Origin: Lama guanicoe
Lineage: Eukaryota
Direction: 5' to 3'
Assembly (NCBI GenBank): GCA_013239625.1
Contig: MU054541.1
Location: 16,714,567 to 16,778,566, forward strand
Length of the DNA: 64,000 nt
A program made the translations under genes and the position numbers. The notes under the pieces were generated by a model, which did no database searches, was not told the DNA's origin, and was given only the letters and a program-made list of their open reading frames with translations. Shown piece after piece: positions 1-64,000 of the stretch (its first letter is position 1; every line of letters starts with the position of its first letter).

Positions 1-690
1 CCGTGCAGAGGGCTACACTCTTGCTAGGTCTTGGCTGCCTCCTTCCCTCACCTGCCCCCAAGCTTCGCTCAGATGTCAGCGTCTCGGCCAGGCCTCCTGA
101 CCCTCCTGTTGGCCGGGGAGTTCCCCGGGGGGCCGGCCTGTCCTGCAGGAGGAGGCTGGCCTGCGGGGTGGGGGAGCAGTGGGAGGGTGGGACGAGCCAT
201 GTGGCACTGTGTCCCCCCCCGTCCTGTCCCGGGAGCGCTCAGCTCCTCGTGCGGCTCAGTGGGTGTCCGGAGAGGAGGACGCCAGGTGGGCCGCCGGCTC
301 CGGTGCCCCGCGCGGGGCCTGCCCTTGGCCCTGCTCCGACTGGAACCGTGTGCAGAGGGGCTTTCCTCATTCGGAGGCCTGGAGTTCCTGCCGCGGAAAC
401 GTCACTGGTGACGACATGTCATGGGAGGGAAGTGATGTTTGGACCCTTTGTGTTTTATTAAATTGGCCGTGGAATTCCGAGGCGGAGGAGACCTTGGCGA
501 TGAGCCAGCTCGAGCCTGTGTCACAAAGTGCCGCCGGGACGGCGCGTCTGGCCCCACCGCGGTCCCAGGGGCCGGGCATCACTGCGCTGAGAGGGGAGGA
601 CAGCCAGGACCCACCGCGCTGGTCGCTTCCCCCCGCACCACACGTGCAGCAGGTTTGAGTGAAAAACACTGCTTTTCCTCGCGGAGGGAA
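1..690. promoter_or_regulatory. GC/CpG-rich patch (possible CpG-island edge)
   Basis: High GC with frequent CpG, switching to AT-rich sequence after ~950. A G-run cluster lies at ~165-191. Confidence 0.35.
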
Positions 691-1994
691 CTGGTTATAA
701 TGATCACCATATGAGTAGTGTTTGCGTAGCTGGGAAGATGCCCAAGTACAGCCATCAAGGTGCGATGTCAGCACAGAAGAGATACGAGAGTAGAGTCAGT
801 GTGGAGGGAAAGGGGCACCGCAGGGCTGGTCAGCAGGAACAGTCACAGTCTTCCTGGTTTGGAGACTTCAGCTCAGCTCAGCTCAGTATCTGCGTTGAGT
901 GCCTGTGCGTGCTGTGCCTGAGTTTCCCTGAAAGCCGTGGGAGGCTGATGGTATTTGCTACTCACGGAATCAGAAGAATCAGCAGCTTGATAACCAGAAA
1001 GAGTAATCTGTTCCTATTAATGGACTTATTTTTTGAAGAAATTGCCAATTAACCTGTTTTCTAAGATTTAAAAATAAATACTTCTGGTTTAATTCTGCAG
1101 AGACATTTTGGTCCACATTTTGATACACACAAATTACAGCGCTGCCCTGGGTCTCTGAGGATGACTTAGTCTTCTTCGTAGATTACAAATTAATACAGGC
1201 TCATACATTTTATGAGATTTAAGATTAATGCTTACATTTTCATATGTAATTTTTACATGTGCTCAGAGCAACATAAAATCACTCTAGTTTGCAAGAAAAG
1301 TATTAACATTGGAATTGTGAAGGTCCCTAGTGGGCAGAGGGCTTCCGCTGTGAAGAGCGGTGAGGGAGACTCTGAGGACGTGAGTATCGCAGGAGTGTGT
1401 CTGCATGCAGACCTGACGTCCACGCACACTGTAGTGTGTTGTCTCTGGAGGAATTAGCTCCCTTCTCGGGGAAGTGAGGAAGGTGAGTGGATGGATGGAT
1501 GCTGGATGCTTTCTCCCTCCACAGGCCTGTGGCCTCGGTGACGACAAACCTCTGTGCTCAAGTGAGCCTGCTCTTTTACTTACTCTGTTCTCCCGTCTTC
1601 ATTCCTTTCTGATCAGCCCCGCTGTCTGTCGCCTGGGCGGCCCCCGTGACATTCAATAATTTGATAACCGCTTTGGTTTGTTACAAGGTGAAGTTGCAGT
1701 ATAAGAAGCCTTTTTCACTGTATAATTTAATGGCTGTGCTTGTCCTAAACTCCACTCCCGTAAGTGGTTAATCAGGGTAGCATTTTTTATCTTACGTTCA
1801 CGAGGGCAGCTCGGGGCCGTACTCTGCTGGTGGGTCCCCTTGTGTCATCTGGCTCAAATTCTCCTTGGAAGCCTGTTACGGATTTGAGCAATTGAATTCA
1901 AATCTAAAACCACTTAAATAGTCCTTTATAGTCCATTAAGAGTTTATATGAGAGAGAAAACTCTATGAAAGTTCTCTCCTCCCTGTTCAAACAG

Positions 1995-2088
1995 GTTGTT
2001 CTGTTTTATTAGATCGAGGTGGTATTGTAATTTTGATAACAGCTAATAACGTTGGGAATTTCTCTTATAATTAGTGGACCACACAAAG
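1995..2088 (+). other. Candidate non-coding exon (94 nt)
   Basis: Acceptor ttctctcctccctgttcaaacag|G and donor AAG|gtatgt. There are stop codons in all three frames and no ATG. Confidence 0.4.
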
Positions 2089-3790
2089 GTATGTTTGTTG
2101 GGCTTTGTCGTCTTAATTCACTTGAAATAGAGACTGGGTTACTACGGAAAGTCCAAAGTATTGTTTCAGCTTTGCAACAGTTTAGGTAAAATTAATGCAG
2201 ACAGCTAAATGAACACGTGTCTCTTAACGTCAATTTCTGGATACATCTGTAAACACAAAGGGTGAACAAACAGTAAGTCAGTGAAGGTACCGTGGGTGAA
2301 GCTTTTTGGTTTGGACTTTTAACGGTGAATGGAAAACTGTTTTTGGATTCCCAATCAGATCAGAATGCATAATGTGCGCACATTGAGCTCTAGACATAAA
2401 TAATGCCTTGTTTAATACCATAGATAATATATTTGCCCCCTTACCCCTCCGGCCCACACAGAACTTGTGTGTAAATTCAAGAATTTAAACTTAACTGCTG
2501 CTCCTTTAAAACCCCAAATAGAGCTTGGTATCAAGTAAGATTTCTACGTTATCCTCTTAGTACAAATGGAGTTTGTAGAATTCTCTTTGTTAAAGTCGGA
2601 TCCTTGAAGTTGGTGCAATAAGATAAAATGAAACCTTTCCTGTTTCAAAGAAATTTAACGTGTGACATCTTTTTTGTGTATTTCTACTGTAAATCATGAA
2701 TTAGATACCTTAACAGTGCCAGCAAGAAATAAATTAATATGAAAATTTGTTTAATTTGGATTTCCATGTTTTGAAAAATACCTGGCATCAAAGATTAGTA
2801 GGTTTCATTATGTTACTCCTTCTGGTAATATTCACATGACGTGTATGTTGCCTGGGGATGTTAGTTTAAACGTCATTCGTGATGAAGTCAAATGTGCTTT
2901 ATTTGTAAGTAACTGTTTAGAAAGGCTTGGTTTGGCTCATTAAGCTACGTTAAGTTCGTCATTAGAATTGCTCGGGCCGAGCGTTCCTTGGAAGTGTTGA
3001 GTTTTAGGTGATGAGCTGCGCTTGCACGTGTGGCAATGATAATGTCGATGATGGAGCTGGGCTGTTCTCCGAGGCCGGCCTGCTGGTAGCTGCCGCACAG
3101 TTCAGGGTGGTGGGGGGGCAAGTCGATGGAGGGAGGCAGCCGTGGCCAGCTTTCCGCTGCGTCAGACTTGTCAGGGTGGAAGTTCTTCGTGCGTCTCCTT
3201 CCCGCACCCACCCGTGCGTTTTACTGATGCCAGTTATTTTAACAGTAAAAATTCTCCTAGAAGTCAGTAGTGTTGACAAAATAAACCTTTAGGGAGCATT
3301 CTTGAGGACTAGTAACGCATCTTTAGTCCTGATTGGAAATTCCAATCTTTACTTTTACTGTGTGAATTAATTGTTAAGTGGTTTGTTTTGCTTAAGGGTC
3401 TTATGTGGCTCACCCTGGAGTGATCTTCTTCTTTGTGTGTTTTTTTGACACTGACATTTGTCAGGACAGCTCAGAGCCAGCGTATCAGCCTCCAGGAAGC
3501 CCGGGAGGCGCTCTCGGGCTCGAACTGACTTCTCTCTTCCCTGGAAAAGAATTGTTGAGTGTCTGACAATGATTAGGTGATTATTGGATCACAGCATTTG
3601 AGTTACTGGTAATTGAAATAATATGAGCGGTACTTTTTTATCTGGTTTCTATGCACTCACTTTACCTTAAACGCTACGAGAGCGATCATTTCATTGCATC
3701 GTTTGGCAAGATACTTAGATTGCAATTTTGCAAAATTAATTAATTTTATTTAAGTGACTTAAAACTTCAACTTTTCTTGTTACCATTTCT

Positions 3791-3797
3791 CTTTCCT

Positions 3798-3849
<52 letters not shown>

Positions 3850-3860
3850 TTTCTTTCTTT
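3791..3860 (+). repeat. (TTTC)n tetranucleotide microsatellite
   Basis: Direct run of TTTC units. Confidence 0.95.
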
Positions 3861-4279
3861 TATATTTCAACCACTTCTTTTTCAATCATAACCCTGAAGA
3901 AGTGGCCGTATTAGCTAAAATCTGTCAACAACAACAATGGAAAAAACTGTTGGTTTGGGTTTATGTTAAATGATGCATGTTCGGTGCTCTTTCAGTTTTA
4001 GGACGCTGCTTCATGGGGAAATAAACAGAAATTCCTGGTAAGCGTCTGCATTTTTGTGGGGAAGCAAATTATTCCTGAAGCTTCCCTTGTCATCCATCTA
4101 CATTAGCGAGAGGTGGTTCTTCTGGGAGGGGGGACTTGCTGGGGCAGGAGGCGTGCTGTGCTTGGCTGTGCACATAGATGGCAGCAGAGAGTCACAGACG
4201 GCGGGAGCCAGCTTGTGGTCCGAAGGAAAGATGAGCGGGGTACAAACTGACTTGCCCCGCGTGGTGCCTGTGTCCGCAG

Positions 4280-4402
4280 TCAAACAGTGAGAAAGAAAGC
4301 CACCGTTGATAACACCCGAGCTAGGAGAGAAGAAGGCTGTGAGGAGCTAGAGTGTACTGAGCTTCTGGACAAGTCCCAGGGGGGAAGGCTCACTCTCTTA
4401 AG
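4280..4402 (+). other. Candidate exon (123 nt, purine-rich)
   Basis: Branch-like actgac at 4246-4251 with no AG before ccgcag|. The body is GAA-rich, the donor is AAG|gtatgt, and G-runs lie downstream at 4472-4506. Confidence 0.3.
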
Positions 4403-4471
4403 GTATGTCCCCCTCTCCTGTAAGACGGTGGAAATCAGCTAGGATAACACGCAGGTCAAAATGAAGAGACA

Positions 4472-4506
4472 GGGAAGGGGTGGGGAGGGGAGAGGGAGGG
4501 GAGGGG
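4472..4506 (+). other. G-quadruplex-forming G-run cluster
   Basis: gggaaggggtggggaggggagagggaggggagggg contains seven runs of >=3 G with 1-3 nt loops. Confidence 0.7.
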
Positions 4507-6970
4507 AATCCGGACAACGGGCTGCAGCGGGAGGGGCGGCCCGCTGCCCGCGTGCTGTGCTGTGGAGCTTGGCCTGCACGTCTCCTCCTCAGTTAAGCAA
4601 GTTACAAAGAGGAAATGTCAGTCCACGAACCAGGCAAACATTCCAGGGGAACATTTGCTCAAATGTCAGCGTTTCAGAAAACAGAACTGCAGTCTGTTAT
4701 GGTCTGGTCCCCACGCTGGATTTGCTGTTAAACATGCAAGTTCAAATGTGTTTCTTCAGAATGCGCTCGCAATTAACAAGTCATTTTGCGTCTTAATGAG
4801 CATTCCTCCGTGATGACATAATCACTGCAAAAGGTGACAGTCATCAGTACAATTAATATTTAATATGTGTCTGCTTCTGAGAACCTTTCTGTGGCTACCC
4901 ACAAATTTCCAAGGTAGTTTTCAAGTTTCAGAATTGAATGTGGTGAAATCACAGACTTGAGGATCGAATGAAGTAAAATCGTGTTAATTAGAAATGTGAC
5001 ATGGAAGCAAGTTACAAAAAAGCGGTGTGTCGCGTGCCCTGAACCAGCGAATCCTGTCAGTGTCCCTCCCCGTGCGCTTGGCCGGCCCCTCCGTAGCTCC
5101 GAGTCGCCATGGCTGTGCTCAGGAAGACGGCTCCCTACCCTGCACTTTCCTCTGCTCTGATCTCGGGCGATTTAGTACCACAGGCCAACCTCTGTGTCAC
5201 AGAGTCCCTTCCACAGTGTGTGTAACCACTTGCTCAAACAGCGTCTGGCAAGTCTCTCTTGTGACAGCAACTTATTTCTCACATAATTATTTTTTTTAGT
5301 AAATTTGATATCTTAACAACCCCTTCCCTCATTTCTGGGTTCAAAAAAATAACACTTACTGTAATTTATTTCTCCTCCCTCACGAAGGCTTACTTGACAG
5401 CGAGTCTCCGTCCCTCTCCTGAGGCAGTGGGGGGGGGCATACGGTGGCCGGGCCGACAGGCCTCGCTGCTGTCGGGAGGAAGCCGGAGGTGGATCCCGGC
5501 TGCCGCTCATCGCTTACTAGTGATACGTGCTTATGCCCTGTCCCACATCCGTGGACATGGAAGATACACGCTTACGCAGTATGTTGTTTTTCTGTTTCAA
5601 GCCATCTGTGTGTGGACTTCAGATGCACACAGATGAGTTCGTGTGACTCTCACTGTTTCGTGCTGTGGGCTGTGTGAACACAAGAAGTGAGACAAATGTA
5701 AACTCATCAAAATTTGAATTGGATTCTAAACGTGTAATTCTTTTATTATTTTCTGGGCTTTCAGTTTAGTTAATTACATGGATTTTTTTTAGAAGATAAA
5801 CTCTTACCATCACACAGTTCTTAAAATCAAAGTCTGTTGTTTGAATGGGTGGCAGTTACATGTCAATTTCTTTATAAATTATTGTCAAAGTAGCAAATGT
5901 ATTTGTTTCAGATTTAGGTCTGAATGTACATGATTTGTTTTAGATTAACACGTGCTGTTTGAGAACAACTGTTAGCCAGAATGTAGTGTGTTTTGAAGGT
6001 GACATTATACTTTTTCTTTTATGCTTTCTGTCTCTCTTCGGGCCATCATTGAGCTTAGACCGTGTGCTTTTTCTTAGTGGGATAGTACCATGCAGATTAT
6101 TTGTGTGACCTTTCACTGCAGCAGTTTTCCAAAAAAAGGGCAATATTGCAACACCACTTCCTCCAGCTTCTTGGTTTCAAAGAATCGTGCCTGAAGTAGG
6201 CAAATCTAACAGAAGGACATTGTTTTAAAACTTTTTCTTTTAACCAGTGTATTGGTTTTCTTAATATTAGCACTGGCACATTAGTGTTCTGTGATAAAAC
6301 GTTTAAAATATTTTACATAGGTAGATAAATATAGAATAATTAAAACATTTTCAATTTGTTTACAGCCTTTTAAATGGATTTTAGAAGGGATGCCCTTAAT
6401 AAATAATTTTTGATGCACTTTTAAGCTAGAAAATCAGATTTTATGTAGCTATAGAGGTCTTTCAAATTTTTATTGGCAGCTTATAACCGATTGTAATTTG
6501 TGGTGGCTTTACATTTGTAAAATGAATCTTACAAAATCTTGGCTATTTGAAAATTTGCTGGTAGCTTATGTAGTGCTTGTCTTGAATATTGCTTTTCTTT
6601 GTGTTAACTTCCATGTAATTAATTTGGTAGCAGTCTAGTTGATCAGTAAAAGGGGGCACACCTGATTGTTTAGGAGTATACCCTCGAAATATTTGTGCTT
6701 TTAATTCTTAGCTTTTCATCCTCACTATGCCCAAGTTGTGCTTTTTAAAAAAACCTGATAAAAATGTTGAATATGCAGATATTTTTAAATTCTTCAAATT
6801 GATAGACAAGAGAGACTTATAACCCCAAAGCATAGTTTCTCAGGTGACCATTGCTTTTCATGGAGTGTTAATCATCAGTGGAAAAATGGATTAATGTCAT
6901 ATAAATGCCCTGAAGTTCAGTTTTGGCTCCAAATCGATCCTTTTAAACATTCCTTTCTTCTTTTCCACAG

Positions 6971-7222
6971 GCTGCGTCTCTGTTTTGGGGCTGAGCACTC
7001 GAGCTCGTAATGTGTTCTTTGAGGAGGAACTTCCCATAGGCCTGACGTGCCCTCGCGCGGGGAGAGGCGCGCGTCCCTGGTGCCGTCTCTGCCCTCTGCG
7101 CTACTCTCTCTCTCAGTTTCTCCTGGAGGGTCCGCTGGCGGGGCTGCACATCGTCCCTGCGCAGCTCTGCTGGCACAGGATCAGAGGCTAATCCGTGAAA
7201 CACAGTTTAAAAACTCTCCAAG
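6971..7222 (+). other. Candidate non-coding exon / GC island
   Basis: Strong acceptor ttcctttcttcttttccacag|G. The block is GC/CpG-rich within AT-rich flanks, with a weaker donor AAG|gtgtga. Confidence 0.3.
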
Positions 7223-8166
7223 GTGTGAAATATTAGCTTGTCATTTTTTCTCGAGTTTTCTCTTTTGACAAGATTTGTTGAATTTTCTTCTTTTTTCCAT
7301 ATGTTTTCTGCCGTGCTAATTCTGAAGGAATTTATAGATGTATCATTTGGGAAAAGATGTATTTTAACTGACAACATAAATATCCCAGTTACACAGTTAT
7401 CTGGTCAGAGATTTTAAATCACAAACTAGTGAGAATTTGTTCTTTATAATGTAGCATAAATTACATTTAATGTTTTCAGTAAAAACTTTTCAGTGAAAGT
7501 TTGACATGAACACTGTCACTTTTTTTTTAAAAGAAACCTTAATATCAGCTTATACGCTCATGAAATATTTAATAGAAACATTGCAGGGTAATTTTATCTT
7601 CTTTCATAATAGAAGTTTACGAAGCGTTTTGACTCGCCTTGCTCATTTTCCTACGAAGACCAGTGCAGTTGAGAACTTGCAGTGGCGTCGGTCCTCATGC
7701 TGAGTTAGGCTTCTGTGTGTGGAGCACCAGCGACGAGGTGCAGGGGCGGGAGGCTCACCTTCACTTCCGAGGGCCCGGTACTTTCTCCGCGTGACCCGAA
7801 CTCCAGCTGTTAGCCCATGACGTCCGCGTCGTGTTCCAATCACAGGTTTGTCTGAGGTTTTTTCAGTGTTAGCTGTGTGACCTGATGCTGTTTGCAGCAT
7901 CACGACCTCTCACTGCTGTGGGCTCTGCTGCTGTCGTTTTCTGTTTATTTGCAATCCTCCGTCTGTGTTCAACTGAAGACACATGTTTGTTGCCACCTGC
8001 CAGACCCCTTACTGAATAATCTGTACTTTATTTAACTTGTGTTGTGACCGTAGACCTTTATGAGCAGAGCTTCATAAAATTAAATCGTTTGTTGTTTGTA
8101 CAGATACGTTAGTGAAACATCGCATAATGATGAAAACATTGATTGTCGGAACATTTAAGACATTAA

Positions 8167-8310
8167 GAAGGGAGGGTAGCTCGGTGTTAGAGTGCGTGCC
8201 TAGCATGCACGAGGTCCTGAATTCAACCCCCAGTGCCTCCGTTAAAAATAATAATAATAAATAAATGAGCCTCGCTACCTCCCACCACTAAAAAAAAGAA
8301 AAAACAATTA
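8167..8310 (+). mobile_element. tRNA-derived SINE, camelid Vic-1-like, full length with TSD
   Basis: Pol III A-box (tagctcggtg) and B-box (gaattcaacc). The body gtgcgtgcctagcatgcacgaggtcctg...cccagtgcctcc is followed by an AAT-rich linker and an A-tail. A 10-bp TSD AAGACATTAA lies at 8157-8166 and 8311-8320, at a TTT/AAGA L1-endonuclease-type site. Confidence 0.9.
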
Positions 8311-8599
8311 AAGACATTAAAAAGACACATTTAAACATCACTAATGTCTGAAAATTTGTAAGTTGTTTGTCTTTTAGAAGTTTATGATAAATCTGAAAGA
8401 TAACCATAGTTTATTTTAGTATGTTGAAAATTAATAGGTATGTATTTATTTAACCCAGTTTCAATTATTTAATTATTCTATGATTTAGGCCTCATTGGTC
8501 TTACGCCTGTGATCAATATACTGAAATGTAAAACATTCTCAGTACTAGCACAGGGTGTTTTTTCTTTATGAGGAGAAATAAAAGGAATTAGACTAGCCA

Positions 8600-8766
8600 G
8601 AGTCTTTTTAGTCATGTAGAGCAAAACTTCTGAGTTGAGCATATAGCTTCTCTGGACCTCAGTTTTCTCATCTGTAAAATGGGGGTATGAGGCTTTGTGA
8701 AGTAAGGGTTAGGTTAAATGCTCTCTAAGATCTCTTTCAACCCTAACATTCTGTAATTTTATGATT
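8600..8766 (+). mobile_element. MIR/MIR3 SINE fragment
   Basis: MIR core ctctggacctcagttttctcatctgtaaaatgggg plus a MIR3-type tail tctctaagatctctttcaaccctaacattctgtaattttatgatt. Confidence 0.85.
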
Positions 8767-11700
8767 TGTTTTAGCAGTCGTGTTATGCTTATCAATATAA
8801 ATTACATCTTGTCTAATGTAAACGTTAAGTGTTAATAAAAACTAAGGATGAAAAGTTCAAACAATCTCTTTTAAAAACCATACTTTTGGGGAAGAATCAA
8901 TGGACAGATTTTAGTGTATAGTGATTTTCTCAAGAAATGTGTGAAATCCTCTTTTAGAGCAGACTTGCATCTTTTAGGACATTCACTGTAGGAGAGTGGT
9001 AACGAGGTGTTTGCCTTGTAGGATGACGAGTCTGACACGTCAGTACTGGCGACTCTACTGTATGTGTGTTAAGTGGGGGCTTACAGTGGGAAGTGTGGTG
9101 GTTAAGTATGGACAATGATTTTAGGAAACAAAAAGTGAAAGTTTAAAAGCTTGTCTGTAAAAGATAACATAATTTTACTAGCACAGCCCAAATCCATCAG
9201 CTGGCAGTAAAAAAATAATTAAAAGTTTTAATTCCCAAGATGTTTATTTTTTGTTAATGTTTTTCTTTGAGTAGGGGATTGTCTATTCCTAGAGTTTATA
9301 AAAGTCATAGGAAGTCTATAGCTCATCTTTTCCTCTTAGCTATCGTTGTATTTAAATGCTGCATTCCCAAGTGAAAGATGCCTGCAGGAAAACTCCGTGG
9401 GTTCAATTATTTTTAAGTCATCCAGATTCCTTTCCCACTTAGTGGCATTTCATGCATTCTAGGTGACAAACCTGTTTTTAGGTTGGTTTCTTAAGCGTAC
9501 TGTCAGTCTTATTTTAACCCCAATTAGGGCATTCCTTAAATATTTACTCTGAGCTTTTTATAAGTTTCCTTATATGATGTGAAAATCTTAAAAGTTTTGT
9601 GCAGGGATTGCTGTAAGTGTAATTCAAATAATTATGTAAAAACTTTCCTCGTGTCTTTCTTCTGTGCAAGTACTATAAGTATTTACGAATTTGTTCCTAA
9701 ATGAAGTTATAATTTACATATAAATTCTTAGGTAGTTCTTTATCTTTTGCTAACTGCAATAAAAGCTTAAAATTTTCAAGTAGATTACTTTCTTTGTGAC
9801 TAAATCTTCATTATTTGAAGAGCGATTATAAAAACAACTTAATGTATAATTTAAAAAAAATATCCTAGCTTCTTTGGTTTTACTACTAAAAGGAAATACT
9901 TAACCAGCTTTGCACTGTGTTTGCCATGCTTTGGGTAGCTCACTGACATTTTTTTTTCAGCTGTGGTACTGAATTTAGAAAATACTTGAAAATTAATTAT
10001 GGGCTATGATTAGTGGCCACAGCATATCTGTTTGACATTTCTTTTGTTGTCACCATCCTAGCTGTCTAGACTGGGCCTACCTTGTAATGGCAAGATCCTA
10101 GTCCAATTCTTTCAGTTTTTTTTCTTTTTCCTACTAGCTGACTGAATGCCGCAGAAGTTCAGCTCCTTGCTTGGGGCCGCCCCGGGTCCAGCAGCTCGGG
10201 TGTGGGGGCAGAGCGAGGCCTGGAGGTGAGGCTCTCTTGCTCTTTGTCCAGGGCTCAGCCTTCCCTGCCATTGCCTCTCGCTTGCTTTGTCAAAGGGTGA
10301 CGTGGATGGATGGCTTGGAATTCTTTCAAAGCCTTTCCTCTGTAATAATGATGGCAAAGATGTCAAGCATTTGTCAGGGGCCACTAATACATGTTGTGAC
10401 AGCAGTTTCGGGGGGGGGAGGTGGATTTATTACTAATAAAACATTAGAACTCTTATGTTTAAAGCCAGCATGATTTACATTCGGTTCACCCCTCCCTGCT
10501 CTGCCTGCCCACTTTGATTTAAGCGGCCCTGCCGGTTCACCGCTGTGCTGGCCACCCCCGCACCGCCACCCCGGGCAGATAGCTGGTGGATGGGAGGTGA
10601 AAGGGCGTCGACAGGACCAGCTGTTTGCTGGCTCTCAAGAACAGCAGGCCAGGCGCTGTTCTGTGGGGGTTGTGTGCACACTTACCTAGAATAATAAAAT
10701 GTGAGAATGCAGAATCTTCAGATTCTGAAAACCCAACGGTCTGGAACAGCCTCTTTTGGACTTTCGGGTGTTCGTGCAGTTCTTCTGTTTATTGCCTGGA
10801 ACTGGCAAACTTGCGTGGTTTATTTTCCCTTTTCCTCTCAAGTAGCGTCATTTTCTGTGTATTTCACACAGCGTGGCAACCTTAGGATGAAACCTGTTAA
10901 GTAGATTCACTTTGCCTGCCAGTATACACACAAAAAAGACGAAACGCTGATTCTTTGCCCTTGAACACATGGCCAGCCTAAAATACAAGGCCCGTGATCA
11001 GTAGCTTAGATGGTCTCGAGACGTGTGTGCACACGACGCAAGAACACGCTGGCGTTGGCTTTGGGGTTGCGTGACGGGAGAGGGGTTGTCACGAGGGCCC
11101 TGCGCCTCAGGACTGTCACCGTCTGCTCTGCTGCGGGAGCCCCCCGCCGGGCAGGGGCCGAGTAGGCCCTACTGGGCCCAGGCTTGGGGGAACTCTCTTC
11201 CCTAAGTCTGTCCCGGAAGTGGGGAGCGGTGTGTGGGCCTCACAGCCTGACAGCCGACTGAAATACTCTTCAGAGCTAGCCGTACGTTGCTCTTAATGGT
11301 TGTCGCTTGCCTCTGACCTCGTGGCAGCTACTACCCTCCGTGCCATTTTCCTCAAAATGGCAAACCAGTGGTGGAGTGGTTTCCACTCGTCAGTTAACAG
11401 AGAGAGTTATTTCTGAAACAGGCACAGTGGATACTTCCCCTTGGATTGTGCTTAGATTATGCTCAAGGTTGCAAGTGTATTGTGTTTTCTTAAAACAGAA
11501 GCGCATTCTAGTCATAGAAGAAAAGTGAGTTAATATATGTGTTTTTTAAATTTGGAAATCATAAAATATGCTTTATTTCTCTGTAGAGCTTTTATGCTGC
11601 TTCGAAACAACCTGATGTGTAAACCCTTAATTTAGGAAACAAAGTAGGATGATCATGTTTAACTGTAAAATGAGTGTGTACTTTATAGAGGAATTCATCT

Positions 11701-11779
11701 GGGGCTGCTTTTTAGTACACATTCTGTGTCACTTTCCTGAACGTTAAGACGCGTCCTTTCGGCTTGTGGATTAGAAGAC

Positions 11780-12100
11780 AGTTATGTAACATCGGAGCTG
11801 CGTCTCTGACGATGATGGGGCTGAGCTCCGTGTGGCCACTGGATGTCCGGGCGTTCCTTTCTGTGAAATGCCTTTTCCTAGTCTTTGTCCGTTCAGTTCT
11901 CATGCCATTGTTATTGCTGATTTGTAGGAATTCCTATAAATCTGTTACCAGTTAAATGTTGCTGTGAATATACTATTCCAGTTTGTCACTTCCGTGCTGA
12001 CTTTGTGGTGTCCTTCACTGAGCATGAGTCTTAATTTTTGCTTTTTTGTGGTCAAGGCCTTTTTGGGGTGCTTCGTGGAGTCTGTGTGAGAAGTGCTCTC
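11780..12100 (-). mobile_element. Old L1 (L1M) ORF2 3' fragment
   Basis: Antisense L1-like string ttctgtgaaatgccttttcctagtctttgtcc...ttgctgatttgtaggaattcctata...gtcttaatttt. Confidence 0.7.
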
Positions 12101-12599
12101 GTGGACAGCGTGCCCTCTCCGGGTCCGCCGCTGTGGGGGCCCTTTCGGTTCCTTTAGAGGTTGTCACGCAGTGTGTGTTGTTGGAAGGACTCACGCCCTA
12201 GACTGACCCCAAACGACCCCCACGCTTGCTTCAGCCTTGTAATTCCAAGATTCTATCAGACAAGGGAGAGCAAAGGGCCGTGCGGTCTGAAGCCCACACC
12301 AGGCTTGCGGGAGACCTCCTGCGTGCCCCTGAATGGGAGACGCCGCGGAGTCTCAGGCGCACTGTCGTTTTATTTTACGGACCATTGGGAAGCAGTAGGC
12401 TTTTCTAACTAGCCTGTGACGCAGTTCTTCCTACCACTTAAACTTCTTTCGTTTCACACTTACTGAAAAGGTCACGTAGACTTAGTAGCATAGATTTGTA
12501 GTACGTTTTACTCTTGTGCGCATCCCAAAACAGAACACAAGTGAAAGGAAACGTGGACTTGCAGACCTTCCTCCCGTGACGGTAGCTGCTTCCGTTAAT

Positions 12600-13260
12600 G
12601 TGTCCCACTGGATCCTTCTGGTCCTTCCTGTGTGCGGTGACTTGCTCTCGGCCGGACGAGCCTGTGGGTGCAGGTGGGGGACAGGTGGTCCTCGCGCCCG
12701 GCCCAGCCTAAGGGGCAGCCGATGGTGGAGGTACCACGGTGGGGAAGGTGGCCTCTGCGGGCTGGCGGCGTCCGTGCCGCGCTGTAAAACTCGATGCCGT
12801 TTGTTTAGTGCCCTCTGGTCCACACCAGGGCAACAACCAGCCACCGTCTGGCTCTGAGTGAGAAAGCCGCGTTGTTTCAGCGTGGGTGAGGGTGAGCCTG
12901 CGCGCACCCGCACGGGCTGAGCGAGCGTGGGGTTTCGCGGGGCGGCTCCTCCTGCCTTTTGCACAGCGGGGCCTTCCCTGCGGCGGCCCCGGCTGAGCAC
13001 CGATCGCCTGCAGCTTCTTGCCAGGAGGCCCCACGGTCAACCGAAGCTGCTTCTCCCCAGTCTCCAGGCCACCAGCTTGCTCTCCCCGGACCCCAGGCCG
13101 CAGCACAGCTGCCCTCTTCTGTGCTCGCACGGGCCTGCCGTCGGCCCTCTCCCCCCGCGCGCAGCCCGCGGCGTCCCTCGTGAGGTGCGGGGTTGGCCAG
13201 GCCCGTGGCGCCGCCGCGGCCACCATCTTGCCTTCCGTGCAGGCCAGGCCGCTGCTCTGG
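12600..13260. promoter_or_regulatory. CpG-rich patch
   Basis: Very high GC with dense CpG over ~650 bp. Confidence 0.4.
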
Positions 13261-14759
13261 TGGCAGCCTGCTCTGCTGCTGGGTGACCGTGAAGAGGCCC
13301 ATGTCTTTCTCAGGGTTTGGCCACCAGCTGTGTTTGCTTCCACCCTACTTTTATCGTCTAATATTTGGGCCTCCTGGAGGGCCTCAGATCTGCCTTTGGG
13401 TCGCCATCCCATACGTGGAAGTCAGACATTTCCAGCCTGCAGTGACAGAACAAATTAAAACTTTATTCTGGGATGCAGTGTCCAGTGTCACTGCCACCTC
13501 TAGCGTGACATTTTCTCGTGCACGCGGGGTGTTTCCTAAGCCTGTCCACCCCCGTGACGTGGATGTTGGGCCGAGCAGACGGGACGGAGCCCGTGTTGCC
13601 CCCAGCAGGGTGTTCCCGGGGGTCAGTGTCAGCGCTCTGGGCTCCTGCCGGGAGGGTCGTTCAGACAATTGGAGTCTCCCTGCTTCCTCGCCATCCTCTC
13701 CACCAACGTAATGACGAGCTTGATTGAGGCTTGAAGATTGCGGGAATTCGCACAGGATTGTTTCTGGAGCAATCTGTCTTCTACCTTAAGCACTGTTTTT
13801 CCATTATACCGGCTCTTTTAAAATGTCTTCAATGAAATTTTGTTCCTAAATTACAGAAGTAACAAAGCGTCAGAGCAAATTTCGAAAATCACAACTGTTG
13901 TCTAAAATCATAACTCTGGCACTGTGTTCTGCTGGGTGTTTTTAATGTTTCTCTTTCCAGTCTGTTGACTTATGTGGACTCACAACATGCATTCAGCTGT
14001 GTGTTTTTTTAAATAAAATTTTTATAAAATAATTCTTTTTAAAGTAATAGGCAGCGTTTCAGTGGCTGTATAATCTTACGTGTCTTTTCATTTGAAGAAT
14101 CACACAGGGTGATTTTTTAACTTTACATTTATTTGAACATGCAAGTTAAAATGCCCTCACACATTTTTATTATTTTTCTGGCTCCTCTCCCTGACTGTCG
14201 GCAGTGGGTACCGTGACGGGCATCAGCTGCCGCCTCTGGCTAGGGGTTAGTTGAATCTGTGCTGACCATCTGCAATGCCTTGGAAATGCTTTTTTTTTTT
14301 TGGACATTACTTTTTAAGACAAATCCATGGTTTTGTTTTCTCATTTTTTCTTATTTTACAAAAATTAAGAGTATGTAATGCAAACAAAACCTCAGGTTTT
14401 GGGTCTGTTTTTTTTGTTTTCAGGTGTTTTCGTTGTCTTCTTTTAAATACTGAAGAATACTGGTGGTCTTGTAGACGTGTTTTTCTTTTCAAATAGAGAT
14501 TTCTGAGTGCCCTACAGGACTGGCACAGGCTCCGTGGGTTTGAGCTGAGTTCTCAGTCCATTTAGGTCCCCTGGGGAGACTGGTCACGTGGGGAACAGAG
14601 CTGGTGGTGAGACCATGGATTTCCTGCTTTGCCCTACTTTTTATAGTTCTGGCATGTTTCAATGGGCAGGTTCAAAACACAGCCCAGAAAACAGAATAAT
14701 GAATAATCTTTTTCTATGAATTTGTATAATCGTAACTGTTGGCTTATTACACATACCTC

Positions 14760-15195
14760 TGTATTTCCTGACAGCCTTCCAGTATCTTTCCTTAGCCATC
14801 AAACGTTCTGCTTTATTTAGAATACCATCCACATTGCCATTAAACTAAAAGTCGTTCTTTTCTCTGGAATGTCTCAAGCTCTCTGGGTGAGCTTTTGTTT
14901 TTACTCCCCAGAGAAATGCACTGACTTCTGAGTCTCTGTTTCATTTTGAGGGAACGTCTGTAGTGTTTCCTTCTCCCGTGCTCACCGACACAGATGTCAG
15001 TGCTGGCACGTAGTCTGTGCTCACTGCTAAGAGGTCTTAAGCAAGTCCGCACGTTTCCTAGACCTACAGAATCCCAGCGTCTTAGAAAGTCACCCAGCCT
15101 GGCTCTGCATCTGGTACTTGACTTTTCTCGGTCTGCGTCTGTTGCCTGCAACCTGGTTGGCACCTGTCTGCAACACAATAGGTGCTAAAACTGTC
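14760..15195 (+). mobile_element. L2 3' remnants with a possible MER5-like insert (~15030-15165)
   Basis: L2 tail motifs agtgctggcacgtagtctgtgctca and cacaataggtgct. The string cctagacctacagaatc...tctgcat resembles MER5. Confidence 0.45.
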
Positions 15196-17639
15196 CCAGG
15201 CGCTGCATGTGTACCCAGAAAATGGAAATAGTTAACGGCAGCCCCTCTTCCTCGAGCAAACTTGAATGGAGGTAGTATCGCGGGAGAAGAACAGAGAGGG
15301 CCATGTGACCTTAGATAAGGGGTGTAGCTCTGAGGATGCAGGCGGTTTGGAGGAGAGGTGGGGTCGGGGGAAACTGCAGAGAGGGGGCTGCGTCAGAGCT
15401 GTGCTTTGCGAGATGGTCGGAGAAGGGAGCTGGTTCCGAGAGGACAGTTGGGCCAAGGTGGGCTTGTGCTGGTGGGGGGCGCAGCGAGGAGCGGCGCGTC
15501 CACCCAGGGAGCCCTGCTGCCCCCCTGCGACCACCCTGACCGGCCGCTCCGCCCTCAGGCGGTCCTGCTGGAAGACCTCTGTCCCTGTAGCTGGCTCTGC
15601 ACCCGTGGGGTCTAGCTTTGCCCTTGGGAACCCACGCAAGACAAGTCCAATCATTGTGTTACGTTTCTGCTCTTGAGTTTGGGGAAGGTTGCTGCTCCCA
15701 CGTGTGCGCTCCTCCCGACTTCAGCCCGGCCCCCGCTCCTCCTGGGCGCCCGCCCTGCTCCCTCCAGGTGTTCCCACCCCCTACCTGCGGATTCAGGGTC
15801 CCACGACTCTCCTGCCTCTGGCGTCTGACCCACTGAACTTGGTGTTTGCTCGGGGTTGCGGCAGACAGCTAATGGTGTTTTGGTGTGTGTTGGTTTCACA
15901 TCCATCCAAACATCTGGTGAGGACATTTCAGACCACACTGGGCTTTCTATCAAGATACTTCAAGAGTGAGCAGCTCCAGCTGAACATCGTGACGTCTCCC
16001 CTACTATAAACCTAGACGCGATTTAGTTGGCAACTCAGAAGTGGAGCGTGGAAACGAAATGAGATACGCTCCCCCGTGGTGGTCGCATTGTACACCCCAA
16101 AGGGATCAATGCTGATACTGCGCATAAAGTGTGCTTTCATGAAAGCTTGGAGTTTCCAAATATTTATCATGGCAGTGTTCTGCACTTAAATCACGTCATG
16201 AATGTAGTGTCATTTTCCCTTTTAGTTCCGTTAGGCCGATGGTTTGAACTAGTAAGTGATGAGACCTTGAAACTTCAGCCGAGTCCTTCTTTGATACTGT
16301 AAAGCACATACTCCACTCGGGTTGTGGAGCTGTTCACATTACTTTATGCCATTATAAACATAGTAAGAGTTCAAATATTTTAAAGTATTTGTTTTAATTT
16401 GAACTAGTATCAGTATAAATCAAAGTTCCATTCCAGAGCTTTCGGGTTTTGTGCCACCATAATTAAGATTGAGAAACAAGGTTTTTTTCGTTTTGTTGCT
16501 CTAGCTTGTGATTTAAATCCCAGATAGCAATGTAAAGCAGGTCATTTTATAAACATAGGAGTTTTAAAAACCTGTTCTTGTGTATTCAGGTTGAGTATTG
16601 CTTTGAAAACTTCTGAGATTTGTTGGTGTTTGGCCCGCACAGCGTCTGGGGTGTTCCCTGTGTGTTTGCGGGCGGCTGGCCTAGTGAAGTAATTTGTTTC
16701 TAGCAGTAAATAACTTTGTTTATACCTAGCAAGTGAATGTGTCCATCTCAGTTTGGCAAATACTAATTTTTTTTAAGTGTGGGAATTTCTTTTACATGTT
16801 TTCTTTTCTTTTTCTTTTTTTGCCAGGAGATTTTGGACCAGATATTTTCTTAGTTTACCACGATAGTTTCTGTGTACAGAGATTTGAATTCATTGTTTTG
16901 TTCCATATCCAGGGACATTGTAGGCTAGATTATTTGGATCAAATTTTCTATTGAAAACAACTGAAAATACAGGATAAAAAGTCTGAAATCTCCTTAAAAT
17001 AACAGAAGAATAAACAAGAGTGCAAGCAGCTCAGGAAGGTGGGGCAGTCAGCCGCACATTCAGGCTGTTCTAATCCTGACAGCGTATGGGCAGCTGGAAT
17101 GAGCCTGACCGTCTTGTGCGAGGAGTGAGGCAGAGGTGAAAGGCCAGTGTCCCTGGGTCTAGGGTGAACTCGGTGTAAACCCAGCTCACCTCCCGGCGGT
17201 GCCACTGGAGAGTCACTCTGGTGCTCGGCGGAGTGGAGTGGATGGAGGGAACTCCCGGGCAGGTGTCCCCCACGCTGCCCTCAGGCGTGTTGCAATCCAG
17301 AACCACATCACCTGGTAGCCCAGAGCCTTTTACACCAAGGTTTAGTTTTAGGAATTCACAGATTCGTAGAACCCTTAGGCTCCTGACAGAAGCTACCAGG
17401 ATTCCCCTCCGGAGGAAGTCGGCACGAGGACACCTCCCCAGCGGCTGCACGAGGGCGCGTGGCGCGCAGTGGGAAGTGACCGGACGCCGGAGAGACGCCG
17501 TCTCTGCTGAGCCCCTTCCCTTCCTCCTCGCGCTCCCCTCGCCTCTCCCCCGGGCTGTCCGCGCTCCTCGGGGCCTGCAGCGGCTCCGGGTCCTCACGGA
17601 CCGTTAGTTCTCGTTGCTCGTGTGTCGTCTGGTCAGCTT

Positions 17640-17810
17640 CTTCCTTTCACCTCACAGTCTGTTTGCAGAGCCTTCCAGTTGACCTTAGGCTCATTCTTTT
17701 CCTTCCCAAATTCAACAGCAAACCAGGCTCAGGCTGATCAGGTCCCTTCCCAGAGCCCTTCCATCGCTCCCAGGTGAACGTTTTACCTGGTCTGTCTGTG
17801 GTCTGGTCAC
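17640..17810 (+). mobile_element. L2 fragment
   Basis: ctgatcaggtcccttcccagagcccttccatcgctccc resembles the L2 'ctgatcatgtcactcccctgc...cccttcaatggctccc' motif. Confidence 0.45.
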
Positions 17811-18509
17811 AGCCAGACCCCCCTTCGTTACACGGAGGCTGGGCCGAGGCACCGGGACCTGGGCGACGGTTTAGGGCCGCTCATTCCCGCGGCACGCTGC
17901 GTGCCGGGGTGGTAGCCTGCGCGCTCGCCTCGAAGCTCCTGGAAGAATGAGCATTCTTTTCTTTTGTTTTACTGTTGGCACTGGCTCTTCATGGAGTGAT
18001 TTACACGTAGTAATTGTGCAACAGACATTCACCGCGTGAACCAGTGACCAGGAGAAAGCAGGTGACAGCTCGGCTGAGAGGACGCGGGAGGTCCAAGGCG
18101 GGCGCAGGCCCGTGGGAGGGACTCCGTGCTGACTGGCGCCCTTGGGTTTGCAGGACGTTTTCTCGAGTCTTCTGATCAGTCTCCGCTTGTCTTCCTGCTG
18201 GCCTGTGGTACAGGCAGAGCAGGCGCCTGGTCCTGCCTTTCCACCAGCAGGCTCACTTCTAGCCGGGCGTTCGAGTCCCTTCTGGAAGCACTGACTACCC
18301 CCGACCGTGCGCCCCCTGTTCTGCTCCCGACTGCGGGCTTGTTCTCTGGCCCGGGCTCCCAGCGCCAATTAGCCTTGTAACCTTGGTAAGACACTTGTCC
18401 CTTTTCGCCTGTAGCATTTTCACCTGTAAGATTGATAGTCCTCATCACAGTGTTTTATCACTGCTTCTCATTCTGACCTCTGTAAGCACCGCTCTTTCCC
18501 CCATTCCAG

Positions 18510-18529
18510 TGAGTGAGCAGATGAGACAG
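18510..18529 (+). other. Candidate 20-nt microexon
   Basis: Upstream ctgac branch-like motif, acceptor ctctttcccccattccag| and consensus donor CAG|gtaagt. Confidence 0.25.
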
Positions 18530-20536
18530 GTAAGTGGGTGAGCACCGAGCTGGCTGTTGAGCCCAGAGCACCTCTTGCAACTCTTGCGGGGTTAGGAAAA
18601 CAAAGCCCTTACTTGTGCAAACAGAACATGTCAACAGAGTGTGCACAGTGATGCCAACAAGCGTCTTGGGACTCAAAACTTGGGCAATGGAGATAATCTA
18701 CCTTGATTATAGAGGCGTCACTCAATCCAGAATTTTGGCAAAAAATAAAAACTTCTTTAATGTTGATAATGTTTTAGAACAAAGAGTCAAACTGTGACAG
18801 GTCTTGGGACCATTCAGAGTTCAAGGCCCGCAGCTCGCGTCCGGAGCGGGTGCAGTGGCGCTCAGGGGCACGGGAGCGCGCATGTGGCCCGGTGCTAACG
18901 CAGGTGGTTCCGCTGGCGTAGCATTTCGCGGGTGCCTGCAGTTTCCAGGCGTTGGGGATCAGTATGGCCGTCTGTCCTCTCGTTTGAAAAGTGGAGATGA
19001 AATCATGGGCCCGCATGCGAATTCCGTCTCTTCTGGTGGAAATTCTCCCAGGGAGATTTCTGCTAAGACTACACTTGGAGAGAATCCACGGGCCCTGGAG
19101 GCGTTCCTGCAGCAGTGTCACGCTGACCCCTCCTGTAGGTGGGTGTCCCTCGCGGCAGCTTGTCTGGTGGCGACGCCGAGTCCTTCGGCTCAAGGAGCGC
19201 CTCCTGCAGCCGGGACGAGGGACGGAGCAGCAGCGGCCACTCTTTCATCCACGAGAAAGGAGAGGTTTCTTCAGGTGGACGCGTGAGGCATGTTTCTTCA
19301 GGAGGGAGTCGCAGCGTGCTCTTCCTGGCCCCTCCAATCTGTCCGACGGGGTTTCCGAGGACCCTAGACCGTTCGTCACGGCCTGTGCTTCGTGGTCTGT
19401 GCTGTGTGGGACCCGCACCCACTGTACTCGCAGGGCTGGAGAAGCCTGCGTGAGGCCGAGGTGCTCGGAGCCTCGTGGGTGACACCTGTGGTAGTGACTC
19501 TAGTATTTTAGCTCAGCATTTCATCAGGTTTTTATATGTTAATATTTTATTTGGAGCAGTATTGTGATTTTCCAAGTGATTTCTCTTATGGAAACTCCTG
19601 GATCCACGAAGGACACAGGCAGGTATTTGAGAGCTTTCTTCCTGCTCCCGACAACCGTTGCCACCAGGGCACAGTAACGTCCAAAGGGGGGACCTGCAGC
19701 CCGAGCGCTCCCTGTCAGAGCCCTTCTCCCGTGGCCTTGGCCCTGCGCGGAGGGCCTGGGGTCACACTGCCACCCCTTCCTCGTGTGGCCCTCTGCCGGC
19801 CCACGGCCCAGAGGGAGGGAAGACACCCGATGTGCTCAGGCAGAACGCATCCCAGCCACAGCTGCCTTCACAGGGGCTGTTGTGTGGACTGACGAGCCTG
19901 GCGGTGCGGGGAGCCGTCTTCACTCACCATGGGACAGAGGCCCCGGCCCGAGGCGGCGGCTGCGGGGAGGCCCGCCCTCTGCTCCCTGGGTCCGCTGTTC
20001 TCTCGAGACTTGGGTGGAGCTGCTCCTTGGCCAGTGTGCCTTGGAAGGTCCGGGCCTCAGTGTGTGGGGTCAGGGGTCAGGGTGACGGGGACCCAGGGTG
20101 TGCGTGGTGTGATTTTCCTTTGTACAAGACTACGTGCTTCTCTGGACTGTGTCCTGGAACAAAAGTAGTGTTGCTTCCAGCAGAGGGTGAAAGCGGGGGA
20201 AAGTCAGTTGGCGTTTGCAGGTCCCGCTGCCGCCAGGCTCAGGCGGCAGGCGCCACCGCCGCCTGCAGGTAAAGGCCCAGCGCCTCAGACTCCGCGTTAG
20301 TGGGGTGTTCCTCTGGGTGTCACCTCGGAAGGAAGGAAAGCTCGTGTTGGGGGCAGTGTCTGTTTTCGCCTGGGTGGGCCGACCACACCCCGTGAGTAGG
20401 GAGACCCTGGATTTGAATACAGGTCTGTGTGACGACCAAAATGTCTAAATTTCATGGTAGATGTTTTCCTTCTGATGAGACTGATGTGGAAAAGTCAAGT
20501 GGAAGTAGGGGCATAAGGGTGCTGGAAACAGGTGCG

Positions 20537-20634
20537 CAGGCAGGTGACTGAAGGATGATGGTCTTACTTCAGGGTGAAATCTCACCATCATCCCACCTTG
20601 AATTAAGACCATCATCGTTTCAGTCATTTGCTTG
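20537..20634 (+). ncRNA. Long stem-loop (pre-miRNA-like or structured intronic RNA)
   Basis: 20537-20576 pairs with 20594-20634: 34 Watson-Crick pairs, 5 G-U pairs, one C/U mismatch, one bulged G and a 17-nt loop. The hairpin is seen directly, but its identity as an ncRNA is inferred. Confidence 0.45.
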
Positions 20635-21554
20635 ACTTTGTGAGCAGGTAAGTTTGGTTGACTTGTGAAGCGAAAGAGCTGTAGGTGAGAAAAGAGAAAT
20701 GAGATGTGAGCCACGTTACAGGTGTCTGGGGGGCCGTGTGGAGGGGAGGGAGAGCCGGGTGGGGTCCGGCAGTGGGGGGGGTGCTCCTAAAGGCTCCTAA
20801 GGCAAGAGAAGCCATCCTTGCTTTTTGTTTTTTTTTAAGGAAGAGGGACCGCTTCCAGGAACCTAAGGACCCCGTGACGCTGGCTAAGCGTTGCTGCAGA
20901 AGAGGCGGGCTTCTCCGAGGGCGCACGCGTCAGTTCAGGGTGTTTGCTGGCTTCCTTGGCTCGCCTGGAAAACTGGCGAAACCTGGCACAGGAGCAGGCT
21001 CCTAGGGTTTGCACTGACTGCAGAAGTTGGGTATGGGTTTACGTGACAGTTGCACGCTGGTCCCTTCACTTCGGTTGTGTTAGGAAGACCCCGACGCGGG
21101 GGACGGCCCGCTCCGGTCTCCTCGGCCTGTCTGTGAGCCAGACTCTTCCTTCTGGGAAGCTGAAGGCAAGAGTTTTATTGGGATTATTTTATTACAGCTT
21201 CTTGCTGCGAAACGAAGGGTAATTGGCTAATCGAGGCTCTGGTAGCAATTTCAGAGATTGGAAAATTGGTTCCCGTCTGCCACTTGAACAAATAAGCAGC
21301 TTCTCAAATGTACAACCAACTAGTTTATTCAAAACGGTGTCTTTACAGGGAGGCCCCCTGTTCCCTGGTTTATTATGGTCTGTGTGAGTTAGAAGACTTT
21401 CCCCCCTCAGCCCCCGAAACCCAGAAATGCAGGTGCGCCTCCGTCACAGGCTTACGCGCAGAGCGCCCATGACAACGGGGCAGAGGCTGAGGCTGCCTGG
21501 TCAAGGGGGCTTCGTCATCTGACCCGAGACTCGGCGGGAGAAGTGAGTTACCAG

Positions 21555-21630
21555 CATGTCCCTGGAATGCAGAGTCCAGCGCAGAACTTTACATATAGAG
21601 GGTGCTCCATAAAATATTTGTTAATTTGCT
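21555..21630 (+). mobile_element. L2 3' end remnant
   Basis: cagcgcagaactttacatatagagggtgctccataaaatatttgttaatt matches the L2 tail. Confidence 0.55.
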
Positions 21631-24399
21631 TCTTTCTACCAGAACTGTCCTTGAGATGTAGGATTTTAACCACTGACTTATGATTCATTGTATCTTGAAT
21701 ATCGTTTATTTAGCATGAATTTTTCTTTCTCTTCAAGTTGAAATAATTTCTGTTAATGGGGGACATTAGAATGTCTACCCCCCAGTTAACTGGAAGGTTT
21801 TGGTAAAAGCAGACTTGTCAGGAATCACTAGCGAATGGTAAATACACTGTAATTTCAGAATTGCTTGATGACGGGCTTGCCCGACACCGTAGTTGCACTG
21901 AAGACTCAGGACGCAGGAAGGCGCGCGAGGAAGCTGAGCCCCTGTCGTGAGTCGAGGCAGACGTGCTTTCCGAGGGCACAGACGCCGCCTTCGACCCCCG
22001 ACTCTGGCAAAGAGGTTAGAAGCCCCCAGAGCGTCACAGAGGTGGGCGGTCAATCCCCCGCGGTGACATCTCGGTGGGAACGTCCCTGATACGACTCTTA
22101 CGCCTTAAGTAGTTGTTACGCTTCTTGTTTTTCTGCCGTTTTGTACTTTGTAACCCACTGGAGTGACTCGGGGGTTTCTGTGGGCTTGCGCTTTCCCAGG
22201 GCTGTCAGAGAACACTCTGAGGGTTGGCGGTGACCTGCGGTACTTCAGCTGTTGTTGTTGGTCGTCCAGTAATAATACGGCCCTGGGGCAGTTAGCTTAG
22301 ACACTGTGGCAGGTTTCCTCTGGCCTCCGCGACCGGGACTCCGTGTGGCTCCTGTTGGGAAAGTCAAGGTGTGGCTGAGGACGACCTTGGCCTTCACCAG
22401 GTGCGCACCTTCTGTGGAGTCTGCACGTGTTAAGCGTATCTACTCTTGTGCTGATTAAAACCCACGGTGTCTGTTTTCAAACCTCAGTCTGATTTTACCC
22501 TGAATGCCTGCATTTTGTGTTTCAGACAAATGCTGATGTTTTATGAGCCTTCCAAAAACGGTGGGTTACAGAAAGTGGAGATGGGTCTTTTAAAAAAGAC
22601 GTCTTATGAAGAACAGGAAGGCTCGAGTACTTGCCGGGAGCAAGGTGTGTAACTGTGGGTACGTCGTTTGGCTGTTTGGGGCTCAGTTTTTATTATCTGT
22701 CAAATAAGGGTATTAGGTTAGATCGATGTTTTCAGACTTTCTGCCTCCTGGAACCCACAGGAAGAAACACACTTGTGAAGAAGTGTGGTGCCCACGTGTG
22801 AGTGTGTCAGAAATGACAGTAGTTCGGAGCGGAGCAGAGCGCTTCCCCTCGACGTGCAGTTCGCTCTTTGTGCTGTGTTTTCAGGGAACTTCAGGACCCA
22901 CAAACGGCACTTCTCGTTTGGAGAGCAGAAGATTAGATGCCCTCGGCCCTATCAAGTTTAGAATGTAACACTGAACTTTAGGAATCAGTCTTGTAATTTT
23001 TTGACAGAAAATATAAGTGAGTTTTTGGCAGTGACAGACTGTAATTCTCACTGTAGCGTGGTTGGGGGTCCAAGCCCCTGGCTTTGTGGGTGGAGCAGGC
23101 AGGTGCCGTGTGGTGCTCCCAGGCTGGGTGGCCACCCGGGCACCACCTGGGCCAGTAGCAGCGACCCCTGCCCCCGTGTTGTCCTTCGGAGCTGAAGTCA
23201 CCAGGACTCGGCAACCCAGATTCCAATGGCAGGCTGATCAGACAGAAGAAGAGGTGTGACATTTACTCGTGTGCCACCTGACTTCCCTGGTTGTGGAAAG
23301 GAAATCTCTGCAGTGCGTCGGGGGGCGTGGCACGGGAGCCAAAGCTCTGGTCGGTGACTTCGAGCAGTGGGGCCTCGGGACGTGTGTGTCTGCTCCGTGT
23401 GGGTCTGTGTGTGACTCGAGTGCCCCTCAGGGGACCCTTCCAGTGTCGTGTGTCTTTGGGTCTTGCTTCTTGTCTTCACTTTGAACGTTACTGCTGTGCG
23501 TGTGCTGCTCCGTCCCGGGTGGGATGAGCAGTAGACATGGTTGTCGAGCACGTTAGAACGATGAGCTGGTCTCGGGGGGTTTGCAGCCAACCCCCTGCAA
23601 TGTGTGCCCGTGGTGAGACTGAGCTGGATGTTGGGCTGGTGGTCACACCGCCCTCTGCTCGCTTGTCCTCCTGGGGACAGAAGCTCTGGGTGTGGGCAGT
23701 GTTTCTGGGACCCACCTTTGTGGGTGTCATTTTGCCCAGGGAGGTGGGGGGCGGTCTCAGGAACAAGCGCATCTACTCAGGACTTCCAAAACCCTCATGA
23801 AAGCAGATGGGAATGGGGGTGCTACGTACCCTGGGCTTTCCGGGCGGGTACCCCTCCTCTAGAAAGGACAAGAGGGCTGCAGTCAAAGCCACTCTTGTCC
23901 ATCGTGGCATGGGGAGTGCGGAGTGTGCCCGAGACCGTCGTTCGTCTTGTAGATAAAAGGCAGATGCGTTTAGGCCCCAAGGTTGGAGGAGTGAGACCGG
24001 GTTGGTTGGTAGACCAGATGACTAGGTGGGGGCGGTGGCGGGGGCAGGAGGCCCAGGATAGCCCAGGGCAGGATGTGGACAGACAGGCCTGCAGGGCCTG
24101 GAAGAACTCAGCAGGGAGGTGCTGGGCCACTCTCCTGCCAGGCACCTTGCGGCGCTGGGGGGAAGCCCGCGGGTGCAGACTGTGTGGTGCGGGGGTTGGA
24201 GCACCCGCCCTGCCCTGAGTTCTTGTTCTGTTTGTACTGGCGCTTTCCTTGCGCCAAGTCATGATTTTATCATGATCCTTTTTTTCTGGCTTCAGAAGTT
24301 TAAAATATAGAACAGGGGTTTCTCCCTGAGGCTGACGTCAAACATTAGCTAATATGCTCTATGAACAAAGCTTTAGTGAAAACACAACTGGTCTGTGGT

Positions 24400-24620
24400 G
24401 TTTTCTGCTCTCCCGTACAGCAGGGGATGTTATCTCAGTTTCACTGAAAATCGAGGCTCCTCTTAGTTGTCATACGAAATTGCCATCTTGAGGCCCCAAA
24501 TGGTTGACTATCAGCTGTATGAGGTCGTTCAACCTCGTGACTTACCGAAGACCAGTCACCTAGAACGTGGCATTTCGACTCACGTCTGATGACCCCAAAG
24601 CCTGTCTCCATTTTTTCCTA
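24400..24620 (-). mobile_element. Diverged MIR
   Basis: ttatctcagtttcactgaaaatcgaggctc ... gtgacttaccgaagacc ... tctgatgaccccaaagcctg. Confidence 0.5.
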
Positions 24621-27600
24621 CTGTCCTGTATGGAATTTACCGCATTTAAAACCTCACCCAGTGCCCAAAGGTGTTGTCCTGCTCCGATGCTGAAGTCCGA
24701 CACACATTGGAGACTGGCAGCAGAAAGTGGGGCAGGGACGGTCACAGGGGACATCTTGTCCACTGTTGTTTGGAGTAAGGGTTTCGGAGGGAGGGGGGCT
24801 GCTGGGCTCCCGGTGTAATTACCTCTAAGTCCCTTTATGCACTGAAGGTGAGCGTGGTTGTGGGGCTGGGGCTGAAGCAGAAGGCCGTTTCTGCGAAGCC
24901 CAGTGTGTTCCTTCCCCACGTGCCTCCGAGTGCCTGCTCCCCTCCTGGAGACTGGGGTGCCCTCCCACGATGCCGGAAGGCGGGGAGTAACTGGATACGC
25001 TTAGAAGCGGTGCCTCCCCATCCCGAGCTCTTCCCGAGGTGCTCATGTGCGCTCTGTGCAGACGTGGCAGGACGTGGCAGGTGGGAGCTGTATTAATTTT
25101 CCCTGTGCCCTGACTGTCTAATCTAAACATTCCAACGTTGAAAACAAAGCCGATAGTTGATATTTCTAGGGAAGGGTCACTGAGCCTCAGATGCGTAAAG
25201 AGAACATATGCAGAAAGAAAACAGTATTTGGATGCAGACTATCCGAACCCAAGACAGAGAAGGGTCACACGCTCGTCCCTTGCGAGGGGGCAGAAATTCA
25301 CAGATGTGTTTGTGATTTCGCCAGCTACGGGGATTTCGAATATTGAAATGGCACTTGGAACAGGAAGATGGGGTTCAGATCAGAGCACAGCGAGTAACAG
25401 AGTGGAAATGTTGTTATTCTAGCAGCTCACAGACGCCTCATTGTGCTTCCTCTGCTCAGTCCTGGCGAGATGGTCTTGAAAGAGCGATGCCTGTTGTTCT
25501 TGGCGTTTATTGATTTTCTTCCATGCAGTGTGCAGGCCCTGCTGCTTGTCCTAAAATACTGAAATTGAGAGAAGACTGACTTTGGATGACTTCCAGTGTG
25601 TCTCCGTCAGAAATGGGCCACTCAGAGACAAAACCGTGACTCCCACAGTCCGCTCCCTACTGCTATGAACCCGCAATTTATAGTTCATTCGCTTAATAGC
25701 TTTGAGAGAATTGGAAATTCCAGCCTGGTTTGGAGCAGAACTACTTCCGTGCTCCGTCAGCTCTATCACAGAGAAAGGTCAGCAGCCCGAGGCACGCTGG
25801 GCGCCCTGCGTTCTGCAGGTGGCGTGGAGACCACCCGTGGGGCTGTGGGGAGCTGCCGGGTAGAGTGACGGGGCAAAGAGGCTTTCCCCCGCCCCCCCCC
25901 CCGGCTTTGCGGGTTCTGGGGGATCTGGACTGTAGAGGCAAAATGAGCTGTGTTTTAAGTAAACTCCTGCCGACTTGTGCTATGACGAGTCGTGGAAGGG
26001 AGAGTGACCACGCAGGGCGTGTTCAGGGCAGTCCCCCGCCAGCCCGCTGACGCACGCGCGGTCTCTGCCCTGACGGAGGTGGGTGTGCGAGTGGACGGAG
26101 GGCGTTCCCGTTGTTTCTGCTCGTTTTTCCTTTGGGGCCTCTATGCTGGTGTTTGCACTTAGAGGCTCAGGAAACGAGGCCTGGGTGTGTGGTGTGAACC
26201 GCCAGGGTCACGTTAGAAGTGGAGAACGTGGGCGCAGATGGCGCACAGGGCCATCTCGGGGTCGGGCGGTCGTCACCAAGTCGCTCCCTGTCCTGCCGCC
26301 CGGGAAGCTGTCAGTATGGCAGTTGTGGGGGTGAGAGTTTTAGTTCCCTCTGTCTCTTTGTTTTAAGTAAAGGAGCCCATGTGTCATTGTTTTCCAGCGT
26401 TTTAGTCCTTGCTGCTGTTGTGCAGGAATACGGGACGCTTACTCTTGGTTAGAGACCCAGCCTCTGGCCCGTCTTCAGTCTCCTGTCTTCCCTCCGTTGT
26501 CCTGCTCTGGCCCCATTTCGGGAGCTCCTTTCACGTGGGAGGCAGCTGGGGGGCGAATGAAGGCGCACGGCTTTGTTTTTGTCCTCGGGAAGCTCGTCAT
26601 GGGGCAGAGGGCTTCGGGGGGGATTCCCAGAGGCCTCAGCCGGCCTGGCGCCCCCTGCACTCACACTGAAGGAACAAAGGTGTCTGTAAGATTCCTTAGT
26701 TCAGTTCACTCGCCAGGCGAGGAGGACGTGCAGGGAGAACAGAGCTGCCGCCCCCTGAGCACTCGGCCCCGATGTGTCTGCTGTGGACCTCAGACGGCGG
26801 TGCAGGAGTTGAGGGCTACGGGTTGAGTTTGGCCCGGTTAACACCTGGACGTGGGGCTCTGGGGTGCGCTCGCTGGGAAATCCCTCCTGCGGGCAGCCGT
26901 GTGGGGTAGGGGAGGCGTCGGGGAGCGTGCGTGACCCCGGCCGTGCTGGGCGGGCGTCTGTGCCTTGGGGCCGGGGAGTCGTGCACGAGTCACGCTGTGT
27001 GGGGTGGGAGTGGTGAGGCGGGCTGTGAGGTCCCCTGATTTCTGTCGTGTGGTGCCTCCTTCCCTTTGTTACTCGATTTTTAAGGGTCCTCAGTATCAAT
27101 GTCTCTAAACATCTAAAAAATGTGTTTTTGGTTAGTATATTTTATCACCTTTCCAGCCTCAGCTCTGTGTCTTCCTTCATCAAACTGCTAGATCTTAAAT
27201 AAAGGACATGTATCACCATGTCCTACGGAACTTGCTTCCTTTGTAATTTTCTGTGTTTTATTTTGTATCCTTAAATCCATTATTCTGAGACAGCGTCCAC
27301 AGGTGTTAGATGGCCAGGGGAGGGCCATGGCGTGAAAATGGCACGGGGGCGGGGCACTGCCCTGCGGCTGGCCTGTGTCCCCCCAGCAGAGGGGCTTCGT
27401 GGAAGTCTGAGCGGATGTCTGGTGAAGGAGGAGGGACAGGTGTGTGCTCAGCATGGGAGACCCCTTACCTCCAAGGGTCTCAGGTCTCGTCGCAGTCCTG
27501 TCCCAGGGGCCCTGGACAGTCTGAGCCGGGCCACCACCGTCCCCACGGCCACACCTTTCTTAACCCCGAGAGCCAGTGTGGAGTCGGGGTGAAAGTGGAC

Positions 27601-29564
27601 CATGTGATTTGAAGCCCACCCTGTACCTTCCGAGATGAGCGTGCAGACGAGATGTTTAACGTTTTGGAATTCAGTTTTCTGTGAAATAGCATGATAATAG
27701 GAAATAATATAAAAATTGTTCACACGTGATTATGGCATTTGCTTGTGCAAAAATAACAGAAGTAAATTAACTGCAAATGCTTGCAGTGGTAAGAATATGT
27801 ATTGATACTTTTTCTTTACGTCCCATTTCTCTATTATCTTAGCTTTATGACATTAAAATATATGTCAGATATACAAGACCGCCTCTTGTTGAATTGTTGG
27901 TAATTTAGAGTTAAAACCGTAACTTTCGTGACTGACTTGCTAAGATTCGAGCTTATTTTGAAGAAGCGTGAGATGGAACCTCGCCTCACTCATCTGTCCT
28001 TGTTGAACGTGGACGTAGTTCCCCTCTCATGATCATCTTCCCTCTGCAGAGGTTATGTGATTGCAAAGGTCAGCACGCGTAATCTCGCTCACCGAGGTCT
28101 AGCCAGACCCTCAGGTATCAGTGCCCCAAGAGAGAAGTCCTGCTTTATTTACCCCGTGAAAATAGCAATTAAAATACTATGTTGCGATTGTGTATGAACT
28201 GTGTATTTAATAAATAGCACGTGAGCTCCTTGTTCCGGGCAGACAGGGTGGATAAATTTCTCTCCCCGAAGATTCTTTGGTGCCTGCAGTAAGCGGGGCA
28301 TGGGTAAGTTCTGAGTGGATGTTTTTATCCGCACTGTTTGCAGGACCTGCTCTCTACTGTGTGCGCAGCCTGAGGTATTGTTAGTTATTTCTTAGTTTGG
28401 AGAAGTTTTGCATGTGTTAAATTTGGGTGGGCACGAGACACTTCCTCGTAAGTCCTAGTTCTGGAGTAACGCAGAATGACTTTCCTCCTTTTTACGTAAA
28501 TCTTCCTTCCTCTGGAACACAAGACACCCCTCCTCTGTGTGTTCCCCGCTGTCCTGGAGCCCCACCCAGCGCAGCGCGCTGGCCTCCCTGGCCCGTGAGC
28601 ACCTCTGCTCGGGCAGTTCGCGTTCTGAGGGCCCAGTGGTGCCGACGCCTCCCTGATGCGGCCGGTATCCCTCCACTTGCGTGGCTGACACCGTCTTAGC
28701 TTTTTTGATTTTTACGCCACTCTGAAAGGCCTAAGTTCTCTGCTCTTCAACACATTCCTGGCTTAACTGCTGTCCAATCATGTGTCTCCCTTCCTAGATG
28801 GGGAGATTTATGTAACTGTGAATGTCCGATGTTGCAATTTGTCCTCCTAATTTCGATCCAGAAGCTACTTAAAATTGTTTGTTGGGTTGACTGGTTTCCT
28901 GGCTGCTCGGAAACCCAGAGAGGTGGAGCGTCACCATCGCCTTCTCCTCGAGAGCCTGGCCTGTGCGGGGATGTAGGCTTTTATTTTTGTGCCTGTTTGC
29001 TCTCCTGTCTTCCGTTTGTTATGTGATTTGCATCGTAGGGAAGTCAGAACGTCACCTCCACCCTCTTAGGGCCTCTGGCTGCGCTCGAGATCTAAATCGA
29101 CACAAGAGAGGGGCACATGGAGTCTCCCCGTGTGGGGCCCAGGGAGGGCAAGGCCGCAGCGTGCTCCCACCAGGCGTGGAAGGGGCCGCGGGCGCTGAGG
29201 GCTGTGCAGCAGGTCGGCTTGGACTGTGTCCTCGGCCCCCACGCCCAGATCTGTGGCGAGCAGCTCTTTCCTCCTGGGGTCGGAGGCTCCTTCCCATGGG
29301 AGATCTCTGCTGCCAGGGCGGAAGGAGGTCAGGGCACTCTCAGGGCTCCTGCTGTTTTCCAGGTACCTTTGGCTCAAAATACCCCTTCAGCCAAAGTGGC
29401 ATGCTTTGCGGTGGCGGGTTCGGCCACCTTTGGGGTGGATCTGTAATTAAATATCCAAGACTTTCGGTAGAAGACTGGCTTGCACCCCAGTGCTTTTGGT
29501 CATGCTTCCTTACTTGGTTTGCTGCTCACGTGCTCTGACGAGGATTTCAGAGAAGAGACTTTCA

Positions 29565-29820
29565 GGGCAGCAGTGGGGAGAGGTTGGGAATGTGGGGTCT
29601 GGAGCTTGGGGTCTGGGCCCAAACCCTGCCTCTGCTGCTTTCTGGCTTTTGTGACTTTGGACAAGACACTTAGTCCTTCTGTGCCCCGTTTCCTTATCTC
29701 TGAGATGGATAATAATGGTACTGACGTCATAGGGTTGTTGTGAGGGTAATAGAGATGTAAGTGGGGTGCTCAGCGTGACTCCCCCTCCAAAAAAAAAAAA
29801 AGCACTGTATCAGTGGAATG
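29565..29820 (+). mobile_element. MIR SINE, near full length
   Basis: gtgactttggacaagacacttagtccttctgtgccccgtttccttatctctgagatggataataatggtac...tcatagggttgttgtgaggg is the MIR core. Confidence 0.9.
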
Positions 29821-31419
29821 TTGTGGGACTCATAACAAATTACCTGATGTGAAATCGGCCCACCTCTGGAAGCCGGGGAGGCGGGACCCCTTCTGTCTTC
29901 CCACACCAGCTGCACTTACCCGACCAGCCTGGAACCCTCCGCTCCCCCCGGGACAGCTAAGTGCAGGCAGCAGGCCTGGGGACCAGAGCCCAGGAGAAGG
30001 TGTTGGGGGGCGTGGAGTGGGTGGGGCCGCAGGAAAGGAGGAGGACGTGGATGGAGCGTGTCTGCTGGCCAGCCTGGGGAGGGCGGCCGGGCGGCTTCCG
30101 GCAGGGGGCTCAGTTCCCCCCAACCCCCTACGTTTCTTGTGAACCTCCTCTTGGGCTTGGGGTCTCTTTTTCTCCTTCCCAGAGCGCTTTGAATTTTGGC
30201 AAACTGAAAGGTAGATAATTACCCTTGTACAGTTGTGCTCATTAACACAGTGCGCTTCTTCAGAACGCAGACTGCTAAAGTAGCTCCCTGCGCTTGCGTC
30301 GCCCCCTGCGATCCATGTAATGTGTGCAGACATAATTATGGCGGGCCTGCTCTTCGGGTGGTGGGGGCCCCGAGATCTGCTCTCTGTGTTCGGAAACCCT
30401 CAGGTGAGGCACCGTTTGTTGGGGTTTGACTTGGCATCTTTTCCCGGTGGTCCGTGATTAGTTCTTCGTTCTTGGCATCTTTATTTGCAGGTCATCCGCT
30501 TATGTAACCTGGGTGGTCCGTCACCCGGGCCTGTAGCTCCGCCGGTAACATCTGTTAGCTCGTGACTGTCTGTGACCAGCGGTGCTGGGGGCGTCAACGG
30601 GGTTTACTTACTGCTGTTCGCTCTCACCTGCTCCGGGTGTTTGTGACTTCCAAGCAGCTTTTCCCGACCGGTTCTTGCCACACGTTCGGCGTGCAACCGA
30701 AGTGACTTCTGTCTTGTGACGGAAGTGGGCCCAGCTGTCGGACATCACGACAGGTGGCGCAGTGTTGAGGGCAGTGGAGACGCCGGCTTCCACACGCCTT
30801 GTTCCCTCTGGCCTGGGCTCCGCTTGCGGGTCCCTGGTGGCCCTGTGGCCTGAGCCTCCTTTGCCGGCTTGGGAACCAGCCCGCGGCGGGCTCGGCTGCA
30901 GGGGCAGCGTGGCCGTGGACGCGTTCTGCGTTAGCAGTTACTAAACAGTCCGGCTTTACTTCTAGTGCTGAGAATCGTTCGTAGCATTTGCCATGGTTTG
31001 CTCTTGTTTCTGCGTGGTTTCCCACTCCGTGAAGCTCGGCCGTGGTCCTCGTGGTTGTGAATACTTGTACTTTTTGGTTCCTTTGCCTTTTACACCTCAA
31101 GTATGGACATGTATTTACTTTAAAATTGAAAAAAATACAAGCAGTCTCTGCCACTGTAGACAAATGAATTCTTTTAGAAATGAGGCCTTTCTCTTGCTGA
31201 CTGGGTGTCTTTAATCTTGGAAGTACCAGCGTCTGTTATTAGAGCAGGAACTGATGCAAAAGGTTAGCCTCATCCCTACTTCAGGGTTTGTTAAAACACC
31301 CTCCCTTCCTTGCAGTCAGAGAAGGTACACAGTCAGCGTTTTAAGTCCCACGCTTCCCGCTCGTGGGTAACAGCTGTGTCCCCGGCTCCCTGGGACAAAC
31401 GCCGTGTGTGTAAGCTCTG

Positions 31420-31640
31420 ACCGAGGCAGACTGGTGGCGATGACTGCAGCGTACTGGGGGCAGTGGGCTTTGTGGCCCTGTCTACCCCACAAGTGAGGAG
31501 GAGCCATGAGTATCTTCATTTCATAGGCAAGGAGACTAAGGCTCGGGAGAACTGACTGACGCTCTCCAGGACGTCCCAGACCAGCGGGGTCACGTGAGCT
31601 GCTGACCGTGCCCGGCCCGGCCACCTTTCCACGAGGCTTT
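31420..31640 (-). mobile_element. MIR SINE
   Basis: tatcttcatttcataggcaaggagactaaggctcgggaga is an antisense MIR core. Confidence 0.7.
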
Positions 31641-33179
31641 ACACTAATGCTTCCAGCTTGACGATGAAATCAGTGCGTTCCAATGAACACTTGGCGGCTT
31701 GGATCACTAATAAAGTTGTTGTTTTTGTAATTTGATTTTTGGCTGTTAGATGCATGAAGGAAGAAGGACTGGCCTTAAAATGTTACCGGACGGGCATTTT
31801 TGAACGTGGTTTATGTACATATTCACTGAAGCCAGAGCCCGCTTCCTCTCATGTCAGCGCAGACTCACACACTTCTGGGCTCCCCCGGTGCCTGCAGTCC
31901 CCGTCCTGCACGTAGGAACCCTTCCCTTAACTTGCTGTAAACAGCACGTGTTCTGAGCCAACAATGAAAACCACCGACAACGTACTCACAGTTTTTTCCC
32001 CGAATTGGACCTACGTGTGCAGTTCTGTGAGATTCCCAGCACACGGGTGATGTCTCTCGAAGGCAGGAGGTGACCCAGAAGAACGACTGTTGTCACGGCC
32101 GTTGGGCCTGTCAGGGTGCCCCTTCTGCGCCGGCCCCTTCAGTGCGTGAACCAGAGCTGCTTCTGGGTCCTGGGCACACATCCCCGCAACCCCGTGACCG
32201 TGCCTCGGGGCCAGCGCAGGGCGTGTTGCTGCAGGACGCTGTCACTGGCTTCTTGTGCTGATCCGGCGTAGCTGGGGTCAGGAACATGCTGCATGAATGT
32301 CTGTCACCGAGTTCTCGGTCTCGTTCAGCTGGGAGATGACCCAAGCCCACGACCTTGCAGTGACTTAGGGCGCCAGGTGTCAAGGTCACAACCCACAGCC
32401 AGAGCAACACCAAGAGCTCTTAACGCAGTGAGGGTGGAGGGTGGCCAGTGAGACAGCACGTAAGCCAGCAGTGTGCGCCTCTGGCCTCTTGTCCCTCGGG
32501 GCTGCTGTGAGCCTCCGGACGGAGCTTCGGGAACGGGTTGGCAGCCGCCTGCGAAGGTCGTTACTGCTGAGCAACGTGCGGCGTCCTTCTCACCCCCAGA
32601 GGGGCAGCGGCCGCCCTGGGAGGCGTGGGGGGGCCAGCGGTCCACCGGGAAGTGGTTCCCTCTGCTTCCAGGGTGCCACGGTCGCTTCTTCCTTGCCGGG
32701 CTCTGGACCCGGAGGAGGTGGTCTGGGTGAAGGCTGTGGGTGCGGGCTGAGGGCCGGGAAGGCCGTGTTCGAGCAGCCCTGCCGGCAGTGTGAGCTGGGT
32801 GATGACCACCCGTGACAGCCACTCTTCTTGTGGGCAGACCAGGCCCGGGGCTGGGGTGTCCAGGGTCCAGGTGGACGTTTGACTTGCAGGACTGTGTGAG
32901 GGAAACCAGACCCCCTCCTTTGGAGCGTATTGGCCTCTTCCTGGACGGGGAGCTTGGCGTCCGTGTAACCACCCGCCCCCCCCAGACCCCTTCCCGGGGC
33001 GCCGGCGCTGGTGTAGGAGACGCTCCTCGGGGTCTTGGGTGCCCCCCTGCCTCCAGACAGCCCTGTGTGGACGCCTTTAGCCTTTACCTCGGAGTAAGAC
33101 AAAGGTAAACTTCTCTTCCACTCGACTTTTTCCAGACGTGATAATGGTTACTGTGGCGTGTCTTCATTCCAAGTTAATT

Positions 33180-33820
33180 CCTCGTGGCCTTTTTCACAGC
33201 TTTCTGCGGGCGCGCACCCCCCCCACCCCCATCCACAAAACCTGCACCCCGATAACCCACAGAGCGGGCACGGCACGCCGGCCCACGCGGGGAGCGCCCC
33301 GCCCGCCCCGCTCCGGGAGCTGCTGCCCGCACGTAGCGCGGACGACTGCGGCCCCTGTGGGCCACTGGGGTCGCCCTGGGGCCGGGCGAGCTCCGGTTAA
33401 TTAAAGTCGGCTTTGTTTCCTCTTCCTGCCGGTCCAGCAGTGGGTCTGTGCCACCGTCGTTCTGGCCTCGTGAGCTTTTTGCTTCTGCTTCCCTGTCCTG
33501 GGCCTGGCGTTTTAGTCTCACTGCTCATTTCCCCCGAGTGCGCTGGCAGAGGCCCTGGTGCCCGCGCTTCCGCGCCTCTTTCAGGGCTGCCCTTCCTCCC
33601 AGCTCACTGGCCTCTCTTTCAGCTTTTGTCGCTGACACACTCGATCTCAGGGCTGAATGGGCGGACGGACCAGGCCGAGGCCGCGGGCAGCGCCGGTGCT
33701 GGGTCTGAGCTGGGTCAGCACCGCTCGGCCCGCAGGCCTGCACTGCCCAGCATGGCGTCTGTGATGGCGATTCACACTTACGTTTAATTAGTTAAAATGA
33801 AGTGAAACGAAACCCTTAGT
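33180..33820. promoter_or_regulatory. CpG-island-like regulatory element
   Basis: Dense CpG with tandem GC boxes (gccccgcccgccccgc ~33296-33311), TTAATTAA at ~33397 and an IRF-like gaagtgaaacgaaac at ~33799-33813. Confidence 0.4.
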
Positions 33821-34859
33821 CCCCAGGTTGCCGGAGCCCACGTGTGCTGCCGGGCAGCAGTGGTGCAGGATGCTTCTGTCACGCAGGACGTTCTCCCGCA
33901 CGGCGTTTCTCTACACAGGTGTCGGTCCCTTGGCCATGAAAGAGCAGGAGATGCTGCACATCGTGCGTCCGCGGCTCCCCTTCTGGTGCCTTGGTTTTAC
34001 TGTCGCAGGTCCCCACGGTGATGTGGTGGCTTACAGTGGCTTGCATGGTGACCCAGTGTACGTGGGGATCCGGCAGGTTTTCACAGAAAAGGTGCAGTTT
34101 AATTTGTGTTTTGAAGAATGACTGTGATTTGAGAGTAGATGCCAGAGGAATTGCCACTTTCTTGGGGGAAGCTGGAAATACAGATGGAAATGAGTAATTC
34201 AACACGTGGAGGTTAGAGTGTGCGAGGGTTTAAGATGTACCCAGACAAGGAAGAATAAACACACAAACACGAAATGAATGCACGCGTGTGTGAAGCACCG
34301 CCACAGTGCAAATGTGGACCAGGGGCAGCCCTCAGTGGCTCGCTCGCTCCCTCGCACGTGCCTGTGGGGCCCGGCGTGGTCCTGGCCCTGACCAGTGTAG
34401 GGAGAGCCAGGGTCTCTGCCCCCCAGGGGCTCACGGGTCAGTGGGACACGCAGACGGAAGCAGGTGGCTGTGTGCTGTGCTTGAGACCAGATGTCCTTGG
34501 GAGGAAGGCCACTAGGGTGGGAAGGGACCCCATCTCTCGAGGTGGCAGTTTGACCAAGACGGCGGCGCCCTGAGCGCTGGGTGCTGGGGGCTGCTGCGTG
34601 TCCGTCACCTCAGCTCACGGGGGCCGCCAGCCGTGCTGCCTCCACGCGGACACAGGTTCCCACTCTCAGCCGCCCCAAAGGCACCGGGAATACAGTCTCA
34701 TTTAAAACTGTGATGAGGTTAAATTAAGATCCCATGAGCATCAGAAGGCCTTTGGTTGGCGCACAGTCAGCGTGTTATTACCCGGGGCAGCTCATGGGCG
34801 GTGAGAGTCATGCCGCGTGTGGGTGGAGAGCAGGTGACCGGCAGTCGAGTGGACTGGTC

Positions 34860-35020
34860 CCCCAGGCACGTTAGAGGCACGTTCTATGTGCAGAGATGGT
34901 GCTAAGCATTTAACCTTCATCATGCAGTAATAATAGCAGGGTTTTTTAGGTGATGATTTTGAGGCAGCTAGAAAGCCACAAAACTTGAAACACGTGTGAC
35001 TCCAAAGCCCAGCCCCGAGA
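34860..35020 (-). mobile_element. Diverged MIR
   Basis: tatgtgcagagatggtgctaagcattta ... tgactccaaagccca. Confidence 0.5.
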
Positions 35021-35379
35021 CCCCCTCCTGCACTGACTGTCGCGTCGTCAGTCCACAGGCCTGTGTGTACTACCTAGTGCTGGTTGGGGCCTTTGAGGTG
35101 ACGCGATGAGAAGCCCACGAACTGCGTGGGATCCGAGCTGACGTTCCCAGTCCTTCAGCAGCTTAGTCCTGCCCGAGGCCGAAGGGCGAGATGGTTGAGA
35201 AGGAGGAAATAGCGCGACCATCTTGCGGCAAGATTCTGGGCGGGGCGAGCGCCAGCCACGGCCAGACGTGGCAGCGTGTGGGCGGGCGGCGGGCGGCACA
35301 GAGTCAGCAGTGAGCCGGGGCGGTGAGGCGGTGCCCCCGCATCACTGGTTTGCAGGAGCTGGGCCGGCACGCCTGGGTG

Positions 35380-35960
35380 TGCTGTTCTTTGTGTTTATCC
35401 TGCGTGGTGTTTGCTGAGCTTTATGAATCTGTAACTTAAAGACTTTCACCCTGTTGGGAACATTTATTTGCTCTGCACTACTGTCTTCTTTCTCTCTGGG
35501 AACCTAGTAGTGGAGATGCTTTACTGTCATCCGGAAGGTCCCTGAGGTCTTCTCATTTTGTGCGGTGACGCCCCTCAGCCCCTCAAGTCCGGAGCTGCGT
35601 TTGCTCCGTCTGCAGCGTCGCTGACCTTTCCTTCGTCCTCACCCACCTGCTGCGAAGGCCATTTGCTGCTTAGCAAAGCCCGTTTCATGTCAGTGTGATT
35701 TTTTTTGGATCTAGAGTTTTTATTTGGTTCTTTTTTCCAAATAGCTCCTGTTTCTCTAGTGAGATTTCTGTTCATTCGTCACGAGTGCATTTTCCTGGAT
35801 GCCCTTGGTTGGAGTCACCGGCGCTGCTGACCCGACACCCGGACCGTCTCGGCACCAGCCTTTGCTGATTATCTTGTCTTGTGAGACTGGGTCAGGCTTT
35901 CCTTTCTGGATTCTGTTGCATTCCTCCTAATGGTGTTGATTTTTCTCTTTTTTGTTTTTG
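35380..35960 (-). mobile_element. Old L1 ORF1-region fragment
   Basis: gctgagctttatgaatctgt...; gatttttttggatctagagtttttatttggttctttttccaaatagctcctgtttctct is a typical antisense L1 ORF1 coiled-coil segment. Confidence 0.7.
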
Positions 35961-36305
35961 CAAAAAGATGACTTGGATGACTGAGACTGCAGGTCCGTGG
36001 GAGATTCGGCCGTGTTTACACACAGGCTGTGCATTGAGGCCTCTGTCCCTGCCTCTGCCGGGGCTCCCCGGTGCTGCCAGCCTCATTTCTGGTAGCTGTG
36101 TTTGCCCTAAACGCTACTGTCCTTTGGTTCTTCAAGCCGGTGAAACAGTGGGTTTTCTGTCTCTGCTTGGTACAAATGGGAGCCTCCCCTTAGGCTAAAA
36201 TTCATGAAAAACACAGAAGTCACTTGGAGTTATTCCTTCTTTATCTCTGTTGCAGGTGTCTCCTCCCTCCAGAATCTGCTTTTGGATGCTGTCAAATATC
36301 TTGGC

Positions 36306-36342
36306 TGTTGTGTTGTGTTGTGTTGTGTTGTGTTGATGTTGC
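36306..36342 (+). repeat. (TGTTG)n pentanucleotide microsatellite
   Basis: Direct run of TGTTG units. Confidence 0.9.
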
Positions 36343-37654
36343 ACAAGGTTTACAGTTATTATCTGCAGACAGTTCACAAAACAGGCATTTTTTCCTTCCT
36401 TTGTAAGAGGATGCTTCTGGACTGCTTACTTTTTAATATTTGCAAGTGTTTTTTTGTGACAGAGACATATGTAAAAGTTACATTCTGTGTTGGAAGCAGA
36501 GTGAAATTTCCGCACTCCAGCGTGCTGGAGGGGAGGGTTACAGCTCGTGTGTCATTTCCCACGAGAACTGAATGTACGCCTTTGACACTTGGGTTTCTTT
36601 CCTGAGTGTAATTTATTCTGAATTCTGAATGAGCACATTTGTATGTTTCTTGTAGCAATTAGAATGTTTTCTTTAATATTTTGAAACATTTGATTTGATA
36701 ATAAGATACTAGCTTTCACGAATCAAGTTTAAAAGCTTTGACTATTCAAGTAATTCCATGGATGGAGGGCATAAATATAAGTGACTTACTGTTGAGTAAA
36801 TTTTTATATAATGATAGAAAAAAATGACTGATTAAAATGGTTTGATAATTGCCCAACTATTTACTTGATTTACATGATTTTAACCTAATTGGCAATGCAT
36901 ATGCATCAAAGAAATATTTTATATTAAGTTATTCTGTGATTATAGCACAAAAATCCCGAGTTTTTTGCTTGATCATATTGAATCTAAAACATTAATTTTC
37001 TCAATGTATTTAATCTCTTATTTTACATTACGTGCTGCAAAATTTTAGTCTGTTGAGAACGTGATTGAGTTAGAAATGTGTGTCTCTGTCTTCTATGATT
37101 TTCTCAAATTTGAACTATTTTGATACAGTATTTGATAGGGCAACTAAAAAAAGTTAGTAGGTATGAGCGAGGATGTGAAAAATCATGCTGAAAAATTAAA
37201 AAATAAAAAATTTGTTTTTTTATTTGCTAACTTGTTGAAAATCACAGAAAAGCCCACTAGAGCCCAAACTCATGAGACGCCTCACACCAGCCCACGTCGT
37301 GTGAATGTGTGTGTTTGGGGATCTAATTATACTCGTTTTTATGTATTATTTCTGGATTCTTTGGACTTCCACTTTATCATGACCAAACATGGGACTTTAT
37401 TTCCAAACAGTGTACATATAAGACATTAACTTTTTAAGAGTCATAGGATGGTAATATTTTATGATAATGTTTTAAAATTTAAATTTACTAATATTTTGGA
37501 CTCACGAATATAGATATGTATGTCTGTTTTGGGGTAAAGTAGCAGATAGATTCTCTTGCAGAGATTGTTCAGTTTTGGAAATTGACTATCTTTCTCAGCA
37601 ATCTCTTGTCATTTGAAACTGGGGATAAAAAAAGTCAAGAGGTGGTTTAACAGG

Positions 37655-38105
37655 ATGCGTCAGCTGCAGGGAGCACAAAACCCAACTGAAAGTCCGCCAA
37701 ACAATGAGAAGGTTTTCAACTTGCATAACAGGAAGTCTGGGCACAGGGCCAGGTCAGTGGTGTCAGCGTGGACAGAAGCTCCTTCCAAGTTTTTGGCCTG
37801 ACGGCCTTACCGTATTCGCTTGGTTCTAGGGCTAGTCCCCTCATTGTCACAAAATGGTTGCTATAGCTCCAGACATCCCGACTGTCTTCCATGAAGGTAT
37901 TATTAGAGGGGAAAACCTTTTCCTGGTGTTTCCTCATATCTCCTTGGTCAGGGGGATAGAATTATCATAATTGGTTTGCCGCAATTATGATTTGCTTTCT
38001 CAGTCTAGACCATGTGTTTCCTGACCACACAGCAGAGTGAATACTAGAACAGAATTAGGACTTTGGCTGCCAGCAAGGAAGGGGTGGGAGGGAGACTGTT
38101 GTTCT
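37655..38105 (-). mobile_element. MaLR solo LTR (MLT1J/K/L-like)
   Basis: tcagctgca...aaaacccaact...cataacaggaagtct...cctcattgtcacaaaatggttgctatagctccagacatc matches old MLT1 LTR motifs. Subfamily and strand are from memory. Confidence 0.75.
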
Positions 38106-38299
38106 TACAAACACATTTTAGATAATGAACAACTTTTCATTCAGTTCCTTGAAAGAGCCGTTTTCTCTTGCTTCTGGGACCTCATTGCTGTCTGGAATTT
38201 TCTTCCCCTCCACCTAATAGATTCCTTCTTGTATTTTAACTCTGAGCTTAGATATAATTTCTTTGGGCAAGTCTTTCTATATATGAGAAAGAAAGAAAA

Positions 38300-38960
38300 G
38301 AAAAGGAGACTTGGAGGCCAAAAGCAGTGCTGCAGATATATATTACCTTTACAATGCTAAAGATTCCGTTCCCAGGAAGAGGTAACAATTCTAGATTTGT
38401 CTGCACTTAACAACCTAGCTTCAAACTGTATAAAGCAGAAATGACCAAACAAGATGGGAAGTAGACAAACAGTAACCATAGCAGGTTTTACCATGCTTTC
38501 CTTATAACTGCTAGGAGGAGACAGAATGTATATAAATACAGCAAAATGGAACAACGTGATTAACTCACTAGAGACAGGAAATACATCATGTGGCTTCGTA
38601 CACACTTGGGGCAGCTTCGCAGCCTCAGTCTCTTCCAGGGATCGTAAAAGGAGCAACACTCCCCAGCTCATTTAAGGAAGCAGTATAACTTCGATGGTGT
38701 AAGTTAACAAGAACATGAAGAGAAAAAGACACTGCAGACCAGTCTCACTAGTGACCTTTCATACAAAAATATGTACGCAAGGCCAGCAACATACAGTAAG
38801 GCTGGCACATTGTTAGCTGAGTGAGTGCATTCCAGGAATGCACATATTTAGCGTTTTGAAGTTAATTTCTATTTTATCATGTTACTTATATAAAGGAGAA
38901 AAATTATTTATTTTCTCACCAGAAGCAGAAAATTATCTGATAATAATGGAACTTTTAGTG
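38300..38960 (+). mobile_element. L1 ORF2 fragment (endonuclease and start of RT), segment 1 of an interrupted L1
   Basis: 38385-38411 translates to TILDLSALN, versus the L1 EN motif TILNIYAPN. The downstream gaccagtctcactagtg...attccaggaatgca resembles the RT region. Confidence 0.85.
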
Positions 38961-38974
38961 TGTACCAGAGTGTG

Positions 38975-39533
38975 CTGCTTAGTCTCAGGCCGGTGCGGTC
39001 ACGGACGGTCACAGATGTCACCATCGTCAACATCACCATCACCAGCATCTCATCAAGCTGTCGTGCTGTGCGCCGGAGGTCAGCAGAGCTCCAGCCTTCT
39101 GGAGGCTCGAGGGAGAACATCCTGTCTTCCTGCTTCCGGAGGTGTGCGTGTGCCATCGCTCGTGGCCGCACCCCTCCCCACTCTGTCTTCGTGCCATCGT
39201 GGCTCGTGGCCTCACTGCCTGCTCTGTCTTCGTGCCGTCGTGGCTCGTGGCCGTACCCCCTGCTCTGTCTTTGTGCCGTCGTGGCTCCTGGATGCACCCC
39301 CTCCCCCGCTCTGTCTTCGTGCCATCTCTGACTGACTTTCTTGCTTCTCTGTTCCTTAAAAGGGCCTCAGGGATCATACTGGGCCCACCTGGCTAATCCG
39401 GGACACTTAACTATTTCATGATCCTGGACTGAAGCACACGTGCAAAGACTTTTTGCTGTGAGACAGGACGTATTCACGGTTCCTGGCCGGAGGACGTGGA
39501 CATCTTTGGGGGAGCGTTATTCTGCCTAGCGCA
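38975..39533 (-). mobile_element. MLT1C/D-like MaLR LTR inserted in L1
   Basis: ttctggaggctcgagggagaa...gggcccacctggctaatcc...tgcaaagac...ggacgtggacatctttggggga...ttattctgcctagcgca. Confidence 0.85.
39150..39326 (+). repeat. Minisatellite, ~41-bp unit, ~4.2 copies
   Basis: Units start at 39150, 39191, 39232, 39273 and 39319. The consensus is gtgccrtcgtggctcgtggccgcacccc..ctctgtcttc. Confidence 0.9.
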
Positions 39534-39539
39534 GCGTAG

Positions 39540-39807
39540 CTGAAGAAAGTGTACAAAGAACATTGTGCGTAATTACGAAAATCCTGCTGTTGGAATGAGA
39601 AGGCTGCCCGCTGACACCATGCTGTTTGACTTTGCGATGGAGGATGTAGCCAGTGCCACTGGGCAAATAGGAAAACAAAATAATTAAAATTCAGGTTTGA
39701 GAAGGAAGAAACCCCCTTATTGTTTGCAGATGAGCATGACTGTGTACAAAGGAAAATCCAGAAGAACCTGTAGACATATTATTAGAATTAATACATAATT
39801 TTAGGAA
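39540..39807 (+). mobile_element. L1 ORF2 RT core, segment 2 of the interrupted L1
   Basis: 39602-39619 reads GCPLTP (L1 QGCPLSP) and 39720-39734 reads LFADE (L1 LFADD). Confidence 0.9.
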
Positions 39808-40823
39808 TGGACTTAGCTTGGCCTCTCATGACAAAATACCATAGTCTGGATGTCTGAAACAGACTTCTTCCTCAAGGCTCTGAAAGCTGGAAGTCCAAGA
39901 TCCAGGTGCAGCGGGATCAGTGAGGGCTCTGGCTCTGGCTTGTAGACGGCGACTTCCCGCTGTGTCCTCACGTGGTGGTGGTGGGGCTTTGTGGCGGGCG
40001 CTCTTCGCGGGCCCCCCTCCCGTCATGAGGCCCCTCCTCGCCTGGTCTCGCCTGACCCCGACTAGCTCCCAGGGCTTCTCCTCCAGATACCGTCTCACTG
40101 GGTGTTGGGGCTTCTGCATGTGAATTTGGGGGGGACACACTAACTCCATGGCATTCCACTCCCGATCCGTCAGAGCTCGAGTCCTTCTTGCATACAAAGT
40201 ACGTTCATTCCACCTTCCGCGGAAGTCTGGAACGTTTTTTCACCCAAGTTCTTTGCCATTTTATAACAGTTAGTTGCCTTTCCTCCAGTTTCTGATAAGT
40301 GATCCTCGTTCCTGTCCAAGACCGTACCAGACTCATCCTCAGCACCCGTGTTTCCAGTCTACATTTCAGGTCCCCTCCAGCCCCTGCCCAGTACCCAGGT
40401 GAAAAGCTGCGTCCACGTTCCAGGTACCTGTGAGAGCGGCTCAGCTCTCAGTACCGGCACCTGCCTTCTGCCATGACAGATTCCGTCGCCTGGGGCTTAA
40501 CCCTCCGAAATCCAATTTCTCGTGGTTCCGGGGGCTGCACGTCGACGGTCTGGCTGACTGGGCCCTGGGCGAGGGCTCCGTTCCTGGCGGGCGGACGGCT
40601 GGCACCTTCCTGCTGTTTCCTCACGTGTCCGGGAGGGAGAGAGGGAGCTCTGGTGTCCCTTCTGACAAGGGCACCAGTCTCACCTGGAGGGCCCCACACC
40701 AGGACCCCTGTGACCTCGTCTGACCCTACTTACCTTGTAAAGGCCCCACCCCCAATGCCATCATGTTAGGATTAGGGCTTCGGCATAGACATTTAGGGGG
40801 ACACAGATATTCAGTCCATAACA
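39808..40823 (-). mobile_element. MLT1A-like MaLR provirus: LTR (39808-40153), short internal remnant, LTR (~40456-40823)
   Basis: Two homologous LTR copies, each with gagggctc...tcctcacgtg...gggggacaca...tccatrrca. They are separated by ~300 bp resembling MLT-int termini, and the element ends attcagtccataaca. Confidence 0.8.
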
Positions 40824-41520
40824 GGGTGTTGCCAGATACAAAGTCAATACAGTGAATAAAATCAGTTTTATTTCTGTACCACAGCAACAGGCAGAAAACG
40901 GAATATTAGAAAGATTGTTTACAGTAGCAGAAAAATGTCAAATGTGGTTAAAAAAAATGTCCGGTATCACAACAGGAAAAAGCACTGGGAGGAGTTACAA
41001 AAGGCCTAAGCAAAGGAGGTGAAGTGTCGGAAGACGTAGATTCTTTCCCGACACCGCTGTGGGTTCTTTATCACAATCCCAACAGGTAGGTGTGCACGTG
41101 AGCCGACAGGCTGGTGGTCAAGTGTGTGTGGAAGTGCGGAGGGACGGGGACACCACACCCCGTGGGAGGAGACAGCTCGGGGCGGCTCAGTTGTTCACGA
41201 CGATTCGTGTGTAGTCACGGTAGTTAAAGCACTGAGGTGTCGGCCTGACAGCACCAAGGACGGAGGGAGAGCAGAGGCGCGAGCGCCAGCACGGTGTGTG
41301 CGCTGTCCTGCCCGCGGCCGGCCACGTGGAAGAACCTTGCATCACGTGCGACGGCTCCAGGTGGACTATAGTATAGGTCTGAGTGTTGAAGCAAAGTAAG
41401 TCATCTTCTAGGCCATCATTAGCAGAGTGTTTTCATGACTCAATGTAGGGGAAGGTTTTTCATCCAGGACGTAAAAATTCACCAGATTAGTTGCTTGGTC
41501 TTTGCGGCTGGAATTACTTC
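40824..41520 (+). mobile_element. L1 ORF2 3' part, segment 3 of the interrupted L1
   Basis: gttgccagatacaaagtcaatac...aatcagttttatttctgtac..cagcaac continues the L1 consensus from where segment 2 stops. Confidence 0.8.
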
Positions 41521-43151
41521 CCGCCTGTCGGCCGTCAGGGAGCTGGAGGAGGGAGAAGTCTACACCGGGAGAGTGAGCACCGAGCTCCTGGGCACTGGCT
41601 TTAAGGGTTTTTGCACCTTGCAGTGGTGGTGTTTGTACACAGTGTAGACGCAGTGGTCGAGCATTGAAGGAACACTGGCCCAGCTTCATCGGGTGGCCTC
41701 TGGAGTGGCAGCCCGGTTATCAGACTGATGCCCAGTTTTCTAAAACGAGATGTCATTTGCCATACGGAATATTCCTTATGGGGTGACAATGCTTTTTAAA
41801 AATACTCACGATGTATAATTTTACTTTATGAGACTTTAGTCTTAAAAATTATGTGAACGATTTGGATATAATTCATTTTAAAAACAACCATGCCAGACAA
41901 CTTGCTACTTCAGAGGAATTCCACGCCGCGTTTGCTTTACAAAGACAGAGACCCCTCTGGGGCCGGGAACTGTGCGTCGCCCCGTGCCTCTGGGCCACTG
42001 CTTCCTGGGGTTGTGCACAAGGATGCTTCACTTGCGTACTTTGTGCTCATATCTTAATACAACTCAGACTGTGCACGGCCATCGACAGAGATGGGTCACT
42101 GTGTTCCAGCGGGTAACATCAGACGTCCGCTACGGCGAGCCTGTAACTTAGGGTGTGAGCTGGGTGTTGCTGTTAGTATGTGTGTGTTCAGGCTGCTTCT
42201 GAGTTTTGTGTCTGGAGTTTGTCCAAACATACCTGTGAAGTGACATTTGTACTCAGCACAGTCAGCCTCCGGTAATCCCCGCATGCATGCGAGCCTGCCT
42301 GCGGTCCCAAGAGCGCACGGTGGTGGGTGTTTCTGCTTGGATGTAAGAGTAACTCCGCAGACCGTCCCTTGCGGCAAGGAGCAGGGTGGACGTGGGGTGG
42401 GCGGAGCACTTCTGGTGTCACACCCACTGCCTCTGTTTCTTCATCGCTCCCCCCCGACGGGTTCCTTGCTTTCTCTCCACGTGGCTCGTTGTGGTGCACT
42501 TTCTGCCGTTCACACCGGAAGTTTTTCTGGTAGTCTCCAAATGTGTATGTTCTTACAGGATCATACTTAATGCACAGTTGTTGTTTAGAACACGTGTGAA
42601 GCGGTGTGTTCACCAGACCCCTGCTCTCCCCCTCCCCCCGTCCCGGGGGCCCCAGCAGGTGAGGGTCTGGGAGGGACCCGCCGTCTGCAGCGCATGGTGG
42701 GGAGGACATCGAGGGTTCAGTGGGCAGGGTGGCCTGGGTGTCCAGAGGGCTCCGTGAAAACGTCCCAGGCACGATGGTTTAATTAAATGGCCTCAGATGA
42801 GCGTCACGGGGGCTGTTCTCACGACCTGCGGCCTTTTACGTGACACACCACGTTCTCCGGGCAACTGAAACGGTCACGCTCCCCTGTGCTTTATTTCTTC
42901 GTTTACTGCTTTGTCACAGGGGTGCGCACCGCGGCGCTCTTCTGGGTGTCGTTCCTCCATTCTGTCGCCCGTTGCAGAAGGCTTTGCGGTCATTAGAGAT
43001 CCTGCTTCTGCAGGCACCACGTGTGCATGTTGTGTACATGGGTGCACGTGGGCCTCCTGTGGCCTCATGCTGAGCACTCGCTGGCGCTCACCTTGCTCCA
43101 GAGACGCCGACTTCCCTACCGCTGGTTCCACTGCGCAGTGCCCTTGCAGCT

Positions 43152-43330
43152 CTTTTTTGTGTGTGTGTGTGTTTCTTTAATTGAGATGTAGTCAGTTTAC
43201 AATGTTGTGTCAGTCCTGGTGCACAGCACAGCGCTGTGTCACACGTGAACACGCAGACATTTGCTTTCATGTTCTTTTCCACCACGAGCTGCTGCAGGAT
43301 ACCGCACAGAGCTGCCCGTGCTCTCGCAGC
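43152..43330 (-). mobile_element. L1 3' end (camelid/artiodactyl-type), with (GT)n at the tail
   Basis: tttaattgagatgtagtcagtttacaatgttgtgtcagtcctggtgcacagca...tttcatgttctttt. Confidence 0.8.
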
Positions 43331-46300
43331 TCTGAGAGCGGATGTGTTTTTCTGTTCAAGTCAGCGTGCCCTCTGGTAGTAAGGAACACGTGACTCACGG
43401 GCGCAGGGGTGGTGTGACGAGCGTGTTCGCTCAAAGCGCCAGCGTTTCAGACAGCAGGTGGGCCAGCAGGTTGTGTTCCTGTTTCCCGGTGCACATTCTG
43501 AATAGTAGCCGCTCTCTGTTTTCAGACACACTGGTTCTGTCTCTAAACTGCCTGCTCACACGATTGCATTTGCTTCGGTAGGGTTTCGGCCCGGTGGACG
43601 GGCTCGCATGACTCGGCGCTGCGCAGGCCGGGGCTCGCCACGGCCCTCCCCTTATGAATGCATTTTCTCTCCCTCTGTGTGGAGAGATGATTGTGGTCTA
43701 GCGGTCCTCTTATTCAGGTGGCGGGGAACCGTGTGGGGCTGCGCTCTCGGGGGAGCACGTGCAGCGAGGTTCCCCCTCCCGCTGTGTTCGGTTAGCATCT
43801 CCAGGCAGAGGTTCTCAGTAGCTGAGATTCTGAATTGATCACGTTTTTGATCTCAGATGTCATCTTGCTAGTGGCAGCTGAGAGCAGCTCATGTCCCCGC
43901 GGGGCCGAGCCGCCCCCGGTCGGGCGGGCGCGTTTCTGCGGGGCACTTCCTTGCTGCTTGCTTCTCCCAGGCCTTTGCGTCTGGGAAGCGCCTTTGAGAA
44001 AAGCGACCTGGAGCCATGTCTCCTTGCAGGGTTTTTGCTTTTTATCTCTTGTCCCCACACAGCAGGACATGGCTCTGCCAGTCAGCCTGGTCTCGCTGTG
44101 GCGGAGGGGCCGGTGGGGCAGGACAGGACTGGTGCGCAGGGCGCCGAGCACCCAGACCTGCTGTCTTCCCCGGCCTGCTGGCCTGCTGTCCAGCTTCTGC
44201 CCTGAGAGCTCACCTATCAAAACACTTTGTCGGTGGGAGGGATGTGGCGTGACCCTACACTTAGCTCTGCCCCGACTCCCAGTCTGTCAGCAGACAGCTG
44301 CCTTGCACCCACAGGCCTGCGTCCCCACCCTGGGCTGGGGACACTTCCTGGGCTGGGGACAAACCCACATTGTGTCACTTGGGCGGGAGAGGCAGGGCCC
44401 ATGACAGGCTCTGCTCCACGAGGGTCTTTGGTGAGCCAGGCCTTCCCCCCTGGATTTCAGGGCTCAAGGTTAATGTTAGGTGTGGGGCTTACCGAGTGAG
44501 TGGGTGCACTGTAGACACAGGGTGGAGGAGGGGCCGGGGCTCACACCACCTGTGATGGGGGTGCGGTGTCCTCTCTGCCCTCGCTCTCCTCCGGCCCGTC
44601 TGCATTTACTCCTCATCTTTCTGCTTTAGGAACAATGTGCACGTTAGCAACTTTGAGACCCTAGTGATGAGAAGGCCACTCCAGGGTCTGTAAACACTGG
44701 GGAGACCCCGAGACAGGCGGGGAGTCCAGGCTCCCTCATCACAGCCTCGTTTGTAGAAAATGCTTTAAAATGTGGCTGAACAATGATGCTGTCACAGACG
44801 TGCAGTTTTCTTCTGGGCGCAAGGTGGGACCCACCCTCCCCGCCCATTTGATCTCTGACTTTCCTGAGCTGGTTTCCTTTGCTGCCCTGTGCCCCCGCCC
44901 CCCATTGTTCTGGAAGCTCAGCCAGGATGCAGCCTCTTTGTTCCTGGGGGTCCGGGATGAGCGGCCCCACCGTGCGCGGACCCGTGTGGCAGTGGGAATG
45001 TTCTGTTTGAAGTCTCCTGCTCCTGCCACATGGCAGCGCTCTGACCCACTCAGACTGGAAATCAGTCTGCTTTGCCTTCCTTTTGCACCGTTTGCAAATC
45101 TCCACTAAGATTTTCATCTCTCCCCTACTTTCCTTTCTTTTCCTTCTACAAGAAAGAGCATTCAGAAGGGGAGGGCCGTGGCGAGCCCCGGCCTGCGCAG
45201 CGCCAAGCGGACGGTCGGTGCGCCCTTTCTGTTGGGCGCTCTTCAGTGGAGACGCCTCTCACTAGGGGACATGGACGCTCGTGACCCTGCCGAGGCTCTT
45301 CTGTCTCCTGAGTCCCCGCCGCCACCTCCTTTCTGCCCCCAGAAACGAATCCCAGTGGAGCAGAGGAGACGTAGAGGCGTGCAGGGGGTGCTTATTGTGA
45401 ACCCCTCTTCTGACGGTGCGTCCTTCGGCCCAGGTGCCGCAGGAGGACCTGCACCCACACTGACGTGGGGGACACCGCCTGCCAGGTTTCAGGACAGCAG
45501 CACCGCACAGGCTCGCTGTCCTCTCCATGAAGCAGCTCTGTCTTCGGTTCATTTCCCCTGGAACGCTCTTCATGGAGATAACCGCGCACTCTCAGTACGT
45601 CCTCTGTTTACATCCTGACATTTACAGGAAGACAATTATCATTAATCAGCATATATGATTCTATTGTTTGAAGCTGTCTTGGCGCTTTGCCTGGAGCCCT
45701 GCTCACTCGGAATAGACAGTGGACAGACACTGCAGTGGACAACCCAGGAGTGTCTGCACAGGCACTGGGGACGGCTGAAGCCCGGAGCCGTAGAAGTGCC
45801 AAGGGTCCCTGAGACAGACCTTCCCATGAGGACGTCCCTGGGGTTTCCAGGTGCGGCAGCAAACCAACCCGATACTCAGCAACAAGACGCCGAAAAGCAG
45901 TGATCTTGTTTGCAGTGAGCAAACATGTTGCAGAATCAGCGAGTGAGTTGATTCCTGCGACGTGCGTTTATAGAAGACAGCGTCGTGATCTGTTTCACTG
46001 CTGTGTTTAGATCTTTATCCAGCCAGAACCTAATTTATCAACACCTTGTTATCTCAAATGCTTTCCACAGCAGGGTCATAAATCCTCCCTAAAAGGGCCT
46101 CATTTCACCCTGTAATTAAGTCTCCCTGATCCCCTTCACGGACTTGAGAAGGGGGTTAAGGGTTTGCTGATTTTCATTACGCGCACAAATGCTTGTGTTA
46201 AATCCAAGCAGGCTGGAAGGAGAACGGTGTCCTTGCCAGATTCGAGCTTCACTTAGGACAGCTCCCGTGATGTGTATGACGGGGAGGGGGGGTGCACAGA

Positions 46301-46984
46301 AGTGAGTGGGAGAGCCTGGAGGACTCGCGAGACACAGAAAAGAGGAAAACGTGAAAGAGACGGCGTCAAGGCGGAGGCGGGAGGCGAGAGCAGTGGGTGC
46401 CTCTGTGGGAAGTAAAGGAAGACGTGCTGAAGGCTGACTCGTTGCTTGGGTTGGCCCTGAGGATGGAGGAGCTCTGAGCTTCAGGAGATGAGAGGGGAGA
46501 CACGGCTCAGAGGTGCGGAGGAGCACGGGGGAAAGGAAGTCTGCCCCGCGGGCGAGCGGGGGACGTGCCCTCGGCGGTCCGCGGGGAGGCCTGCCTGAGC
46601 TGCCCGAGCCTGGACCGGGTTCTGCCTGTGACCCTCAGAGGGGTGTGATGCTGAGAGTCCGGAATCCTGAAAGGCAGCCTAGGGAACAGTGTTTGCTCAG
46701 GTAGTAGGAGGCTTGGAAGCGGGCGACTCGAGGCGGTGTGGCCGGTCGCGGCGCTGTGCGGGCGGCGGGGGCCCCTGCCGTTCCTCTCGGCCGTCCTCCC
46801 TGCACGCCCTTCCACGTGGTCTCTGGGTGGTCGCCTCACTGGGGCAGGGGTTCTCAGGCAACACCGGGAGAACTGTCGCTCTGGGAAAATGGCTGCAGGC
46901 GTGGCCTGGGGGCCAGACGAGCCCGGAGGTCGGACGGCTGCTGCACTCTGTGACAGCGTCGCTCAGCGGTCGCTCACTTCCTAG

Positions 46985-47225
46985 ACGGTGCACAGTTCAG
47001 TGGTTTTTAGCACATTCACAAAGCTGTGCCACCGTTGTCACAGTTGGCCTTGAACACAGTTGTCGTCACCCCAGGAAGAAAGCCCTTTCCTGTCACAGTC
47101 GCTGGTTGCCTCCAAGACCCTCAACCCGTGGCAGCTCCTCCGCACCCCCCGCCTCTGTGGCTGGGCCTGTTCTGCACACTTCAGGTAAATGGGTCACATA
47201 ATGCACAGTCTGTTGTAACTGGCAG
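46985..47225 (-). mobile_element. L1MB-like 3' UTR fragment
   Basis: gtgcacagttcagtggtttttagcacattcacaaagctgtgccacc...caccccaggaagaaagccc...gtaaatgggtcacataat. Confidence 0.8.
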
Positions 47226-48854
47226 TCACTGCATTTTTAAATGGTTGTAGAAGAAAAACAGAAAGAATGCACAACAGATTGTGTATGGCCTGCAGAGTTG
47301 AAAGCATTCACTGTCCAGCCCTTAACAGAAAGGCCTGCGGACTTGCCATAGGTCAGTGTGCGTTTTTGATCAGAGGGACTTTTGAGCACGTCCCTCCTAT
47401 ATACGTACTACATGCATTTACACAAATACGTGTATTTGTATGTTGTGTGCCCTAGTCCAGTACCATGTATTTTATAAATTATTCATTCAAAAATTGAAAT
47501 GAAAGCGATAAAAACAAATATAAAAGTTTGAGTATTTTTCCATTTCTCTATGAAGGATTCTGTGTGCCTCTCTATGGGTGCATGTTCCACTCAGGATCGG
47601 TGAGGCCGGAATATTTATTTATAAATAGACGGCATTAGAAACATCTTGGCATTTATCAAGAACACAGGACCCAGGCCTCAGAGCTCCTGAGAGACTCCGA
47701 GTTGAGCCGGAGAACCTGCATCCTGTGAGAACCTGGTGATTCTGACGTCAGTCAGGCCCCCTGCCCTGCCCTCGGCTCTCGGGTCCCGCATACAGGCCCA
47801 TGGCAGGGACAGCGCCGGGAACCACAGGCCCAAGAAAGCAAATTTCCAGGAACGTTCATATAATGAGAACATCCTTTTAAGACATGCATTTCTTCTTAGG
47901 AATCAAACATTGCCGCTTTGTCCTTGGGAAGTACCCTGAAGGCGGTTTAAGTTTCAGTGATTAAGTGAAGAGTTTGGTGGGTGCCTGACCAGTTTCAACA
48001 CGCGTGTTTTCCAGAATGTCTGTGAGGGCTTCCTTGGGCCCCGGGACAGAAGTGCTGGAAATTCTTCCCCCTGTCTGCCATCAAACCATGTGGTGCTTCT
48101 TGAGGGGGGTGAATGCTGCTCCAGTTAGCGGGTTAGGAGCAGGATAGCCGGACCTTCGGGGGCTTCTCGGAGAGCCCTCCCTGTTAACTGCACGGTTGGG
48201 TTTATGGTTTCTTTAAGCAATTACTATTCATTGGTTAATGAATCATTGAATCATTGACTCGGTGATTTTGCGTGTATCATTCCGTGGTCATATGGTTTGG
48301 CTCAAATGACAAATGAAGAAAACATCCATTTAAAATAATCCAGGAAAGGGAACGACTGGGGTTCCACAGACCTCGGTCTTTCTCTTCCTGTGGCTGTTCA
48401 TTCAGCTGGTGCATTCGTTCGGCAAGATTTATATATTCTTTCCTCTGAGTCAGAACCGGTAACTTTGTTCAGCCACATGTTGCAAGGGCTTTATTTATTT
48501 CACTTTCATTTTTGTGACTTTTAATTTGGGGATTTTAAAAATGAAATTTGAAAAATTCCCAACTGTTGTTAAAGGTTTTCCTTGCACTCCCTCCGTCCAG
48601 GATTCAGTGAGTTGCCTCGCCAGCCAGTAAGAGCAACTGCTCTGTGTCTGTCGAGATGGGTTGCGCTCCAAGGACCGACGCTGTTTTTACTGTGCCCTTT
48701 TGGGAGGCGCTTCGGCTAGCAGTTGAATTGGCGGGTTTGCAGTAACGCGTGGAGCTCTGACTACAAGTTACGTTGCTGGTTAAATCAGACTCCTTGTGAG
48801 TAAGTCGCTTTTTCTTGTTTGCCTGCATGTGTATTTTTACTTCTGTAAGCGCCA

Positions 48855-48945
48855 CAAGGCCAGGGATCTTTGTTTTGTTCTCTGGGCTTGCTAGGCGCCT
48901 AAAATACTATCTGTCACTCGGTAAATATTTAATGAATGAGTGGAT
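48855..48945 (+). mobile_element. L2 3' end
   Basis: cagggatctttgttttgttctctg...cactcggtaaatatttaatgaatgagtg. Confidence 0.75.
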
Positions 48946-49227
48946 TCCAGGACTTATTTTGAAAAGGGTTTAAGGAGTGTTAAGGAGTGCAGTGATACGT
49001 CCAATATGCTGAGAGAAAATAGACTTAATATTGCTGAGGAAGAAGCTGAGGCAGTGGGAAAGTGTAGGTGGGACAGTACCAGGACCAGATCAGTGTGCAG
49101 ATCACACGTGTGAAATTTGACCAACTTCCCGCTGAAGGGGTGTAGGTTTGGCTTTGCCATTTCCAGCTGCACAGGATTCTGTAGAAGGCAGATAAAAGGC
49201 AAATTAGATTTACTGTCCCTTCAGCGT

Positions 49228-49247
49228 CCTTGACCTTGACCTTGACC
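49228..49247 (-). promoter_or_regulatory. Nuclear-receptor DR0 array (TCAAGGTCAAGGTCA)
   Basis: (CCTTGA)3CC on +. The reverse strand contains the GCNF DR0 and ERR/NR5A extended half-site consensus. Confidence 0.4.
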
Positions 49248-49868
49248 AGAGCGTCCCTTTCGGACGCTCGATGTTGATCACAGGGAGACGGGGCGGAGGG
49301 TGTCTGTCACCCCCACCAGGAGGGCGGTTCAGTGTGGCCTTGCGGACGCCGGGCCAGCCAGCGCCACCAGTGCCCCGACGGGGGGCCACGAATGTTCCCT
49401 TCCCTTTGATCATCTGCGCTTGTTCCTTGTGGACCTTTGTGTGTCCACACTTTCAGTATTAGTTCTGATTGTAAAATTACACGCTTTCAACAGAGGTGCA
49501 AAGTTTAGAGGAAACGAGGCCATGATAAAACACAAAGTGCTTTTTTCTCAGAAAGCGTTTTATTAAAATGTTCGTTGTACTTTCAAAGTCTTAAAACTGT
49601 AGAGGCCACAAAGTGATAACCGTGAACCTAATGTCTCCTAAAGGTATGGCTGTCTAAAACTCAGAAGAGAACGTGCGGAGCCTTTAGGGTTTAATGGCCT
49701 GCCCGCCTCTTGCCTGCGGTCTCTCCTCGGCCCCCGGCCCCCGACGGCCAGTAACAGGCGGTTCTCACAGCCCCGCTTTGCTCTTTCCCTGGACTCCGCC
49801 TGGCTGTCTTCACACGTCTCACGGGCTGTGTTCTCTGTGACACCATTCCTGGTCACCACGTCTAAAAC

Positions 49869-49922
49869 TACACGCGTGCGCGCACACACACACGAACACA
49901 CACAGCGCACGCGCGCGCGTGC
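49869..49922. repeat. Alternating purine-pyrimidine (CA/CG) tract, Z-DNA prone
   Basis: tacacgcgtgcgcgcacacacacacg...gcgcacgcgcgcgcgtgc. Confidence 0.8.
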
Positions 49923-49989
49923 TCTCTCTGTCCCTCCGTCGCTCTGTCTTCTCCCTGCAGCACCTGCCACCGGCCGGCACGTTACTTGC

Positions 49990-50105
49990 CCACCTGGTCG
50001 GGCGTCTCTCCGACTGCGTCTTTGTCTGCTGCTCAGGCCTGTGCCTTCGTGCCTGGGGTACCTGGGCCGTAGACAAGGTCCCATGTTTGTTGAGCGAATG
50101 GGTTC
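49990..50105 (+). mobile_element. L2 3' end, GC-shifted
   Basis: gtctttgtctgctgct...gtgcctggggtacctgggccgtag...catgtttgttgagcgaatgg. Confidence 0.5.
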
Positions 50106-52309
50106 CCAGCTCCTGCTGAGAAATTGATGAGCACTTAGCCCAGTCAGGTTCCTGTGTGGGGATGGTCATCTGGGGCCAGGCAGGAGGGGAAAGAGCTGTC
50201 CAGTTCACCGCTTCTCTCAGTGGTGGTGGTGTTGGCGGTGCCACCCTGCACGCCCGCATCAGGCCGTGCACGTCAATACGGTGGTTCCTTTGTGCTCACG
50301 GAAGCCTGAGGGGCGCGGCACGGGGTCCCCTGGCGGCGCGTTTACATCACACGCTTGCCCTGTGGGCGCTTGGCTCTGTGACCCCGACATGGACTCGTAT
50401 GACCGTTGTCATGGGAGAGCGCTGTCAGCGTCGTGATTGGCCCTGTTTGTGAGAAGGGCCCTGGAGGAGAGCCTCGTTACTGTACTGGTGTTGAGCCACG
50501 TCCTGGGCTTTTCACATTTTAGCGAAACGTGGGCTGTGCGTCGCGGTTTCCAGGCAGAACGTGTTGGCCTGGGGACGCCCGCATCTGGCGAAGCCCTTCC
50601 AGCCGTCTGACTGTGTGTGCTCAGCGTGCTTGGTGCGCGCTGCCTTGTTTGGAGAAGTGCGCGTATTGGTAAGTGTGCTGCTTCTAAAAACAATCCATTG
50701 CTTTCCCCATCAGAAAGCGGCAGCTCCAAAGGAGCTGCTACAGCAAGTCTGAAGCGTTCTCTGCTCGCATCTCGCTGATCCCTGGAGGGGCTGGAGCCTT
50801 TGAGACACACTGTGGTCGAGTCTGTTGTGCCAACTCCGCTTGCTGCAAATCCCTGGGGAAATTTCAGATAAGAAAGCATTTTGTGTGGTCCATGCAAAAA
50901 CACATCGGGGCGACACTGAAAGTTGTGGCTCCCTCCTTAACCTCTCCCTACAAATTCTCAGGTGCTGAGAGAAAGACAGCCCAGGGTCCTTCTTTACAGG
51001 CAGCAGAGGAAGTTTGCCTTGGTCCACTGCTTCTTGGCTTTCCCGCTTCACAAATTTGACGCAGGTTTTCTTGTCTCCCATCCCTAGAGGTACTTCAAGG
51101 AAGTGTGGGTAGAAATTTAATCTTGTTCACTCTTTACTTTGAAATCAGCTTTAAAAGAGTCCAGAGCAAGGGCTCAGGCTCTGGCGGGACCGGCGGTCGC
51201 CGGCCGTGGGGGAGCGCCGGCGGCCGTGCAGGGTGGGCTGACAGGCGGGGGCGTCCCTGGCAGGCACCCATTTTCCTCGCCTTCAACCCGGCCACCTGTC
51301 TGGATTGTCTGTAAGCAGCTCACTCTCCCCTGGGAAGAAGCACAGCTCAACAGGTAGATAGCATGCGTGTCTGTCCCACGGTCATGACTTGATCAGGACT
51401 AGTTCAAAATCCTGAGGGACCCAGAGAAAGGAAAATCATCTCTCTTGCCGCCTCTTCCACACCCAGTGTGTGATTCAGAGTGACACAGAATTTAAATTCA
51501 TGCTTAAATTAACATAGCTTCTTTGAAATATTTCCTTGAAATAGTTCGATGTCAAAATTCTAGATAACTTTGTTACAGGCAAACTGTTTCTCTTTTGGGG
51601 TGACCCGTGGCACCTCAAACACATGCTTCTTCAGCCTGTGATGTGGTCCAGGAGGAGGTCAGCCCCCGAGCCCGTCGGAACGCAGTGCGAGAGTATTCCC
51701 TGTGGAACGAGCATGTGTGTCCCGGACGTGTGAAACGTGCCGCTCACGTCGTGGGGAGACGGCGGGCTGGACGAGAGGCGCAGTTTGTGGTCTGGGCTGC
51801 CTTCCACGTGCCCATGCCTTGGACAAAGTGTAATGAGGTTTTGCTAGGTAGCTAATTTATCTGCTTTTGCATACCTCTTAGCTGAGGCTCTAAGAAATAG
51901 CAAAATGCCCCAAGGACTCTCGGCCGATGGTGAGGAGGAAGATGCGGGGTCAGGGGCAGGGCATGTTGACAATTGGACAGTCATCAGCCGAGTCATTAAA
52001 TAAGGGTTGTAATTTATTTTACTGTAGTTGAAAAATATCTGATGAGGGTGTGTGTGAGACAGAAAGGGTGGGGAGGACACAGGGAGAGGGCGATGGGAGG
52101 CTGAAAGTGGTGGCGGGAATCGAGTTCAAGTTAATGCTTGCCAGGACGTTGACTGGGCTCGTTTTTCTGTCTTGAAGGAGCTCAGACTTTAACACAAGGC
52201 TTTGCATTTCTTAAACACACACAATATATGTTTTTTACTTTATGGTGAAGCTCTTAGGAAATCTCCACCTCCTCATTCCCTCTGGTTAGAAAAAAACTCC
52301 ACGGCCAAG

Positions 52310-52640
52310 CCATCTATCTTGTGTAATTATCCTCATAAACCTCCGAAGTACGCTCCTCTCCCGACGCGGCGCTGGCGTGGGTCCGGGCACAGTCCCCAGC
52401 GCGGTAATCACAGGTCCTAAGAGGAGTGCCGCCGTCAGGATTTACCGCCTCTGCTGCGGACGCATAAATCATCCCGCGGAGCGGTGAGTGGACGGCCGCG
52501 CGGCGCTTTGTTTGCGTTGGGCGTTCTCTGCAGCTTCTCCGCGTGAGGGCTAGGGCATCCGAGGCCCTTTGTAGAGGGTGCTTATCGTTAATAGAAAGCA
52601 GCATGTGTGCGTCCTGCAGGCCCGCTTCCTTATTTAAAGT
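52310..52640. promoter_or_regulatory. Candidate developmental enhancer
   Basis: CpG-rich core with PBX-HOX cataaatca (~52463-52471), ctcataaa, taatc/taatt homeodomain cores and FOX-like tgtttgc. Confidence 0.3.
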
Positions 52641-53324
52641 GGGCATCCTTCCTCCCCTGCGATGTGTTTCCTCTCTGGTTGCAGGACCGAGGGCCAGGCC
52701 TTTGTAAGCCCTTAAAGGCACATCCCTTCCAGATGACCTTTTGTCCTGAGCGGCTGAGATGTATTGTTCAGTCTGCTCAGAATTACACGGGGTGTCCTAG
52801 GAATTTTTGCTTTGGTTAATTAAATTTGGAAACGTGTCATTTTTTCCTATTATAAAGCATAAATGAAAGTGCAGTCAAATTGATTTTGGAGCTCTGGTAG
52901 ATGAGATAATTGCAAGCGGGTAAATGATTTAGGATTTGAAAATACGTGTGCCTTTTCTCTGCTGAGAGAAACTTGAAACATACTTAACTCCACTTAAATT
53001 ATCTCCTCGTCTGGGCCCCTTTCCACTCATAAAGGTGTTACGTCCATGTTATGCTGAGCAAACTCATCCTGACCAGTGGTACCAAACAGAGGGAGACTCC
53101 GCTTGAATAAAGCATTCTTTTTACACTTAAAGATGACACAGGACCCACAGCCGAGCTTACGAAAAGCCACAAGATGCTGTGTGTGTAAGACCTCGTCAGG
53201 CCCTCATATAGTCGATATCGCTAAGGTTCCTCTTTTGCCACGAAGTTTTTGTTTCTCTGTAACTATTCAAAGTTTTTTTTAAAACCTTTGTTCAAAGAAC
53301 TGTAGACACTGAAATTCTTTTTAG

Positions 53325-53358
53325 TCGGAGAGCAAGAAGAAAGGTCTGTGCAGGGATG
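53325..53358 (+). other. Candidate 34-nt exon ending in ATG
   Basis: cactgaaattctttttag|TCGGAGAGCAAGAAGAAAGGTCTGTGCAGGGATG|gtaagt, with GAAGAA enhancer motifs. Confidence 0.35.
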
Positions 53359-53559
53359 GTAAGTTGATTAGTTCTAGAACTATAGAAAGCCGGTTCGATT
53401 ATGCAGATAATTTCCTGAAGTTTTTAGTTTTCGTTTATCATATATTTTTAATAAAAGAATTTGGCGTCAACTTTATGAAACCTAAATTTATGACTTCTTC
53501 TTAAGTCTGTATCGTGACACGCCACTCCGCCTTCCCTTCCAGTAACTGCAACGTGCTCT

Positions 53560-53900
53560 GTGGTCCTCTGGTTACCTGCGACCTGCTTCTGGAAGCGTCT
53601 TCTCTCTTATTTGCTATTCACACATCAGTAAATTCTGCTGTTTCAGCTGACTCGCCAAATCTGCTGTCCCTGCTCATTCCTGTTCTCAGTCCAGACTCAA
53701 GCACTCTCCCCCTCTCTTATTTTCCTTGTAAGAACCCCCGCTATATTTCTGCATATCTTAATATACCCACATAAAAACCGTCTTTCTCTGCCTCCCACTT
53801 GAAGAAGAATCACCCAGGCCCCCTTCTGAACACACCAGAAATCAAGGCAAGAGGAAGAGAGCCGCCCTGGGTGTCAGAGCCCTGCCGGTTCCGCTCCCTG
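53560..53900 (+). mobile_element. L2 fragment
   Basis: cacatcagtaaattctgctgtttcagc...ctcagtccagactcaagcactctccc resembles the L2 body. Confidence 0.4.
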
Positions 53901-55969
53901 TCGGACGCCTTGGTTTCCTCCCACACCTTTGCCGGTTGTCCCCGCAGCCCAGCGGACCCCGTGACCTCCTGGCTGGTGTGTCTCCCCTGCCCCAGCCGTG
54001 CCCGGCCCCCGCCCTGGCCCGGGGCCACGTCAGAACACCCAGCTCAAAAGGACGGACAGGGATGGCGTCTTCCCGGACCCTCTGTCGCTAAAAGCTCCTG
54101 TTTCACACCATCCCTCTCTGGTCTCGGCTCTTTGTCTGCTGTGCTGCTGTTGCTTGTATGTGTGTTAATACATACCTCATAGTTTCTGGCTTTTATTTTA
54201 ATTTTATTTTAATTTTTAAATTTAAAAAAAATTTAAAAAATTTTTTTAATTTTTATTCTCTTTTTTCCTTGGACTTTATTCTTGTCGTATTTCTTATAGG
54301 ATCCATATCCTTCTTTGGAAAAAACTTTTGACTCATTTCCTGTTTCTTGGTAACATCTCAGAAGTAGTGCAAAGGTCTTCCATAGGCAAGATTCAGTAAG
54401 CCAGTAAGGATGTGACATTCATTTTATAAAGTTGCTAGTGTAGACCTGGTTTCTGTTTACGAAGATCCCACTTTCTTTGGTGGCCAGGCCGTCCACCCCT
54501 CAGCCACCCACACAGGGCTCCGTGGAGTTCACACCGCGGTGTCTCAAGGGTGTCGTCAAAACCCGTCCTTGTGAAGGATTCCTGGCAAACGTTGCGAGGC
54601 TGTGAGCAGTTTAGGAAGTGTTACTGCTGAGACGGAACGTTCTGCCGGGAGCTTGTGCAGGTCACACACACACACACACTGACGCTCACGGCCAGGCTGC
54701 ACCTGTAGCCAGTGAAGTCGAAAATAAAAACGTCAGCTCCACGTGGTTTTCATGGTGGTTTCAAACAGCGGATTCTCGTTTGCCAAGAAACATGGTTGTG
54801 CATTAACAGTAAACCTTCTCTTTATGTTTCGTGTGTAAATTGCAGGGGTCGTTTCCTGTGACCCCGTATTTGAAAAGTCCTTTCTGTCCTCATTCTCCAC
54901 TTCGCCAGACCCGCCGCTCGGCCGTGAGGCCGTTTGTTTGCATCAGGGCGGAGGGCGATGCGGGCGGCGGGGGCCGAGGAGCCTCTGGCTCTGAACTGAG
55001 AGAAGGTGGGCGGGTTCCCCACCCGAGGTGAAGGGAGCCACGCGGCCAGAAAGCCTGGGGCCTGCGGCGCGGGACCCGGGCGGGCCCTTCAGCCCCGATG
55101 CCCGTGGAGCGCTGTTGTATTTGGCAGCCGATGGTGCTGACTGAGCCGAAGTGGTAGTTCAGAGGGTTAAACCTTTTACATTAAAAGTATTACAGTAAAG
55201 CCTGAGCATTTGAGCAAAATGTGCTAAGCAATCTTAAATGTCATTGTAAGGGTGATTTTTTTCATGTTAAAAACCTTTAGAGGCCATGGAGCCGTTCAAA
55301 AAACTTTTTTTTTCTTTAAGAAAAGATGGCGTCTTAGAGTAAGGGAGACGTGATAAGTTAACGTGTGACTGGTGAAGTCACCCTCTTCACAGAGCTGATT
55401 ATTCAGCCAAACAAGCATTATTTCTCCGTAGGTTGGTTAGGGTTAAGAAAGAACTTGCCCCGCCCCCCGTTCTATTTTTTTCATTTTTCATATTCCAGAT
55501 ACTGACTTCAGCTCGAAACACGTGTCCATGTGGCCAGAGAACATCCTCACTTGGCCCCGGCTACCCGGCGTGCTTCTTCACTCATTCTGCGTGGCTGTTC
55601 ACCCGTTTGTTCATTTGTAAATCCAAAGGTGAAGGGACAAGGTAGAAAGAACTTTCTTTTAAGCTAGCACAGTTGTTATTCATGAAATATGTGAGTTTGA
55701 ATTTACTTGGCTGATAACAGCATATATAAAGTTAATAAATGCTTGATTTGACATTTTTTCAAGTTCAAAAAGAAAGAAATCCTCATTTGTGTGTGTGCAC
55801 ATGCACACATTAAGAGCTCTAAATATTTATTTTAACAGTCTCGAAGCTCGTTAAATGGCCATTTTATCCTGGCCATTTAATAGGCACTCATTAAATATTC
55901 ATCGAACACACACACACACACCCCCCATCAGATTTAGAAAGCCAGTAGTTTAAGTTTTGGATTCTTCCA

Positions 55970-57350
55970 GTGTCTTTTTATGTCAGACCTTCGTTTACAG
56001 GTTTAGCAATATGTGGATACAAGTGGAAATAGATTTCCTTCAAAAGCAAAACAAAATCAATTTTAATATCGTCTGCTGTTTTGGGCACTTTGTTCTGTTT
56101 CTTCTTCCATTTAATGTTAAGCTCCTTTAGTCCTTTTTCCCCCCGAATGATTGTGGTAAAGGTGATGATGACATTCCCGCAGGGTCTCAACATTGCTCAC
56201 GGTCACTGTGGGTTCATCTTCTTCCTTGTTTGTGATTGCTGTGTCTTTTTGGTGGATGGCTTGAACGGTATGTAGTATGCCTCATTGTTCTTGTTGATAC
56301 TAGGATTTAAAGCAGGAAGAGGACTAGTATTTCCGAACCAGCTTTCTTTTTGTAAGTAGTTGCCTGGGATTTCTCTTTCTGTTATTTTTTTCCCAGCCAT
56401 TCAGTGTCCTTTTGCTTTAGTGTATAGTTATAGAGAAAAGAATTAGGCATGTCTTTCTTGTGAGTTCAGGTTTCATTGTCTATCGCGTTCGCGGAGAACT
56501 TGATGTGTTTGCGTTGACTGTTACAGCTGCCGTGCAGGTGCTTGCTTGTGTCTCAGTGTGTGTTTCCTTCTTCGTGGCGTATCTTGTGCGTCTTTTTTCC
56601 TTCAGTTACTCTGAGTCTTCGATTTCTTTTTCCTCAGCTGCTGGTTCAGAAGTTGCACTGTTTCCGTTCATGTTCTTTTTGCCGTGATGCTTAGTTTCAA
56701 CACCCGTACTTGGTAGAGTCTAAGCTGACTCACGGTGCTCCCCGCCCCGCAGACGCTAAGCGGGCCAGCGGCCTCCACCCCCCAGCGCACTGCTGTCCTG
56801 TGTTCTCCCTCTACCCTGTGCGTATCTCTGAAATTCATCATGATTATTGCTCTGTTTTTAAACATAGCTCAGAACTTTTTTGGGTTTAGCCATATGCTTA
56901 CCAGCTAATTTACTCGGCCTTCCTTCTTTCCTCCTGTTCCTGCTTGTTTGTGGTCCTTGAGTAGTGGTTTCAGTGAAGGTATGAGCTATAAACCCTCTGC
57001 CTGTGTCTGAGAATACGTTAGTTTTGCCGCACACGGGGGTGGTAGTCTGGCTGGTGTTTGGATGTTCTGTCTACTCCTCAGTCCATCCATTGATGACTTT
57101 GTTACTGGTTTACACACTGTATGGAACTTCTACTTGGTGCCTTTTTCCATTCTCCCCTCCTTGCTTTGTGGTTGCTTCTTTTACCTCTTTGACGACTTCA
57201 AACACGCCTGCTTCAGAGAGCCTGTCACACTCTCACCTCCCAGTCCTGGAGCGAAGGTTCTCCTGGGAGCTGACTCTGCTTTCTGCGCAGGGTGGGGGGC
57301 CCGGGCTGTGGCAGGCTCCCTGCAGGGGCTTTGCCTCGGTGCAGGCAGCA
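55970..57350 (-). mobile_element. Highly decayed L1M
   Basis: T-rich antisense L1-like sequence, e.g. gtgtctgagaatacgttagttttgcc...tagtctggctggt; ttgatgtgtttgcgttgactgttacagctg. Confidence 0.6.
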
Positions 57351-57739
57351 CCCAACACATCCCCCCAGGTCCAGCCAAGTTTTTATGTTGTGAATTCTGA
57401 GAATTGTAGCACAGAACAGTTTGTTCATTCAACAAATAGTATGAGGAAGCGACAGATGTCCTGTCCTTTTGTAGCTTGTAACCACCCTAATTAATTACAC
57501 GACACACTTCAAAGAGTTTCAAGTAGGTGTAAATATGACAGGAGCAGCTTTATTCTAACGTCTACACAAAGATGAGTTTAACTTGACAGCGGAAACACAT
57601 ACTCAGGTAGCTGCCACTATTTTCAATGTCAGTGAAATTTGATGTGAGTTTGAGGACGGTTTTCAATATAACGTAAAATGAAATTCCAGTCAGCTGTTTG
57701 AAAAATGCCTTGAAACGCCTCTGGGAACGCAGTTTGACA

Positions 57740-57895
57740 GTCGTTCACCTAATTCTAGGCCCTGCGTCAGGACTGCCTGACCCGGTCTGCCGGGTAGGCC
57801 CAGGATCTGCGTCCAGAAGGAGATGAACTGTAGACGGCAATTATAAATGCTTTCCAAAAATTCCTAATTATGTGTTAAGAACACACGGCTCTTGA
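57740..57895. mobile_element. MER5-like hAT remnant
   Basis: attctaggccctgcgtcaggactgcctga...gggtaggcccaggatctgc...gttaagaacacacg. Confidence 0.45.
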
Positions 57896-58364
57896 AGGCA
57901 AGTGGTTTTGTTTTCCTCAGAAAGAAAGCTGATTTGAGTTTCAGGGGCTTTTCTTGGTGTTCCGAAGTCCCGAAATGGCCTGCCTGCAGCACTCTAATCG
58001 GGTTCCAGATGACGTACATAGAAAGCAGAGCCTTATCTTTCTTAGGAATGCTGTCCTCGTGTATATTCGAATACACAGCGAAAATCAAAAATGCAGATTT
58101 GGGTCTGGAGTGTCTGTGCCCAGCACCGTGGTCTGTGCGTGGTAACAAACGCTGTGTTTCCCAGACGCTCGGTTTTCTGCCGGGTTAAACGTGGTGGTGG
58201 TTTTCGTTTGTAATCTGCATAACTGCTCGCACGTTTAGCAAGTGATCTCACTTGCAACTTTTTCCCCTCCTTTTAAAATTTAAATTTTAAAAATGGTTGA
58301 CTCGCTGTGATGTTTTGAATAACGTGTAGCGTTACTGGACTGCTTTTTTCAGTTTTCATAAAGT

Positions 58365-58520
58365 TTTTATTTACTTACTTTTAGTTCTTACTTTTTTATT
58401 GAAGTCTAGTCCATGTACAGTGTTAGGTTCAGGTGTTCAGCAAGGCGATTCAGGCGTACACGACATGCATGTGTAAGTATGTAGACAGATAGATGGATAT
58501 TTCCTTTTTACCTTCTGAAT
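58365..58520 (-). mobile_element. L1 3' end
   Basis: tttttattgaagtctagtccatgtacagtgttaggttcaggtgttcagcaaggcgattcag. Confidence 0.8.
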
Positions 58521-59262
58521 CCCACAGAGGTAGAGGATACCAGAAAAGTGCTCCAGCACCGTCCCTCAGCTTCGGGAACGCCAGTCGCTGCCAGTCAGGG
58601 GCCAGGAGCCGCCCCTCGGTGCTCGTGTCGTGTGCAATGCTCGCACGTGGTGCCTTGAAGGTGGCCTGCACCCTCTGCACATGTGTTTGCTCTGCTTTTC
58701 TTCAGCCCCCTCCCCCATGAAGTTAAAACTTGTGCCCCGACTCTGGTTTCTCTAGACTCTGCTCCCCGTCCTTTGGGCGCCACATCCCCCTGGTGTTGGT
58801 GTAACTGACACACGTCGCCTGTGCAGCTCCACCCCATCGTCTCGCGAGGTGCAGGGCCTGTCAGGCCGTAAGACAGATGCAAAACTCAGGTTTCTGTGAA
58901 AAGCGTTCCCTTGACCTCAGGCCCAGCTTTCCTCGTCCTTCGGTGTAAGTGGGGTGACCCCAGGGCCACTTGAGGTTTGCTGGCATCGAGAGAGACAGTG
59001 GCCAGGTGTGATGAGGCTTCGCCGTCTCACCAGCTTTACATCGCGGTCACGCAGCCGAGGAGGCCTGGCTCCTGCCGGGGCCACTGGGCGCTGTGGGTTG
59101 GTCGCCTCTCCTCCCAGCCTGGCTGGGCTGGACGGGCCGCCATGTGTCGGGAGCCGCCTCCGCAGATGGGCGGGGCGGGACCCCACTTGGAACCGGTCAC
59201 CGGGGGCTGTGACTGCTGTGCTCTGCCACTGGGCCACCTTACGTCCAGGGCTAGAGCTTGAG

Positions 59263-59275
59263 AGGTCAAAGGTCA
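59263..59275 (+). promoter_or_regulatory. Perfect DR1 nuclear-receptor element
   Basis: AGGTCA-A-AGGTCA, the consensus for RXR/PPAR, COUP-TF and TR2/4; HNF4-like. Confidence 0.45.
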
Positions 59276-60144
59276 AAAGGTGTGGAGGCTGAGTCATGAA
59301 TGTTTTGCACATTGTATTAATTTTTAGCTCTTTTTCTCTTTTTGTGTCTTCATTTCTGTATTTACAGTTTCTGGAGACTGGACCCTTGAGCGTCTGCGCT
59401 CAGACTTTGGGTGCTCATTTTCCCTCTCGGCTGCTAGGAAAAGGCACCGCGGTCTCCCCGTCTGCGGAGGGCGTATTTTCGTGGTCCTGAGGCCTAGACA
59501 GGCAGCATCGCGGCTGTCGTCACTGCTGTTACTTCAGACATTAGGTCGTTTATCCTTTCTTTTGTGCTGTATTCCTAAATTTTAGGTTTAGTAGATGAAG
59601 AGGATCAGCATTTGGCTCCTGGAGTGTCTGGTTATAAATAGACCGGAAAGTCTCAGCACGGGGGCTGCCGCCTCCCTCGGCCCCTCACAAATACTTGAAA
59701 GCAAATGATTCATCAAGTAGAATCACTAAGCGCAGAAAGCTGCCAATCTGTAGAGTTTGACCCCTCCTAATCAGAGCGAGGCAGCAGGACGTTGAGTTCC
59801 TGCCCTGCACCTGATTGAAGCCAAACGCACAGGGGACAGCTGGCCAAGGAGGAAGCGCGGGGCCGCCCCAGCGGGGGTGCGAGAGCGGCAGACGTGTGGA
59901 GGAGAGTGACTTTAGAAAGCCTGCTACGTTTGTTTTATTTTTCCAGATACGCCTAGTAGATAAGCACAGTTTCAAGCTTCAAGCTTTTCAGTAGCATTCC
60001 AGGTACGATTTAAGGAAAACAAACCCATGTGCGATTTAAGCAGCATGTCTTCCTGTGCAGGTGGGTGTGTTATTTTCAGATAATTCTGTTATCATCTGAT
60101 TTTGCAAGTTTTCCCTGTAGACATTTATCGTAGCTATTGAAACA

Positions 60145-60390
60145 TCACTTTATATATGTATAAAAATAATGACATATAAATATATGTAATAACAAATAAA
60201 TACAATCACACATATAAATAAATATATTTATAGGAATAAATATGATAGGTATTTATAAATAGAATGTAATATATTTATATAAAATGTGCTTCTATGTATA
60301 AACACTTAATATATGTTTATATATAAAACGCTTAATAAAACTGAAATTCAATGGGGGAAGACATTTATATATATTTAAAAAAATTAAAAT
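60145..60390. repeat. AT-rich low-complexity tract
   Basis: Degenerate (TA)/(TAAA) runs, with sparse G/C. Confidence 0.8.
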
Positions 60391-60429
60391 CTTTATTGTT
60401 TTGGTTTCTGAATCTTGCTGCTTAGTGCT

Positions 60430-62700
60430 CTGTGTTTCATCTCTGGTGCTGTTACACCCCAGCAGTGAACGGTTCCAGTTGCTCCCCATCTTCACCGGCA
60501 TCTGGTGGTGGCAGGGTCCCAGTTCTGGTCATCCTGACAGGCCTGTAGTGGCGTCTCGCTGTTCTGATGTGCGTTTCCTCAGTCACGCAGGACGTGGCGC
60601 GTCTTTCCGTGTGCCTGTTTGCCGTCTGTGTGTCTGTTGGTGAGGTGTGAGCCGTGTAGTTGAATCGTTTGCTTTTCATTTGTCACGTGTTCTTGGCCGT
60701 ATCTTTTTTTGCCTTATTTGGGTTGAACTGGGTATTTTAAAACATTTCAACAGTCTCCATCGCATTTGTCTGCACATCTTTGTTTAAATGTTCGACGAGC
60801 GCGCTCATGCTTTGGGAGCGCGTGCGTGTGTCTTGCCAGTCTCTGCTCGGTCCTGCGGGCGGCGCCGCACCCTGCCCGTGTCTGTCGGGGGCGACGACAG
60901 TAAGCCGCCTTTACTCATTGTGGTCTTGGGGCCATTATTTTCATAGGTTGCCCTTTTGCATATCTTTGTAACCTGACAGTTTATTGTTATTTTTGGTTCG
61001 AACGACTTTAAAGAAATGTTCAAATGAGTCAAGGAGTCATACTCACTTCTGACACTCTTCATTCTCTGTACAGATGCGGGTTTCCACTTGATACAGTTTT
61101 GGTTCAACCTGGAGCACTGCTGGTTCCATTTTATGGAGCACCTGTCTTCTCTCAGGAAATCTTCTCAGCTATTGTTTGTCTGAAACGCACACTTTATTTC
61201 ACCTTCTTTTTTAAGGTTTTCTCGACTGGACGTAGAATACTAGCAACTTCCAGCCGTTTTAAGATCTTCCTCCCTTTGTGTTCTGTTTTACATCGTCTGG
61301 CAAGTAACCCCAGTCACTTTTGTCTTTGTTTCCTGGTAGAGCTTTTCGCCTCTGCTTTTAGCAGTTTCCCTGTGTCCTGGTTTACAGTAGTTTTATTGTC
61401 ATAACCTACACTATGTGGTTTTCTAGGTGTTTATCCTTCTTGGGAGTCATTAGGTTTCTTGGATCTGAAGGATTCAAATTATGGTTCTTCATTAAACTAT
61501 GATTTTCGGCTGTTATATCTAGAAACACTGGCTTGTATTTGAGTACATGTGTATTTGACCACTTAATATTTTCCCATTTACCCTTGAGGCTGTGTTCAGA
61601 GTAAATCTAAGTGGTGTCTTTTGATGAGCAGCATAACATGGATGTTCTGATTCTCGGTGGGATTTTGCAGCTGTCTTCGCTTTCCATTGCTAATTGGGAT
61701 TAGTAACTTTGATCATATTTTAATATTTTTCCTCCCTTTCAATTTGTACTGTCTTTTCTTTACCAGTTTTCGTCTCTTTCTTCTCTGATTTTTTTGGTAC
61801 AGATTAAATTTTCTCTCTGATTTAGCCGCCTCTTAGACCCGCCTTGCCTCACCTTGACCTGTGTCTGCTGCTTTGAACGCGTCATTGTCTTTTGAATTAA
61901 ATCCAAGGCTGTCAGGCTTAACGTATGGTTCTTTTTAAATCCCTTTAGATTTTATATATACTTGTCTCTTCCCCCTCTTTTCCCAGCTTTCTTCTCTTCA
62001 CTGCTTCCTTTCTTTCCTTGGGATCCCGTTGCACGGTTCAGATGTGGCATTTCAATTAGAAGAAGAGAGGCTGTGGGTAGTTTTTCTTCGGCCTTTCAAG
62101 CCCCATTTGGGGGCCCGTTTCCTTCATTGATTGTTCTTTGTTCAAAGGGACAAACATTAGAAATCCTCTTGGAATATTAGAGCCCAGAATTCCCCCGAGC
62201 CCTCCGTGGTCGTGAGTGATGTGACATGTGACAGACAGAAGAGTAAGTTTCGTCATGCTGCCATTTCAAGGGAGAAAGCCTCCTGTTCTCTGTGACAGAC
62301 GTCCCTCTTTCTGGGTTGATGTCTGTATGGTGCCATTTATTTGGATGTGGGCCAGTAATGACTGATTTCAAATGCCCTGCTCTTGATTTTCTTCTGCTGA
62401 TTGTGTATTTATACGTATTTATCTTCACCTCATCTCTTAATACGGTGAGTACGCATCTAATACGTTTCTTAAAATCATTCAGGACATTTTGAAAACCTCC
62501 CTGAGCTCACACAGTCTTTTCTCCTGTGTCTTACTTACCCTTGGAGTCTGCTGGTCACCTTCTTGTGTTAGATTGTGGTGTTCTGTGTTTGCAGACATCC
62601 CTGAGCTGTCTAGAGCTGCAGGTTCTGCAGCAGAGATGGGTTTGAAGTCACTGTACACAACAGAATGAAGCAGGTTTTAAAAAACGAAATTCTGTAAAAA
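60430..62700 (-). mobile_element. Composite of old antisense L1 fragments (ORF2 3' part and ORF1-region pieces)
   Basis: ttacaccccagcagtgaacggttccagttgctccccatcttcacc (60450-60500) and tttatttcaccttctttttaagg...ctggacgtagaatactag (61190-61245), plus tttatccttcttgggagtcattaggtttcttggatctg. Confidence 0.7.
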
Positions 62701-63784
62701 AGTTGAAGGTGATTTGTGGAAAACCAGACACTTGGGGGGCGCGGCATGTACCACCGGCCGCTCCGCTTACCCAACGCCCGGCTTCCAGGTGTCTGACCAG
62801 CCCGCGCGGCCCGCAGTGCAGCGGGCTCTGGCAGTTCTGCTTGGAGTGACGCAGGCACAGCCAGAAGCTTCCCGGGCTCTGGGCTGGCGCGCGTGGCACA
62901 GATGCCCGGCCTTTAACGTCACGTCCCTGAGGCACGTGCAACTTCCCAGAGCTTCAGGCTGGGAGTCTTGGAACCTTCTCTGGCTTTGCCAGCAGTTAGT
63001 TATAGGCCCTAAGATCTCTGAAGTGTGGTTTTCCAAACCACTGGTTCCTACGTCTCACTGAACGTGCAGAGGTGACGATCCCCACCCCTCGAGGTTCTGG
63101 GACGCGGGAAGTACGTGTACGGGGCGCCACCTCGGAGGCGCCGCTCCCTGAGGAGTCGGGCTGGCCGCTGCTCACCTGCGGCTTCATCGATGGGAGTCGG
63201 GAAGGGCAGAGCGTGGGCTCTGCGTAGTTCAGGAACGGACGGCCCCGCATGTGCTCTCAGATGTGACAGGCGGTCAAAAGTGGAACTAGGTTCGAACTCA
63301 ACCACTTTCCTCACTTACCAGGTTTGAAAATAATACCCAAGTCGGTGGACTGTTGCACGAAATACCGGACGTAAAATGGGAGCAGTGAGCCAGTGCTTTC
63401 AGCTTGCTGCCTGCTTCGTTTTCACAAACTCAGTCACCAACCCGGCTGCTTGCTTTTCTGGCGAAGCAGGTGAGAGAGAAAGCAGAAACCAGAGCACGAC
63501 CCCAGGAAATGCATGGCCGGTCGGGGCCCTTCCGAGCCCAGGTGGGCGCCGGAGGGGCACGTGGCTGGAGCGTCGGGAGCTGAGCGAACATTTGGCAGGG
63601 TTCTCAGGAAGAGCTTGGAGCACTGGTGGTCTGAGACTCATTCCAGAGCTAAAATATTTTGGTCTTTTTTCTGAATTGAGCCATTTTCTAGTACCATGGC
63701 CTGTGGGTGTGGCTTGAGGAAAACGTAAGCTAAGTTCCTAACTTTCAGCCTGGTGCCTGTGACACGCGCTTCTCTCTTCTCCAG

Positions 63785-63829
63785 CGGTACAGACTGTTAG
63801 CGTCTCAGCCCCTGACCCGCGAGCTCAGG
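63785..63829 (+). other. Candidate 45-nt exon
   Basis: Acceptor cttctctcttctccag| and donor AGG|gtgagc. Confidence 0.2.
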
Positions 63830-64000
63830 GTGAGCTGTGAGTCACGCAGCCCCCGTCACGGGCAGCGGTCAAAGAGGTGCCGGGACAGCCTGACGACTGC
63901 GTCACTGTACAGCCCGCTCCAGAGTCCCTTCTGTATCAGGTCGTCCCCGCCGCTGCCGAGGAAGAAGAGCCTGACACGTCAGCGTGAGAAGTGATGCTTT

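What the first reader, a model, noticed from the sequence alone, without database searches (positions are those of the whole stretch)
20537..20634. 40-position stem-loop whose imperfections are G-U pairs on the + strand: candidate unannotated intronic miRNA or structured RNA
Seen: caggcaggtgactgaaggatgatggtcttacttcagggtg (20537-20576) pairs with caccttgaattaagaccatcatcgtttcagtcatttgcttg (20594-20634). There are 34 Watson-Crick pairs, 5 G-U pairs (20539, 20543, 20544, 20553, 20572), one C/U mismatch, one bulged G (20617) and a 17-nt loop. On the - strand those five positions would be A/C mismatches, so the fold favours the strand inferred to be transcribed. Known: Microprocessor substrates are ~35-bp stems with >=10-nt loops, and long duplexes are also ADAR substrates. 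Inference: this is a functional hairpin that I cannot match to any miRNA or MITE I recall. Caveats: the stem is slightly long and I see no CNNC motif at the usual distance downstream.
Basis: partly seen in the sequence, partly recalled or inferred. Interest (0 to 1): 0.75.

Follow-up and report, generated by a model that had tools for sequence, protein, structure and literature searches.

The report
Unique long hairpin, function untested
A real, single-copy 39-base-pair inverted repeat sits in non-coding DNA; it is most likely a local inverted duplication made by a replication error, and nothing tested here shows that it is a microRNA.

Summary
Positions 20537-20576 pair with 20594-20634 through 34 Watson-Crick and 5 G-U pairs. 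There is one C/U mismatch, one bulged G and a 17-nt loop. As RNA the + strand folds at -57.5 kcal/mol (z -11.4) and the - strand at -48.1. With DNA parameters the strands are equal, so the strand preference exists only for RNA. It is the only inverted repeat of this quality in the 64 kb.

No Rfam family matches, no second copy lies in the window, and there is no target-site duplication. The loop holds a third partial copy of the arm core, including a perfect 10-mer, so the locus is a nested quasi-palindrome. That fits replication template switching better than a two-armed transposon.

The all-G-U pattern is weak evidence for selection: a neutral model gives P about 0.03-0.07. The microRNA features are mixed. 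The stem is 40/41 positions against an optimum of 33-39, there is no CNNC and no basal UG at the junction, but an apical GUG is present.

No mammalian genome or repeat library was available. Published base rate: about 0.9% of genic template-switch hairpins of miRNA size are annotated miRNAs. Verdict: real feature, probably neutral, function unproven.

The parts
20537..20576 (+). Left (5') arm of the hairpin, 40 nt, G-rich. It carries the G of all five G-U pairs.
20577..20593 (+). 17-nt apical loop. Together with 20575-20576 it forms a third, partial reverse-complement copy of the left-arm core: 20575-20593 against 20553-20571, 15 of 19. This includes a perfect ACCATCATCC / GGATGATGGT match.
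   Evidence: I2, D2; I9
20594..20634 (+). Right (3') arm, 41 nt, T-rich, with bulged G20617 and U20603 opposite C20567.
20491..20499 (+). AAAGTCAAG, a perfect complement of CTTGACTTT at 20631-20639. In the 231-nt context fold, seven of these pairs replace the two outermost hairpin pairs and extend the base.
   Evidence: sequence
20645..20653 (+). CAG|GTAAGT, a full match to the 5' splice-site consensus 11 nt after the hairpin base. It is one of two in the window, both on the + strand, and the count is not significant by itself.
   Evidence: 13% of shuffles have at least 2

Best explanation
This is a single-copy, lineage-restricted inverted duplication that arose at the DNA level. The most likely mechanism is one or two short-range replication template switches (fold-back copying of the neighbouring strand) at a pre-existing quasi-palindrome. 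These created a perfect ~40-bp reverse-complement copy of 20537-20576 next to its source. Since then the arms have picked up five transitions, one transversion and one 1-nt indel. The region is non-coding, and its base skews suggest it is transcribed on the + strand. The transcript would therefore carry a 39-bp, nearly perfect dsRNA hairpin. Such a duplex is a possible substrate for ADAR, Drosha or Dicer, but the locus is most likely a neutral by-product and not a selected gene. Shown here: the structure, its uniqueness in the window, the nested third copy, the absence of a target-site duplication and the absence of an Rfam match. Inferred: the template-switch origin, transcription, and neutrality.
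For: The hairpin is exact and highly non-random. It is the only inverted repeat of its class in 64 kb. No other copy of the arms or flanks lies in the window. The loop contains a second reverse-complement copy of the arm core with a perfect 10-mer, which I estimate at about 2e-4 by chance. It differs from the arm by one clustered 5-nt block, not by scattered point changes. That gives a three-copy nested quasi-palindrome, which is the substrate and the product expected of template switching (PMC10710096: conversion of quasi-palindromes, repeated events at one locus). The flanks show no TA or 8-bp target-site duplication. With DNA parameters both strands fold equally, -27.4 against -26.9. The five G-U pairs have neutral probability 0.03-0.07, and the window's G>C and T>A skew pushes mutation toward G and T on the + strand. 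All 14 DNA or unlabelled runs from four organism labels hold 100% of the sampled words. No RNA run holds more than 15%, so no assembled abundant transcript covers the hairpin. The base rate of such hairpins being annotated miRNAs is 0.9%.
Against: No outgroup sequence could be obtained, so the before and after states that define a template-switch event were not seen. All five wobbles put G in the left arm and U in the right arm (P about 0.002-0.004 under the neutral model). Neither neutrality nor RNA selection predicts that arrangement. The 15% divergence between the arms could also suit an old transposon. Partial RNA holders exist in five studies, and what they cover is unknown.
Confidence: 0.5

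Rival explanations
1. It is a young, lineage-specific miRNA or hairpin-siRNA gene. The + strand transcript is cut by Drosha/DGCR8 and Dicer, or by Dicer alone, into ~22-nt RNAs, and wobble pairs are tolerated because selection keeps the RNA stem.
For: The + strand RNA is favoured by 9.4 kcal/mol. All five transition differences are G-U on the + strand (P 0.03-0.05). Pairing is 97.5%, the loop is 17 nt, and an apical GUG sits at 20574-20576. G-U wobbles lie at positions 7-8 from the base, where wobbles are reported to help processing. The skews support + strand transcription. RNA-labelled runs from five studies (four firmly labelled RNA, two only guessed) hold 2-5 of the 33 sampled words.
Against: No Rfam family matches: the best hit scores 21.6 bits against a gathering score of 96, E = 1. 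The stem is 40/41 positions, outside the 33-39 optimum, and a 39-nt variant kept about 22% processing (PMC5340965). There is no CNNC and no UG at the basal junction. Counted from the base, both unpaired sites fall in the bulge-depleted zones. The prior is about 0.9%. No small-RNA evidence could be obtained.
Confidence: 0.12
2. It is a relic of a short palindromic non-autonomous DNA transposon (a MITE of the MADE1 type), one of many diverged copies in the genome.
For: Its size (98 bp), its two ~40-nt arms and short loop, and arm ends that begin with CAGGCA all resemble such elements; the last point is from my own recollection of Tigger-type ends and was not tested. The 15% divergence between arms fits an old insertion.
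Against: There is no TA or 8-bp target-site duplication. No second copy lies in 64 kb at low stringency. The third internal copy is not part of a two-TIR design. The arm motif has no hit in viral or metagenome collections or in paper texts, but these hold essentially no mammalian DNA, so this counts for little.
Confidence: 0.18
3. It is an exonic structured element. The hairpin would lie at the 3' end of a first, non-coding exon that ends at the CAG|GTAAGT at 20647/20648, where it could modulate U1 access, splicing or translation, or act as a non-canonical Drosha target in an mRNA.
For: A perfect 9-of-9 donor consensus lies 11 nt downstream. The sequence upstream is GC- and CpG-rich. Small, similar word shares in several RNA runs could reflect a short exon end.
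Against: Two such 9-mers in the window is not significant, since 13% of shuffles reach that count. CpG observed/expected is 0.63 across the whole window, so no distinct promoter island stands out. There is no convincing acceptor upstream and no ORF. An exon that contained the whole hairpin should give at least 30% of the words, not 15% or fewer.
Confidence: 0.08

Closest known systems
Template-switch-generated hairpins and de novo miRNA loci (Monttinen, Frilander and Loytynoja 2023, PMC10710096)
   Same: A near-perfect reverse-complement copy lies directly beside its source in transcribed non-coding DNA. Later point changes include wobbles. There are signs of more than one event at the same quasi-palindrome.
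   Different: The ancestral state was not observed here. The stem is longer than most annotated cases, and no expression or processing evidence exists.
Canonical Microprocessor substrates (pri-miRNA hairpins; feature set of PMC5340965)
   Same: High pairing, an apical loop within the compatible 3-23 nt range, an apical GUG, and wobbles in the basal stem.
   Different: The stem is 40/41 positions against 36 +/- 3. There is no CNNC, no basal UG at the junction, no Rfam family and no small-RNA data.
Palindromic MITE-derived hairpins (MADE1 / mir-548 type; from my own knowledge)
   Same: About 80-100 bp, almost entirely two inverted arms, folding into a long near-perfect hairpin on either strand.
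   Different: No target-site duplication, no second copy found, and a third internal arm copy.
Long intramolecular dsRNA substrates of ADAR (from my own knowledge)
   Same: A 39-bp nearly uninterrupted duplex in a probably transcribed region.
   Different: It is much shorter than inverted-SINE duplexes. Editing was not tested.

Membership tests
Canonical animal miRNA precursor | Stem length 36 +/- 3 nt (33-39), bulges counted | tested here: not met
   40 positions on the 5' arm and 41 on the 3' arm, against the range in PMC5340965. The miss is narrow.
Canonical animal miRNA precursor | At least 82% pairing and an apical loop compatible with processing (3-23 nt; 8-16 enriched) | tested here: met
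   39 of 40 positions paired. The loop is 17 nt, compatible but just above the enriched range.
Canonical animal miRNA precursor | Sequence motifs: CNNC downstream, basal UG, apical UGU/GUG | tested here: inconclusive
   There is no CNNC in 20621-20648. The nearest UG is at 20533-20534, 3 nt before the base. GUG sits at the apical junction, 20574-20576. That is one of three motifs.
Canonical animal miRNA precursor | No unpaired bases in the bulge-depleted zones | tested here: inconclusive
   Counted from the base, the bulge is at position 18 and the mismatch at 31-32, both inside the zones. Counted from the loop they are at 24 and 10, both outside. The source warns against applying the rule to stems of non-optimal length.
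Canonical animal miRNA precursor | Discrete ~22-nt 5p/3p reads with 2-nt 3' overhangs | not testable with these tools
Canonical animal miRNA precursor | Match to a described miRNA family | tested here: not met
   Rfam 15: the best hit is 21.6 bits against a gathering score of 96, E = 1. Nothing reaches the gathering score.
MITE / palindromic DNA transposon | Target-site duplication flanking the terminal inverted repeats | tested here: not met
   The flanks are ...caggtgcg | hairpin | actttgtg... There is no TA and no 8-bp repeat.
MITE / palindromic DNA transposon | Many dispersed genomic copies | tested here: inconclusive
   None in the 64-kb window. No mammalian genome or Dfam library was available. 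Zero hits in metagenome and viral collections are uninformative.
Template-switch (TSM) hairpin | Reverse-complement copy adjacent to its source, without a target-site duplication | tested here: met
   Arms are 17 nt apart with no TSD, and a second partial copy lies in the loop.
Template-switch (TSM) hairpin | Outgroups lack the copy, and one four-point switch explains the change | not testable with these tools
ADAR dsRNA substrate | A-to-G mismatches in RNA reads over a long duplex | not testable with these tools

The most novel reading that the evidence does not exclude
The hairpin is a de novo, camelid-lineage small-RNA gene born by template switching at a quasi-palindrome. It would be transcribed from the + strand directly upstream of a consensus 5' splice site, so that Drosha cropping and U1 recognition compete. 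Its stem would be kept by selection that admits only G-U changes.
Probability: 0.08. Interest if true: 0.45.

Novelty: new member of a known kind. Interest (0 to 1): 0.2.

Why it matters
If it were processed, it would be a dated example outside primates and mice of a miRNA created in a single replication error. It would also be a case of a hairpin placed against a splice donor. As it stands, it is one more of the many hairpins that genomes produce. Its main value is as a locus for testing the template-switch model once camelid and outgroup alignments and small-RNA data are applied.

Tried and rejected
- **Rfam:** E-value and gathering searches gave only chance-level plant miRNA hits.
- Local whole-window utilities (and scripts 25, 29, 30 and 50) did read the window file that contains them.
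- **ORF route to other assemblies:** a protein word search with the 89-aa minus-strand ORF that spans the hairpin found no candidate, so it says nothing about copy number.
- **Arm motif elsewhere:** zero hits in metagenome contigs (two patterns), viral contigs and paper full texts. These collections hold essentially no mammalian DNA.
- **Host gene:** long ORFs, two composition-based exon scores and Pfam on ten candidates gave nothing credible, so the host gene and the 'intronic' status stay open.
- **Promoter island:** rejected, because CpG observed/expected is 0.63 across the whole window.
- **Splice-donor enrichment:** not significant.
- **Earlier notes of this scan:** none cover this window.

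Full report
**Observation**

The sequence at 20537-20634 folds exactly as described. RNAfold gives a single hairpin of 39 pairs at -57.5 kcal/mol. Shuffles average -22.2 +/- 3.1 (z -11.4, 0 of 200 as good).

A script counted 34 Watson-Crick and 5 G-U pairs. The G-U pairs are 20539/20632, 20543/20628, 20544/20627, 20553/20618 and 20572/20598. C20567 lies opposite U20603, G20617 is bulged, and the loop is 20577-20593 (17 nt).

The - strand folds at -48.1 kcal/mol (z -8.4), where the five wobbles become A/C mismatches. With DNA energy parameters the two strands are equal, -27.4 against -26.9. The strand preference is therefore real, but only for RNA.

A scan of the whole window shows this is by far the best short-range inverted repeat in 64 kb.

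**Anatomy beyond the finding**

The loop is not arbitrary. Positions 20575-20593 are a second reverse-complement copy of the left-arm core 20553-20571, matching 15 of 19. Perfect TGAA and ACCATCATCC blocks surround one 5-nt block that differs completely. I estimate a perfect 10-mer complement inside a 17-nt loop at about 2e-4 by chance. The locus is therefore a nested quasi-palindrome: a left arm, a short inner partner and a full outer partner.

In a 231-nt context the hairpin persists. A further 9-bp complement, 20491-20499 against 20631-20639, competes with the two outermost pairs.

A full CAG|GTAAGT 5' splice-site consensus lies 11 nt after the stem (20645-20653). Two such 9-mers in the window occur in 13% of shuffles, so the count alone is not significant.

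**What it is not, as far as could be tested**

- No Rfam family matches. The best hit scores 21.6 bits against a gathering score of 96, E = 1. The only hit above a gathering score in the window is a borderline tRNA-like match elsewhere.
- No other copy of the arms or flanks occurs in the window, even at word size 7.
- The flanks carry no TA or 8-bp target-site duplication.
- The arm motif has no exact match in metagenome or viral contigs or in paper texts. These collections contain essentially no mammalian DNA, so this result is weak.
- No ORF runs through the hairpin on the + strand.
- No credible coding exon or host gene was found in the window.
- G>C and T>A skews persist across the window. 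They agree with + strand transcription but are indirect evidence.
- CpG observed/expected is 0.63 across all 64 kb. The GC-rich stretch upstream is therefore not a distinct promoter island.

**The G-U argument**

From a perfect duplex, each transition gives G-U on one strand and A/C on the other. A simulation that uses the arms' own composition gives these probabilities:

| Outcome | Probability |
|---|---|
| All five transitions give G-U on the + strand | 0.03-0.05 |
| All five favour the same strand, either one | 0.06-0.07 |
| All five place G in the left arm and T in the right arm | 0.002-0.004 |

The regional mutation bias toward G and T on the + strand pushes in the same direction. The pattern is suggestive at best.

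The last row in the table is the most unusual result, and RNA selection does not predict it. It hints at one directional process. Candidates are C-to-T changes in the right arm, four of five in a CC context, or A-to-G changes in the left arm. It cannot be polarised without an outgroup.

**miRNA likeness**

I compared the hairpin with the feature set of PMC5340965.

- Pairing is 97.5%, which is favourable.
- The 17-nt loop is compatible with processing, and an apical GUG is present.
- The stem is 40/41 positions, just outside the 33-39 optimum. In that study a 39-nt variant kept about 22% processing.
- CNNC is absent, and the nearest UG lies 3 nt before the stem base.
- Counted from the base, the bulge (position 18) and the mismatch (position 31-32) fall in the two bulge-depleted zones. 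Counted from the loop they do not, so this test is inconclusive.

**Reads and relatives**

The look-up of sequencing runs listed 14 DNA or unlabelled runs from four coded organisms that hold all 33 sampled words of 20430-20730. Six runs listed as RNA, from five studies, hold only 2-5 words each; four are firmly labelled RNA and two are marked as guesses that may be DNA.

The locus is therefore fixed and near-identical in a group of close relatives. No indexed RNA assembly contains the whole stretch. What the RNA runs cover is unknown.

A protein word search with the ORF spanning the hairpin found nothing. No orthologue could be examined.

**Mechanism**

The best-supported reading is a DNA-level inverted duplication by short-range replication template switching at a quasi-palindrome. 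This process makes a perfect stem in one event, can strike the same locus repeatedly, and is followed by point changes (PMC10710096).

That study also gives the relevant prior. Of 6,054 genic template-switch hairpins of miRNA size in the human lineage, 57 (0.9%) are annotated miRNAs.

When transcribed, the hairpin would be a 39-bp dsRNA. That makes it a plausible occasional ADAR, Drosha or Dicer substrate, but this part is inference.

| Reading | Confidence |
|---|---|
| Neutral template-switch hairpin | 0.50 |
| Old MITE relic | 0.18 |
| Young miRNA or siRNA gene | 0.12 |
| Exonic element beside a splice donor | 0.08 |
| Unexplained remainder | 0.12 |

**Verdict**

The feature is real and precisely described. 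It is a new instance of a known kind. Function is unproven, and by the base rate unlikely. Other first-stage notes on the same genome list at least ten similar pre-miRNA-sized hairpins. This agrees with such structures being common.

Noticed in passing
window 1-64000: CpG observed/expected is 0.63 at 50% GC across the whole 64 kb. That is far above the usual mammalian bulk value, which I recall as about 0.2-0.25. The region looks like a CpG-rich, possibly subtelomeric or high-recombination domain.
   Followed up: partly
window 8170-8241 (+): Rfam gives a tRNA match just at the gathering score (29.7 against 29 bits), but ARAGORN calls no tRNA. It is probably a fragment of a tRNA-derived SINE.
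   Followed up: partly
window 18527-18535 and 20645-20653 (+): The window's only two perfect CAGGTAAGT 5' splice-site consensus 9-mers both lie on the + strand, 2.1 kb apart. The - strand has none.
   Followed up: partly
window 20822-20837 (+): A T-run (tttttgttttttttt) lies about 190 nt downstream of the hairpin. It could be the poly(A) tail of a minus-strand retroposon or a Pol III terminator-like run.
   Followed up: no
window 19926-19932 (+): A Kozak-like caccATGG opens a GC-rich ORF of about 80 codons with no recognisable family. It was read by eye only.
   Followed up: no
window 20537-20634: All five wobble pairs have G in the left arm and T in the right arm. If the right arm changed, four of the five would be C-to-T in a CC context. 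The directional pattern is unexplained (P about 0.002-0.004 under the neutral model).
   Followed up: partly
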